Program-made: the position numbers and the translations under genes
Shown: positions 1 to 64,000 of the stretch, piece by piece
How positions within the stretch are numbered: the first letter of the stretch is position 1
How the letters are laid out: each line of letters starts with the position of its first letter
The notes under the pieces: generated by a model
Databases searched by the model: none
What the model saw: the letters and a program-made list of their open reading frames with translations, nothing else
What the model was told of the DNA's origin: nothing
Assembly: GCA_951406725.2 (NCBI GenBank)
Contig: OX597823.1
Location: forward strand, 62,558,001-62,622,000
Length of the DNA: 64,000 bases
Direction of reading: 5' to 3'
From: Octopus vulgaris
Taxonomy: Eukaryota

Positions 1-2005
1 GCATACAATTGTAAAGCTCGTAGGGTAGACCATCCAAACCCGGTGATTTGTCCCTCGAGCATTCTGCCATCGCTTCCCGCACTTCCGCCGCCGTGATGGC
101 ACCTTCGCAGCACCCTGCCTTTCTTGTCGAGAGTCGTGGTAGGCTATGTAGGTAGGCACTGAAGTCCACCCTACGTTCTTGCCCTCCACTCGTTCCGAAC
201 AGTCGGGCAAAATGCTGCTGAAAGGCCTCACACATTTTACTTGGCTCGAGCAATTCGCGCCCCTGTTCATCTACCAGTGACCGAATGGTGGCTTTGTTGC
301 CCTGTTGCGCCTCTGCCACCCGGGCCTCTCTCGCGGCTCCAACACCTTCGTTCCTTAGAGCACGCATCCTAGCTCTGACAGCACATCCTTCGTGTTTGGC
401 GTTGAAGTGTTGGTCGAGGGCCAACCTCGCCGCCAAAACGTCGGATGCGATGCCGCTTCTAATTGCCTCTTCTAGCTTCTTAACTAGCTCACCCTCTACT
501 CTATTTCTATCTATGGCTAGTGCTTTGCTGTACCTAATCGCTTCTGCTTTTACTGCTCTCTTGAGGGCAAACCACCATTTGTTGTTGATGATGGCTCCCG
601 TCAAAGCCCTCTTTACTAGTGTGCTAATCCGGTCTCTGAAAACCTGTCTCGATGGGAAAGACGCGTTTAGTTTCCAGTATCCGGGACCCTGCCTAAGTGT
701 CTTACCTAAGTCTAGCGTACATGTCACAAGTTTGTGATCCGTGTAGCTGACTATGTGGAAATGTGGACATCCTATGCTATCTCTATCTACTGTCCTACAC
801 AGTATCCTATCTAGATACGATCTCGACGACCCGATGCGGTTGCTCCATGTCCACGTTGGCGCATTCGGGTGGTCTAGTCGGAACCTGTCAGACAGTTGAA
901 AGCGTCTGAGCAGGTCTCTGAGGCATTTGCATCCCCGTCTATTCCTATCTCTACCCACGTAGTCTACATGCGTGTCCAAGGTAGCATTCCAATCCCCCAC
1001 TAAGAGTAAAGGACGAGACGTTCCCAAGAAAACTTCTAGACGTTGAAAGAAATCCGCCCGACCTGTTAAGGGCGGTGCGTAAACTGATACGAGTCGAAAA
1101 GCGCACCCATTGCTGCCGTCGACATCCAGGACGACCAGTCTACCCTCCGGATCTACGAATATTGTCCTTACTTTGAGATCCAGACTCTTGTGAAAAAGTA
1201 CCGCGGTGCCACTACCGCCCATTCTCGGCAGACAGGGGGAAAATAAATGTTGAACTGTCCGCCAAACATGGTCTTTAGGGCCCGCGGATTGTGGAGTCTG
1301 GTCTCGCTTATGGCTATGATTTCTAACTTATGTGACTTTATGTCATTTAAGAGGTACCCTTGTTTCCAAGGGGACCCCAAGCCACGCGCATTTACACAAC
1401 CAATCTTGATCATAGTTCTAATGAATTAGAATACAGAGGGTTACTTACTGCTCGAAAGTTTTTGCTTTCTCCTCCGTTGGTTTGTCCTCGAGAAGATCCC
1501 AGTACAGTTTCTTTGTGAGATATTTTTGGCATTTACCAACCGCACTGGGGAAAATGCCTTTGAGTGTGTGGTGCAGACTTTTGGAGATGTGTAATATTTT
1601 GATGTGGTCTGGTGGTGTTGTGTATGGGTGATTGTTTGTTTTTATGTCATCTTCTGTTATGTTTGTTTTTGATTGGATGTATTCCATCAAATTTGTGTTT
1701 TTGGTGTCTATGGCTGTGAGCATGTTTGCTGTATATGTTTTTGTGGTGTTGGTGTGGCTGTTGTTTGCGTTGGGTTTTGAAATGTCTTCGGGAGATGTAT
1801 TTCCCCCTGCTTTGTTCGTGTTTGCATTTGGTTTGGTTGTGTTTCTGCTCTTTATTTTCCTTCTTTTTGTAGCTATTTGCCATTCCTCACTGGTTTCGTC
1901 TTCCGACGAAATTTCTGAGGAATCAGAAGGGGGTAGGGGTATGTTGTGGGCTTCTATGTATGTCTGTGTAAGTGGTTGTGTTGTTGTTTTCGTTGTTGTT
2001 GGTTG
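1..2005 (-). mobile_element. L1/Tx1-type LINE fragment (ORF1 C-terminal remnant plus ORF2 APE endonuclease region), frameshifted; continues past window start
   Basis: ORF 1168-1413 MIKIGCVNARGL...IAISETR is an APE N-terminus. Downstream minus-strand frames give GDWN, SYLDRIL, SDHKLV, GYWKLN and INNKWW, matching ORF2 of the element at 21924. Upstream ORF 1445-2005 is T/S/K-rich and ends at a (GATA)n tract. Confidence 0.85.
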
Positions 2006-2007
2006 TT

Positions 2008-3760
<1,753 letters not shown>

Positions 3761-3841
3761 ACTCCTCTTTCTAGCAAGTGGTATTCCAGTACCTTTATTT
3801 ATTTGTATATTTTACCTATATAGGTTAAACTTGCTGGCCAC

Positions 3842-3923
<82 letters not shown>

Positions 3924-3967
3924 GTAATAATATTTTATTAAATTTCATATATATATATATACTTACA

Positions 3968-4037
<70 letters not shown>

Positions 4038-4062
4038 TGTGTGTGTAGATGAAGATTAATTT

Positions 4063-4866
4063 TGTAACGGTTGAAATTAAGTTTGTATAACGATAATATG
4101 AAATGTCGACAGCGTAATCAGTTCATAAGGTTTGGTTCTTTGTTGATTGCCATTATGTAAAGATGAAAGAACAGTGATTGAAGTTGTGAAGAAAATATTT
4201 ATTTTTACCGTTACATTATACAATACCTTACTTCGACGAGCAGGTGAGGAAATCGTAGATTTTCCTTGTATAGTTTTGTGTACACGTTTTCTTAGCAGTA
4301 ATCTACAGATAGCTATAGAATGATGTTGTAAGAGAACAGAATTAGAGCTAGTGAAAGTTGTCGGGTCGTGGGAGGTTGTCTGATATTTGCTGACAGTAAA
4401 TTTCATTTCTCCCTCTGACCATTGTCTTTAGAAGCTGCCTTGCTTGTGATCATGATTCTATCGTTCCGCTCCCTAACTGATGGTAGCAGTCACTGACTCG
4501 AGTTGTCATTCACTAACTAACTGACAGAGTTGTCACGAGCCGGCTGAGTTATCACCAAGTGACTAACTGATTTTTGCTTGGGGGTTCTTGCTTTTATAAC
4601 TATCCAGAAGGATAGGAATATCGTTGAGAACAATAGATTTAGTTGGTGGTCTTGTTATCTTAATTCTAGCTTTTGCTGGCTTATAAGAGGTTAGAAGGGT
4701 CAGGTGGTGAAGACATTATTTCGGCCTAGCTAAGGCAATCTGGCAAATGCAAAACTGCTGTCAAAGAAAAACTATTGTTCCATCGTGAGAAAAGTTCTGT
4801 TGAACTGTTACTTGAAATTTGGGTGTGGCGGATTGAATCCACTTCATGCCTACAAGATCCACTACA
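4063..4866. mobile_element. possible solo-LTR-like sequence
   Basis: Begins TGTAACGG and ends CCACTACA (TG...CA), ~800 bp, non-coding. No TSD found. Confidence 0.25.
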
Positions 4867-4876
4867 TATATATATG

Positions 4877-4928
<52 letters not shown>

Positions 4929-4974
4929 AATTTATATTTATATATATATTTATATTTATATATTTATATATACT

Positions 4975-5028
<54 letters not shown>

Positions 5029-5159
5029 CTTACATATATATATGTACATATTTAAATATATACATACATATATATATATATATATACACACAGGTATATA
5101 TACATATATATATACATATATAGATATAGATACATATATATGTACACATACATACATGC

Positions 5160-5190
<31 letters not shown>

Positions 5191-5392
5191 TTTATTTATA
5201 CATGCGTGCGTGTATGTATGTAAGCATGTATGTATGCATGTATGTATGTATGGATGTATGTATGCATGTATGTATGCATGTATGCATGTATGCATGCATG
5301 TATGTGACCATGCATGTATGTATGTATGTATGTATGCAATGCATTCATGTATGGATGTATGTGTGTATGCATGTATGTATGTATTTATGTAT
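4867..5392. repeat. compound (TA)n/(TATG)n microsatellite
   Basis: Directly visible. Confidence 0.95.
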
Positions 5393-5429
5393 CTTTTTTT
5401 ATTTAGAAGTGTTTTAGTCGAACAAAACG

Positions 5430-5745
5430 ATCCTAGGACTTTTTTTAAGCCTACTGCTTATTCTATTATGTTCTTTTGCAGAATCGCTAAGTTACAGGGA
5501 TGTAACCACAACAACACCGGTTATCAAGTGATGGTGGGTGACAAACACAGACACAAAGATGCACACATATGTATGTGTGTATTTATATTTTTATTAATAT
5601 TTGCCAGAGGTAACAGAGTGACTCAAGACCCGAGAGTTTCGTGCATTGGTTTTGGTAAGCCCGTGATTATAGTAGAAGATACTTCTCGAGGTGCCACAGA
5701 GTAGAACTTAACCCGGACCCATGTATTTTGGAAGCAAGATTATGC
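5430..5745 (-). mobile_element. degenerate tRNA-derived SINE (same family as 40301-40707)
   Basis: gaatcgctaagttacagggatg...caccggttatcaagtgatggtgg...acaaacacagacac and agtagaagatacttctcgaggtgcc are reverse complements of segments of 40301-40620. Confidence 0.6.
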
Positions 5746-5833
5746 TTTTGGTTGTTGTTTGAGCATATGCATATTATTATCATTGATTTTTCACGTGTTT
5801 CGAACGCAGAATTAACCCATGAAGTTATAAGTA

Positions 5834-6344
5834 CCGTAAATCCTCGAGTATAGTCCGCCCTTGAGTATAATACGCAGGGGATTTTTAGGGGGATGTACCT
5901 CTGAAAAACCTAAACCTTGTCTATAATACGCACCCCTTCTCTAACTTGAGTCAAGGAGGTCTATATAACGTTCTTGGTTTGTAAAAATGTATACGGTAAC
6001 GTCCTTTATTATTATTGTATATATAACATAATGCAAACGTGTAGCTTTTTTGTGCATTTTGTTTGCAGAAAATAAAGAAATAACAGTAATAATGTTTAAT
6101 AAATGTTACTTACTGCAAGTTATGGATGATTCTTTTATGGCTTCATTGCTTTCAGGCTTAGCTTAAGGTATTTTCGTGCCCGATATCACAAAATGCATCT
6201 GAATAAACATTGCTGGACGGCAAATAGAGACTTGTACATTGCTTAGAAAATAATTTTCATTTTTAACCTCGTATATAGTACGCACTAGGGATTTTGACCT
6301 TTAAATTTGGGGGGAAAATATGGATTATACTCGAGGATTTACGG
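5834..6344. mobile_element. Tc1/mariner(pogo)-type MITE, copy 1
   Basis: TIRs CCGTAAATCCTCGAGTATA / TATACTCGAGGATTTACGG, flanked by TA on both sides. Second copy at 12494. Confidence 0.9.
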
Positions 6345-7205
6345 TAAATAAAAATATTTATGAGTTCATATACATATATATTTGTGAATCGTGTGTTAGA
6401 GACAGACAATTGCGACTTCTGCTATGTCAGCAACGGAGGTTTTCGTTTGGAAAATATGTCATAAATTTAAAGGGGCCTCGTGACTTCTTTTGATATCAAT
6501 TTCCATAGAAAATTGATGTTATTTTATTCCTAACTGTGCAAAAAGTATGCCAGTGTAAAACATTTAAAAGATCGAAGTAAAACATGTTATGTATTTTATT
6601 TTCAGATCCTTCTTTTCTATTTTATTCTTTTAAATATTTGGCTGATTTTCTTCGTCCCTGTTTTTGTTTCGTTTTATTTGTGTTATTTTTATTTGTACCT
6701 ACTTAGTGTACGAGTTTCTCTTTTTCAATTACAAATTAAGCCAGGTTGGTGTTGTCTCCCCTACATTCTCTACCTTGACGGTATTGTAGTAGCACTCGAT
6801 CTATTTTTTTTTTTCTTTGTAACATACAAAAACTTACCGGAACAAAGTACAATGTTTTATAGAAACAATAAATCGAAACTGAGGTACTGCTAAGATATTT
6901 ACGAAAGATGCATTTGAAAGCTGTCTAAAAATAGTTCGATTCCTTAGCATTAACTTGTCTGTAACACAATCATTTCGCTGAACCTTACTGTTAAACGAAG
7001 CGCAGGCAAGACCTGAAATGTCTGATTCTCTACACCACAAGACAAGCGAACTCGTCTCTTAAATTATTATTAGCTATTATTTTTTTATGCAGATGACACC
7101 GCAGGATTGTTCACACAATTATGTATTTTTAATAATCAGCTACGGTCTTCTTGTGTCTCCAATTCAATTTCTTCGAATATATAAAATCTTAATTGCTTCT
7201 GTGTG

Positions 7206-7208
<3 letters not shown>

Positions 7209-7261
<53 letters not shown>

Positions 7262-7479
7262 GTTGGTTGGTTGGTTGGTTGGTTGGTTGGTTGGTTGGTT
7301 GATCGATCGATCGATTGATTGTTTGACTGATCGATTGATTCGGTGATTGATTGATTGATTCGTTGATTGATAGGTTCGTTGGTTGATTAATTGATTGGTT
7401 AATTCATCGATTGATTCTTTGAGTGAGTGTGTGAGTGAGTGAGTGAGTGAGTGAGTGAGTGAGTGAGTGAGTGACAGAC

Positions 7480-7573
<94 letters not shown>

Positions 7574-7742
7574 GCAGCCAGACAGCTAGACGGACGAACG
7601 GACGAACGGATGAATGAACAGACTGATAGTCAGACAGGCAGTCTGGCTCAGAGAGAGAAAGAGAGAGAGGGAGAGAGAGTGTGACTGAGGGAGAGAGAGT
7701 GTGACTGAGGGAGAGAGAGAGTGTGACTGGGGGAGAGAGAGA
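7209..7742. repeat. compound tetranucleotide microsatellite (GATT, GGTT, GAGT, GATA) and GA-rich repeats
   Basis: Directly visible. Confidence 0.95.
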
Positions 7743-8202
7743 TCGTTGTGTAGCAAAATCGACTGAGTTTCGGACAAAATATCTTGCAGATTATACTTAT
7801 TTCTTCTTTGCCTTCTGAGTTCAAATCGTTCCGTATTCAACTTTCCATTTCAACTTTTCCTGCTCGATAACAATATACCTCTAAGAGTTCCGTAACCCTG
7901 CTGCCAATGAGATGATGTTTCGTGGATAGTTTTCTAAGAGTTGCTTCCCTTAACATAGTGAAATGCTACTTCTCGTTCAAATATATATTTTCATGTTATA
8001 AAATGAATTTTCAAATTACGCGTGTGCGCGCGCACATGCGTTTTTGCGTTCACATGCATGCGCATACACACTCCTGCATACACACTCGTGCACGCACGCT
8101 TGTTCGCGTGCGCAACATTCACGCTATACGTATCATTATGTGTTTCTCATCTAAGGGCCATGTATGATTCTAATTAAAATTTATGCGCAATAAATTGCTT
8201 AC

Positions 8203-10276
8203 CTTAATATATAAAATCCGTTCTGTCTGGCTGTCTGTTTGTGCGCTTATAACTCGAGTTTTGTTCATTCGATCGCGCTGAAATTTTAAACATAGATACA
8301 TGAGAGAGCGAGGCGTTCCGTAATCTAAAAAGATTTTCAAAATTTTTAGTTTCAAAGTGAGAATCGCTATTTTTGTAATCTTTATGTCCTGTTTGTTCCC
8401 CCATTAAAACAACCAGTTGCTCAGACAGCCGGCACATACCATTTCACTGGCAACAAGGGCGATACAGGATGACAGTCAGACAAAACCGTCGCTATGCTGT
8501 CTGTCTTCTTTCCTCTCTCTGAGGAGTTAATAATCTTAATCTTTAGTTACAGTTTCTCATTCAAACTACATAATAGGCAGGGTGTTTTGAGGGAGATTTG
8601 ACTGCTATTTCTGCCAGGTCTAGCTACCATGTAGAGATCTCCCTCATTGGCTTATACATATATATATAATATAAATAAAACACTTAAAGCAACAGGCATC
8701 AAATACAAAAGCCACGGTCCATGCAGTGTCATGGGTCAAAAAATTTCCAACTTCTTACCTAATGCGAGCCCAGAGTAATCTGTTATCTCTTACACTATTT
8801 CAGTATTACGTCCCTATTGTAATGTGAGATGCTGTTCTATATATTATATATTCCTTATGCTTTCCAAAACCGAGGGGTATCAAAAGATTCAGTACTATTT
8901 TGGCTACAAATTAAACTTAATTTCCATGCACATATTTGCATTTCAAAAATTTGACATAATCTTTTCTATCATAAAAATTTTATACGATGACGTCACATTT
9001 TCCATATGTGTGTGTACCTTAAAAGACATCAATCACCACGACACACACCTTCACTCACTCACTCTATCTCTCTTTCCCACCCTCTTTCTCTCTCACATAC
9101 ACACGCGCAAGCACGCACGCACACATGCACACATACACACACACGTCCATTTCATAAAGACGTACATAAATCTTCCACTTTCTTTCTCTGTTCTTTTCGC
9201 TTTCTCTTCTTTCAATATCTGCTCTCTTCAAATATAATTTTTATGGATACAACTGCTTACAAAAATAGGGATTAATGTATAATTTCTTTCTATGTTCATA
9301 ATTTTTTGTTACAATATTGGGGAAAATATGCCACCAAAGAAAAGACGTAATCTCTCCAGAAACAATTATAAAGCAATGATTGTAGAAAACCGAAGGCGAG
9401 AGTCGGAAGAGAGAAGCTCGATGAAATTTTCTCAAAATCAGCAAATGCATGTTGCAGCACTTAGTGCTGGATCATTAAATCAATGTTTTAATGAGTAGAC
9501 AGAGGTGCAATAGAATAGCTCTCAGAAACAGACTACGTACAAATTCGTTCTTCACAACTCCTGAAGCTGTTTTCAGATATGATCCATCCTATTCTTAAAA
9601 AATAGTAACTCTGTCCAAATTGGTGTGCTAAACACAAATTGTCTTTTCTGTAGAGCTTTAAAATTTTCAAATGAAACAAATGGTCTGTGCTGCTCAGGCG
9701 GTCAGGTAACATTGCCAGCGCTACCAGCTCCTTCTCAGCCTCTTATGGATCTTCTAGAACGCATTTCCATCCAGTCAAAAGATTTTCTGAACAATATCAG
9801 ACACCACAACTCTGCAAATGACATCGTTCGGTGCATCTAAGAAGACAGATAAACATGAATTTACGACAACGTCAAAGTCCAAGAGCAAGTCTATCACCTC
9901 ATTGGAACCTGTTACCCACAAATGAACAACCACAGTTCTTCCAAATTTACTTTATGAGTGATGTAGGTCAACAAACCCGAAGGAGGTGTCAACATTTCAG
10001 ATGAGTCGTGTAAAACAGCGCCGACTGCTGCAAGAGTATATCCACTGACAGCTTCTCGGTGCGTTCAAAATTCACACAACTCCCACAGGTTTGGGCCTGA
10101 AATACTCCAAACGGGCGCACAGCATGTTGCTTAGTCGAATTAGCCCATCATTTACTCCACAAATGTTTTGTTGTCAATGCTGTACTTTCCCATATCACCT
10201 GTTTCAACATAACTGTAATGTATTATATACAAACTATGCCATTTTAATCCCGAGCAACGCCGGGTGTCTCTGCTAG
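8203..10276 (+). mobile_element. non-autonomous Helitron carrying a degraded RepHel N-terminal (Cys-rich) fragment
   Basis: 5' end taatatataaaatccgttctgtct. 3' hairpin cccgagcaacgccggg followed by CTAG at 10273-10276. Internal frames give CLFCRALKFSNETNGLCCSGGQVTLP, FLNNIRHHNSA, MTSFG, VQEQVYHLIG and QFFQIYF, typical of Helitron RepHel N-termini. Confidence 0.85.
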
Positions 10277-11808
10277 TCTAATATATAAATCCCATTCTGT
10301 CTTTTTTTTTTTTGTGCGCTTATAACTCGGGTACTGTTCATCTGATCGCGCTGAAATTTTAAACATGGATAATTTGAGAAATCTAAAATGATTTTCAAAA
10401 TTGTCGGTTTCAAAGTGAGAATCGCTATTTTTGTAATCCTTATGGCCTGTCCATCGGATAATTAAAACTTCGATTTTTATTTTTATTCGAAACTCCTGTT
10501 ATGTATCCTGTTGTTCTTGCCACTACGTCAGTGAAAATCGAAATAAAATACTTAAAGCAACAGTCGTCGAATGCAAAAGCCAAAGAACTGTTAATACAAA
10601 CATATATATATACATAAGATAGCAGGGTGTTTTGAGGGATATTTGGCTGTTATTTATACCAGGTCTAGCTACCATGTAGAGGTCTTCCTCATTGGCTCAT
10701 ACATACATATATACATACATAAGACAGTAAAGTGTGATTTGAGGGAGATTAGCTGTTATTTCCGCTAGGTCTGGCTACCATGTAGAGGTCTGTCTCATTG
10801 GCTCATCTAATATACAAATCCCGTTCTGTCAGTTTTTTGTGCGCCTATAACTCGAGTACTGTTCATCCGATCGCGCTGAAATTTTAAACTACTTGAAAAG
10901 GCAGTTACTTTAAGTGAGCAAAAAAGTGAAAATAAAGAAATAGAAAAGACTAATTGATTGCTTATAAAACGTGAAAATTTGGCGGTAGGTTGGTTTACAT
11001 CTAAAACCTTGCCTAACGTTTGTCATCCAACTTTAAAAAAATAAGTGGTATTGTTCAATTTTTGAGATAAAATTGTTTTACGAAGAACATGCCTTATGTT
11101 ATTTTATTGCACATTGTGTTATTTCACCCCCGAGTTTCAACTCTTTTTGTGTCAGTTTTTGAAAGAAGAGAGACTTGCCTAAGCATTTTTGCGCCTTTAT
11201 TGAGTAGCAGTTTCTATTTGCCTGTCCATCGGATGATTAAAACTTCCATTTATATTTTTATTCGAAACTAATGTTACTTATCCCGTAGTTCTTACCACTA
11301 CGCCAGTGAAAATCAAAATAAAATACGTAAAGCAACAGTCGTCAAATGCAAAAGCCAAAGAACTGTTTATTGCTTAAATATCACTTGTAATATTCACTTT
11401 GGAGATAAAACAGCGTTCAGTCTGACGTATAGGTGTCAACATGAGGTATGTTCTATGGAAGAGTACATTGTGCGTATCCTAATGTGAAAGTGTTTGAGTG
11501 CAAAACGTTTAAGGTTGATTATGATGTCTGATTCCACTGGAAGTTGTATATATTGTGGGCTGTACAGCTTTCCTTCATTTTATTGGCCTCGTGACAATTT
11601 TGAAAAGGTTCACTGTGTTAAGAATTACTATCAATCGATTTTCCTTTTTTAGAAGAAACAGTCAACAGTTTTAAAGTCCCAGGAACCTTTAATGCCCTAA
11701 CCAAAAGTAACAACCCGATACAATCACCAAAATCTCCGCAATTTAACACCGTCCAAGTTAAACCTCTTCACCTATACAAACCGTCCAATGGACGGGGGTG
11801 TTTGCTAG
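10277..11808 (+). mobile_element. related non-autonomous Helitrons (5' TC ends at 10277 and 10806; 3' CTAG at 11808)
   Basis: TCTAATATATAAATCCC at 10277 and A|TCTAATATACAAATCCC at 10806 match the 8203 5' end. Hairpin ccgtcc-aat-ggacgg then CTAG|T at 11805-11809. Confidence 0.8.
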
Positions 11809-12493
11809 TACTTCTACAATACACAAAATATTTAGATTTTTTTAATACAATTCCTAATAGCATTTAATTAACAAACCATGAGATTGCATCGAGCTCCTAT
11901 CTCCTTTGGTATGGTTTCTATGGTTGAATGCCCTTCCTAATGCCAACCAATTTACAGAATGTACTGGCTTTTTTTGTGTCACCAGCAATTAAATCATCAA
12001 GTAACTAGCAAGACAAAATCCCTCGACACATTTCAGTGTCAATATTGAAGGAGGTGACGTTATAGTAAGTGTTGAGGGACTAAGGTGCAACAGAGGACAG
12101 GAACAGTGCCTTCTTGTACAAGGGATACATGGCTCTCTCAGCTGGAAAAAGAGCAAAGATGGTAATGGTGCGTTATTAGGGTATACCTTTGCAGGTATGC
12201 CCTGATATCTTAGTAATAGCTCCTCAAAGCGTAGACAGTTGGGACAAATTCCAAGAAGGGACACAGTAAACCATTTAATTTCGTGAAATCGTTTTCCTCA
12301 CAATTCCATCATAAATTTGCTAACCGTAAATAAAGTAAAATCTATAAAGACTCGAAAACCAAAAGAGACTATGAATATGCAGTGAGTGCAGCTTTACCCA
12401 TTTGCCTGGGACAAAACACATAATTTGTACCTTCCCCTTAAAAATTTCAGGCCTTGTACCTCTAGTAGAAAGGAATATTGTTATTGGTTATTA

Positions 12494-12984
12494 CCGTAAA
12501 TCCTCGAGTATAGTCCGTCCTTGAGTATAATACGCAGGGGATTTTTAGGGGGCTTACCTCTGAAAAACCTAAACCTTGTCTATAATACGCACCCCTTCTC
12601 TAACTTGAGTCAAGGAAGTCTATATAACGTCCTTGGTTTGTGAAAATGTATACGGTAACGTCCTTTATTATTATTGTATATATAACATAATGCAAATGCT
12701 TTTTTGTGCATTTTGTTTGCAGAAAATAAAGAAATAACAGTAATAACGTTTAATAAATGTTGCTTATTGCAAGTTATGGATGATTCTTTTATGGCTTCAT
12801 TGCTTTCAGGCTTATCGTAAGGTATTTTCGTGCCCGATATCACAAAATGCGTCTAAATAAACATTGCCGGATAGAGACTCGGACATTGCTTAGAAAATAA
12901 TTTTCATTTTTAACCTCATAGATAGTACACACTATCTATTTTGACCTTTAAATCTTGGGGGAAATTATACACGAGGATTTATGG
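12494..12984. mobile_element. Tc1/mariner(pogo)-type MITE, copy 2
   Basis: Same TIRs and body as 5834-6344; TA flanks. Confidence 0.9.
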
Positions 12985-13725
12985 TATATTTAAATTTTCA
13001 ATGGTAAAATGTAGATAAACAACTTTTTATCTCTTTTTTTTTAATAAAAGGGTGAGTTAGTAAGTTCATGAGAGTATGGAGATGGAGGCGAATGCTGTGA
13101 ATATTAAATACAAGTGATCAGTGACGAATCTCAGTTTAGGAAGAAGGTAAACAAAAAGAGAAATGGGTCAAGAAGGTGATAAGCGGCGGTATATATAAAG
13201 TTGAGTGGGGGAGACCAACAGTATAATACAATTGTAGAAGATAAGAAATATGCAAATTATGTAAAGAGTAAAAGGTGAGAGGAGGATACACAGGTTAAAG
13301 GTAGTGGTGTATATACTGAATGATAAAGATGTTGGCTGGTGAGGATAATGACAGATACGCGAGGCTGTTCAGGGAAAATGTGGCGTCCAGTGGAAAATAA
13401 AGTGGTAAAGGATAATATTGAGAATGCAGGATGGGTGACAAAGGAGAGGCATAACTTGTGGCACAAGAGTGGAAAAGAAATATGTGCCGTTTCTCTCATA
13501 TAGAGATATATTAGATGATGAGTAAATAGTGAAGTAGTTAGGAGAGTGATGGAGGGATGTTTATTAAGAAAATGAATTATGAAGAATTACCAAAGACAGA
13601 TTGGGTGCAAGACCATAAAAAAATATATAAGAAAAGACAGCCTTTTAGGGCGTCAAATTTTGCTGAGATGGAAGGGTTTTCTCGAGCAAAACAAATTGCC
13701 TATCACATATATACATATATATATA

Positions 13726-14122
13726 CTAGCAGTATCGCCCGGCGTTGCTCGGGTTTGTAAGGGAAATAACTATATAAGCATTTTTAGTGAGTTATAGCAA
13801 AAGAATAGCAAAAAATGCATTAAAAATGGAATAAAAAATGATGGTATTTTTTTTTTAATCGTTGACTCATCGTAGACATTTGTAGAGAGTTACTTCCCTT
13901 ATATAATAGCGAAAAATGCATTAAAATGGAATAAAAAATGATGGTAAATTTTTTTTTAAATTGTAGACTCATCGTAGACGCGCGCTAATACTCAGAAGGG
14001 CTCGATATGAATCACGACTATAAGATACCCGGTTTTGGTTACACTGCACCGCAAAATGTGGGAGTAGTTAGGAATCTAAATCGTAGGAGACAGACACACA
14101 ACCTTACTTTTATATATAAAGA
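13726..14122 (-). mobile_element. complete short non-autonomous Helitron
   Basis: Minus strand reads A|TCTTTATATATAAAAG...cccgagcaacgccgggcgatactgCTAG|T. Confidence 0.85.
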
Positions 14123-14419
14123 TTTGTGCAACAACTAAAACATTCGGTTGTGCAAATTATTTGCACAGGAAACCTGCCCTGTGTGGCGGTAATTGCCGTT
14201 TTTGTGGATCTGTTTCAGCTTTTTTAGCGATTTCTGTTTTGGCGACTTCAAGCCATGAAGTTGTTGTTCTAAAAGAACGCTGGTCTCCTTGACAACGCAT
14301 TACGACGTTGATTTCCTTACACTCCCTTCCCCACAGCTTCACGAGGGAGGGAAGAAGTAGGAGAAGCAACACATGTGCAGGTGTGAGCGTGGACGCCAAC
14401 TCCGCCGCCATCGACACAC

Positions 14420-14622
14420 GAAAAAATATGCATTAAAATGGAATAAAAAATGATGTTAAATTATTTTTAAAATCGTAGACTCATCGTAGACGCGCGCTAA
14501 TACCCAGACGGGCTCGATATGAATCACGACTATAAGATACCCGAATTTGGTTAAACTGCACCGCAAAATGTGGGAGTAGTTAGGAATCTAAATCGAAGGG
14601 GACAGACACTCACACAACTACA

Positions 14623-14630
<8 letters not shown>
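14420..14630 (-). mobile_element. partial copy (5' part) of the same Helitron
   Basis: Near-identical to 13915-14115. Confidence 0.8.
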
Positions 14631-14714
<84 letters not shown>

Positions 14715-14759
14715 TACATGTTTTGTGTGCGTGCGTGTGTGTGTGTGTGTGTGTGTGTA

Positions 14760-15241
14760 AACCCGCAGAACTTCTGAAGTTCGCAACTGATTTTCTCCAA
14801 ACTGGGAACATACATTACTTATGCTCCAGATATGGTTTTTAGAGTTTTAGTAAACTCAATCGGAAAAACAATTTCACTTCTTGTTAATGATAAAGCAGGA
14901 CCACCCAGAGTTTTTTGCCTTATTGATCTTATTGTTCTTTTGAAACTTTGTATTTTTGGCAATTTCGGTGAAACATCCAGATAGCAATTTTCAAAAACGC
15001 TAGACACAACAGAATGAGGTGGATCTTAGGCTGTCTTGACTATTTGACGCATTTTTGAGACAATTTTATTGGACTCAATTTCGACGGAATCCAATACATG
15101 ATTATACTCTTTAGAAAATTTAACAATTTCATCATTGATTATTATTCGAGCAAGACATTTTGATAGAAAATATTTCTCCCATTTCCAATATTTTTGTTCA
15201 CCATTTTGACTAATTCTATGAAAAGAATGCCCATTGAAAAG
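14760..15241 (-). pseudogene. FLYWCH/MULE-type transposase N-terminal relic, interrupted by the mariner at 15244
   Basis: Minus strand translates FNGHSFHRISQNGEQKYWKW...KCLARI...YNH...SPKLPKIQSFKRTIRSIRQK...P...EIVFP, resembling FLYWCH + MULE N-termini. Confidence 0.6.
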
Positions 15242-15243
15242 TA

Positions 15244-17541
15244 TTAGGTCATTAAAAATTAAATGCCCGATTTTCTAATGCACCAAGTTTGACAGTCGTT
15301 AACTCTAATGTTTTATCCTGACAATTCTTTGTTTTATAACATTGAAGAGTTACATCATCACTTTTCGAAATGCAGTTCATGGTGTCTGCTTATATTGTGA
15401 GTTTTCTCTTGTAAATCAATTTTTGTGAACCCATGGATAGATAAAAAATTCGTGTTGTTTAATGAATATGAGTTTTGTCATGGAACCAATGCATCCCAGA
15501 CAGCTCGAAACATCAATGAGGTGTTTGGTGAAGATGTGGCGAATAAGCACCCTGCACGTCGATAGTTTGAGAAGTTCCGGTCTGGTGGCTTTACTCTTGA
15601 AAATCAGCCTGAGACTAAGGCGAATGATGATGAGCAGGAAACTGTAGTGGAAGCGGATACATCTCAAACTACGCGTGAGTTAGCAGCAAGGTTTGATGGT
15701 CCAACCGTATTGGACCATCTGAAACAAATCGGCTTGATAAAGAAGCTAGACAAGTGGGTACCACACGAACTGAACAAGCATCAAGTGACACGTCGTCTTG
15801 AAACTTGCTCTTCTTTGCTATCATGGCAAAAAAGTGAACCAATTCGGTATCGTATCGTTACGTGTGATGAAAAATAGATTCTTTTGAACAATAGTAAGCG
15901 TTCTGCACGGTGGTTGGATAGAGACAAAGTACCAAAACATAATTCCAAAAAGAATATTCACTAAAAAAAAGCTAGTGGTGTCTGTTTGGTGGTCCAGCGA
16001 TGGTGTCATCCACTACAGCTTCATGAGACCTGGTAAGTCAATTACAGCGGGTGTATACATCAACCATTTGGATGAAATGATGAGTGAACTTGCATTGAAA
16101 CAACCAAGACTGGTCGATAGAAACAGGCTAATTCTCTAGTAAGACAATGCTCGACCACATGCTGCACAAAAAACGCTACACAAGTTATAGAAACTGATCT
16201 TCGAAGTACTCTCACATCCACCATATTCACCAGACCTTACACAACTGACTATCACGTTTTCCAGGCATTAGACAACTGTAGCGGACCCTTAGAGAAATCC
16301 TCCCCCCCCTCTCTCTCTCTCTTTCTCTCTCACTGACATATACGTATAACACAAATACGGACGTAGCAGATAACAGCCAACCTTCGTACCCTTAGGCCCA
16401 GTTGTGTCCACAACTCTGATTGGTTAGTTTGGGTGCAGTTTATCTCTTGCTTTATTTCGCGCCAGTGTGCAAACCAATCAATCGCAACCTTCCGATAAGG
16501 TCCCGTGACACTGCTTTCTAAAGCTAGTTTGAGCCTGTAGTTTGCTATCAAACACAGCGATTCATTGAATCGCACGTCTTTGGTTCTCACCACTGATCAC
16601 AGAGCACCCAGCGACACAGCCATGTTCCAGAGACAGTCAGCCAGTTCCAGCGACCGCGACACCACCACTAGCAGCATTTCAGGATCTTCACCACCGTCAC
16701 CTTCACCTTAATGTCGCCTTCATCTTAAAGTCGTCTCCACCATCGTCGCCTTTATCTTACGTACACAGCAACATCGCCCAGGTTTAACTTCACGCTGTTT
16801 ATGAGTACTTCACCATGGTTAACAGCTAGCTCAGCCTGCGAGAACCTTCTGTACCAAGTAACCCGGCACAGCATAGAAGCTACAACCGCTACATGACATG
16901 TGTTCAACCGGCTCTGCCTTGTGACCTCAACTATTGTGCGAACTGGTATCTATCTTCAACTTGTGTCTGAACTTCTAGCGTCCTGTTATAGACTCATTTC
17001 TATGCTCTGTATTTTATCTCACATGCATACACCCTTGTTTGTACACACCTACACGTTATGTATGCTTAGCGGTCTGTCTATTATTATTCTTATTATATAT
17101 GTACTTATGACGCACACAGGTACACACACTCTGCTACCCACATGTTAACATCTAAATAAACCTTTCTCTTTAACATACTGCGGTTGTATTGTCTTTCTCC
17201 ATATTCTTTCTGGCATCTGTATTCGTTTATCCATATTTTGACTTTTATTGTAAGGCGACCGTGCGGTGTTTAAAAGGAGTCGTTCATTTGCCACCATCTC
17301 ATTTCGCACGGTCGAAGGAAAAACTTCAAATCTGAAGAAGATGCAAAAACATCCTTTCGTGATTTCATCATCTCTTGCTCTCCAGAATTCTTCGCTGCTG
17401 GCATAAATAAGCTACCGATAAAATGGCAAAACTGTGTTGATAATTTAGGTGCATACTTTGATTAACTGCATTGCATTTTCTCGAGATAAAGTAAAATAAA
17501 CTTTCAGTTGAAAATCGGATATTTTATTCTTAATGATCTGA
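15244..17541 (+). mobile_element. mariner transposon, full length but defective, with a ~1-kb internal insertion
   Basis: TIRs ttaggtcattaaaaattaaatgcccgattttc / rc tcagatcattaagaataaaatatccgattttc with TA TSD. Transposase motifs WVPHEL, IVTCDEK, DNARPH and HPPYSPDL, with stops and frameshifts. Confidence 0.92.
16277..17296 (+). mobile_element. solo-LTR-like insertion inside the mariner transposase
   Basis: Interrupts the transposase after ...ALDN; the frame resumes at GKNFKSEED near 17315. Starts TGTAGCGG, has AATAAA at ~17155 and a candidate CA end at 17296. No clean TSD. Confidence 0.5.
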
Positions 17542-17849
17542 TATCTTTTTACGATTATATATAAATATATTTTTCAATAAATATATTCAAACGACATTTT
17601 GCGTTAATTAAGTTTCTGAAACAGCTATTTATACTAATCGTTATGTAGAACGGGATTAATTGTGATCATCAGCCGAATTGAGTTTGAAACAAGAGCATCA
17701 ACCGAATCGAGCTTGAAAATAAATATTAAGAAATTTTGAAAATAACTAGTTCAAATAACTAGATCAAGTTTTTTTCTCGGCACTTGAAAATAAATATAAC
17801 AAAAATTTTTAAATGTGTTTTAGATTAATTACCATTAGATGAAAAATAC

Positions 17850-18835
17850 TGTTACGAACCTGCCGTCGCTCAACTCGAACTCGGGACCCTAAGTCGAGCG
17901 ACGACGACGACCACGCTCAGTCAAACGGAAATCCACCACAGAAAACGGTTATGGCTTGTCAGCGAACACAGACCGGTGACCGGAGACAACAACAACAACA
18001 ACAGGAAGAGAGAGACACGGCGGAAGGCAGTTGCTTACATTTAACAACAGTTTATCCAATTGTTACAACATCAAATAAAACGTAATACATATCAGATACA
18101 TTTAAGAGAAGCATTTACAACAGATTGTACAGGGTTAAAAGAAGAAAAACAAACAATAACAATCAATGCATGCACAATACACGACGTTCGAAAACAGTCC
18201 ACATTAAATGTTCTTCCTCTTCTCTTCAACAATTCTTTTTTTTTACATTTAACAGATTACAGTTTGTCACAATGTTCTTTTCCCTTCTTTTTCCTTCTCT
18301 TTTTTACAGTTCTCTTTACACAATGTTCTTTTCCCTTTTTTTAACACAGTTCACAAGTTCTTTTCTCTTTTCTTTTCACATTTCACATCAACATCCAAAA
18401 TTCAACAACAAAAACATAAACATTACCGCACGTTCCGAGTCTGCAACAACCTCAGCTCCCACTACAAATAGCCATGCCTTCTCGCCGTAATCTCCCTCAC
18501 TTCCTCTCTACTGACATGTCCTCAATCCCCTGTGTCTGTCTTTCTCGCCACGCTTGTCATCCCTGTCGTTGCCTCTCGCCTGACATCTCTCACATTCACT
18601 GTCTCTGCCCAAACTGACCACTAACCCCAATGCCAGCCGCATTTATAAAGGGTAGCATTTTTATTTCTTTCTTAAATTTTGCTTGACCGGATAAGGGTCA
18701 GAGGTACCTTCCAACCTCATTAATTTCCCTTACCGGTAACAAGACAAAAGGCCCATAACTTGTTTCTCCAGCCTGTCCGGCACCAAACCAACGAAACTGG
18801 GTCATAGCACTTTTTCTCCGACTGACCTCGTATCA
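17850..18835. mobile_element. solo LTR (Gypsy-like, 4-bp TSD)
   Basis: TGTTACGA...TCGTATCA terminal inverted ends; ATAC duplicated at 17846-17849 and 18836-18839. Confidence 0.8.
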
Positions 18836-18939
18836 ATACGTTAGATTAATTGCTACAAGATCAATTGTATTTTAAATATTTTCGCCGGATACTATGTTAA
18901 ACATACAGATACCAACATACGCATTCAGTTGTTGTTTTA

Positions 18940-19063
18940 TGCACACCACACACACACACACACAGAGAGTCTCACACAGTCACGTTCACACAAACACTCA
19001 CACACAATTTCAAATAGTTACGTGCACACAGTCTCATACAGGTACGCGCGCGCGCACACACGC

Positions 19064-19095
<32 letters not shown>

Positions 19096-19441
19096 CGTTT
19101 CATACAGTTACGCGCGCACACACATACGCAATCTCATACCGATACGCGCGCGCACAAGCACAAGTTTCATTCAGTTACGCGCACACGCACACTCACAGTT
19201 TCATACAGTTACGCGCATGCACACATACACACACAGAGAGTACCATACAATTATACGCACACACAAACACAGTCTCATAGTTACAAGAGCGCCGTCGCGC
19301 ACACATACGCACACACACACACACACAAACGCTCACACACACACACATACGCACGCGCACACGCACACACGCACACACATACCTTCACACACACATACCT
19401 TCACACACACATACGTACGCGTGCACACACACACACACACA
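18940..19441. repeat. degenerate (CA)n-rich minisatellite
   Basis: Recurrent catacagttacgcgc/(CA)n units. Confidence 0.85.
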
Positions 19442-19442
19442 G

Positions 19443-19849
19443 ATACCTATTTCTTTACTACCCACAAGGGGCTAAACACAGACAGGACAAACAAAGACAG
19501 ACAAACGGATTAAGTCGATTATATCGCCCCCAGTGCGTAACTGGTACTTATTTAATCGACCCCGAAAGGATGAAAGGCAAAATCGACCACGGCGGAATTT
19601 GAACTCAGAACGTAAAGACAGACGAAATACCTATTTCTTTATTACCCACAAGGGGCTAAACAAGGACAGACATAGGTATTAAGTCGATTACATCGACCCC
19701 AGTGCGTAACTGGTACTTATTAATCGACCCCGAAAGGATGAAAGGCAAAGTCGACCACGGCGGAATTTGAACTCAGAACGTAAAGACAGACGAAATACCG
19801 CTAAGCATTTCGCCCGGCGTGCTAACGTTTCTGCCAGCTCGCCGCCTTA
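19443..19849 (-). mobile_element. tRNA-derived SINE with duplicated 3' half
   Basis: Minus strand ggcggcgagctggcagaaacgttagc...gagttcaaattcc (A/B boxes), body agtaccagttacgcactggggtcgat; the 3' part occurs twice. Confidence 0.85.
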
Positions 19850-20044
19850 TACACACACAAAGATACCAGCTGACAATCAGCGTTATATTTTTCATTTATT
19901 TATTACAAGAATGATCTGCCATTTATTGATGTAAATCATATTTTAGATCCAATGAATAATAATATATATTACATAATATCTTTGTAATTCACTGATTTTC
20001 TTTACAGTATTATCTTTTCTATTCACTTCAACATTGAAGTTTAA

Positions 20045-20165
20045 TTTGTCAAAATATTTTCGTCGCTTTAAGACCGCGACCTGTTCACTGACAAAAATCC
20101 GTGCAGCACGGATTTTTGTCAGTGAACAGGTCGCGGTCTTAAAGCGACGAAAATATTTTGACAAA
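20045..20165. repeat. perfect 121-bp palindrome (60-bp arms, 1-nt loop)
   Basis: tttgtcaaaatattttcgtcgc...ccgtgc A gcacgg...gcgacgaaaatattttgacaaa. Confidence 0.97.
20115..20165 (+). ncRNA. type I minimal hammerhead ribozyme variant, G3-C8 core (mirror copy 20045-20095 on minus)
   Basis: tttgtca|GTGAACA g|gtcgc-ggtcttaaa-gcgac|GAAA atat T T|tgacaaa: 7-bp stem I, 5-bp stem II, palindromic stem III AATATT. Confidence 0.7.
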
Positions 20166-20229
20166 AGGCGGCGAGCTGGCAGAATCGTTAGCACGTCGGG
20201 CGAAATGCGTAGCCGTATTTCGTCTGCCG
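20166..20229 (+). mobile_element. 5' head of a tRNA-derived SINE split by a LINE insertion (remainder 25536-25972)
   Basis: Matches the head of the SINEs at 19849 and 26556. Confidence 0.85.
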
Positions 20230-20684
20230 CACGTGTGTTCGTGGTAAGAATTGCTGTTAATATTGTTAATAACTGTTGTTTCTTGTTAAACTGTTGAATA
20301 ACTTAACTGTTGGAGTTTTCAATTGAAAACACTTAGTGCTTGTGGTAGCACGCGTTGTTCATTCCCCTTTTGGGGGGAAGAATGTCGTCTAGCATGGAGC
20401 CTACCGTTGGAGCAGAAATACTTGTTTCTCCTGTTTAGAGGAGGAAAAACATGTCCGGCGAGGAGCCAACTACAGACAGGGAAATAAGGGTTTCCCCCGC
20501 TACAAGAAGGAATAGCAGAGTGGATAATATATTTGATTTTTTTGGAGATGTATCTGAGAGCTCGTCAGAACTTTCACCAGAAAAGTTTCCGACTTTGCCA
20601 GAGAACAAAGGCATTGTGTCGAAGTGAATAATTGATGTACCTAGCATCCAGATAGAACCAAAAAATGGAAAAAGAAGTTTTGCG

Positions 20685-21948
20685 TTGGCTGCTGGGGGTG
20701 GAACCCGGCTACTGTCGACGAATAAAAGCGACTTTATGAAATACAGCCAAATGATGAAAATAACTGACAACGGTGTGAAAATTGAACCTCCGCAAAAGTT
20801 ATTACAAGAAGAAAAGCAAAAAACAATAATTTTCAAAACATATTGTCTACAAAAAAGAAAAAATTGAAAGAATGTCAGAAGAGAAAATAGAAAAGTGCTT
20901 AAAGCCAATATGGGGCGACGTAGTTTATCTGAGAAGAGGCAAAAAAATCGGAACGGTGGAAGTAAGGTTCACCAATAAAGAAATAGCACACAAGAACTCA
21001 GTTGAAACGCTGAAAACGAACGACGTGGAGCTCATCCCCTATTATACGGGGATGAGGACGTCCAGAATAAAAATTACAAGGGTCCCGCCAGAAGTCGACC
21101 CAATGTGGTTGTTGGCGGCAGTCCTAATCAAAGAGGTAGAAAAGATTACTCTCCTCCAGGCTACCGCTACGGAAAACCCACGCTGGAATGATCAAACAAT
21201 TAATCTTCTCATTCAAGCGGACCCTAAAATAATTCAAGCAATTCCCGAGTCAATTGAGGTAGGGGAGGAGAGCATCGTGGTGTTTGTTGAGGGCCGAAAA
21301 CCTCGATGTTTTTTATGTGGTCAATTAGGCCACATTCGAAGGAACTGCAAGGAAAATGAAGAAGAGGAAGAAGAGGAGAAAAAAGACAAAGAGGAAGAAG
21401 ATAAAGAAGAAACAGATGAGAAAAAAACAACAAACAAAAGAAAAATACAACCAGCAACCCAGCCGAAAGCGGCGACTACTACAGAACAACGACCAAAAAA
21501 GACTGCCAGAAGAGAAAAAGAAGAAAAAGGCATAATAGCCGTATACACTAAAGATACTGAGCTCATGAGAGACATTCAACTGATAAAGACTGTAAAAAAA
21601 ATAGATAACCTTTCAGAGGAATTTATCAATTACGACATATATGAAGTCTCAAATAAGACTTATAGAATTCTACAAAGCAAATACAGAAAGACTGTATCTT
21701 CATTAAGATTAGATTTTAACAAGTCGATATTTCATGGATTACCAGCCCCGATCCCGCGAGAAAAGGAAAAGGTGGAGATTCCCCCTCCACCTGATAATTC
21801 TGTGTCGGTGGTGAGACGGGATTTTGACAAATCTATTTCCCAAAACCGTCTACCTCCGACCCTGGATCAAAAAAAGGTGGAGGGTCCCCCTCCACCGGAC
21901 AATCCTGTTTATACAGGTAAGTCATGTCTATTCACATTGGTTGTTTAA
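20685..21948 (+). pseudogene. LINE ORF1 (gag-like, CCHC zinc knuckle), frameshifted near 20870
   Basis: CFLCGQLGHIRRNC knuckle, E/K-rich segment, homologous to ORF 47070-48242. The true start may lie further upstream (~20382) with a stop. Confidence 0.85.
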
Positions 21949-24900
21949 ATGTTCATGGCCTGTTGTCAAGCTGGAAGCAAGGACGCTTTCTAAATGACAT
22001 CAGGTCGAGAAATTTGGATGTAATTGTCGCAACGGAAACCCGGGTGAAGGGGCTAAGAGATCTGCTCCCCCTCCTGAACGGCTACGAGAAATACGTTTCT
22101 CCGAGTCGGGCGGGAGGGGGGTGGGGTGTGGGTCCTACTAAAAAGAAACCGGGTAGCCGAGAAAAAGTTGGTTTTTTCTGACCCAGAAGGCAGGCTGGTC
22201 GTTGTGGCAAGACAATCAGGCTGGTCGCTATTTACGCACCAAACATTATTGGCCCGCAAACTGACCTGGGAAAGTTCCTAGCCACGTCGCATTCACTAGT
22301 AGTGTTAGGAGACTCTAATACAATATGTGCAGCACACACAGATTGTGTTGGCTCAAGCTCGAACATGAACAGAAAATGTAACCCAGGCTTTCGGGATCTG
22401 CTAAGTCAATTTCAGCTAGCAGATCCATATAGGTTGGAGCACCCGAACACTCCACAGTGGACGTGGTCAAATATTGACGGGTCTACCAGAACATATCTAG
22501 ATAGGATTTTAATTAGAGAAAAAGATAAGTCCATAGTTGAGTGTCCACAGTTTTTTCTAGTCAGCTACAGTGACCACAAGATGGTTACCTGTAAACTGAC
22601 GGTAGATAAGTTGCATAGACAGGGATCTGGCAACTGGAAACTCAATACGTCCCTTTTGGCGATTGAGGAGTACAGAAAGCGGATCAAGATGTTAATACAG
22701 AGGGCATTAACAGGTACCATCATTAATAACAAATGGTGGTACGCCCTAAAAAGAGCCATCAAATATGAGTCTATTAGGTTTAGCATAAGTTTAGCTAAGA
22801 AGGGACGTAAAATAGGAGATGGTCTAGTTAAGGAACTAGAAGAAGCCTGGAGGACTGGTAATACAGACCAAGCGAGGGTGAAAAGACTGGAGTTAAACCA
22901 ACATCTTGAAGCCCACCACATGGGAAGTATTACCAGAGCTAAGTTACGTGCAATGGGAAGTGAAAGAATCAAAGCCGCTGGATGGGCCCGAGTGGTGGAA
23001 GCTCGGCAAGGAAATAGTTCCTCTATTCGGTCTTTGACGAATCAAAATGGTGTCTTGGTAAACGAACCCGAGAAAATGTGTGAGGTCTTTCGGGAGTACT
23101 TCGCCCAGCTGTTCGGGGGTGACGGCGGTCCTGGTGGTGGGAGAGCCCTCGAGGACTTTCTTACCGGGCTGCCGTGCCTCTCGGGGTCGGATGCGGAGTC
23201 TTGCGAAGGGCCAATCACACCTGAGGAGGTGATGGAGGCTTTGGCCGATTGTAAAGCGGGTAAGTCACCGGGACTTGATGGTCTTCCGTACGAGCTGTAT
23301 AAATGTATGCCAGACTTGTTCGGGCAACTACTGACTGACGTGTACGCGAACTGGAAACAGAATGGGTTTATCCCCAGATCTGTGCGCCGGGGAGTAGTGA
23401 CGTTGGTCAGAAAGGACCCGGACAAGGGGGACGTTCTAGAGAATTTCAGGCCCATCACTCTGTTAAACGCAGAAGTGAAGATTTTGGCCAAGGTTCTAGC
23501 AAAAAGGTTGGCGCGTGTCGCGAATGGTATAGTCGGGGAGGCACAGACATGTGCCATCCCAGGCAGAACCATTCAGGATACCCTCCATCTTATTCGCTAT
23601 ACCATAGAGAGGGTTGGTAATAAATCTGGCAAAGGTGGGGCATTGGTGCATTTGGACCAGTCTAAAGCTTTTGATAGGGTTGACCATCGATACCTAGCGA
23701 CTGTACTTGCGCGGTTTGGCCTGGGTCTTGGCTTCCTCAGGTGGTTTATCGCTTTGTACCACAACATTGACTCGATTGTTCGGGTGAACGGTTTCCTTTC
23801 GAAGCCGTTCTGTATCAAACGCTCGGTTCGTCAAGGATGTCCGCTTTCACCACTTTTGTATGTGATGGCTCTCGAGCCATTACTGCAAAGGTTGAGTGGC
23901 ATCCCGAGAGAACCAGGACTAGAGGAGTTTGTTATGGCTTTCGCGGATGATATCACTATCAGTGTAACCACAGTAGCACGCCTACGTGAAGTAGGTAAAA
24001 CTATTGAGGCTTACGAGAAGGTAGCAGGAGCAAAGATTAACCGGGAAAAGTCGGTCGGCTTGCAGCTCGGCACCTGGGTTGGCAAGTCGATGCCTTCAGA
24101 CAGCGTTGTTAGGCGCTGGACGGAGGGACCGGTTAAGTTGCTGGGAGTCTGGTTTGGACCAGGCCTCCAGATAGAGAAGAACTGGACGGAGGTATTGAGC
24201 AGGGTGGCTGCAGTAGTCAAGACCTGGTCTTGGCGGTGGCTATCTCTGAAAGGGAAGGCGGAGGTGGCCAATGTGTTTATCGCATCGGTCATTACCTACC
24301 GCCTGACTGTCGTGCCCTGTCCGGATTCGTGGTTGATCAGGTTGGAGAGACAGCTCTTTCGCATTTTGTGGAAGGGCAGGTCGCCACTTGTGAAACTCTC
24401 TGTCTGCTGTCAAAAGCCTTTAAAGGGAGGTTTAGGGATGCCTTGGTTAATGATGCGCAGACATGCGTTGAGGTTGAGACACCTCTGGATTCTCCTGGAT
24501 AGTGAACGGGTGTGGTCTCCGCTAGCCAGACAAATGTTCCCTGAGTTCAAGAGTTTTTGCGAACAGGAAGCCTGGTGTTCTCGTAGACCGAGGTCGAGTG
24601 AGTGGCATAAAGAGTGCCGTAAGGACCTCTTGCTTTTCCGGCGCTCGGGCAACGCCAGCGGTGGGGGTTCCACACGGATTTTATATAGTGGGTTGGTAGA
24701 GTCTGAATGCGACGATGACCTGGGGTTGACTCTAGGTTTCGGATTTATTCAACTGGACAGCTTGTTTCATCGTACATTCGGGTTGAGAACGTTGGACAAC
24801 TTCCAAAAGTCCTTAACCTGGCAATGTTACAGAAGTGCCTTTCCCGTTTGGGATAAGCTCGCAAGACATGGTAAACGTCAGTCGCCGACCTGTCCAAGAT

Positions 24901-25296
24901 GCGGGGGGGGGGGGCAGGGAAACCATCCCTCACGCTATTGTTCAGTGTCCGGAGATAACTGAAATGTGGGCTTATGCTGAACATCTGTTGTCCGGCGAAG
25001 TAAGAGTACGGCTGTCGACTGAGTCAATTATAAAAATTGACCCACCGGAAGTTCTAACGAACGAAGGTAAGAATTGTTTTCTCACGGTTGTAGCAATAGC
25101 AAAAGAGGCTGTATGGAAGACTAGGATAAAAGGAATTAAGACAGGCAACTTTATGTCTGGTCACAATTTACGATCTTTTTTCTCTTTTCATTTGAAAAGG
25201 AAACTGTGGCTGGAGAAGAGGTGTCTGTCGGAATGTACGTTCCAAAAGAGATGGAAGTATGTTGCACGAGTGTTGTGCGTGCAAGGAACCGTGTGA
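21924..25296 (+). pseudogene. LINE ORF2 (APE endonuclease, reverse transcriptase, C-terminal Zn motif) with frameshifts
   Basis: GCLNVHGL...ETR, YLDRIL, SDH, KSPGLDG, FRPITLLN, DQSKAFD, RQGCPLSP, AFADD, CPRC...ETIPHAIVQC. Breaks at ~22120-22300 and at the poly-G near 24905. Confidence 0.93.
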
Positions 25297-25535
25297 ATAG
25301 ACGAAAAAAATAAATAAATAAAAAGGTATCAGCGGTAGATCGGGGCTTGTGGGATCGGAGCGTAACTTGATCATCACTTCATTTGTATTGTTTCTGTACT
25401 GTGTATTCCATTCGATTTTTATGTATTGTATTTTATTTTTGAAGTCACATTTATGTAAAATCATATCGATTCACTGATCCCATCAGTTGTACTGCCCATA
25501 TCTATGTTTGGCCCCCGATGGGCAATAAAGAAATT

Positions 25536-25972
25536 CGTATTTCGTCTGCCGTTACGTAGAGTTCAAATTCCGCCGAGGTCGAGGCAGAAACGTTAGCACG
25601 CTGGGCGAAATGCATAGCCGTATTTCGTCTGCCGTTACGTTCTGAGTTCAAATTCCGCCGAGGTCGAGGCAGAAACGTTAGCACACCGGGCGAAATGCGT
25701 TGCCGTATTTCGTCTGCCGATACGTTCTGAGTTCAAATTCCGCCGAGGTCGAGGCAGAAACGTTAGCATGCCGGGCGAAATGCGGAGCCGTATTTCGTCT
25801 GCCGATACGTTCTGAGTTCAAATTCCGCCGAGGTTGACTTTGCCTTTCATCTTTTCATGGTCGATTAAATAAGTACCAGTTACGCACTGGGGTCGATATA
25901 ATCGACTTAATCCGTTTGTCTGTCCTTGTTTGTCCTCTCTGTGTTTAGCCCCTTGTGGGTAGTAAAGAAATA
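25536..25972 (+). mobile_element. SINE remainder with three extra tandem ~85-bp head repeats
   Basis: Unit ttacgttctgagttcaaattccgccgaggtcga-ggcagaaacgttagc...cgtctgccg starts at 25552, 25635, 25720 and 25805; normal SINE body follows. Confidence 0.9.
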
Positions 25973-26057
25973 GATTTAAAAAATAATTTTTTGTAACTAC
26001 TCTGTAGGCCAGTCGAAAAGGAAAGTGTAAATTGTACACAAATTAGAGTGGCCGGCT

Positions 26058-26282
26058 TCACAGAACACAAATTTGTGACCAATACAGGTGACCTGACAGG
26101 AACCCAGTTACTAGAAGTGAACGAGTCGCTCTTAGTGCGACAAGGTTCAAGAGACAGATTAGCGAATTAGATAAACAGGTTTCAGCGGAGGCAATCGTTA
26201 ACAACAAATGGTAGTTCACTCTAAAAAGAGTGATTACAAAGGAATCAACTACGAGTAGCAAAATAGTAGCGATAAAGAAAAT
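26058..26282 (+). mobile_element. degraded Tx1-type ORF2 fragment
   Basis: HKFV...Y*K*N...AIVNNKW*FTLKRVI parallels ORF2 at 22575-22800. Confidence 0.6.
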
Positions 26283-26332
26283 AGGGGAATGTAGGTCTGA
26301 AATTCTCTACCGTCTCTATGCCTACAATTACT

Positions 26333-26556
26333 TATTTCTTTACTACCCACAAGGGGCTAAACACAGAGAGCATAGACAAACGGATTAAGTCGATGATATC
26401 GACCCCCGTGCGAAACTGGTACTTTATTTATCGACCCCGAAAGGATGAAAGGCAAAGTCGACCTCGGCGGAATTTGAACTTAGAATGTAGCGGCAGACGA
26501 AATACCGCTAAGTATTTCGCCCGGTGTGCTAACGTTTCTGCCAGCTCGCCGCCTTA
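26333..26556 (-). mobile_element. complete tRNA-derived SINE with 17-bp TSD
   Basis: TSD ctatgcctacaattact at 26316-26332 and 26557-26573. Confidence 0.92.
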
Positions 26557-26728
26557 CTATGCCTACAATTACTCTCACCCCATTATCAGGAATAGTAGGA
26601 GTGTGTTATAAAGGGCAGTAGCGAAGACATACAGAGACAGAGAAAGAAAAAGAGAGACAAAGAGATTTAGGGAGAGCTGATGTTTTATTAAAAGTAGTAG
26701 GGCTGATGGTGGCAGTGAAAGTAATAAT

Positions 26729-27455
26729 AAAAGAGAAAGAAAATGTAGGTGTGCGCCCATTCTAAAAGAGGTCACCAGTAGCTACGGTAAACAAATAACA
26801 GTGCAAATCGAAAAGAAATCCTCCCCCTCCCCCCGATAGGGCCGCTTTTAAGCTAACTGTTTATCATGTATGATTATCAATATAATAATCATTCACACAT
26901 TATACTTTAAGTAGAGGAGGAGTAAAAGTGAGAGAGGGAGGGATGTGATGAGAGAAGAAAGTGCGAAGTAGAGAAAGATAAGGCTAAATGGGTCAAGTGG
27001 TTGGTTGATCTGAGATTCATTGTATTTCTTTTTTTTTTCAGCCTTGAATGATTTCCTGAATTCCTGTGACCTAATATGCGAACCGGCAGTTTTTGCCGTC
27101 CTCACCATGCTAACATTTGCCCCGCAGGTAGAATTTACAGGTTCTTCGGTGCCTTCCAGATTTCTTCTTTCCTGGAGTGTACTGGGTGGCATTGGATCCT
27201 CCATCGGGTCTCTGCTGTTTGTGTGGTGGGTTGGGGTTTCAGCTTTGGTTGTTTTGCCTTTTCCTCCTTTTACCTCCTTGAATATACACACACACACACT
27301 CATATAAAGAGAAAGAAAAAGTAGGTGTGCGCCCATTCTAAAAGAGGTCACCAGTAAACAAATAGCATTGCAAATCGAAAAGAAATCCTCCCCCTCACCC
27401 CGATAGGGCGGCTTTTAAGCTAACTGTTTATCATGTATGATTATCAATATAATAA

Positions 27456-27457
<2 letters not shown>
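26729..27457. repeat. ~150-bp direct repeats (26729-26889 and 27307-27457) flanking ~420 bp
   Basis: aaagagaaagaaaa.gtaggtgtgcgcccattctaaaagaggtcacc...gattatcaatataataat occurs twice. Confidence 0.85.
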
Positions 27458-27506
<49 letters not shown>

Positions 27507-27588
27507 TAAATATGCACAATATATATATATATATATACTAAATATGCACAATATATATATATATATATATATATACTAAATATGCACA

Positions 27589-27619
<31 letters not shown>

Positions 27620-27706
27620 TATTAGAGACAAAACCACTATTTTGCAAAACAAACAAGGAAAGACTTAATCAATACATAAAATTTTAATAAATAGTCAAAA
27701 AAACCG

Positions 27707-27749
27707 CCACTACAATCGTTTCTTGTCTTGATCGACAATCTTCAGGTGG
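27707..27749 (-). ncRNA. type I minimal hammerhead ribozyme (canonical CUGAAGA core) in a Penelope-like pLTR remnant
   Basis: ccac|CTGAAGA|ttgtc-gatcaa-gacaa|GAAAC gatt GTA|gtgg. Lies between 22-bp inverted repeats 27610-27631 / 27779-27800. Confidence 0.85.
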
Positions 27750-27879
27750 ACTTCAATAAGTCAGTTTCAAATTTCATATTGTCTCTAATAATATTTTATA
27801 ATATTTTACTATAAAATTGGATTTAATTCTAAATCTGATTTTTTTCCCTGTAAATTTGGATTTATTCCCTAATATTTAT

Positions 27880-27925
<46 letters not shown>

Positions 27926-28049
27926 TAAATATGCACAATATAAATATATATAAATATATATATATATATACTAAATATACACAATATAAATGTCACATAC
28001 TCTACTATATATATATAAGTATATTTAATAACGAACCATGTAATTCACA

Positions 28050-28435
28050 CTCCGGAAAATCTATTTCTGTAAAATGTTGGGAGTGGGTAAAATTTCCGAG
28101 GCTTCTGCCTCAGCCCATAGTTTTCTGGACCCAAAATGGGTTTAGTAGCATATTAGGAGATCACTGGAATTCATAAAAAAAAATTCCAATGATTCCGGAA
28201 TATTGGTGGGGGGGGGGGGGGTTCCGGTCCCCCCCCTTTTTTTCCGAAACAAAATAAGGGATTTGCAGCATATTAGGAGATCAGGGTACTTGATTCCACG
28301 GAAAAAAATTCGATTTTTTTTTCCTTAGTGAAAATCGTGCAGGTGAAAAGATCAGTAGGGGTGGGGGTGAAATTTCCGAGGCTTCCACTTCACCCCACTC
28401 CGTTATTCGGACCCCCAAAAAGGGTTTTGTAGCAT
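28050..28435 (+). repeat. dispersed/tandem repeat family also present at 33495-33975
   Basis: Shared tagcatattaggagatca...ttccaatgattccgg...gggtacttgattcca...gaaatttccgaggcttcc units. Confidence 0.75.
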
Positions 28436-28436
28436 A

Positions 28437-30574
28437 TGCCAGAAATATGTCCCAGAGCACAAGGCCAAAACAAATAGGAGCAAGATTCCAAGAGACAGGA
28501 AGATCCTCATGAGACGACAGACGAAGGTTGCAAATCGTCTCAACCAATATCCCAAAAGTAGCGAAACGTCCCGCCTAAAAACAACACTGATGGAGATCGT
28601 AAAAAGGCTGCAACAATCCTATGTGAAGGAGAAAGCAGACAAAGAAACCTGGATTATAAAAAACATTAAATCAAACCCAAAGGCCTTCTTTCATTACGCG
28701 AAAGAAACAGTCTCAGTGCACTACAAGATAGGACCCCTCCTCCAAAAGGATGGCTCCCTCACAGACAGTCCAACTAAGATCAGTGAGATGCTGAATGACC
28801 AGTTCAAAAGTGTCTTTACCACCCCGTTGGAACACAGACAAGTGAACGAACCAGTGGACTTCTTTGCCGCCTCACCTATAACCAGCGAGGTGGTTACAAT
28901 AGAATGTATTGACATTAGCGAAAAAGATGTCCTACTAGCCATAGATGAAGTGGACACAAACTCAGCTGCTGGTCCAGATAGTTTCCCAGCCATCCTCCTC
29001 AAAGCGTGTAAGCATGCCCTGGTAAAACCCCTCGAGATTCTCTTCCAGAGCTTTCTTGCGAATGGCAAACTGCTAAGCAAGCTGAAGGAGGGAATAATAT
29101 GCCCAATACATAAAGGGGGAAGTAGAGCAGATGCCAAAAACTATAGGCCTATCTCTCTGACTTCACACATCAGCAAAGTCATGGAACGGATAGTCAGAAA
29201 GAAACTAATCGCATTCCTTGAGGAAAATAACTTGCTGAGTGATACCCAGCATGGTTTTCGACCAGGTAGGAGCTGCCTGACCCAGCTCTTACAACATTAT
29301 GACTTGGTGTTGAGGCAGTTACTCAACAAATCAAATGTGGACGTAATCTACCTTGATTTTGCAAAAGCTTTTGACAAGGTGGATCATGGTATGACATGCC
29401 ACAAACTGCGTGACCTCGGCATAGCTGGAAAACTTGGAGTGTGGTTACATGACTTCCTGAAAGATAGGAGTCAGGCAGTAGTTGTTAATGGAGCCACCTC
29501 TATGAACACACAAATACTGAGCGGTGTTCTACAGGGCACTGTCTTGGGACCACTGCTTTTTATAGTGGCCCTCTCAGATATGCCCTCAAATGCCCGGATA
29601 GCCACTCTGGCCAGCTATGCAGACGATACGAAAGTCTCGCAGAAAATACAGAACCCCAGCGATGTTGCACACCCGCAGCAGGAGTTGGACTCAATCTACA
29701 GATGGGCTGAGGATAATAATATGCAGTTTAATGCTGAAAAATTCCAGGCCCTGCGCTGCCAGTATCCAAAACGGAATATTAAACTTACAGGATACACCGG
29801 TCCACAGGGAATTTCAATCCCAGAGCCTAAGTCTGTGAGGGACCTGGGTATCGACATGAGTGATGATACCTCTTTCCAAGTGCACATTACCAGGATGGCG
29901 ACAAAATGCAGACGACTGGCTGGGTGGATCCTAAGAACATTCAGAACCAGAGATAAGGAAACCATGATGGTCCTCTGGTGGACATTCGTCCTCTACCGCC
30001 TGGATTACTGCTCACAGCTATGGTCACCCATCAGTGTAGAATTAACAGCGGACCTTGAAGCAATCCAGAGAAGATTCACAAAGAAGATCGTCTCTTTGCA
30101 ACAGCTCAGCTACTGGGAAAGGTTGAAACAGCTAAGACTCTACTCCCTGGAGAGAAGACGGGAGAGGTATGCAGTAATATATGTCTGGAAGATCCTGGAA
30201 GGAATTGTGCCAAATTTTGGCATTATAAGCTACACCAATGCTAGAACGGGACGACACTGCATAGTACCAAAGATCCCAGGAATGCCATCACGCTTCAGGA
30301 CCAGCTTCTGCAACAGCCTGGGTTTCAAGGGCCCACAGCTTTTTAATATTCTCCCAAAGAGTCTGAGGAACTTGCACAAAGTAGATGTAGCGGTTTTTAA
30401 ATCAAAGCTGGACATCTTCCTGTCAAGAGTCCTAGATGAACCTACCTCACGGCAAGAGGTGCAAATGAGAGTAGCTATATCAAACTCCATTCTTCACCAA
30501 GTGCCACATATTAGACGAGGTTCTTCGTAATAACAGTGTAGCACAAAACGGCGGTGCATCAGCATGGCTGCAGC
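28437..30574 (+). mobile_element. 5'-truncated CR1/L2-group LINE with open 673-aa RT ORF (28509-30530)
   Basis: NPKAFF, NYRPISLTS, QHGFRPGRSC, YLDFAKAFDKV, QGTVLGPLLF, YADD, LDYCSQLWSP, LYSLERRRER. Short 3' tail ends at a TA tract. Confidence 0.93.
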
Positions 30575-30603
30575 TATATATATATATACATATATATATA
30601 TAC

Positions 30604-31555
<952 letters not shown>

Positions 31556-32068
31556 ATTTTCGTCCTAAAAAACTTTGTATGGATTGAATGGTTACCTCTA
31601 TGGAAATATATACACGCACATTATACATACATGTGTGTATAGATGAATATATAAATACATTTAAATATCTATATACACTTTTGGGCGATCTTTCTTTTTC
31701 TTAGAGATAACTTTAGATCTTATATTCGTCATAAAAAACTTTGTATGGAGTGAAAGGTTACCTCTATGGAAATATATACACACACATTATACATACATCT
31801 GTGTATAGATGAATATATAAATACATTTAAATATCTATATACACTTTTGGGCGATCTTTCTTTTTCTTAGAGATAACTTTAGATCTTATTTTCGTCCTAA
31901 AAAACTTTGTATGGAGTGAATGGTTACCTCTATGGAAATATATACACACACGTTATACATACATGTGTGCATAGATGAATATATAAATACATTTAAATAT
32001 CTATATACACTTTTGGGCGATCTTTCTGCTACTTGGATATAGGTCTTATATTCGTCGTAAAAAACTTT
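31556..32068. repeat. ~165-bp tandem repeat, 3 copies plus partial
   Basis: ttcgtcctaaaaaactttgtatgg...ttttgggcgatctttc recurs at ~31559, 31725, 31890 and 32051. Confidence 0.92.
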
Positions 32069-32118
32069 CCTGTCACACACTCACGCACACGCACACACAC
32101 ACACACACACACGCATCC

Positions 32119-32152
<34 letters not shown>

Positions 32153-32573
32153 ACACACGTACACGTTAGCTTACAATTTTATTTATATATTTGCGTGTCT
32201 ATGTGTGTAAAGAGGAAGTGGGAATGTAGAGTGAAAGAGTCACTCACTACAGAAAGTGAATCACTTTCACTTTATTCGTTGCACACTGTGTGTGTGCGTT
32301 TGCGTGTGCTGTATCCCACACTAAGAGAAGCATTTGACTCATACACCACAATGTGAGTTTTCTCTAAATTTTGCTTAATTGGGGTTGAAATTTTAAAAAG
32401 TGGACCTGGCAAGACCCGATGCATTCTACTCTTAAAAATGCTAGGTAAATTGTAATTGAAGAAATCCTATATTGTAGATTTCTATAAGAGACAAAGGGGT
32501 GCAGATAAAATCTGCCTTTTATAATAAGAGATACATATATATATATTTATATATTTATATATATATATATATA

Positions 32574-32663
32574 TATACAATATGTTACATTACTCGGTAG
32601 TCAAGATAAAACTCTGAACTCAGAGTTTTATTTTGAGTACCGAGTAATGTAACATATTGTATA
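32574..32663. repeat. near-perfect palindrome (44-bp arms, 2-nt loop), probable Penelope-like inverted end
   Basis: tatacaatatgttacattactcggta...actctga AC tcagagt...taccgagtaatgtaacatattgtata. Confidence 0.85.
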
Positions 32664-32729
32664 GATAAATTTCCTCTATTTACATAATATTGAGGTCTCT
32701 TTCTTTCTTTTGTTATCTTACCGTTTTAT

Positions 32730-32784
<55 letters not shown>

Positions 32785-33322
32785 CATGTACGTAGACAGG
32801 TAAAAGTTCACCGACAAAGTGCTATTTACCTTTTTGCTGTCAAATAAATCGATTAATTCTCAACAAAGCACACATTTTCCCTGAACTAAATATATTCAGC
32901 TTTATAACAGCGTTTTAGGGGGGAAAAAACTCTTTCTGGCCCAAACTAATTTTTGTGGAGGGGAGGGGGAGAAAGTTGTTTCTCTAAAGAAACGATTTAA
33001 AATGAACATTTTTGTGTTAGGGAGCGGGGAAAAGAGAGAAAATAAAAGTTGCATATTTACCGCTAAAGTTTTACAAAATTAAATCTATTTTTCAATATAC
33101 GTGAAAAAATACGGAGATTAGGAATACGGAATTTTTTTTTTTTTGTGTTTGTGTGTGCACGCACAACAATTTCATTAACTTATACAAATAAACAGAAAGT
33201 ACAGAAATACATATGCCCTACATACCTGTCATATATGTCGGCTTTGTTTTTCGCATCCATGAAGTTCCTGAGGATGACGGAAAAGCTACTCGATGCACTC
33301 ACTAAAAGATTTTGGGGATGGG

Positions 33323-33458
33323 GCTAATGCAGATTCACACCTGCCCTTCAAAATGCATTTTTCTGAAATAGTTTATTCCGACATATAAAACCTAGGAATC
33401 CAAGTAAATTTTTTCAGAAAAATGCATCTTTCCAGGAGAGATGTGAATCTGCATTAGC
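33323..33458. mobile_element. small MITE-like element, 17-bp inverted ends
   Basis: gctaatgcagattcaca / tgtgaatctgcattagc. Confidence 0.55.
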
Positions 33459-33494
33459 ACCCCTGGAATCGGCGAAAAATGTTGCTGGTCTTGG

Positions 33495-33975
33495 TTTTTG
33501 TAGCATATTCGGAGGTCACAGGAATTCATTCAACGAAAAAAAAAAATTCCAATGATTCCGGGATGGTAGGAGTTCCCCCTTTCGCCCCTCCCCACCTTTT
33601 CCGAACCAAGATAAGGGATTTGCAGCATATTAGGAGGTAAGGGTACTTGATTCCAAGCAAAAAAACATCCGATTTTTTTTCCTTAGTGAAAATTTTGCGG
33701 GTAAAAAGATCAATGGGGTGAGGGTGAAATTTCCGAGGCTTCCACCTCACCCCACCCCGTTTTTCGGACCCAAAAAGGGTTTTGTAGCATATTAGGAGGT
33801 CACAGGAATTCATTCAACGAAAAAAAAAATTCCACTAATACCGGGATGGGGGGCGGCCTCGGTCCCTCCCCGCTTTTTTCCGAACCTAAAGAAGGAATTT
33901 GCAACATATTAGGAGATCAGGGTACTTGATTCCAAGCAAAAAATCCGAGTTTTCTTTTTTTTTTCTTAGAGAAAA
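33495..33975 (+). repeat. ~285-bp tandem repeat (1.7 copies), same family as 28050-28435
   Basis: ttttgtagcatatt.ggaggtcacaggaattcattcaacg at ~33497 and ~33780. Confidence 0.8.
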
Positions 33976-34257
33976 TCATGCTGTTGTTAATATACAAATT
34001 TACTGCGTTTTCTGTATGATAGGGAAATACACACACACACGCACACATACACACATACTGACAGAAATAAACACACACACACAAGCACAGAAACACACAC
34101 ACACACACACACACATACACGTACACACGCACGCACGCACAAATACGCATGCGCGCGCAAATAACAAAAGAATTGTATATCTTTCGATTATGACATTACC
34201 TATGTATGTATCTTTCACTCTCCCTCACTTTCTTCCTCTCCCTTTTTATCTACCTTT

Positions 34258-34319
<62 letters not shown>

Positions 34320-34569
34320 TGCACGTACTATTTCTCTCTCAACATTTTCTCAAAACTTTTCTTAAAACGGGAATCCGCTTTTCTTTCAAGCCTACATCTT
34401 ATCTTAACATTTTATCTCATAACCTCATTGATCTCTCATGGCTTTCAAGGTAAGGGCGTTCACTTCTTCTTTGTCCGTTTATAGAAAATTAATATTTTAT
34501 TGTATGGCATTACTACAGATGTATACCCCATCTTCCAACAAATCTTTACATACATCAATCTACAGGATC

Positions 34570-34653
34570 TAAGCGATTATTTATTGAAAGTTTCGTTAAA
34601 TAGTATCCATTTTAGATTACCTTTTAACGAAATTTTCAGCAAATAATCGCTTA
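34570..34653. repeat. 31-bp inverted repeat, followed by a hAT-like terminus (cagtggttcccaa, 34657)
   Basis: taagcgattatttattgaaagtttcgttaaa / tttaacgaaattttcagcaaataatcgctta. Confidence 0.65.
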
Positions 34654-35597
34654 AATCAGTGGTTCCCAATCGATTTTTGGCCGTGCCCCATCCAATCATT
34701 TCTGATGCCCCTTGTGATATTTAATTTTTGTAATTCAAAATTCGGTTAATGCTTACCCGTAAACATAATAAAGAAAACATAATGCAACGGATGTAAGAAA
34801 AAAATGTGTAGGAAACGAGTATGAAAAAAAAAATGCGCAGAAAGCAACGGGGGCGGGGACTTCGGAAAATTCACAAAATCCGAGTTTTTTCCTCATAACT
34901 TTTAGGAAAACGGTATTTCTTTAGATGAAATTTTATATAAGTACTGTTCAACCGGCATAGATTACGATTATAAAGAAATTTATGGAAAGATCTTTTCCGA
35001 GGTGTGGGGAGAGGACTTCGGAAAATTCACAAAATCCGTGTTTTTCGCCCATAACTTGGTGACAGATTATCGTGGATATCGGGTATAAATCCAAATTTTG
35101 AATATTCCTCTGAATATTGACGAACCTTTTTTTTACTTGCACTACTCATTTTATGTATTTTTGAATTGGCATAACTACAGATTTCTGCCCCACCGACTTT
35201 GGATGATCATAACTTTCAGAAAAATGGATATTTTAAATTAAATTGTCTACGAAAATGTGTTATGTAGTGTAGATTCCGAATATATCATATTTGGGGGGGA
35301 GGAGGGTTTAGGGTGGGTTTGGTGTGGGGAATTTCGGAAAATTCACCGGAGTCCACTTCAATTCGTCTTAACTTTCGAGAATATGGATATTTTTTAATGA
35401 AATAGTCTGCAAATATACCTCGGATTATGTAGATTCCGAGGACATAGGAATTTGGGGGGAAAACAATTGGGGGCTATTTTTGAGAAATGTTCCCCACTTG
35501 CGGGTGTTTCTGAACAAGTCGTCCATATTTGTTTTATTTTCTGATTTGTGCGTTTGTGCATCCGTAGATTTCTACCATACACACACACACACACACA

Positions 35598-35637
<40 letters not shown>

Positions 35638-35671
35638 TACATACATACATACATATACATACATACATACA

Positions 35672-35707
<36 letters not shown>

Positions 35708-35782
35708 TATATGTGACCTCGTGTGTACCGTTGCCGACTTTTTTCCTCTGTCTTCCCTTCTCTGGATCTTTCCTCCTCCTAT

Positions 35783-35816
35783 GTTTCCGACGAAGAGCAC
35801 GCTCGAAACGTTAAAC
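35783..35816 (+). ncRNA. minimal hammerhead-like motif (CCGACGA core) in a short Penelope-like repeat, 35713-35917
   Basis: gttt|CCGACGA a|gagc-ac-gctc|GAAAC GTT|aaac. Palindromic stem III; U4C change in the core. Confidence 0.65.
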
Positions 35817-36109
35817 CCTTCTTCTTTCCTTCTTTCCTGAGCGTCCAATAATACTATATTTGTTCCACGTCCTCGCGTTGTTGTGTGTTTTTTTGTGCTT
35901 TCTTGTTTGGATTAACTATATATATATATATGCACACACGCACGCGCACACACATTCACACACACACACACACACACACATATCTGTAATTAAAAAAGTT
36001 CAAATGGGGGATTATTTCATTCAATATTATGTTTATTATAGAGATTATGTAAAAAAAAATTATACTTTACACTTCTATATTTTACTGTGCGTGTATATTC
36101 CTTATTTTT

Positions 36110-37113
36110 GCTTCTGGTGTCACGATGCCAGCGTTTTACAAGGTCATATGATGGGGCATCATCACCATAAGTTACTTTCATTTCATCAAAAGTCTCCCGT
36201 GGTGTGCGTCCTTTCAAATACAAAAACCGGATCACTGCTCGTCACTCAACAGGCTCCATTTCACACTTGACTCGGTTCAAACACCTGTAAATCAGAAACC
36301 ACAGGTGTCTTTTGCATTTCTATTAGAAACGTTTGCCTGGGAATTTACTTAAAGCGAAGAAACATCGTATGCAACAGATAAGTCGTCTTAATAACATATT
36401 TCTTGTCGCCAGATCAGAAGCACAGGCGTATGGCTATGAACTCCTCCCCATCCCCCTACTTTCCTGACCTTGCACCCTCTGATTTTCACCTCTTCCCAAT
36501 CATGAAGTTGTTTTTGAAAGGAAAGCGTTTCCCAGATGATGCAGCCTTGATTTCTGAAGTCACGTTGTGCCAAGTTTCGTTGTTCTACTGCTATGGGAAG
36601 TGGGTCAGAGGCATTACTTATTGAACGCTCCTCGTATCTCTCTCTCTCTTTCACACAGTAGAAATCAACGGATGCACAAACGCACAAAACGGAGAAAATG
36701 AAGCAAATATGGACGACTTGTTCAGAAACACCCACGAGTGGGGAACTTTTCTCAAAAATAGCCTCCAGTGATGCAAGTTTTTTCTTACCTTTTGGCAATC
36801 TTTCGTCTCTAGTAGACCTTTCCGTCGATTTCCGTAAAAAACTTCTTTTTTTTTTTACATATGGGCTTGCGGGAACTTTTGAAGTAATGAGAGCGAAAGA
36901 GACTAAGAGAAAGCGATTGTATGACGAGGGAAGTTCTTTTAAAGTTACCATGCATGGGGAGCATTGATGTACATGTGTGTGTGTGTGTGCAATCATGAAG
37001 TTGTTTTTGAAAGGAAAGCGTTTCCCAGATGATGCAGCCTTGATTTCTGAAGTCACGTTGTGCCAAGTTTCGTTGCTCTACTGCTATGGGAAGTGGGTCA
37101 GGGGCATTACTTA
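36110..37113. mobile_element. scrambled mariner transposase fragments
   Basis: Minus 36235-36120 IRFLYLKGRTPRETFDEMKVTYGDDAPSYDLVKRWHR (N-terminal HTH). Plus 36440-36563 PYFPDLAPSDFHLFP.MKLFLKGKRF (C-terminal), partly duplicated at 36990-37113. Confidence 0.8.
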
Positions 37114-37391
37114 CTTTCACACATTACTCTCTCTGTCTCCTCACACACACTAACAGAAGCACTTCACTTACACAACATACTTTCTGTCTCCCACACCCCA
37201 CCAAACACACGCACACACACATGTACATCAATGCTTCCCATGCACGGTAACTTTAAAAGAACTTCCCTCGTCATACAATCGCTTTCTCTTAGTCTCTTTT
37301 TGGTGAATTCACAAACTGACTTGTGGAAATAAAATGACCTGTTAATTTTTATCTCTGTTCATATATATACGTGTCTACCATAAATCAATCA

Positions 37392-37500
<109 letters not shown>

Positions 37501-37894
37501 CTCTCTACTTCTTTCTCTTCTTTCCTGACGCTACTCCTTATTTCCACTCCATTTCAACCCATTTCACACCATTCATCCCTCATTGTCGCCAGAGATATAA
37601 TAGTCTTATACACACACACACACACACACACATAAACGGTTTATTTCTCCAGAGGGAATTAAGGTGCATTGCTTTCAGTACTGACCAGTTCTATACTACA
37701 TATGCGCACACATACACACACACACACACACACACATACAAACTCCACACACACACACAAACACCACACACACACATACGCGTTTGTAATTACCTACATG
37801 TTTTCACATACCACTAAATCGAAGGAAATTATCTACTTACTCTCTAGTGACATCAGATGTTATGAATAAGATAAAATTGTCCACAGAAGGGATG

Positions 37895-38932
37895 TGTGAG
37901 TTGTACAAGCCATGTACAGGGATGTTGTCAGTAAGATGAGGGTTGGCAACGAGTATAGTCAAGAGTTTTGGGTAGAAGTAGAAGTTCACCAAGGATCAGT
38001 GCTCAGCTCCCTCTTATTCATCATAGTCAACTAGGCAATAACAGAGGAATTCAAGACAGGCTACCCCAGGGAGCACCTCTATGCTGATGACCTTGCTCTA
38101 ATAGCTGAGTCACTACTAGAACTAGAGAAATTTTAAACGTAGAAGCAAGGTCTAGAATCAAAGGGCTTTAGAGTCAACCTAGCAAAAACCAAAGTCTTAG
38201 TAAGTAGACAAATCACAAATCTCTTCAGGTAGATGGCCCTGCTTGATCTGCAGAAAAGGCGAAGGTAGAAACTCCATAAGATGTACCTGGTGTAAGCTAT
38301 GGGTACATAAGAGGCGCAGCAATGTCAGAGGAAGGTTAACTGTGACAGATGCATATGTGCAATAAACACCGAAGATGTACAGAAAACAGATTCCATCACA
38401 TGCCAAGGGAAAAGTTAGAAGTAGTTGATAGCTTCCGTTACCTAGGTGATCAAGTCAGTAGCGGAGGTGGATGCTCTGAGAGTATAGCTGCTAGAATAAC
38501 AGCCTGAGCAAAATTCAGAGAGCTTCTACTACTGCTGACAAGAAAGGGCCTCTCGCTCAAAGTGAAAGGTGGATTGTATGATGCCTGTGTGCGAACAGTC
38601 ATGCAGTGTCGGGCAATATGCCGTTCTTGTGAAGGCCTGTTGAACCAAGTGAAATCGTAGTTGAGGCTGATGCCAGTGCTACCTGACTGGCGCCCGTGCC
38701 AGTGGCATGTAAAATACATTTGAGCGTGACTGATGCCAGTGCTGACTTAGTGGCACCCTTACCGCTACGCACTCGGATGATCGGCGTTAGGAAGGGCATC
38801 GTGCTGTAGAAACCTTACCAAATTAGATTGGAGTTTGGTGCAACCTCCCGACTTGCCAGTCCTCCGTCAAACCATCTAACCCATGCCAGCATGGAAAGCG
38901 GACGTTAAACGGTGATGATGATGATGATGATG
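37895..38932 (+). mobile_element. degraded RTE-clade LINE (RT fragment + 3' UTR with (GAT)n tail)
   Basis: VHQGSVLS.LLF, LYADDLALIAES, VNLAKTK, FRYLG with stops; tail ends gatgatgat. Confidence 0.85.
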
Positions 38933-38958
38933 ATACATACAAATATATACATATATAC

Positions 38959-39357
38959 GACTACGCTCAAAATGTGTTTCTACGTGTTACCTGCACGGGA
39001 GAAGGGCGTATACAGAATTAGTATCATATAAACATGTACATACATGTTTAGGTGTGTATACATTTCGTGAAAGCAATTCTGTATACGCCCTGCTCCCGTG
39101 CAGGTAACACGTAGAAACACATTTTGAGCGTAGTCATTGCCAGAACCGCCTGACTGGTCTTTGTGTCGGTAGCACGTAAAAGCATCCACTACCCTCTCGG
39201 AGTGGTTGGCGTTAGGAAGGGCATCGAGCTGTAGAAACTTTGCCAGATCAGACTGGAGCCTGGTGCAGTCTTCTGGCTCGCCAGTCCTCAGTCAAACCGT
39301 CCAAACCATGCTAGCATGGAAAACGGGCCTTAAACGACGACGATGATGATGATGATG
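38959..39357 (+). mobile_element. RTE 3' UTR fragment with fold-back 5' inverted duplication
   Basis: Arms 38959-39019 / 39075-39135, then ggttggcgttaggaagggcatc...(gat)n. Confidence 0.8.
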
Positions 39358-39359
39358 GC

Positions 39360-39420
<61 letters not shown>

Positions 39421-39528
39421 CACTGGGAGAGGGAGCCTATAAAATTAGATAGACAGACAGTTATAGGTCGTAACACACACATTAACAAACTTACACAGGT
39501 AATCATGATTTTAAAATGGTGCATAGTA

Positions 39529-39586
<58 letters not shown>

Positions 39587-39588
39587 CA

Positions 39589-39692
<104 letters not shown>

Positions 39693-40300
39693 TGTATGTG
39701 TGTGTGTGTGTATGTATATATATGTATGTATGTGCGTGTGTGAGTGAGTGTTTCTTTGCGATAGATGCAGAGAATACACCTACCCCTTCTCTCCTTAAAG
39801 CTACGTATTTCTCACACCCACTTTTCTTTCCCTTCCTTAGCGTTTTAAAAGTTGATTATTTGTATGTGTGTGTTTGTAGTGTGTGCGTATGTGTGTGTGT
39901 TTGTTTGTATGTACCTATGCATCTACGGAAGTATGTATGCAGCGCTACGTGCTTACCTGTGAATGACAGCTGTATTAACGTTTTTTCCTCCCACTGCCAC
40001 TCCATATTTGTTGCTTACACAACACTATTCTTCCCTTCCCTGATATCAGCCACACTCACTATGCTACCACATTTTCCTCACATTAATACTCTTCGACCCT
40101 TCTCATTTTATCAAATAGTACCCCAACCCCACTAGGGAGCCCATTATAGATTTTTATTGAAATCCAATTAGCCTATAATTGAACTGGGTGTTAGTTTAAC
40201 ATGTATGCAAAGTTTTGTCAACATTGGTTTACTGGTGTAGACAGCGAGATGATAACAGACGGATCGCCAGATAAAAATTGCCATTTATGTATAAGACATA

Positions 40301-40707
40301 TAGGTGCAAGAGTGACTGTGTGGTAAGAGGTTTGCTTCCCAACCACATGGTTCCGGATTCAATCCTATTGCATGGCACCGTGGGCAAGTGTCTTCTACTA
40401 TAGCTTTGGGCCCACCAAAGCCTTATGAGTGGATTTGGTAGACAGAAACTGAAAGAAGCCTGTCATATATATATGTATATATCTATCTATGTATGTATGT
40501 GTCTGTGTTTGTCCCTCCATCACCACTTGACAACCGGTGTTGATGTTTTGGTTTTATGTCCCCCGTAACTTAGCAGTTCGGCAAAAGAAACCAATAGAGT
40601 AAGTACCAAGCTTAACAAGTAAGTTCTGGGGTCGATTCATTCGACTAAAAATTCAATGCGATGCCCCAGCATGGCCACAATTTAATGATTGAAGCAAGTA
40701 AAAGATA
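40301..40707 (+). mobile_element. tRNA-derived SINE (second family) with CR1-like 3' tail
   Basis: gtgtggtaag (A box), ggattcaatcc (B box), core agtaccaag...tggggtcgat, tail gccccagcatggcc...gaagcaagtaaaaga. Confidence 0.8.
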
Positions 40708-41785
40708 CATATATAAAATGTAAATGAGCAACAGTAGAGGTACAGGTGTCAATCTGTTACGGCCGTTTCTAACGACACCTTTAATCGATTAATGAAAGCA
40801 TTACAGCATTGTAAAGAAACCGTTTTCGTTAGATGAGTTCATGAACTTCAAAATACAGGATATTCGAAATAATTTGATGTAGTTTATAATCCACTTAGCA
40901 AAAACATTTACAGTGATTCTGCTACTATTTCAGTTGACATATATGTTTGAATATGTTGATCAACATCCCTACACTGGGTATTCCGTCATCTGAGACAAGT
41001 TGAGTATGCGTAGGAAAGTTCTAGACACAAAATTTAAAGTAGATAGAAGTATAAAGTTCAAAGCCCATCTTGTTCAGAAGGGTATGAACGCTTATCCATA
41101 TTTCCGTCAAGGTGTACCTCCTTACATGTTATCCGAGGTATTTCCAAGCAGCGGGTTGAGTGATTCATTCAGGTTCATAGGATAAATCTAGCAGTTAATG
41201 TTCATGCGGATAGTGTAAGAAAAGTGATCAGCAGAAAGACAGTAACGTGCTTATACTGTCTCTTCATAAGCTCGTCTCCATCGTCTTGGCTTAATAGCCC
41301 TCACCGTTTGTTTTTACTGTTTTGTTCTCATTGTTCTGTCTTTTATTGTTTTTACTGTTTTGTTCTCACTGTCCTGATCTTGTTACCACTTGCACCCTCT
41401 GCAAAAAATCCCAAATTTTATTTAATTTGCTTTGCGGGAAGGACTGTTTCAACGAAGCCGCGTCTTGTCCTTGCCTTCGTAAGGTGGAGTAGTTGAAACA
41501 GGGACAACTGAAGAAGAGGAATATTCTTTATGTTGTATGTTTTGTTTTTTGTTTTTTTCGTTGTTCGAAAAATGTTTGTTTCTATGTTTTTGTTTTTATG
41601 TTTTCGTTTCTCATTGTGTTCAACGTTTTTTTTTATATCCCATATATGCATGTATATATACATATATATCTAGGTATGTCCATATATGTATGTATATATG
41701 CATATATTTATATATTATTTATATTATTATATGATCGAACGCCACGCATCCTTTTCCAAGTAAATTTTATCTATCATTCTATCTA

Positions 41786-41847
<62 letters not shown>

Positions 41848-42787
41848 CGTGTGTATGTATGTATGTATGTATGTATGTATGTATGTATGTATGTATGTAT
41901 GTATGTATGTATGTATGTATGTATGTATGTATGTATGCAGTTGTTGAAGTTGGGGGAGTTTGAATCATAGATGACAGGTACACTTTTTGAAGAAATTTTT
42001 CCTCATCTTTGATCCGATTGTAACTGAGGTAACTGATAAAATATCTGGGTAAGTTTTGATGTTTAACCATCAATATTCTTTTCTCTGTTGGATTCTACAT
42101 TAATTTTTCCCACACTAAGATCCAGTTTGATTATCTTCAAGTTTAAAAAAAAATGTCTTAATTGAAGCAAAGTGAGTAATGGCTAATTTTCATAATTTCT
42201 ACTTTTAACTGTATTGTGCATAGACATATCTGAAAGACAGCCTCTCCAGCAGCTTGTGAAGAAGCTACAGAAATATTTTATGTTGAGTTCTTAGATTTAG
42301 TCGAGTTTCGTTAATTTCATATCATGTGCTATTTTTCCACGATCATCTTTCATTTGACCAAGATATTTAAAATTTTTGTTACAGTTCTGATCTTTCCGAT
42401 GTCTAAGAATGGATCTTTATGTGTATGAGTCTTTTTCAAATGTAATTATGGAGAATTAGAATGGCAAATATGCCTTATGATGTCTTAGTCATTTTACGCC
42501 GTCTGAATTTGTCTTTTATATGCTCAAAGAGGATAGTGATAATTTTTTCAAATAGTGTTCTGAATAGTTTCTGCCGCATTTAAAGAAAGTCCTTACTTAG
42601 CTGATACAGTTTTTGCAAGGTAGTGAACGTTTATAACAAATATACTTTCCTCAAAGTAAAAAATGCAGTAAATATTACTCATTGTGCCCCACCTACCCAC
42701 TATTGGAAATTGGAAAAGCAGGCTTTTGGAATAGCTGTTTGAATTTCCCTATTTCTCCACCCACTCCCTCAGACACACACATGCACT

Positions 42788-42854
<67 letters not shown>

Positions 42855-44032
42855 ATCGTGCCTTTGGAACAGCAAAAGCCACTAAAATGAACTTTTGTGT
42901 TTTTCGTAATTTTATCGTATTCCACATTCTGAAACATTTTGTAACTCGCATTAAAAGAAAAAAATCTTACACCTTCTTCAATCTTTCATTGTACTTTTGA
43001 CAATGAAGGAAAAGCTTAACTCCGCAAGTGGATGTTTAAGAAATAAAATTTGATTTCTCAAAAATATATCTATAAGCGACATTTTCAGTCATTTATTTGA
43101 ACTTTTTCTGCTAACTCATTAAATTCAATTACATGAGATAGATGGGATTTGAGATTTAAATTTGGTAATATTCCAACATTTTCATTTTTGTTCATGAGGA
43201 TCCCACGGAAATTGAAGTGCCCTAGGTCGCCATGGTTTAAATCCGGTCCTGTATATATACTTATAGTCGTTTTATGAAGTTTGTGTTACGTTGTATTGAC
43301 TTGCAGTGAAAATTACCGTGATTTTAATCTATCTATCCATGCATGCATACATACGTACATGTATGTATGTATTATGTATGTATGCATGCATGTATGTATG
43401 TGTAGCGTGACACAAGAAGACAGTGACATTTTGTACGAGATCTCGCCGGCGGCCATCGCCAGGTCCGAGACAAGAGCGAGATCTCGCCTACAACCATGTT
43501 TACCATGTAGGAGAGTGGATAGTGATAGTGTAGGTCGTTCACAATTTCATAGAGATCACACAAATATATTAACCAAACATCCCAAATATTCACATACGCG
43601 TCAGATACGTTGAATGCACACAACAAAATTACGGAGAAAAATTATTCCAAACCGAGGTACAAAATATTTACCGAAAGAATAAAATCTGGTACCGATTATA
43701 ATTGTATTTTAATTGATTCAAATTAATGTACTTCATCTTGAAAAGTGGCAAAATTTTTGTCGGTTGCCATCTGGGATAATTTCTGTGTTTATCCATAACG
43801 TTATTGCTTTTACACCTGTTAATTAAATTTACCTGAATAAAAGTAAAATTTACTTAGCAAGACCATCTAAAATTACATAACTATAAACCACCCACTGACA
43901 AAATTTCAAATCTGTGAGTAAAAAATTTACAAAGTTACAAGTAAATGTTGTGGACACCGCTCTTGAACCTGAATAATTCAAAATAACATGAACATATATA
44001 TATATATATATGTTGATAAAAATGGTAAGACC

Positions 44033-44260
44033 ATCATCGTTTAACATCCGCTTTCGATGCTGGCATGGGTTGGACGGTTTGACTGAAGACTGGCAAGCCA
44101 GGGCCTGCTCAGGACTCCAATCTGATCTGGCAAGATATCTACAGCTGGTCCCCTTCCTAACGCCAACCACTCCAAGAGTGTATTGGATATTTTTACGTGC
44201 CACTGGCACGAGGACCGGTCAGGCAGCACTGGCATCGACTACACTCGATTGGTGCCACGC
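44033..44260 (-). mobile_element. RTE 3' UTR fragment
   Basis: Reverse complement of the tail at 38760-38930. Confidence 0.8.
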
Positions 44261-44279
44261 TCGAATACACACACACACA

Positions 44280-44352
<73 letters not shown>

Positions 44353-44499
44353 AATAAATGGTGGGGTTGTGTTGACCGCACGTGGAGAAATGATAAGCAA
44401 AGAAATTGTAAAAAGGCAGAATGGTAAATTGAAAGAAAATTTTAATGAAAATGGGTGTATGGAAAAGTTTTTGAAAAATTGATAAAATATATATATATT

Positions 44500-44541
44500 A
44501 ATTCAAACCGGTTTTCGTCATAATGTGACTTTTCAAGAATT
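44500..44541 (-). ncRNA. type I minimal hammerhead variant, U3-A8 core, at the 3' end of the Penelope-like element
   Basis: aattc|TTGAAAA|gtca-catta-tgac|GAAA accggt T T|gaatt. Palindromic stem III AACCGGTT; sense to the RT. Confidence 0.8.
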
Positions 44542-45229
44542 GTAAAGAAAAGAAATTTTTTTAAATGTGAGGAGGGGGAAAAAAGAAAATTATATTGTTT
44601 TTTGCAGAAAAATAAAAATAAATATATACAAAAATTAAAAAATAGGTACTCCGATACATTATAAAGTCTTTGTGTATCTTGAGTTTAATGATTGTTCACG
44701 AAAAAATTACCTTGAAGTATTGAGATCCAATGGGATTAAATCCATGTGTTGTTTAATTTAATTAAGGGTGTCTCTTAAGTGCCTGGCAAAACAGGAAGTA
44801 GTGGTAGTCCAGTTCGTATGTTGTGAATAAGGGGAGACAACTCTATGGGTTTTGAGCTCTTCAATTTGTGTTTATCAATTTTTTGTAATAAAGGGTGTTA
44901 ATAAACCTTGAATTAAAAAATTATCATTTTAGCTTCATTTGCATTATCTTTTTTATATAATTGTTTGTTAACTTAACATTCAGATTTTAACACTTTATTT
45001 ATATTGTTTTCTGATTATATAAATTTGCATAAACCAATTTATAATTACATTTCAGATTGTTATGTCATATATAATAAAAATAATAATAATAATAACAACA
45101 GTAATAATAATGATATTTAAAGAATATAAGTTTTAGCTTAAGGTGATGACTGCATGGTATCCTTATATATTTGTGTTAGTCCATCCATGAAGAATGAGGT
45201 AGAAAAAAGAAGTATGATCAACGAGGAGT

Positions 45230-47115
45230 TTCCATATTAAGATGCGTTTTGAATTTTTCAATAAAGAGATTCTCCTTGTTAATTCTCTCCTGTGTGGTGA
45301 TTCCGTCTTTACATTGGTAGAAGGGGAATATGTAGAATTTGGGATTTTTGTCTTTAGCGCATGAGTCTATGTGGTCACTCAGTGGGATTTGCCGGTATTC
45401 CGGAGTTTTTTTTTTCTTTATGCACCGCTACTCTTTTACGTAACGGGAGGCTCGTTTGTCCAACATAATTATGTTGGCAACCAGCGCATGTGAGAACGTA
45501 GATAAGGTTCTCGGAGGAACAGGAGAAGTTGGTCTTGATTTTAAACTTCGTTCCTTGTTTGAAGATAAATTCAGAGCCTTCAAGTAGGAAGGGGCAGGTG
45601 CCACAGTTTGGGCGTGCACATTATTTAACTGCTGGGGTGGATGTGGTGTGTGAAGTTTGGCATTTGTCAAGAGTTTTTTTAAGATTTGTGTTGCCTTTTA
45701 CATTTGAGGATTTTGTGTGTATTTATAATGTTTTTCATTTTTGGGTCTGTTGACAGTAGACTGATGTTTTGTATGATTGTGGTGTATGCTTCGATATTTT
45801 TGGGGTTGTGGGTGGAAATGTATGGAAGTATTTTGGGGTTGTGTGTGTTGTTGGGTTGGGTGGTTTTCAGTGTAATGTTGTCTAGTTCTTTGGCGTGTTT
45901 TATTCCATGCTCTATAAGGGTGGAGGGATATTGGCGTTGTAATAGTGTTTTTTTGAGGTCTTGAAGGCGTATTTCTTGAGTTTTGGGATCCGAGATAATG
46001 GTGCATACCCTTTTAGCTAAGTTGAAAGGGATATTTGTCTTGGTGTGTTTTGGGTGGCATGAACTAAAGAGGAGGTATTGTTGTGAGTCTGTAGGTTTGT
46101 GGTAGATGTCTGTTATGATTTGGTTCTTAGGTGTTTTTATAATTAGGAGATCAAGGAAAGGAAGATGATGTTTGCTTAATTCCATAGTGAATTGGATGTT
46201 GGGATGTATGTTGTTCAGTATGGTTTTGAATTCCAGAAGTTTTTCATAAGGTTCTTTCCATATGATGAAACAATCATCCAAATACCTTTTCCAGTTTTCC
46301 ATTAGGTAGGTGTGGAAAACATGTCCAAATTTCTGGCGTGATATCTCATAGAGTGATAGTTCGAAGAAACCCATTATGAGGTTCGCAAGGACTGGTGCAG
46401 CCTTGGTACCCATCGCAATACCACATTTTTGACGGTAGTGTGTGTTGTCGAAGAGGAAATAATTGTTTGTCAGAATGAACTTGAGTGATTCCGTAATAAA
46501 GGTCTTGTGAATGCGGTCAGGGAATGTCTCTGGGTATTTTTCTAGCCAGAAATCAATTGCCTCAATACCATATTCATGCGGGATGTTGGTGTAGAGGTTG
46601 ATGACATCAAAGGATACCTGGAGCGCCTCCTCGTTAACTGTTTTCGGGAGGTGTTTGAGCATATCCAGATCATCCCTAATGAAACTTTTGATGGGGGTAA
46701 GGAAAGGTTTCAAAAGGATGTCTAGGAAATTACTCAGGCGGTGTGTTTCACAGGAGGTGCCAGCCACGATGGGCCTTAGTTTTAGGTCCTCCGGTGCTTT
46801 AATGTTGGTGTGGATGTCAGAGGAGAGTTTGCAGGCTTCGATGATGTATTTATTTTTATGGATTTTAGGAAGGCCATAAAAAAGTCTAGGCTTGCATTTG
46901 AAATTGGTGATATAATCCCTTTCTTTTTCTGTGAGTCCCTGACCGTGTTGGAGTATGAGTGTGGTGAGGTTTTTGATTGTTTTTTGTTGTTTATAGTTGT
47001 TAATAACCTCATAGAAAGTGTTGTTGTTTAGCATGGAAAGCACTAGGTATTTATAAAACTCCGTGTCCATTAGAACCACAGCGCTCCCTTTGTCGGCTTC
47101 TTTGATGGTAAGGTT
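45230..47115 (-). pseudogene. Penelope-like RT + GIY-YIG endonuclease, with a stop and frameshifts after the RT
   Basis: 485-aa ORF 45679-47136 plus downstream frames. Confidence 0.9.
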
Positions 47116-47186
47116 TTCAAAAACCTTTCCATACACCCATTTTCATTAAAATTTTCTTTCAATTTGGCATTCTGCCTTTTTACAAT

Positions 47187-48370
47187 CATCTTCATACTTG
47201 CTTCCTCCTTCTCTGACTCATTGTCACACAGCTTCTCAATTATTTTTCCACTTTCCTTTTCCGTCTCACTTTTATCATATTTCTTTCTCGTTACCTCTTT
47301 CTCTTCCACCTCTTTCTCTTCCACCTCTTCCTTCTTCTTTTTCTGATTAGCCGGTGGCGGGCCCACCTCTGCTCTCCTCCTTCTTTTTCTTTCCACTAGC
47401 GTGAATTCTTCTTCCGCTGTTTTCTCATTATTCTCGACTGTCACTGCCTGTTCGACTTTTTGTTTAGTCTCTCTCTGTTCTTTTCGTGGGTATCTCGCCT
47501 TCATGTGCCCCTTTTCGCCACATTCGTAGCACACAGGCGGTCTTCCCTCCACCTTCATTCTTAGTGTAAAACCGTCAGGTAACACTATCTCCTCTGTTAT
47601 TTTGTTCAGATCTTCCACTGTTGCCTGGATTGTTAGCTCCAACCCGTAGCCCCAGTAGTCCAACTTGTTTGTTCTGTTGGACTTCAATATTCTGGCCTCG
47701 TCTTCCATGTTGTACATAATGGCCGTCATTAGCCATGCCTCCTCCAGCTCAGGGGGCACCTGGCCCACCCGAACTCTCGCCACACGTTTGCCGCAATAGG
47801 ATGGCAGAAGAATCCATTCTTCTGAGCGGATTGCCTCCGTAGCATGCCTTATCGTTTCCTCTTCCGATGTGAAACGCACATCCACAGTTGCATATTTTCT
47901 GCCGCTTGTTCTAAAGATTATCACCTTTTCCATGCTTTCCAACACCTTCTCAATCTCCTCTACAGTTGCTATGTCGATTTTTCTTGTAGCGACCTTCATG
48001 GTCTTGTATGTCACTGTCTTCTTCATAACGCTGTTCATTAGTTCTTCGAGTGACGACAATTTTATCTTGTCGCCTTCTTTTTTCAGTAGCTTCTCGCTAG
48101 CTTTCATTTTCCTGGGCTCGACCTTTATTTCAAAGGTCTCTAATGCTTCTTTCTCTGCTTCTCTTCCAGTTGCGGCTGCATAGCTGTGGCCTCCCGCTGG
48201 CGCCTTCTCCATTTCCTCAATGGGAAAAATCAACTTCAACAAAAATTAACGATATAACACACGATAATCAACAGCAATATAACAACAGCAATAATCAACA
48301 ATAAATTCACGTTCTACTCACAATTATAACTCAACTTCAATTTTTTTTTACCAACACGAACTGCCAATCA
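47187..48370 (-). mobile_element. 5' UTR + ORF1 of a Tx1-type LINE, truncated at the Penelope-like element
   Basis: ORF from ATG 48212 is homologous to ORF1 at 20872 (ATVDVRF, VPPE, VEGRPPVCYECGEKGH). Last knuckle Cys is replaced by Tyr. TG-rich 5' UTR resembles 20230-20310. Confidence 0.85.
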
Positions 48371-49119
48371 CTCACAGTTCTTTAATTTATGACAATGAGT
48401 CAGTCCACCATTAGTTACTTGGGGGATGGTTGGAATCCTTCCACTACATCTCCCCTTTTTAGAATAAGTCTCCCCTATCATCTCCTCTTTTCAGAATTGA
48501 ACTCTGCTCCGAGTTTTAATATCTCTTACGTTTAGGGTTCAATTCCAATGTTTCCGTTTTCTGGTGCTAGAACGTGTAGTTTCAAATTGCTTGGGTGTTG
48601 GTACCTTAAACGTGTCATACAATATTTCCATAGGAATTCCATTTCTCGTGTTTGTTTTTCCGTCAATCTTTTCTTAAGCTGGTTAATATGTCTTTTGTAT
48701 TCGACATTTTGGATCTTTTCTAAAAGATGAACAGAATTTTCTACTTAACTAAATAATTTGAAACTTCGTATAATTCTTTGAGCTAAATACCACTTATGAA
48801 ACAAAAGGTACTTAGGGTAGTGTTGAGAGAATTCAGAATTATCCTCATTAGAAATTCACTGCCTGTGTTACAAATGTCTTTGGAATCAACACATTCTTGC
48901 TTCACACATGTTGGCTAGTCAAAAGGTGAAGGAAATTATCATTGCTAGTTATATAGATAGGTTCTGTAGTAGCCACTGTCACATAATGTGTAGGAAACTC
49001 AATTTTCTATCTTTGCATTTGTGTTGGAACTCTGTCCTGCTGTATTTGATGTTCAAATGCTGTTTCACTTTTGTTCATGCTGAATGTCACAAGGTTTCAT
49101 AGAACTTCTCTCCCTACAA

Positions 49120-49161
<42 letters not shown>

Positions 49162-49439
49162 TTCAAAGGCATGTGCAATCTGATTGTTCACAAAACCAAC
49201 TCGTTTAAACAGGTTATTTGATAAAACATACCAGTCGTCATCATCATCATCATAACAAACCTCCTCATCCCCATCACCACTATCATCATCATCATAATTG
49301 TTTTAACAGTTGCTTTTCCATGCTTTCATGGGTTAGATAGAGTTCACCGTAGCAGATTTTCTATAGCTGGATGCCTTTCCTGCCATCAACCTTTGCCTGT
49401 TTCCAAGTAGGTTAGTATTTCTTCATAGTCAGACATATT

Positions 49440-49875
49440 GGTTTCAAATTGTGGTACAGGTCAGCAGTTTTTGAAGGGAAGGGGAATTCGAATGCATCGT
49501 CCCTAGTACTTGACTGGTACTTGCTTTATTGACCCTGGAAGGATGAAAGGCAAAGTTACCCTAGGCGCTATTTCAGCTCAGAATGTAAAAATGAACAAAA
49601 TACCCGCAAGCATTTTGTTTGGTATGCTCTCAGTTCTACTAGCTCACCACCTTCCCATGGTCAGACATATTTCCACAGAATACTGGAAATGAATGATATT
49701 TATTTTCAGTAATCATATATTGTCAAGACAAGGAGACATAAACATCCATACACTCACACACATACATAGTATAAATATAGTAGAAGACACTTGTCCAAGG
49801 TGTCAGCAGTGGGACGGAACTTCAAACTTTGTGGTTGGGAAGCAAACTTCTTAACCATAGAGCCATGCCTCTACC
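49440..49875 (-). mobile_element. degenerate SINE fragments
   Basis: gactggtacttgctttattgaccctggaaggatgaaaggcaaag and agtagaagacacttgtccaagg...ggttgggaagcaaacttc. Confidence 0.7.
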
Positions 49876-49998
49876 TGTATATTAATTAATAAAATAGAAA
49901 CAAAGAATTGTAATATGGGATATTTTTTATTTGTTAATGTATTATATTACTAGGTTGTTATATATTTAATGATTTCTATTTCTCTTTGTTATTTCTAG

Positions 49999-51147
49999 AA
50001 ACCAGTCTGTCAATTCATTGTTGTGGTCAGCATCTTCTTTCTACTGGTTGCCTGGCACCAATATACTGCAAATAAACAATATACAGTAACAACCTCAAGC
50101 AAACATAATCAAAAGTTAATTGATGAAACACGTCAAAAACAGAAGAAAAATTTAAGTCTGATGGAACAGAAATTGCTTCAGTTAAACAACAAAACTAAAT
50201 ATGTTATTTTTCATTGTGTTGGTCGTAGTCTTTGTGGAGGTTGGGGAGATAGGCAGCATGGAATAATCTCTGTATATTTAATGGCACTGACCATGGGTCG
50301 GCGCTTTGGCATTATTATTTCAAGACCTTGCGATATTTCTAAATATCTTCAACCAAACAAAGTTAACTGGAAGATTGACTCAAAAGAGTTGCATGGCTTA
50401 AAAAGTCGTTACCTTAATTTGGTTGATGGGAATAAGTACATTTCCTCTTTACAATCAGCAGACTTAGAAACACTTTACCCTGAAGATGTCCTCTATGTGA
50501 GTACAAACAGAATCTATTTTTATGCCTTGAAAAAGAATGCTCGATACAAAGAACAATTACTTTGGGCATCACAAAAGTCATATGGAAATATATTTGCTAA
50601 AGTGATGAATTTATTGTTTCGCTTCAGTGATCTTCTTCAGGCAAAATTTGACAAATTCTTTGAAGTCAATATTCCCAAAACAAATATGCATCTGGTGTGT
50701 GCTCAGATTCGAATTGGAAAAAACCCCAGTGTGCCAGGAGATTCCCAAAGGAATTCAATGTCAGATGTTCAGAATGTGTGGAACTTCTTAAGTAAATACA
50801 ATAACACCAGCAAGTACAAAATATTTGTGACCACAGACTCAAAGGAGGTGCAGGATATAGCTTCAAAAAAATTTTCTTCTCAATTCATGTATACCTCTGG
50901 GGAAATAATTCATGTGGATAGGCTCCGTAAAGGTGTGAAAGATACATGTGATGCTCTAAGGAAGATTCTTATGGACCAATATATTTTGACTAAATGTGAT
51001 ACATTGTTAGTGAGCAGAAGTGGTTTTGGTGAAAATGCTTTGCTAATGAGAGAAAAAGAAAATAACATTTTTCATTTTAAAAATGGAAATGTAACACGTA
51101 TCAACATAGAAAAATTTTTTCCTGGCTGGGAAAAAACTTGGTTGTGA
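49999..51147 (+). CDS. terminal coding exon of a type II membrane glycosyltransferase, fucosyltransferase superfamily (alpha1,2/alpha1,6/O-FucT/NodZ-like)
   Basis: Polypyrimidine tract + ttctag acceptor, phase 0. TM segment FIVVVSIFFLLVAW; motifs CGGWGDR, VCAQIRIG (motif I), IFVTTDS (motif II), HVD, DQYILTKCDTLLVSRSGFG (motif III). Uninterrupted 382 codons to TGA. Confidence 0.85.
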   Translation, partial: KPVCQFIVVVSIFFLLVAWHQYTANKQYTVTTSSKHNQKLIDETRQKQKKNLSLMEQKLLQLNNKTKYVIFHCVGRSLCGGWGDRQHGIISVYLMALTMGRRFGIIISRPCDISKYLQPNKVNWKIDSKELHGLKSRYLNLVDGNKYISSLQSADLETLYPEDVLYVSTNRIYFYALKKNARYKEQLLWASQKSYGNIFAKVMNLLFRFSDLLQAKFDKFFEVNIPKTNMHLVCAQIRIGKNPSVPGDSQRNSMSDVQNVWNFLSKYNNTSKYKIFVTTDSKEVQDIASKKFSSQFMYTSGEIIHVDRLRKGVKDTCDALRKILMDQYILTKCDTLLVSRSGFGENALLMREKENNIFHFKNGNVTRINIEKFFPGWEKTWL

Positions 51148-51479
51148 ACTAGGGGCTTTTGACACACAGAATCTAAAAATGACATCCATTTATTATCACT
51201 ATGTCAAGATTTTAAGGTACTGGATCCATAGAATTTCATTGTTTTTTCAATAAAACAGCTTTTGAGGAGCAAGGCATAACATACAACCATATGTAGAAAT
51301 TGGTTTTCCTTCAAAACCAGAATGTTTTCTTAAAATTTTCCAATAGAACTAGTAAAAGTTTTAAAATTTTTACTGACAAATTATATCATTGCTTGTACCT
51401 AATTTCCCATGAATGTCTATTTGGATGATTTTCTTGAGTGATGAACCTCAGGGAGATCATGAGCAAAGTTATAGTAATA

Positions 51480-52015
51480 CTTCACCATCATTCATAAGTC
51501 GCATTTGCCTTGATACCTTTGTTTTTATGTCCTGCTGGAAATGTTCTCTCTGCTCATCACTTGCATCACCAAGATTTTCAAGGAATTTATTGTGGCAACC
51601 ATGGAGATAGTGCTTTATGCTCATATTTGCTCCTAACTTTTGAAAGTTGTCCAGCATGTTGCTGACAATTTTGGCATAGCTGACTGCTTTCTTGTTGTCC
51701 AGAAAGCCATTTACAACTATTACAAATAAATTTCATGCTGCTGCTTCAAAGCAATTCATTGAATTTATCAAGTTCTCATTTTTAATCAATTTTCTGATGT
51801 GAGGCCCATCAAATATTCCAGCATTTATCTTATCACTGCTCAGCCTGGGAAATGTGCTGCAAACAAACTGCTCCATAATGCCAAGGTTGAGATGGAGTGG
51901 AGGTAGGATGTTTTTCTCCAGTTGAATTAAAAAGCTCTTCAACCACATTAAAAGACCCTGGAACTAATATTTGCTATGGCCATTCTTTGATCATCCAATG
52001 TTTTTCCTTGGCTGT
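51480..52015 (-). pseudogene. degraded Chapaev3-like (CMC) transposase fragment
   Basis: LPPLHLNLGIM.QFV, FPRLSSDKINAGIFDGPHIRKL, GANMSIK.HYLH, ENLGDASDEQ.EHF.QDI. Confidence 0.7.
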
Positions 52016-52920
52016 AAATTTCAGACTAAATTTCCACAGATAAATAATGCATTTTTCTGAAAAATGAGGAAATTGCAAAATTTGTTGGGGTTGGGTGTCT
52101 TGAAATCTAGATATGATAGTAAAAAATGGATTCCATTTTTAGATTCAACATTTCAAAAACCTTCAAACCAAGTTAAAATGTCCTGACAACAAAATACCTG
52201 TTGGATTGTGTAATTAGACTTGATAAGTGATTTCAAATGTTTGTCTTGCTCACCTTCATCACAAAGCATTAGTTGTCCCAGGGATTTAGTAGAAGATAAC
52301 TGCTTTAACTGATTGAACCAAAAGCTATATGACTGAGAAGTGGACTTCTTAACTACACAACCATGCCTGCACTTGTTCAAGAGTATTTGGTTCCATGTTC
52401 TTTAGTCAAATGCTACAAATTCTGGCTTTGCTTCTTATTCCTGTTTTATTTAAATAAGTACCTGTAATATAATGAGGATAATTAAAATGACTGTTATTCC
52501 TGACCCTATAAAAATTAAACTTATATTAAGTCAGCAGATATATCATTACAGGGTGATGAATCTGTAGGAAATGGCTGGGAGACCAAAAGTTTTAGCAGTT
52601 AACCATTCAAAGTCTTCAAACAACAGATTTCCCTTGCCTCAGTTCTGAATTAAAACATTTACACAGTATTTTTCTCAATTTCTTCTTAATCCATTTTATT
52701 ATAAAGTCAGTCTTGTAAATGGAGACATCGAATCTCAAGAAAGCTGCTGTTTGTTTAATAGTTAAACCTGTTACAAATTTCTACTTATATTTTTTTATGT
52801 TTATCTCGGGGTTATGAATAAAAGTAAAATAAATTTTGTTTCCCAGTCTCTCTTTATGTTTATCCAAATTTAATTCTATCGTTTTTTATCTCTCAACTAT
52901 TCCCTATCTTGCTCTCTCTC

Positions 52921-52957
<37 letters not shown>

Positions 52958-53099
52958 ATAACTGTTTCTCTGTTACCCACTCAAGGATCTCTTATCTCTT
53001 TTGATATTTTTCAGTTTTCTCTTTATCTTTCATTCTCTCTCACTTTCTCTTTCTCTCAATGTATAAATGTATGAATGCATACACTGCATATATATTCAT

Positions 53100-53132
<33 letters not shown>

Positions 53133-53239
53133 GAAATTCTGGGTGAGTACTTGATAATTGTAAGCACCTGTATATACCGTTTGGTGGTGTAGGTGGTGGA
53201 GTAAATTAATCAAAATAAAAACATGATGCCAAGGATTCA

Positions 53240-53317
53240 GCGGTACATATGTTTCGGGCCTTTATTAGACGGATTTATAACAATGCATAATGTATGTCTG
53301 TGGCCTTCTTTAGCCGC
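53240..53317 (-). ncRNA. hammerhead copy with G5A core mutation (likely inactive)
   Basis: gcgg|CTAAAGA|aggcc..41 nt..ggccc|GAAAC atat GTA|ccgc. Confidence 0.7.
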
Positions 53318-56300
53318 GCACAACAACTTCCACAAGGACATGTATTACATCAAAAATTCTTGGTTGGGGATGCAAATCCTCCCATTCGCGTACGACATAA
53401 TGCGGCAACAGCATAAAAATGAAGCGTCCATCTCGTTCTTCTCTGAATGTAGAATGAGGAAATTTGGATGTTGAAGTAATGTAAATAAATTAATAAATAA
53501 ATATATACATATATAAATATATAAATGTAGACAGACGTGTAGGAACCTGGTAATAAGAGTGAATAGAGATAAAGATGGAGGGGCGAGAATTCAGGACGAA
53601 GGATAAAAAATATATTAAAAAATATATAAAAAGTGTAAGTATATAAAAAAAATATAAAAATGTAGAGTGTAAAGATATAAAGAGATATAAAAAATATAAA
53701 AGAATATAAATGAATATAAAGGTATAAAGTTATAAAAATAAAAATAGAAATAAAAATAATAAAAAATGTAAAAGATTATAAGGATAAGGGATATATAGTA
53801 GTTACGGACCAAACATGGTGGTCAGGAAAATGACAAATTCTGGTTGTAGAAGTCTGGGGTGTCGTAAATCAACAGGAGCGTCTGGGGACTTAGTGTATTG
53901 TAAATCAGAGATGTTGAGCAGCTTATCTGGTTCTTCGTATTAAGTGGTCATCTTGTACATACGTACCCGCATGGATGCATACACCCATATACACGCGCAC
54001 ATATACGCACGCATACCCAGCTACAAGCATATAAGCATACATACGTACTCACGTGTAAACATATACAGATACACATATACACATACACACGCACACATGC
54101 GCACATATATATACACACAACAGAATATGCATATATATACACGGACAATATACATGTACATATATATATACACACACGCACACATACGCATATACATATA
54201 CATATACACATATGCATACATGTATACATATACATATATACACATATACATATACACACATATACTCGCACCCATACCCGCACACGCACATATATATATG
54301 TGTGCATACATGCACACCCACGTGTGCATACATACACGCATACACACATACACACGGACCCACGCGCATGTATCCACACGCACACACACACACATCTGTG
54401 TGTCTATATGTGCGTGTGCGCATACCCTTACATACACATACACAGATGCGCACACATACAGATATAGATATAAGATATTAAAAGATGTATAACAAATGTA
54501 TATAAGAAATCTACAAACGCATGTAAAGAAACGGACCCACGAACTCACGTCTACACGCACACGCACACACATCTGTGTGTCTATACGTGCGTGTACACAT
54601 ACACTTACGTACACACACACAGACACACGCACATATAGGTATAGCTATAAGATATTAAAAGATGCATAAAAATATGTGTAAACATATGTATATAAGAAAT
54701 CTACGAAAGCATGTAAAAAAAATTATTAAAGAAGTATAACGGGGGTGCGCATATCTAGACACAGATATTTACTCATACATACGTATACACATGTATACAT
54801 ATACATACGTACCCGGACACACGTATAATCATAAAGCGGATACATAGATAAGTAAATAAGGAAAAAGCTAAAAATAGACATATATAGAGATATAAAGTGA
54901 TAAAATAGGGGTAAAAATAGGAGTAAGAATGAGGGTAAGAATAAGAATTAGAAATAAAAATAAGAAATAAAATATAAAAATTAGAAATAAAATATAAAAA
55001 TCATAAAAACTATAAAAATTAAAATAGAGAATGAAAATAAAAATAAGAATAAAGGTAAAGCAAAATAAAATAGGATAAAATAAAATATAAATATAATCGG
55101 GTAAAGCTTAACATGAGATGAGGGTAAAAATAAAAGGTGGTTGAAAGTGTAAAGTTAAAGGTGTGTGCTAAATGTGACCACGTAGGGGCGGGCGGGGGGA
55201 ACTGAAAATTGGAAGGGTGGGAAGCGGAGTTTGGTGGTGTACGCTCAACATCAGAGTTAGAAATGGGAAAAAGTATAGATATAGGGAAACAAAAAATCTA
55301 GATAGGAAGAATGTAGGTGTAGGAGAAGAAATATATAGGGAAAAAAAATATATGGGAGACAAAATGTGTATATATAGGAAAAAGTAGGAAAATATATATA
55401 TAGGAAAACGGGATGCGCTAGAGCCGACAGGTTGCACTGGGTGGGAGGAACTTGCATGGGGGAGTTGGTATAATAGTCTAAGCTTTGTAGTATTTGAAAG
55501 TATTAATAAGCTTGTGTATACAGGATGGTTTGAACTCTGACCTTTTGTTAATAAGATTGTGTTTCTCCTTGAATTTCAAGATATTCAGGAGTTCTACACA
55601 ACATAGCTGGCATCCTGCTCTATTGTTTAAATAAGGTGCAGCTGATCCGATGATGGACCATCTGAGTTTGAAATCTATGCTTTTGTCTTTTAATTCCCAA
55701 TTTTTTTTAGAAAGGGAGGTGCTGTTAGCTTTATGCCTATGTTTCAGCGATGACCGGTGGTTGTAGTATCTAGATTTCCAGGAGGTCGAGCAACCTATGT
55801 AACAAAAGGTCAGAGTTCAAACCATCCTGTATACACAAGCTTATTAATACTTTCAAATACTACAAAGCTTAGACTATTATACCAACTCCCCCATGCAAGT
55901 TCCTCCCACCCAGTGCAACCTGTCGGCTCTAGCGCATCCCGTTTTCCTATATATATATTTTCCTACTTTTTCCTATATATACACATTTTGTCTCCCATAT
56001 ATTTTTTTTCCCTATATATTTCTTCTCCTACACCTACATTCTTCCTATCTAGATTTTTTGTTTCCCTATATCTATACCTTTTCCCATTTCTAACTCTGAT
56101 GTTGAGCGCACACCACCAAACCCCGCTTCCCACCCTTCCAATTTTCAGTTCCCCCCGCCCGCCCCTACGTGGTCACATTTAGCACACACCTTTAACTTTA
56201 CACTTTCAACCACCTTTTATTTTTACCCTCATCTCATGTTAAGCTTTATCCGATTATATTTATATTTTATTTTATCCTATTTTATTTTGCTTTACCTTTA

Positions 56301-57778
56301 TTCTTATTTTTATTTTCATTCTATATTTTAATTTTTATAGTTTTTATGATTTTTATATTTTATTTCTAATTTTTATATTTTATTTCTTATTTTTATTTCT
56401 AATTCTTATTCTTACCCTCATTCTTACTCCTATTTTTACCCCTATTTTATCACTTTATATCTCTATATATGTCTATTTTTAGCTTTTTCCTTATTTACTT
56501 ATCTATGTATCCGCTTTATGATTATACGTGTGTCCGGGTACGTATGTATATGTATACATGTGTATACGTATGTATGAGTAAATATCTGTGTCTAGATATG
56601 CGCACCCCCGTTATACTTCTTTAATAATTTTTTTTACATGCTTTCGTAGATTTCTTATATACATATGTTTACACATATTTTTATGCATCTTTTAATATCT
56701 TATAGCTATACCTATATGTGCGTGTGTCTGTGTGTGTGTGTACGTAAGTGTATGTGTACACGCACGTATAGACACACAGATGTGTGTGCGTGTGCGTGTA
56801 GACGTGAGTACGTGGGTCCGTTTCTTTACATGCGTTTGTAGATTTCTTATATACATTTGTTATACATCTTTTAATATCTTATATCTATACCTGTATGTGT
56901 GGGCATCTGTGTATATGTATGTAAGGGTATGCGCACACGCACGTATAGACACACAGATACGTGTGTGTGTGAGTGTGGATACATGCGCGTGGGTCCGTGT
57001 GTATGTGTGTATGCGTGTATGTATGCACACGTGGGTATGCATGTATGCACACATATATATATGTGCGTGTGCGGGTATGGGTGCGAGTATATGTGTGTAT
57101 ATGTATATGTGTATATATGTATATGTATACATGTATGCATATGTGTATATGTATATGTATATGCGTATGTGTGCGTGTGTGTATATATATATGTACATGT
57201 ATATTGTCCGTGTATATATATGCATATTCTGTTGTGTGTATATATATGTGCGCATGTGTGCGTGTGTATGTGTATATGTGTATCTGTATATGTTTACACG
57301 TGAGTACGTATGTATGCTTATATGCTTGTAGCTGGGTATGCGTGCGTATATGTGCGCGTGTATATGGGTGTATGCATCCATGCGGGTACGTATGTACAAG
57401 ATGACCACTTAATACGAAGAACCAGATAAGCTGCTCAACATCTCTGATTTACAATACACTAAGTCCCCAGACGCTCCTGTTGATTTACGACACCCCAGAC
57501 TTCTACAACCAGAATTTGTCATTTTCCTGACCACCATGTTTGGTCCGTAACTACTATATATCCGCAATAATAATTCTCTAAACGAGATATAGACAGTAAC
57601 TGCTCCATAACATAAGGGACATTAGCCATTTGAATGTGGCTAGGGACAGGGCAGGGCGGAGGGGGTGTTACTGATGCATTTAGCCCCAGGTGATCATCAA
57701 CGTCACCAGATAGGCTGACACCATCACGGTGTCCTCTATCCTGCAAAGGGAGATCATTCCCCGAAGAAGCGGATGCCA

Positions 57779-57823
57779 CATACGGACCCAGGTTTCAAGG
57801 TGTTTGCCTATCATCAACGCATG
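57779..57823 (-). ncRNA. type I hammerhead variant (UUGAUGA core) in the 357-bp unit
   Basis: Exact reverse complement of 58417-58461. Confidence 0.7.
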
Positions 57824-58416
57824 GCAGGCACCGCTCCTCGACGAACAACTCCCCGAGCAGGATATTTATATAGAGATTTTCACGTAAATACATTTACTGA
57901 TTTCGAAAATCTGTTCGACAGCAATAATAATTCTCTAAACGAGATATAGATAGTAACTGCTCCATAACATAAGGGACATGAGCCATTTGAATGTGGCTAG
58001 GGACAGGGCAGGGCGGTGGGGGTGTTACTGATGCATTTAGCCCCAGGCGATCATCAACGTCACCAGATAGGCTGACACCATCACGTGAAACCTGGGTCCG
58101 TATGTGGCATCCGCTTCTTCGGGGAATGATCTCCCTTTGCAGGATAGAGGACACCGTGATGGTGTCAGCCTATCTGGTGACGTTGATGATCGCCTGGGGC
58201 TAAATGCATCAGTAACACCCCCACCGCCCTGCCCTGTCCCTAGCCACATTCAAATGGCTCATGTCCCTTATGTTATGGAGCAGTTACTGTCTATATCTCG
58301 TTTAGAGAATTATCATTGCTGTCGAACAGATTTTCGAAATCAGTAAATGTATTTACGTGAAAATCTCTATATAAATATCCTGCTCGGGGAGTTGTTCGTC
58401 GAGGAGCGGTGCCTGC

Positions 58417-58461
58417 CATGCGTTGATGATAGGCAAACACCTTGAAACCTGGGTCCGTATG
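58417..58461 (+). ncRNA. type I hammerhead variant (UUGAUGA core, GUC site) in the 357-bp unit
   Basis: catgcg|TTGATGA|tagg-caaaca-cctt|GAAAC ctgg GTC|cgtatg; TATATAAA ~45 bp upstream (58368-58375). Confidence 0.72.
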
Positions 58462-59092
58462 TGGCATCCGCTTCTTCGGGGAATGATCTCCCTTTGCAGG
58501 ATAGAGGACACCGTGATGGTGTCAGCCTATCTGGTGACGTTGATGATCACCTGGGGCTAAATGCATCAGTAACACCCCCTCCGCCCTGCCCTGTCCCTAG
58601 CCACATTCAAATGGCTAATGTCCCTTATGTTACTATATATCCCTTATCCTTATATTCTTTTACATTTTTATTATTTTTTTTTATTTTTATTTCTATTTTT
58701 ATTTTTATAACTTTATACCTTTATATTCATTTATATTCTTTTATATTTTTTATATCTCTTTATATCTTTACACTCTACATTTTTATATTTTTTTATATAT
58801 TTTTTATCCTTCGTCCTGAATTCTCGCCCCTCCATCTTTATCTCTATTCACTCTTATTACCAGGTTCCTTCACGTCTGTCTACATTTATATATTTATATA
58901 TGTATATATTTATTTATTAATTTATTTACATTACTTCAACATCCAAATTTCCTCATTCTACATTGAGAGAAGAACGAGTTGGACGCTTCATTTTTATGCT
59001 GTTGCCGCATTATGTCGTACGCGAATGGGAGGATTTGCATCCCCAACCAAGAATTTTTGATGTAATACATGTCCTTGTGGAAGTTGTTGTGC

Positions 59093-59170
59093 GCGGCTGA
59101 AGAATGCCACAGACATACATTATGCATTGTTATAAATCCGTCTAATAAAGGCCCGAAACATATGTACCGC
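59093..59170 (+). ncRNA. type I hammerhead with long stem-II insertion
   Basis: gcgg|CTGAAGA|atgcc..41 nt..ggccc|GAAAC atat GTA|ccgc. Confidence 0.78.
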
Positions 59171-59207
59171 TGAATCCTTGGCATCATGTTTTTTATTTTG
59201 ATTAATT

Positions 59208-59293
<86 letters not shown>

Positions 59294-59435
59294 ATGTATA
59301 TATGTATATATATATATATGTATATATATATATGTATATGTATATATGTATATATATATATATGTATATATATATATGTATATATATATATATGTATGTA
59401 TATATGTATATATATGTATATATGTATGTATATAT

Positions 59436-60237
59436 AAGGAATGAAGCTAGCATGATCCGCTGGATGTGTAATGTCAGTGTGCACGCATGACAGAGTGCAA
59501 GCACCCTGAGAGAAATGCTTGACATAAGAAGCATCTGATGTGGTGTGCAAGAGCGACGCTTGCGATGGTATGGTCATGTACTGCGGATGGATGAGGAGAG
59601 ATGTGTGAAGAAGTGCCACTCCCAAACAGTTGAAGGTATCAGGGGGAGAGGTCGACCCAGGAAGACATGGGATGAGGTAGTCAAACATGACCTCAGAGCA
59701 TTGGGCCTCACTGAGGCAATGGCGAAGGACCGAGATTTCTGGAGATATGCTATGACTGCAAAGACCCGGGCTGCTTCCTGCACCAGTTCCGCATAGCCCC
59801 TGCCCATTCAAAGTACCTTGGATTTCAGAACAACCCGCTGTGCTTGAGGAGACCTGTTGAGTCAAGTACATGAGCATCGAAATAAATATCAATGGAAATA
59901 GTAGTTGTGATACCTGTGCCGGTGGCACATAAAAAGCACCATTCGGACGGGGCCGATGCCAGCACTGTCTTGGCTGGCTTCCGTGCCGGTGGCACGTTAA
60001 AAGCACCAACTGATCATGGCCGATGCCGGACCCCCTGGCACCTGTGCAGGTGGCATGTAAAAAGCACCCACTACACTCGCGGAATGGTTGGCGTTAGGAA
60101 GGGCATCCAGCTGTAGAAACTCTGCCAGATCAGACTGGAGCCTGGTGCAGCCCCTGGCTTTCCAGACCCCGGTCGAACCATCCAGCCCGTGCTAGCGCGG
60201 AAAACGGACGTTAAACGATGATGATGATGATGATGAT
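59436..60237 (+). mobile_element. RTE-clade LINE 3' end (ORF C-terminus + UTR + (GAT)n)
   Basis: [12 protein letters not shown]...GRGRPRKTW; tail gatgatgat. Confidence 0.9.
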
Positions 60238-60305
60238 ATATATATGTATATATATATATGTATATATACATGTATGTGTATATATATGTATGTGTATATA
60301 TATGT

Positions 60306-60616
60306 GGAGGCGCAATGGCCCAGTGGTTAGGGCAGCGGATTCGCGGTTGTAGGATCGCGGTTTCGATTCCCAGACCGGGCGTTGTGAGTGTTTATTGAGC
60401 GAAAACACCTAATTCTCCACGAGGCTCCGGCAGGAGGTGGTGGCGATCCCTGCTGTACTCTTTCGCCACAACTTTCTCTCACTCTTTCTTCTGTTGGCCT
60501 GCTCGCTTAGCCAGCGGGGTGGCGTCATTTGAAGGCTAAAACAATGTGAAGCGCATTGTGACCAGCGATGTGTAACAACATCTGATAGCCTGGTCGGTCA
60601 CGGTGATCACGGTGAT
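60306..60616 (+). mobile_element. tRNA-derived SINE (third family)
   Basis: tggcccagtggttagg (A box), ggtttcgattccc (B box), non-tRNA body; flanked by TA microsatellites. Confidence 0.75.
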
Positions 60617-60627
60617 ATATATGTATG

Positions 60628-60678
<51 letters not shown>

Positions 60679-60685
60679 ATATGTA

Positions 60686-60751
<66 letters not shown>

Positions 60752-60879
60752 AAGCAAAAATTTAGATTCAAATGAATATGGTACTTAATTTAGATGCACC
60801 AGAATTTTGTATGGTGTTATCCATAAAAATCCGTGGGGTGATTATAATCAAAATAAGCAACAAGAATGACTCCGGTAAT

Positions 60880-60965
60880 TTGGTACGATCGTTTCGTACT
60901 ACATCATTTTATTAAATGTTGTAAGTATTACAACAGATTTAAAATGCTGAGTACTCATCAGCCAA
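60880..60965 (-). ncRNA. type I hammerhead, canonical core, with 49-nt structured stem-II extension
   Basis: ttgg|CTGATGA|gtact..49 nt..agtac|GAAAC gatc GTA|ccaa. Confidence 0.9.
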
Positions 60966-61632
60966 TTATTGAGGTTTTCCATTAATACAAAAATTTTCAT
61001 ATCAAGTGGCAACATTATAGAGAGTGTAGATATATAGACAAAGATGTGGATTTAAATTTTAAGAACATTTGAGGTAGTGGAGCCCATCAACTGACTGACT
61101 AAGATTTGGCTGTTCCAGACTACTGTAAGGTTGTGAGAGAAGTTGAGAGACAGCATTGTCACTACTATATTATTTCCTTTATTCTAACTTGTCAAAGTAC
61201 TTGGAACTTATAGACCAAAATGTTGTGTTGATGTGCATCGGGTTTGTAAGGTCTCTGTACTCTCTGTGAATGTGATTGTGACAACTTGAAATTGATCTAG
61301 TTCTCCTAACGCTGAATCTGTTCATCAAATAGTAGTAATTGGCATTTAGTAGTGACAATACTGTCTTCCACATAAATTCCTTATATGGAGCTCTGAAACC
61401 CCCTTTACCCCATTTCTATAATTAGAAAATGTTGATTGTGTCCTTCCACTTATTCTTCCCTCTCACAACCTTACAGTAGTCTGGAACAACCAAATCTTAG
61501 TCAGTCAGTTGATGGGCTCCACTACCTCAAAAGTTCTTAAAATTTAAATCCACATCTTTGTCTATATATCTACCTTCTCTATAATGTTGCCACATGATAT
61601 GGAAATTTTGTATTAATGGAAAACCTCTATAA

Positions 61633-61718
61633 TTGGCTGATGAGTACTCAGCATTTTAAATCTGTTGTAATACTTACAACATTTAATAAAATGATGTAGT
61701 ACGAAATGATCATGCCAA
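61633..61718 (+). ncRNA. second copy of that hammerhead with G at position 17 (likely inactive)
   Basis: ttgg|CTGATGA|gtact...agtac|GAAAT gatc ATG|ccaa. Confidence 0.75.
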
Positions 61719-61776
61719 ATTACCGGAGTCATTCTTGTTGCTTATTTTGATTATATATATATGTATATACATGTAG

Positions 61777-61807
<31 letters not shown>

Positions 61808-61858
61808 AGTGTATATATGTATGTATATATATTTATATATACATGTATGATGATGATA

Positions 61859-61904
<46 letters not shown>

Positions 61905-62073
61905 TTATATATATATACATATATATACATATATACATATATATATATATATATGTATACATATATATACATATATACATACATATATATATATATGTAT
62001 ACATATATATACATATATACATACATATATATATATATACATATATATATACATATATACATATATATATATA

Positions 62074-62822
<749 letters not shown>

Positions 62823-62851
62823 TATACATATATATATATACATATATATAC

Positions 62852-62961
<110 letters not shown>

Positions 62962-63159
62962 GAAATGAAGAAAATGCTGACAAAATAATTTAAGTAATTT
63001 AAGTAATTTAATTAGGTGAGAGTTCTTTTTACCGGTTGCGCATTTGTTATGCTTATCAAAAGATATTTTTTAAGAGAGATAAAGTTCCTTTCTAATAGAT
63101 TTTTTTCCTCTTATCTGTATATACATATATATACATATATATATATATATCTTTTACTC

Positions 63160-64000
63160 TTTTACTCTTATACTTGTTTCAGCCATCCGGCTGAGGCCAT
63201 GCTGGGGCACCGCCCTTGTTGCTACCCTCTCTAAGTCCAGTTTGCCGTGGCTGGCCACTGATCTAAGAGAGAGTGTGTAGCTGCTGCCCTTAGGTTACCT
63301 TCGTACCTTGCAGTGGGTTCATCTGGGATCCCGGAAAGCAGCTTGTCTAGATGTTTTTTGAAAATGTCCACATCCGCATCATGTAGATCTCTTAGTTTTC
63401 TTGGCAGTTTGTTGAAAAGCTGAGGGCCCCTGAACCCCAGGCTATTACAGTATCTGCTCCTTACCCTGGATGTGGAAGACGGGACCTTTGGCACCACACA
63501 GTGACGTCCTGTACGGGGATTGGAACAGCTCTCAATTCCAAAATTTGGTGCTAGTCCCTCCAGGATTTTCCATATGTATATCACTGCATATCTCTCTCGT
63601 CTTCGTTCCAAGGAGTACAAATTGAGTTCCCTAAGCCTCTCCCAATAGTTCTTTTCTTTCATGGTGGAAATCCTCTTGGTGAAATGTCTTTGGATTGTCT
63701 CAAGCTCTGTGGTTAGTTTGACACTATGCGGTGACCACAGTTGGGAGCAGTAGTCCAGGCGGCTTAGGACAAATGTCCTCCATAGTGTCAACATGGTCTC
63801 GCCGTCTCTTGTCCTGAGGACATTCCGGACAAGAGACTGCGAGACCATGTTGACACTATGGAGGACATTTGTCCTAAGCCGCCTGGACTACTGCTCCCAA
63901 CTGTGGTCACCGCATAGTGTCAAACTAACCACAGAGCTTGAGACAATCCAAAGACATTTCACCAAGATTTCCACCATGAAAGAAAAGAACTATTGGGAGA
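63160..64000 (-). mobile_element. 5'-truncated CR1/L2-group LINE 3' end with fold-back inverted duplication
   Basis: ORF 63231-63820 is homologous to the C-terminus of 28509-30530. Arms 63638-63814 / 63827-64000. Confidence 0.9.

Follow-up and report, generated by a model that had tools for sequence, protein, structure and literature searches.

Head-to-head copies of an octopus Penelope-like element carrying a putative hammerhead with a G3-C8 core pair

A perfect palindrome in the Octopus vulgaris genome probably consists of two 5'-truncated end-repeat copies of a Penelope-like element (PLE) lying head to head, likely through cDNA fold-back, each carrying a natural minimal hammerhead with a G3-C8 core pair that we predict to be slow and to act only as a dimer. 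By sequence comparison the palindrome is an ordinary PLE insertion product of a known inverted form, and in itself of little importance. The swapped core pair is, on genomic counts, a property of a whole family of thousands of copies.

The palindrome and its hammerhead motif

The locus lies in a window of 64 kb, by which we mean the whole stretch of DNA analyzed. Its two arms (20045-20104 and 20106-20165) are each 60 nt long and 100% complementary around a 1-nt spacer, A20105, as the initial annotation had described. Judged by their sequence, both arms are remnants of family copies. In the left arm G3 falls at 20088 and the predicted cut at 20052/20051, with the match to the family tail extending to ~20017, and the right arm is truncated at 20165 by an inverted SINE piece. 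The junction GTGC-A-GCAC sits within the element's own leader, just past the putative start site, and the identical spacer was present at 3 of the first 50 head-to-head loci listed (counted by eye) and also at L232. The features of the locus are as follows.

20017..20104, minus strand: left arm, 5'-truncated PLE pLTR fragment with predicted hammerhead (blastn to the natural long copy L175, 90% over 92 nt; descriptor scan)
20101..20109, no strand: putative fold-back junction GTGC-A-GCAC (sequence)
20106..20165, plus strand: right arm, 5'-truncated PLE pLTR fragment with the entire predicted hammerhead (family comparison)
20115..20165, plus strand: predicted minimal type I hammerhead (folds, descriptor scan, covariation across families)
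20115-20121/20159-20165, plus strand: stem I, 7 bp
20122-20128, plus strand: core GUGAACA, with G3 at 20122 and C8 at 20127 (sequence, family counts)
20129, plus strand: extra unpaired G between positions 9 and 10.1
20130-20134/20144-20148, plus strand: stem II, 5 bp
20149-20152, plus strand: GAAA
20152-20157, plus strand: stem III, self-complementary AAUAUU
20158..20159, plus strand: predicted cleavage site after U17, UUU triplet (hammerhead numbering)
20165..20228, minus strand: SINE 3' piece interrupting the right arm (sequence comparison)
20229..25536, plus strand: unrelated LINE inserted in the SINE, with a 14-bp target duplication (20215-20228/25537-25550)
20830-21948: LINE ORF1 frame, zinc-knuckle
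22182-24962: LINE ORF2 frame, RT
25537-25929: remainder of the same SINE, with partial tandem repeats
28371-30530, plus strand: another RT-encoding frame (Pfam RVT_1)

The LINE insertion is thus later than the SINE insertion that cut the right arm. Three 85-nt partial SINE repeats follow the LINE 3' end (25537-25791) and may hint at LINE targeting of the SINE. A short plus-strand frame at 15566-15877, with no Pfam match, is presumably a piece of a mariner transposase, which it resembles.

Closer inspection of the motif showed that the literal core C3 U4 G5 A6 N7 G8 A9 is not matched, with G and C at positions 3 and 8; U4, G5, A6 and A9 are all there, and positions 3 and 8 are Watson-Crick complementary as G-C. 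G12 A13 A14 A15.1 (20149-20152), U16.1 (20157) and H17 (20158) are likewise present, as is the three-way junction with stems I and II in both the folds and the cross-family structure count, together with three traits of PLE-type motifs, namely the extra nucleotide between 9 and 10.1, the G10.1-C11.1 pair and a palindromic stem III. Assigning the cut from established hammerhead numbering reproduced the position proposed in the initial annotation, after 20158 in the UUU triplet. Sequence comparison supports reading the motif as a PLE-type minimal hammerhead and a predicted ribozyme. An Rfam search of 15000-25000 returned no hammerhead match at E<=5, in agreement with the earlier expectation that standard searches would miss a swapped core. 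A relaxed descriptor gave two unrelated weak matches in the 64-kb window, at 27745 and 44536 (both on the minus strand; C3-G8 and U3-A8), which probably arose by chance.

When folded and compared with shuffled sequences, the whole palindrome reached -103.1 kcal/mol (z -24), a value equaled by 0 of 200 shuffles. A single arm formed stems I and II, with only a small advantage over its shuffles (z -1.6 at 60 nt and z -2.35 at 51 nt). Pair probability in outer stem II fell from 0.99 in the single arm to ~4e-24 in the both-arm transcript, and in this folding model a read-through transcript is a long hairpin that hides both ribozyme motifs and leaves the hammerhead essentially no weight. The fold annotated for each strand (stem I, core, stem II, GAAA and palindromic stem III) therefore stands as drawn for a single arm, apart from the omission of G20129, and does not carry over to a transcript of both arms. 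Since the two copies lie on opposite strands, the palindrome in one transcript also lacks a dimer partner. With the motif masked by the hairpin, no same-sense partner and 603 comparable inverted loci elsewhere in the genome, a role of the palindrome as a two-strand ribozyme was not upheld. The predicted dimer helix of the family is itself marginal (-0.2 kcal/mol); a competing 10-bp register is stronger (-3.8) and would absorb A13, A14 and U17.

The G3-C8 family, its parent element and its relatives

We next assessed the motif by pattern searches of the octopus's own genome. Searching its 2.8 Gb with an 18-nt core pattern gave 6,616 exact matches, and the reversed control gave 0. Across the first 30 loci, the unit spans up to ~200 nt and comprises a common 5' start, the motif and a tail with two alternative end points that often runs into (TA)n. 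When positions 3, 7 and 8 and the extra base were allowed to vary, the pattern matched 5,212 cores, and among the first 100 of these, counted by eye, 94 carried G3 and C8 and 0 carried C3 and G8. A further 100 copies were chosen by the sequence 3' of the cut, a sample that includes segmental duplicates; 73 of the 77 whole-motif copies had G3 and C8, and G12-A15.1 were kept in 74-77 of the 77, the letters beside the anchor not being independent of it. Among 30 loci chosen by protein, 29 had the stop motif, and each of these carried G3-C8 at a distance of 951-1134 nt past the stop. Loop II took several subfamily forms around a constant core. Sixty-five matches differed from both G3 and C8; 12 of them were C3-G8, and the 4 inspected all came from other families.

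Collectively, the genomic counts indicate that G3 and C8 are fixed together family-wide and are not private decay. A canonical family consensus was not found, and the natural double swap (C3G + G8C) that the initial annotation had read from one locus was borne out as the family state (94/100, 73/77 and 29/29), G3 and C8 traveling together. Among recent copies, fixation follows from their origin in few masters and is not selection in itself. Contigs of four runs under four organism labels displayed no G3/C8 difference among the rows listed; their status as RNA is a guess, and they are uninformative on expression.

By sequence, the motif-bearing unit is the pLTR of a GIY-YIG Penelope-like element. 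Longer copies have ~1 kb of microsatellite-rich sequence upstream followed by one common ORF end, which places the motif ~1 kb behind a GIY-YIG ORF. The ORF C-terminus matched GIY-YIG (Pfam PF01541, 25.4 bits against a cut-off of 22.6); the RT was recognized by eye from its motifs alone, Pfam RVT_1 and PDB searches giving no match, and the best copies are truncated or broken. A Cys-rich linker, CxxxCxxC, was seen by eye in L174 and may correspond to the Zn-finger-like Cys linker that precedes the endonuclease in Neptune or Nematis PLEs (PMC8557442). At one locus, L373, which holds a full partial tandem, two motifs on the same strand flank a broken ORF at a spacing of 4,261 nt, so two same-sense copies in one element occur in the family and are absent at the window locus. 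Counted from the common start in L373, the order is G3 (+23), predicted cut (+58/59) and ATG (+115), and because of this ATG position the tail corresponds to the first codons of the ORF. The family has the EN+ PLE traits of a pLTR, partial tandems, inverted truncated copies, a tail and microsatellite targets, and no head-to-tail tandem arrays of short hammerhead units, a retrozyme trait, were found among the short-copy loci inspected. The GIY-YIG ORF at L085/L123 was rejected as the parent, as it belongs to a different PLE beside the copy and the other long copies share another ORF end; L121 and L122 were rejected as tandem elements, being larger duplications. At three or more loci (L123, L132 and L143), family copies lie directly beside or inside unrelated PLE ORFs.

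A sister family, E, shares 55% protein identity over 815 aa, has many intact ORFs of ~1,310 aa and is probably young (for example L360 and L362; C19 and C17). Its motif occupies the homologous place and had C3-G8 in 22 of 22 among the matches listed, at least one of which was counted twice. The extra G is kept, stems I, II and III have two-sided changes relative to the G3-C8 family, and the normally invariant position 9 is C in all 22 listed matches. An older family, B (L186-L218), has a tail that translates to a similar N-terminus, and G8 paired with U3 or C3. In a search with positions 3, 7 and 8 free, 47 matches comprised 16 U-G, 15 G-C (the G3-C8 family together with a group D), 5 C-G and 11 others. 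For family B these represent 16 U3-G8 and 5 C3-G8, possibly a wobble state of the 3-8 pair; its stem III, AGGACU, could dimerize via tandem G-A pairs. The decayed group D (L201, L203, L211, L047 and L066) has a similar start motif, C or U at N7 in several members and mostly C8. G3-C8 is present in L201 and L211, whose N7 and loops differ from those of the main family, although these are few decayed copies. Group D suggests that the swap is older than the G3-C8 family.

To compare structures we used 14 hand-picked copies of three families (alignment A3, from which 5 group D rows, 1 group C row, L199 and L009 were left out and to which L241 and L362 were added). In this count 91.8% of cells were paired and 5 pairs, including 3-8, had changed on both sides; the covariation score was reached by 0 of 500 shuffles and slid controls gave 26-56%, a result that draws on only three lineages with rows chosen by patterns fixing part of stems I and II, and that we treat as supportive and not as a probability. 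Kept across families with different loops were U4, G5, A6, G12, A13, A15.1, U17 and a pairable 3-8. The 3-8 pair exists only within the active tertiary fold. As sister family E combines C3-G8 with compensatory stem changes, selection seems to have acted on both the fold and the 3-8 pair.

Copy ends, inverted insertions and competing explanations

Genome-wide, two cores meet head to head at a spacing of 10-40 nt in 603 loci, with varied junctions. Inverted family sequence stands just upstream in 57 of 100 arms, motifs on both strands point outward in 7 of 12 long loci, and beyond the core several loci pair perfectly over at least 100 bases. In many cases one arm reaches the common start and the partner arm starts at variable points. 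These junctions point to fold-back of the cDNA end as the origin of the palindrome.

In a sample of 100 copies, some of them segmental duplicates, 48 have their 5' ends within -3..+4 of a single position, 22 nt upstream of G3; the remaining 5' ends comprise 7 longer copies, 43 in between and 2 within 2 nt of the cut. G preceded the common start in 17 of 35 short copies and 0 of 49 long copies, the latter having C or T there; this excess (p 4e-5 at an assumed 18% background) likely represents a cap copied at the transcription start. A spliced-exon origin of the extra G is disfavored by the variable preceding letter, although longer transcripts may still contain an intron. A branch-point-like and pyrimidine-AG motif occurs at the putative start, 20-45 nt upstream of stem I (L091-L120; 537 exact copies), and may serve as an initiator, as a 3' splice site or as both. 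No pile-up of copy 5' ends was observed at the predicted cut: 139 of 9,791 copies were without U17, and 15 of the 30 inspected were true truncations, giving ~0.7-1% against ~0.8% per nearby base. We read the absence of a pile-up as a sign that the templates were uncut RNA, which it fits, although it fits an inactive motif equally. About half of the inspected copies without U17 were point variants (L268, L271-L273 and others), many of them U17C; this change would give a better NUC triplet, and these are probably neutral transitions.

The mechanism we propose would begin with transcription at the common copy start, yielding an RNA that would be capped. The RT would then start inside the tail and copy uncut RNA back to the cap, producing thousands of short copies (up to ~200 nt) with an intact ribozyme motif. 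The cDNA end would often snap back on a short self-complementary stretch and be recopied, giving a palindrome. In the full tandem transcript, two same-sense motifs would pair via AAUAUU and then cleave, probably with low efficiency and with help from the element's protein; at the window locus, the long hairpin would block cutting.

We weighed this account against the view that the motif descends from a hammerhead that no longer cuts, its fold being kept as a protein-binding site or 5' leader and G3-C8 being a tolerated end point. Such an origin would explain why copy ends show no excess at the predicted cut, why sister family E carries A9C despite its many intact ORFs, and why family B is mostly U3-G8; minimal PLE hammerheads are also described as cutting poorly in vitro (PMC4209133), and cutting as dispensable for insertion in vitro (PMC11167929). 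We nevertheless consider it unlikely, given that the conserved core letters and a pairable 3-8 persist across families whose loops differ. Also against it stand the retention of a pair that arises only in the active tertiary fold and G3-C8 in the older-looking group D, where N7 and the loops differ, albeit in few decayed copies.

Two other readings fare worse. The perfect 60-bp arms, an Rfam match to MIR7486 (62.7 bits) and the possibility that long hairpins could feed small-RNA or editing pathways would suit a palindrome that is itself functional, whether as a two-strand ribozyme switch, a MITE or a hairpin/miRNA gene. However, the MIR7486 match stems from pairing and not from sequence and lies below the gathering score of 67 bits, so a microRNA precursor was rejected; the element 3' ends face outward, unlike the terminal repeats of a MITE; and the hairpin abolishes the ribozyme fold. 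As the 603 similar pairs have varied junctions, several with more than 100 paired bases outside the core, and the arms here were shortened by later insertions, we judge a functional palindrome very improbable. We attach even less credence to a chance hammerhead-like fold in AT-rich repeat DNA. The small margin of a single arm over shuffles, the two unrelated descriptor matches in the window and the lack of an Rfam hammerhead match would fit chance, but the motif sits at the expected place of a PLE hammerhead, has the extra nucleotide, the G10.1-C11.1 pair and the palindromic stem III of PLE motifs, and covaries with the C3-G8 sister, a comparison that largely refutes this reading.

Beyond the account of two truncated copies joined head to head, we tentatively raise the doubtful possibility that this PLE lineage lowers ribozyme activity, with three families having three weakened cores (G3-C8; U3-G8; C3-G8 with A9C), and that the hammerhead acts as a slow, protein-gated timer between translation and retrotransposition. 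If so, a cut at +58 would take off the mRNA cap and one at the 3' copy the RT start site. The G3-C8 family would then represent the double transversion at high copy number in an animal for the first time, and would provide a natural series for exploring the role of PLE hammerheads.

Significance and relation to known systems

The C3-G8 pair is regarded as nearly invariant and forms part of search descriptors (PMC3088659, PMC8557442), and swapped cores may exist in some PLE families recorded as having no hammerhead. Published natural G3-C8 pairs were not found, the cases encountered being engineered (PMC11167929, PMC8495972, PMC3884650); this result is provisional, as the largest survey of PLE variants fell outside the scope. 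A natural G3-C8 pair in a PLE hammerhead is thus provisionally unreported. That survey, reportedly the one published by Lunse et al. in 2017, may already list it. A recently active animal family with thousands of G3-C8 copies beside a C3-G8 sister would confirm the tertiary pair naturally, by double transversion, and the sister families offer matched natural variants for probing PLE hammerhead function. The map of copy ends adds genomic evidence for an uncut, probably capped RNA as the copied template, and uncut RNA is described as the main insertion substrate for the Anolis PLE (PMC11167929).

The closest counterparts are the metazoan PLE minimal type I hammerheads described by Cervera and de la Pena 2014 (PMC4209133), which occupy the same pLTR place and share the extra nucleotide between 9 and 10.1, the G10.1-C11.1 pair, a short palindromic stem III, NUU cut sites and an occurrence mostly as single truncated copies, with some opposite-strand pairs as here. 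They differ in the core pair, as Fig. S3 of that work has G3-C8 in 0 of 56 representative PLE motifs (53 C3-G8, 2 U3-A8 and 1 U3-G8). In the survey of natural core variants by Perreault et al. 2011 (PMC3088659), 3-8 covariation occurs in nature, with U3-A8 the only one named in the part relevant here, and U3-A8 is a known natural covariation in both sources (PMC4209133, PMC3088659). PAc, the Poseidon element of Anolis (Frangieh et al. 2024, PMC11167929), resembles our family in its pLTR-ORF junction, AT-rich targets and uncut RNA template. A further likeness is the tail: in PAc, as described, RT starts internally in the first codons and gives the 'tail', and copies here end at two tail points followed by (TA)n. 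PAc has C3-G8, and its engineered C3G/G8C double mutant partly rescues a hammerhead that requires protein (PMC11167929); here G3-C8 is natural and the motif precedes the ATG. The inverted 5'-truncated PLE insertions described by Craig et al. 2021 (PMC8557442) typically have an inverted truncated copy by the 5' end, a tail and microsatellite targets, and the present locus differs from that form in that both copies consist of leader and tail only, hence the near-gapless palindrome. Finally, non-LTR retrozymes (bioRxiv 10.64898/2026.07.22.740005) are likewise described as short, non-coding, PLE-related units with type I hammerheads, but they are defined by head-to-tail tandem arrays, whereas the short copies here are single or inverted.

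Follow-up and report, generated by a model that had tools for sequence, protein, structure and literature searches.

A stretch of 64,000 nucleotides of Octopus vulgaris DNA (the window) holds a short hammerhead-bearing repeat in two orientations, which raises the question of what this repeat is and how it came to lie where it does. From the sequence-only reading it could have been either a retrozyme unit or a reiterated pLTR of a Penelope-like element (PLE). In our analysis these options merge: the repeat is a hammerhead unit of retrozyme size, and its insertion bears the footprint of a PLE. We consider it likely, with a probability of roughly 0.7, that the insertion was made by the enzyme of an autonomous PLE copying an uncut two-unit transcript of a non-coding hammerhead unit. 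The unit is thus likely a small parasite of PLEs.

The insertion covers 1,069 bp and is flanked on both sides by a target-site duplication, whose size is given as 10-12 bp because a TA may be part of the element (Table 1). The other arm of the host element has a single copy of the target sequence at the same position, and the empty-site sequence past 57563 is also present in contigs from sequencing runs X3 (n=6), X6 (n=2) and X14 (n=5). The 357-bp period recognized earlier holds, as 57564-57728 recurs at 57921-58085 (98%) and 58086-58275 recurs at 58443-58632 (98%), both at a spacing of 357. The unit had also been described as mirrored, with the inversion junction inside the ribozyme. The inversion is confirmed, but the two arms are offset and are inexact mirrors, the left arm reaching 44 nt further 3'; the junction lies within the ribozyme in the plus-strand arm (unit position 345) but outside it in the minus-strand arm (unit position 57). 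Numbering of the unit starts at the predicted cut, so that the monomer between two GUC cut sites is positions 1-357.

Table 1. Features of the insertion and of its host element (positions in the window)
Feature	Position	Strand	Remarks
Insertion	57564..58632		1,069 bp
Left target-site duplication	57552..57563	+	TACTATATATCC; 10-12 bp; first 2 nt ambiguous on right side
Right target-site duplication	58631..58642	+	
Empty site in the host's other arm	53789..53800	-	one target-sequence copy
Inverted 5'-truncated arm	57564..58085	-	unit a 57-357, then unit b 1-221 (read 58085 to 57564)
Direct arm	58086..58632	+	last 13 nt of upstream unit x (half hammerhead), whole unit a, b1-177
Monomer (unit a)	58099..58455	+	357 nt between two GUC cut sites; 47.9% GC
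Tail	57564..57607	-	44 nt, unit b 178-221; at this insertion end alone
Head-to-head junction 58085|58086	58081..58088		inside 8-bp palindrome TCACGTGA
Type I hammerhead, direct arm	58417..58461	+	complete; core UUGAUGA (U3.G8), U.U at stem II base
Type I hammerhead, inverted arm	57779..57823	-	complete; predicted cut between 57785 and 57784
TATA-like box, direct arm	58368..58375	+	TATATAAA; putative promoter
TATA-like box, inverted arm	57865..57872	-	putative promoter
Host left arm	53133..55799	-	5'-truncated Hydra-like PLE, long 3' region, next to (TA)n
Host tail	53133..53199		67 nt, AC-rich, one end only
Host right (inverted) arm	55800..59211	+	broken by insertion, (TA)n at end
Host C-terminal GIY-YIG endonuclease remnant	55478..55816	-	YIG...NH...CxxC..E...N.RSE..C.H

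Each arm is about 1.5 units long. The arms share 478 nt with a and b in the same phase, neither arm containing the other, and 57608-58085 differs from 58155-58632 at 2 of 478 bases (unit positions 191 and 216, the only arm-private differences). Unit a is distinguished from unit b by three positions (94, 125 and 162), and these differences are identical in both arms, giving the haplotype G94/A125/C162 followed by A94/T125/A162; the alleles at these positions are rare across the family in contigs from four runs. The tail, 44-46 nt in length, is found at the left end only. For the 8-bp palindrome at the junction a coincidence of only 3 nt was required. At its 3' end the insertion shows a 2-nt TA microhomology, and it has no poly(A) or repeat tail. 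This is the one insertion of the unit seen whole (n=1).

The sequence around the insertion is a 6-kb inverted structure that terminates a PLE ORF, which places the unit inside one PLE; the window contains a further PLE remnant. The GIY-YIG remnant of the host has 38% and 44% identity to two hits among 44 candidates, and both of these hits have RT motifs, a CxC linker, and CxxC and CxH beside conserved E and N. Taken with the (TA)n target, these features fit the Hydra clade as section 11 of PMC8557442 describes it. The 3' region of the host (53133-59211) is about 2.3 kb long and CA- and A-rich, and the hammerhead-like motif found near 59098-59162 (+) has a decayed counterpart in the left arm. 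The host arms show 24 mismatches in 2,325 columns, about three of which lie beyond the true end. We rejected divergence as a sign that the insert arms are younger than the host arms, since 2/478 versus 24/2,325 is not significant (Fisher p 0.29); insertion of the unit into the host, the order of events that we infer, rests on the duplication and the empty site, not on arm divergence.

The insertion contains no RT or endonuclease ORF, and no RT ORF lies downstream of the unit at this locus. Within the unit there are stops in all six frames, the two overlapping stop-to-stop frames have no Pfam match, and tblastn of two PLE proteins against the unit gave a best E of 2.1; we accordingly discarded the idea that the unit retains coding sequence. 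The insertion is not an autonomous PLE, as it has no PLE RT / GIY-YIG ORF. Alternatively, the arms might represent only the ends, pLTR plus tail, of an autonomous PLE that lost its ORF through 5' truncation; a TATA box, a hammerhead, a tail and an inverted head are indeed pLTR features. This we regard as the least probable origin, with very little chance of being correct: unit position 221 continues straight into 222-357 and back to the ribozyme, which at a period of 357 nt leaves no room for an ORF, the same tandem continuation is found in X3 and X6, and there is no sign of coding. Comparison of the unit with the four PLE-type ends in the window revealed no homology. Scores of 28, 29 and 28 were reached by 9, 7 and 12 of 100 shuffles, respectively, and a score of 39 with the fourth end was rejected as an AT-rich artefact, being an alignment to (TA)n.

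Both the hammerhead reported in the unit and the box just upstream of it are present. The motif is of type I, and there is one complete copy per arm; the upstream site on the plus strand lacks the 5' half. It is laid out as a 6-bp stem I, the UUGAUGA core, a 3-bp stem II closed by U.U, GAAA, and ACCUGGGU before C17. The latter sequence makes up a self-complementary stem III, and stem I has a predicted extension covering 58388-58491. Cleavage of the plus strand is predicted after 58455. The TATA-like box ends 48 nt before the core and may act as a promoter. A strict hammerhead descriptor gave two matches in the real window versus none in 100 block-wise dinucleotide-shuffled windows. An Rfam search in E-value mode gave no match to a hammerhead family (75 low-complexity hits in one run and 0 in another) and, given this, the hammerhead call rests on the custom descriptor and the family variants.

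Several variants of other copies fit the ribozyme fold, including a stem I G.U that becomes A-U, changes at N7 and in loop II, and a stem III loop variant that creates the perfect palindrome ACCUAGGU. At paired positions of the extended stem I, two of the six listed variants keep the pair and four break it, and the unconstrained fold (-46.3 kcal/mol) is better than the forced active fold (-40.2 kcal/mol). As a monomer, stem III has 2 bp; between two copies an 8-bp self-pairing is predicted (-9.8 kcal/mol), and a dimer design via stem III has been described for animal type I motifs (PMC4209133). The U3.G8 pair looks like a subfamily trait because, at a listing threshold of 5 in 100, no variant is listed at core positions 3 and 8 in any of the four runs. 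A second subfamily, which has C3 and whose upstream stem differs, is seen in loose ends from X2 (2 contigs) and X6 (1). We predict the hammerhead to be weak, with activity lowered by the U3.G8 core, because a type III hammerhead subjected to a mutational scan had low activity when CUGA was changed in any way but the C-G swap (PMC9901934). A rate for the C3U core change alone was not found in the literature searched. The U10.1.U11.1 pair is tolerated in natural ribozymes (PMC3088659; axolotl HHR_Amex2, PMC7229834).

The traits of non-LTR retrozymes are present: a head-to-tail unit within 150-450 bp, one type I hammerhead per unit, no protein coding, a target-site duplication of >4 bp, GC <50% (47.9%) and many copies. 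Self-comparison of the window revealed no LTR-type layout. By size, motif, duplication, GC and copy number the element, as read from its sequence, is a non-LTR retrozyme with predicted cleavage and predicted circles. The animal non-LTR retrozymes reported by Cervera and de la Pena (2020; PMC7229834) include mussel repeats of 350-390 bp and axolotl Rtz_353 / HHR_Amex2, and the unit is like those described there in its size, one type I hammerhead per unit, GC <50%, lack of an ORF, duplication of >4 bp and self-paired circle (predicted here). It further resembles HHR_Amex2, which cleaves better as a dimer (PMC7229834), in the 2-bp helix III with a tetraloop and the U.U at the base of helix II. 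Unlike the retrozymes presented in that article, it has U3.G8 rather than C3-G8, a head-to-head arrangement, a one-ended tail and a single whole ribozyme per arm; the word 'inverted' is absent from the article's main text.

The units themselves indicate what was copied. Because the a/b differences at 94, 125 and 162 are identical in both arms, the template likely held two different units, and the simplest reading is that copying of one two-unit RNA started at each of the two target ends and ran through an uncleaved ribozyme site. The in-phase differences could alternatively stem from conversion between the arms. From the sequence, a monomeric circle would be excluded as the template unless the arms were later homogenised, and a dimeric circle could serve. 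An insertion templated by a circle, in which RT rolls around a circular RNA, would accordingly need a 714-nt two-unit circle or arms homogenised after insertion, and we judge it unlikely. The circle model is a published one, with circular dimers as a minor in vitro product in the accounts consulted (PMC7229834, PMC7761336). The monomer is predicted to fold well as a circle (-115.1 kcal/mol, z -3.7; 0 of 100 shuffles as good), a 360-nt closed cycle is present in X6, and a dimeric circle could yield the order a57-b221, gap, b345-a-b177. Also on the side of the circle is the predicted stem I pairing about 10 nt upstream of the start site expected from TATA-to-start spacing, which suits a circle or a multimer. 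A monomeric circle, on the other hand, should give identical units, and the usual error of RT is much too low for three in-phase differences within 177 nt. The circle model alone predicts neither the inverted head nor the one-ended tail, and it would still need internal priming by a PLE-type enzyme, so that it differs from copying of an uncut two-unit transcript mainly in the shape of the template.

Consistent with copying by a PLE enzyme, the footprint follows the PLE pattern of a partial tandem, an adjacent inverted 5'-truncated copy, a one-ended tail and an AT-rich target. In PLEs as characterized in PMC8557442, the partial tandem and the adjacent inverted 5'-truncated copy occur with a tail of 30-40 bp at one end, and the tail of 44-46 nt here is slightly longer. 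Pen2a_Av has this layout with a 9-bp duplication, a 31-bp tail and a TATA box, and PLEs in the same report have duplications of 8-10 bp, with junction palindromes in copies related to Pen2a_Av (PMC3846280); the junction palindrome lends weak support as a PLE sign. Thus the insertion is like EN+ PLEs (Pen2a_Av, PMC3846280; Poseidon PAc, PMC11167929; PMC8557442) in the partial tandem, the inverted 5'-truncated copy and the one-ended tail, and also in the ~10-bp duplication, TATA-like box, junction palindrome, AT-rich target and insertion into another PLE, and unlike them in having no RT/endonuclease ORF and a period of 357 nt instead of ~3 kb. As reported for a purified PLE protein in vitro (PMC11167929), the enzyme cuts AT-rich DNA and extends both strands, RT starts at two internal RNA sites with the gap between them forming the tail, and uncut RNA is used, ribozyme cleavage not being needed.

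Two further explanations bear on the same footprint. A LINE could have retroposed a multimeric transcript by twin priming, as in L1-type 5' inversion. The 10-12-bp duplication, the 5' inversion and the 2-nt TA microhomology are compatible with this, and the window has two other RT ORFs (RVT_1, LINE-like by inspection). We nevertheless find it improbable. Twin priming draws its two parts from separate, non-overlapping segments of a single RNA and ends the direct part at that RNA's 3' tail; here the arms share 478 nt, in phase for a/b, and neither poly(A) nor a repeat tail is present. More improbable still is an ordinary satellite fragment around which a fold-back at the DNA level or a chimeric assembly created the inverted structure. 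Against an artificial origin are the clean duplication and the empty site, the differing end points of the arms, the two private differences, and the 44 nt found in the left arm only. In its favour, no independent junction-spanning contig was found among those listed, and inverted structures of this sort are described as hard for assemblers (PMC8557442).

Under the preferred reading, copying of an uncut two-unit transcript by a PLE enzyme, the insertion would have begun when the TATA-like box drove transcription of a source locus containing units x-a-b or more, with the weakened ribozyme leaving much of the RNA uncut. An RT/GIY-YIG protein of a PLE would bind this RNA, probably in the subfamily-shared segment (unit 69-256), and cut the AT-rich target with a stagger of 10-12 nt. 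Each target end would then prime RT at its own internal position on the RNA, b177 or b221, which lie 44 nt apart; the two cDNAs would cross the a|b ribozyme site, terminate at x345 and a57, respectively, and be linked head-to-head.

To place the unit in a wider set of sequences, we turned to sequencing runs: 20 of the 24 listed runs, representing 10 studies and 4 related organisms, contain part of the stretch, and none of them is recorded as RNA. Unit-family contigs were taken from four of the 24 runs and aligned to one rotated unit with flank, yielding 913 (X2), 741 (X3), 33 (X6) and 437 (X14). At the family level, these contigs bear out that the unit is multi-copy rather than confined to a single locus (all four runs) and that it occurs head-to-tail elsewhere, as joints going back one unit are found in contigs of X3 and X6. 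Record 27 of X6 is 390 nt long with a period of 360 and a terminal overlap of 30 nt. By k-mer logic a terminal overlap of a contig marks a closed assembly cycle, and we read the record as such a cycle of a 360-nt sister unit. Since a tandem array gives the same cycle and the RNA nature of X6 is a guess, the record is evidence of head-to-tail arrangement and not of a circle. The sister unit, possibly a dominant or expressed subfamily, matches unit 69-256; its remainder, where the TATA and ribozyme half is expected, could not be aligned at 80% likeness. Over the ribozyme, summed contig depth is 8-59-fold below that of unit 108-123, and the ribozyme half is thinly covered in X6. Depth falls 3.9-6.4-fold past unit 221 in X2, X3 and X14 and 1.5-fold in X6, with no consistent step at unit 177 (ratios 1.0-2.4). 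These figures are hints only, because contig depth is a poor measure that cannot rank parts of the unit, nor can contigs show ends. None of the 32 pieces listed bridges the left junction, and pattern scans of metagenome contigs and viral contigs gave 0 loci.

In the copy analyzed here, the TATA-like box and the single ribozyme of each arm face outwards. With a single whole, outward-facing ribozyme per arm, a transcript from the copy's own promoter would be cut once and release no 357-nt monomer. Read-through RNA of the whole insert is predicted to form one hairpin that is 95% paired; cleavage of the upstream half-site by the downstream ribozyme half in such an RNA was set aside, as the insert folds as one hairpin. 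Modelled in this way, the copy is likely a dead end for circles. By the definition of an 'active' retrozyme in Li et al. (two consecutive whole hammerheads) this copy is not active, a statement that leaves the family unjudged.

The unit is a new family within animal non-LTR retrozymes, represented by a well-preserved insertion at one locus, and it adds a likely cephalopod family to the retrozymes. The literature searched, which covers few subscription papers, contains no description of an octopus or cephalopod ribozyme repeat matching the unit family; Repbase may hold such repeats. How animal retrozymes move has been stated to be open: the published model has circular RNA templates, and the link to PLEs consists of co-occurrence and pLTR homology. 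Such a link was suggested in PMC7229834, and a PLE derivation of retrozymes has already been argued by Li, Clavereau and Pollet (bioRxiv 10.64898/2026.07.22.740005), whose conclusion, that retrozyme units are parasites or derivatives of PLEs, is the same as ours. The text of that preprint relies on co-occurrence and pLTR homology, for the most part in vertebrates, and describes the mechanism of mobilisation as open. Unlike theirs, our evidence is the insertion footprint, and pLTR homology was not found with the four PLE-type ends of the window. The words 'tail', 'octopus' and 'mollus' are absent from the preprint text, and inverted heads or tails are used as evidence in the main text of neither PMC7229834 nor the preprint (a search covering the main texts). 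The locus therefore offers a new type of evidence, an insertion footprint combined with a built-in marker, the three in-phase a/b differences, against a monomeric circle as template.

The closest published parallel among non-autonomous PLEs is found in Chlamys elements such as MRC1, which according to PMC8557442 are non-coding, pLTR-forming, often head-to-tail and moved by PLEs. The Chlamys elements of that account differ from the unit in being green-algal and in their 3' similarity to an autonomous family, a similarity not found here, and the Naiad/Chlamys clade is described there as being without canonical hammerheads. Compared with the minimal PLE hammerheads presented in PMC4209133, the motif here has a long stem I and a short stem II. 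More tentatively, and with the balance of probability somewhat against it, retrozymes of this family may spread as uncut multimeric transcripts and not as circles, the handicapped core (U3.G8 plus U.U) being kept so that sufficient template stays uncut, with circles as a by-product and the ribozyme/promoter halves as interchangeable modules. On this same doubtful extension, a Penelope enzyme would prime internally from both target ends and recognise a conserved segment of ~190 nt.

The window holds other mobile elements as well. A Neptune-like PLE remnant at ~44300-47142 (-) has an open RT frame at 45679-47142 and a frameshifted C-terminal GIY-YIG; among named matches, a protein from Octopus bimaculoides has the highest identity (82%, covering 52% of the query). 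A hammerhead-like motif with a U3-A8 core lies at its 3' end at 44536 (-), and a LINE-ORF1-like frame (47070-48245) abuts its 5' end. Minimal hammerhead-like motifs with a palindromic stem III at 60961 (-) and 27745 (-), each near (TA)n, are likely the 3' ends of other PLE families. Remnants of non-LTR retrotransposons with RVT_1 are located at 20830-24962 (+), with an upstream zinc-knuckle ORF, and at 28371-30530 (+). An open frame at 30785-31336 (-) matches the Pif1 helicase 2B domain (E 2.6e-15), possibly as a Helitron fragment, and lies beside a 166-bp tandem repeat (31555-32068). A 382-aa open frame at 49999-51147 (+) has a weak, below-cutoff Pfam match to fucosyltransferase (FUT8_N_cat). 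Finally, 59882-60138 and 62309-62627 are two copies of a dispersed repeat with internal subrepeats of 61-67 bp, which we take to resemble octopus SINEs.
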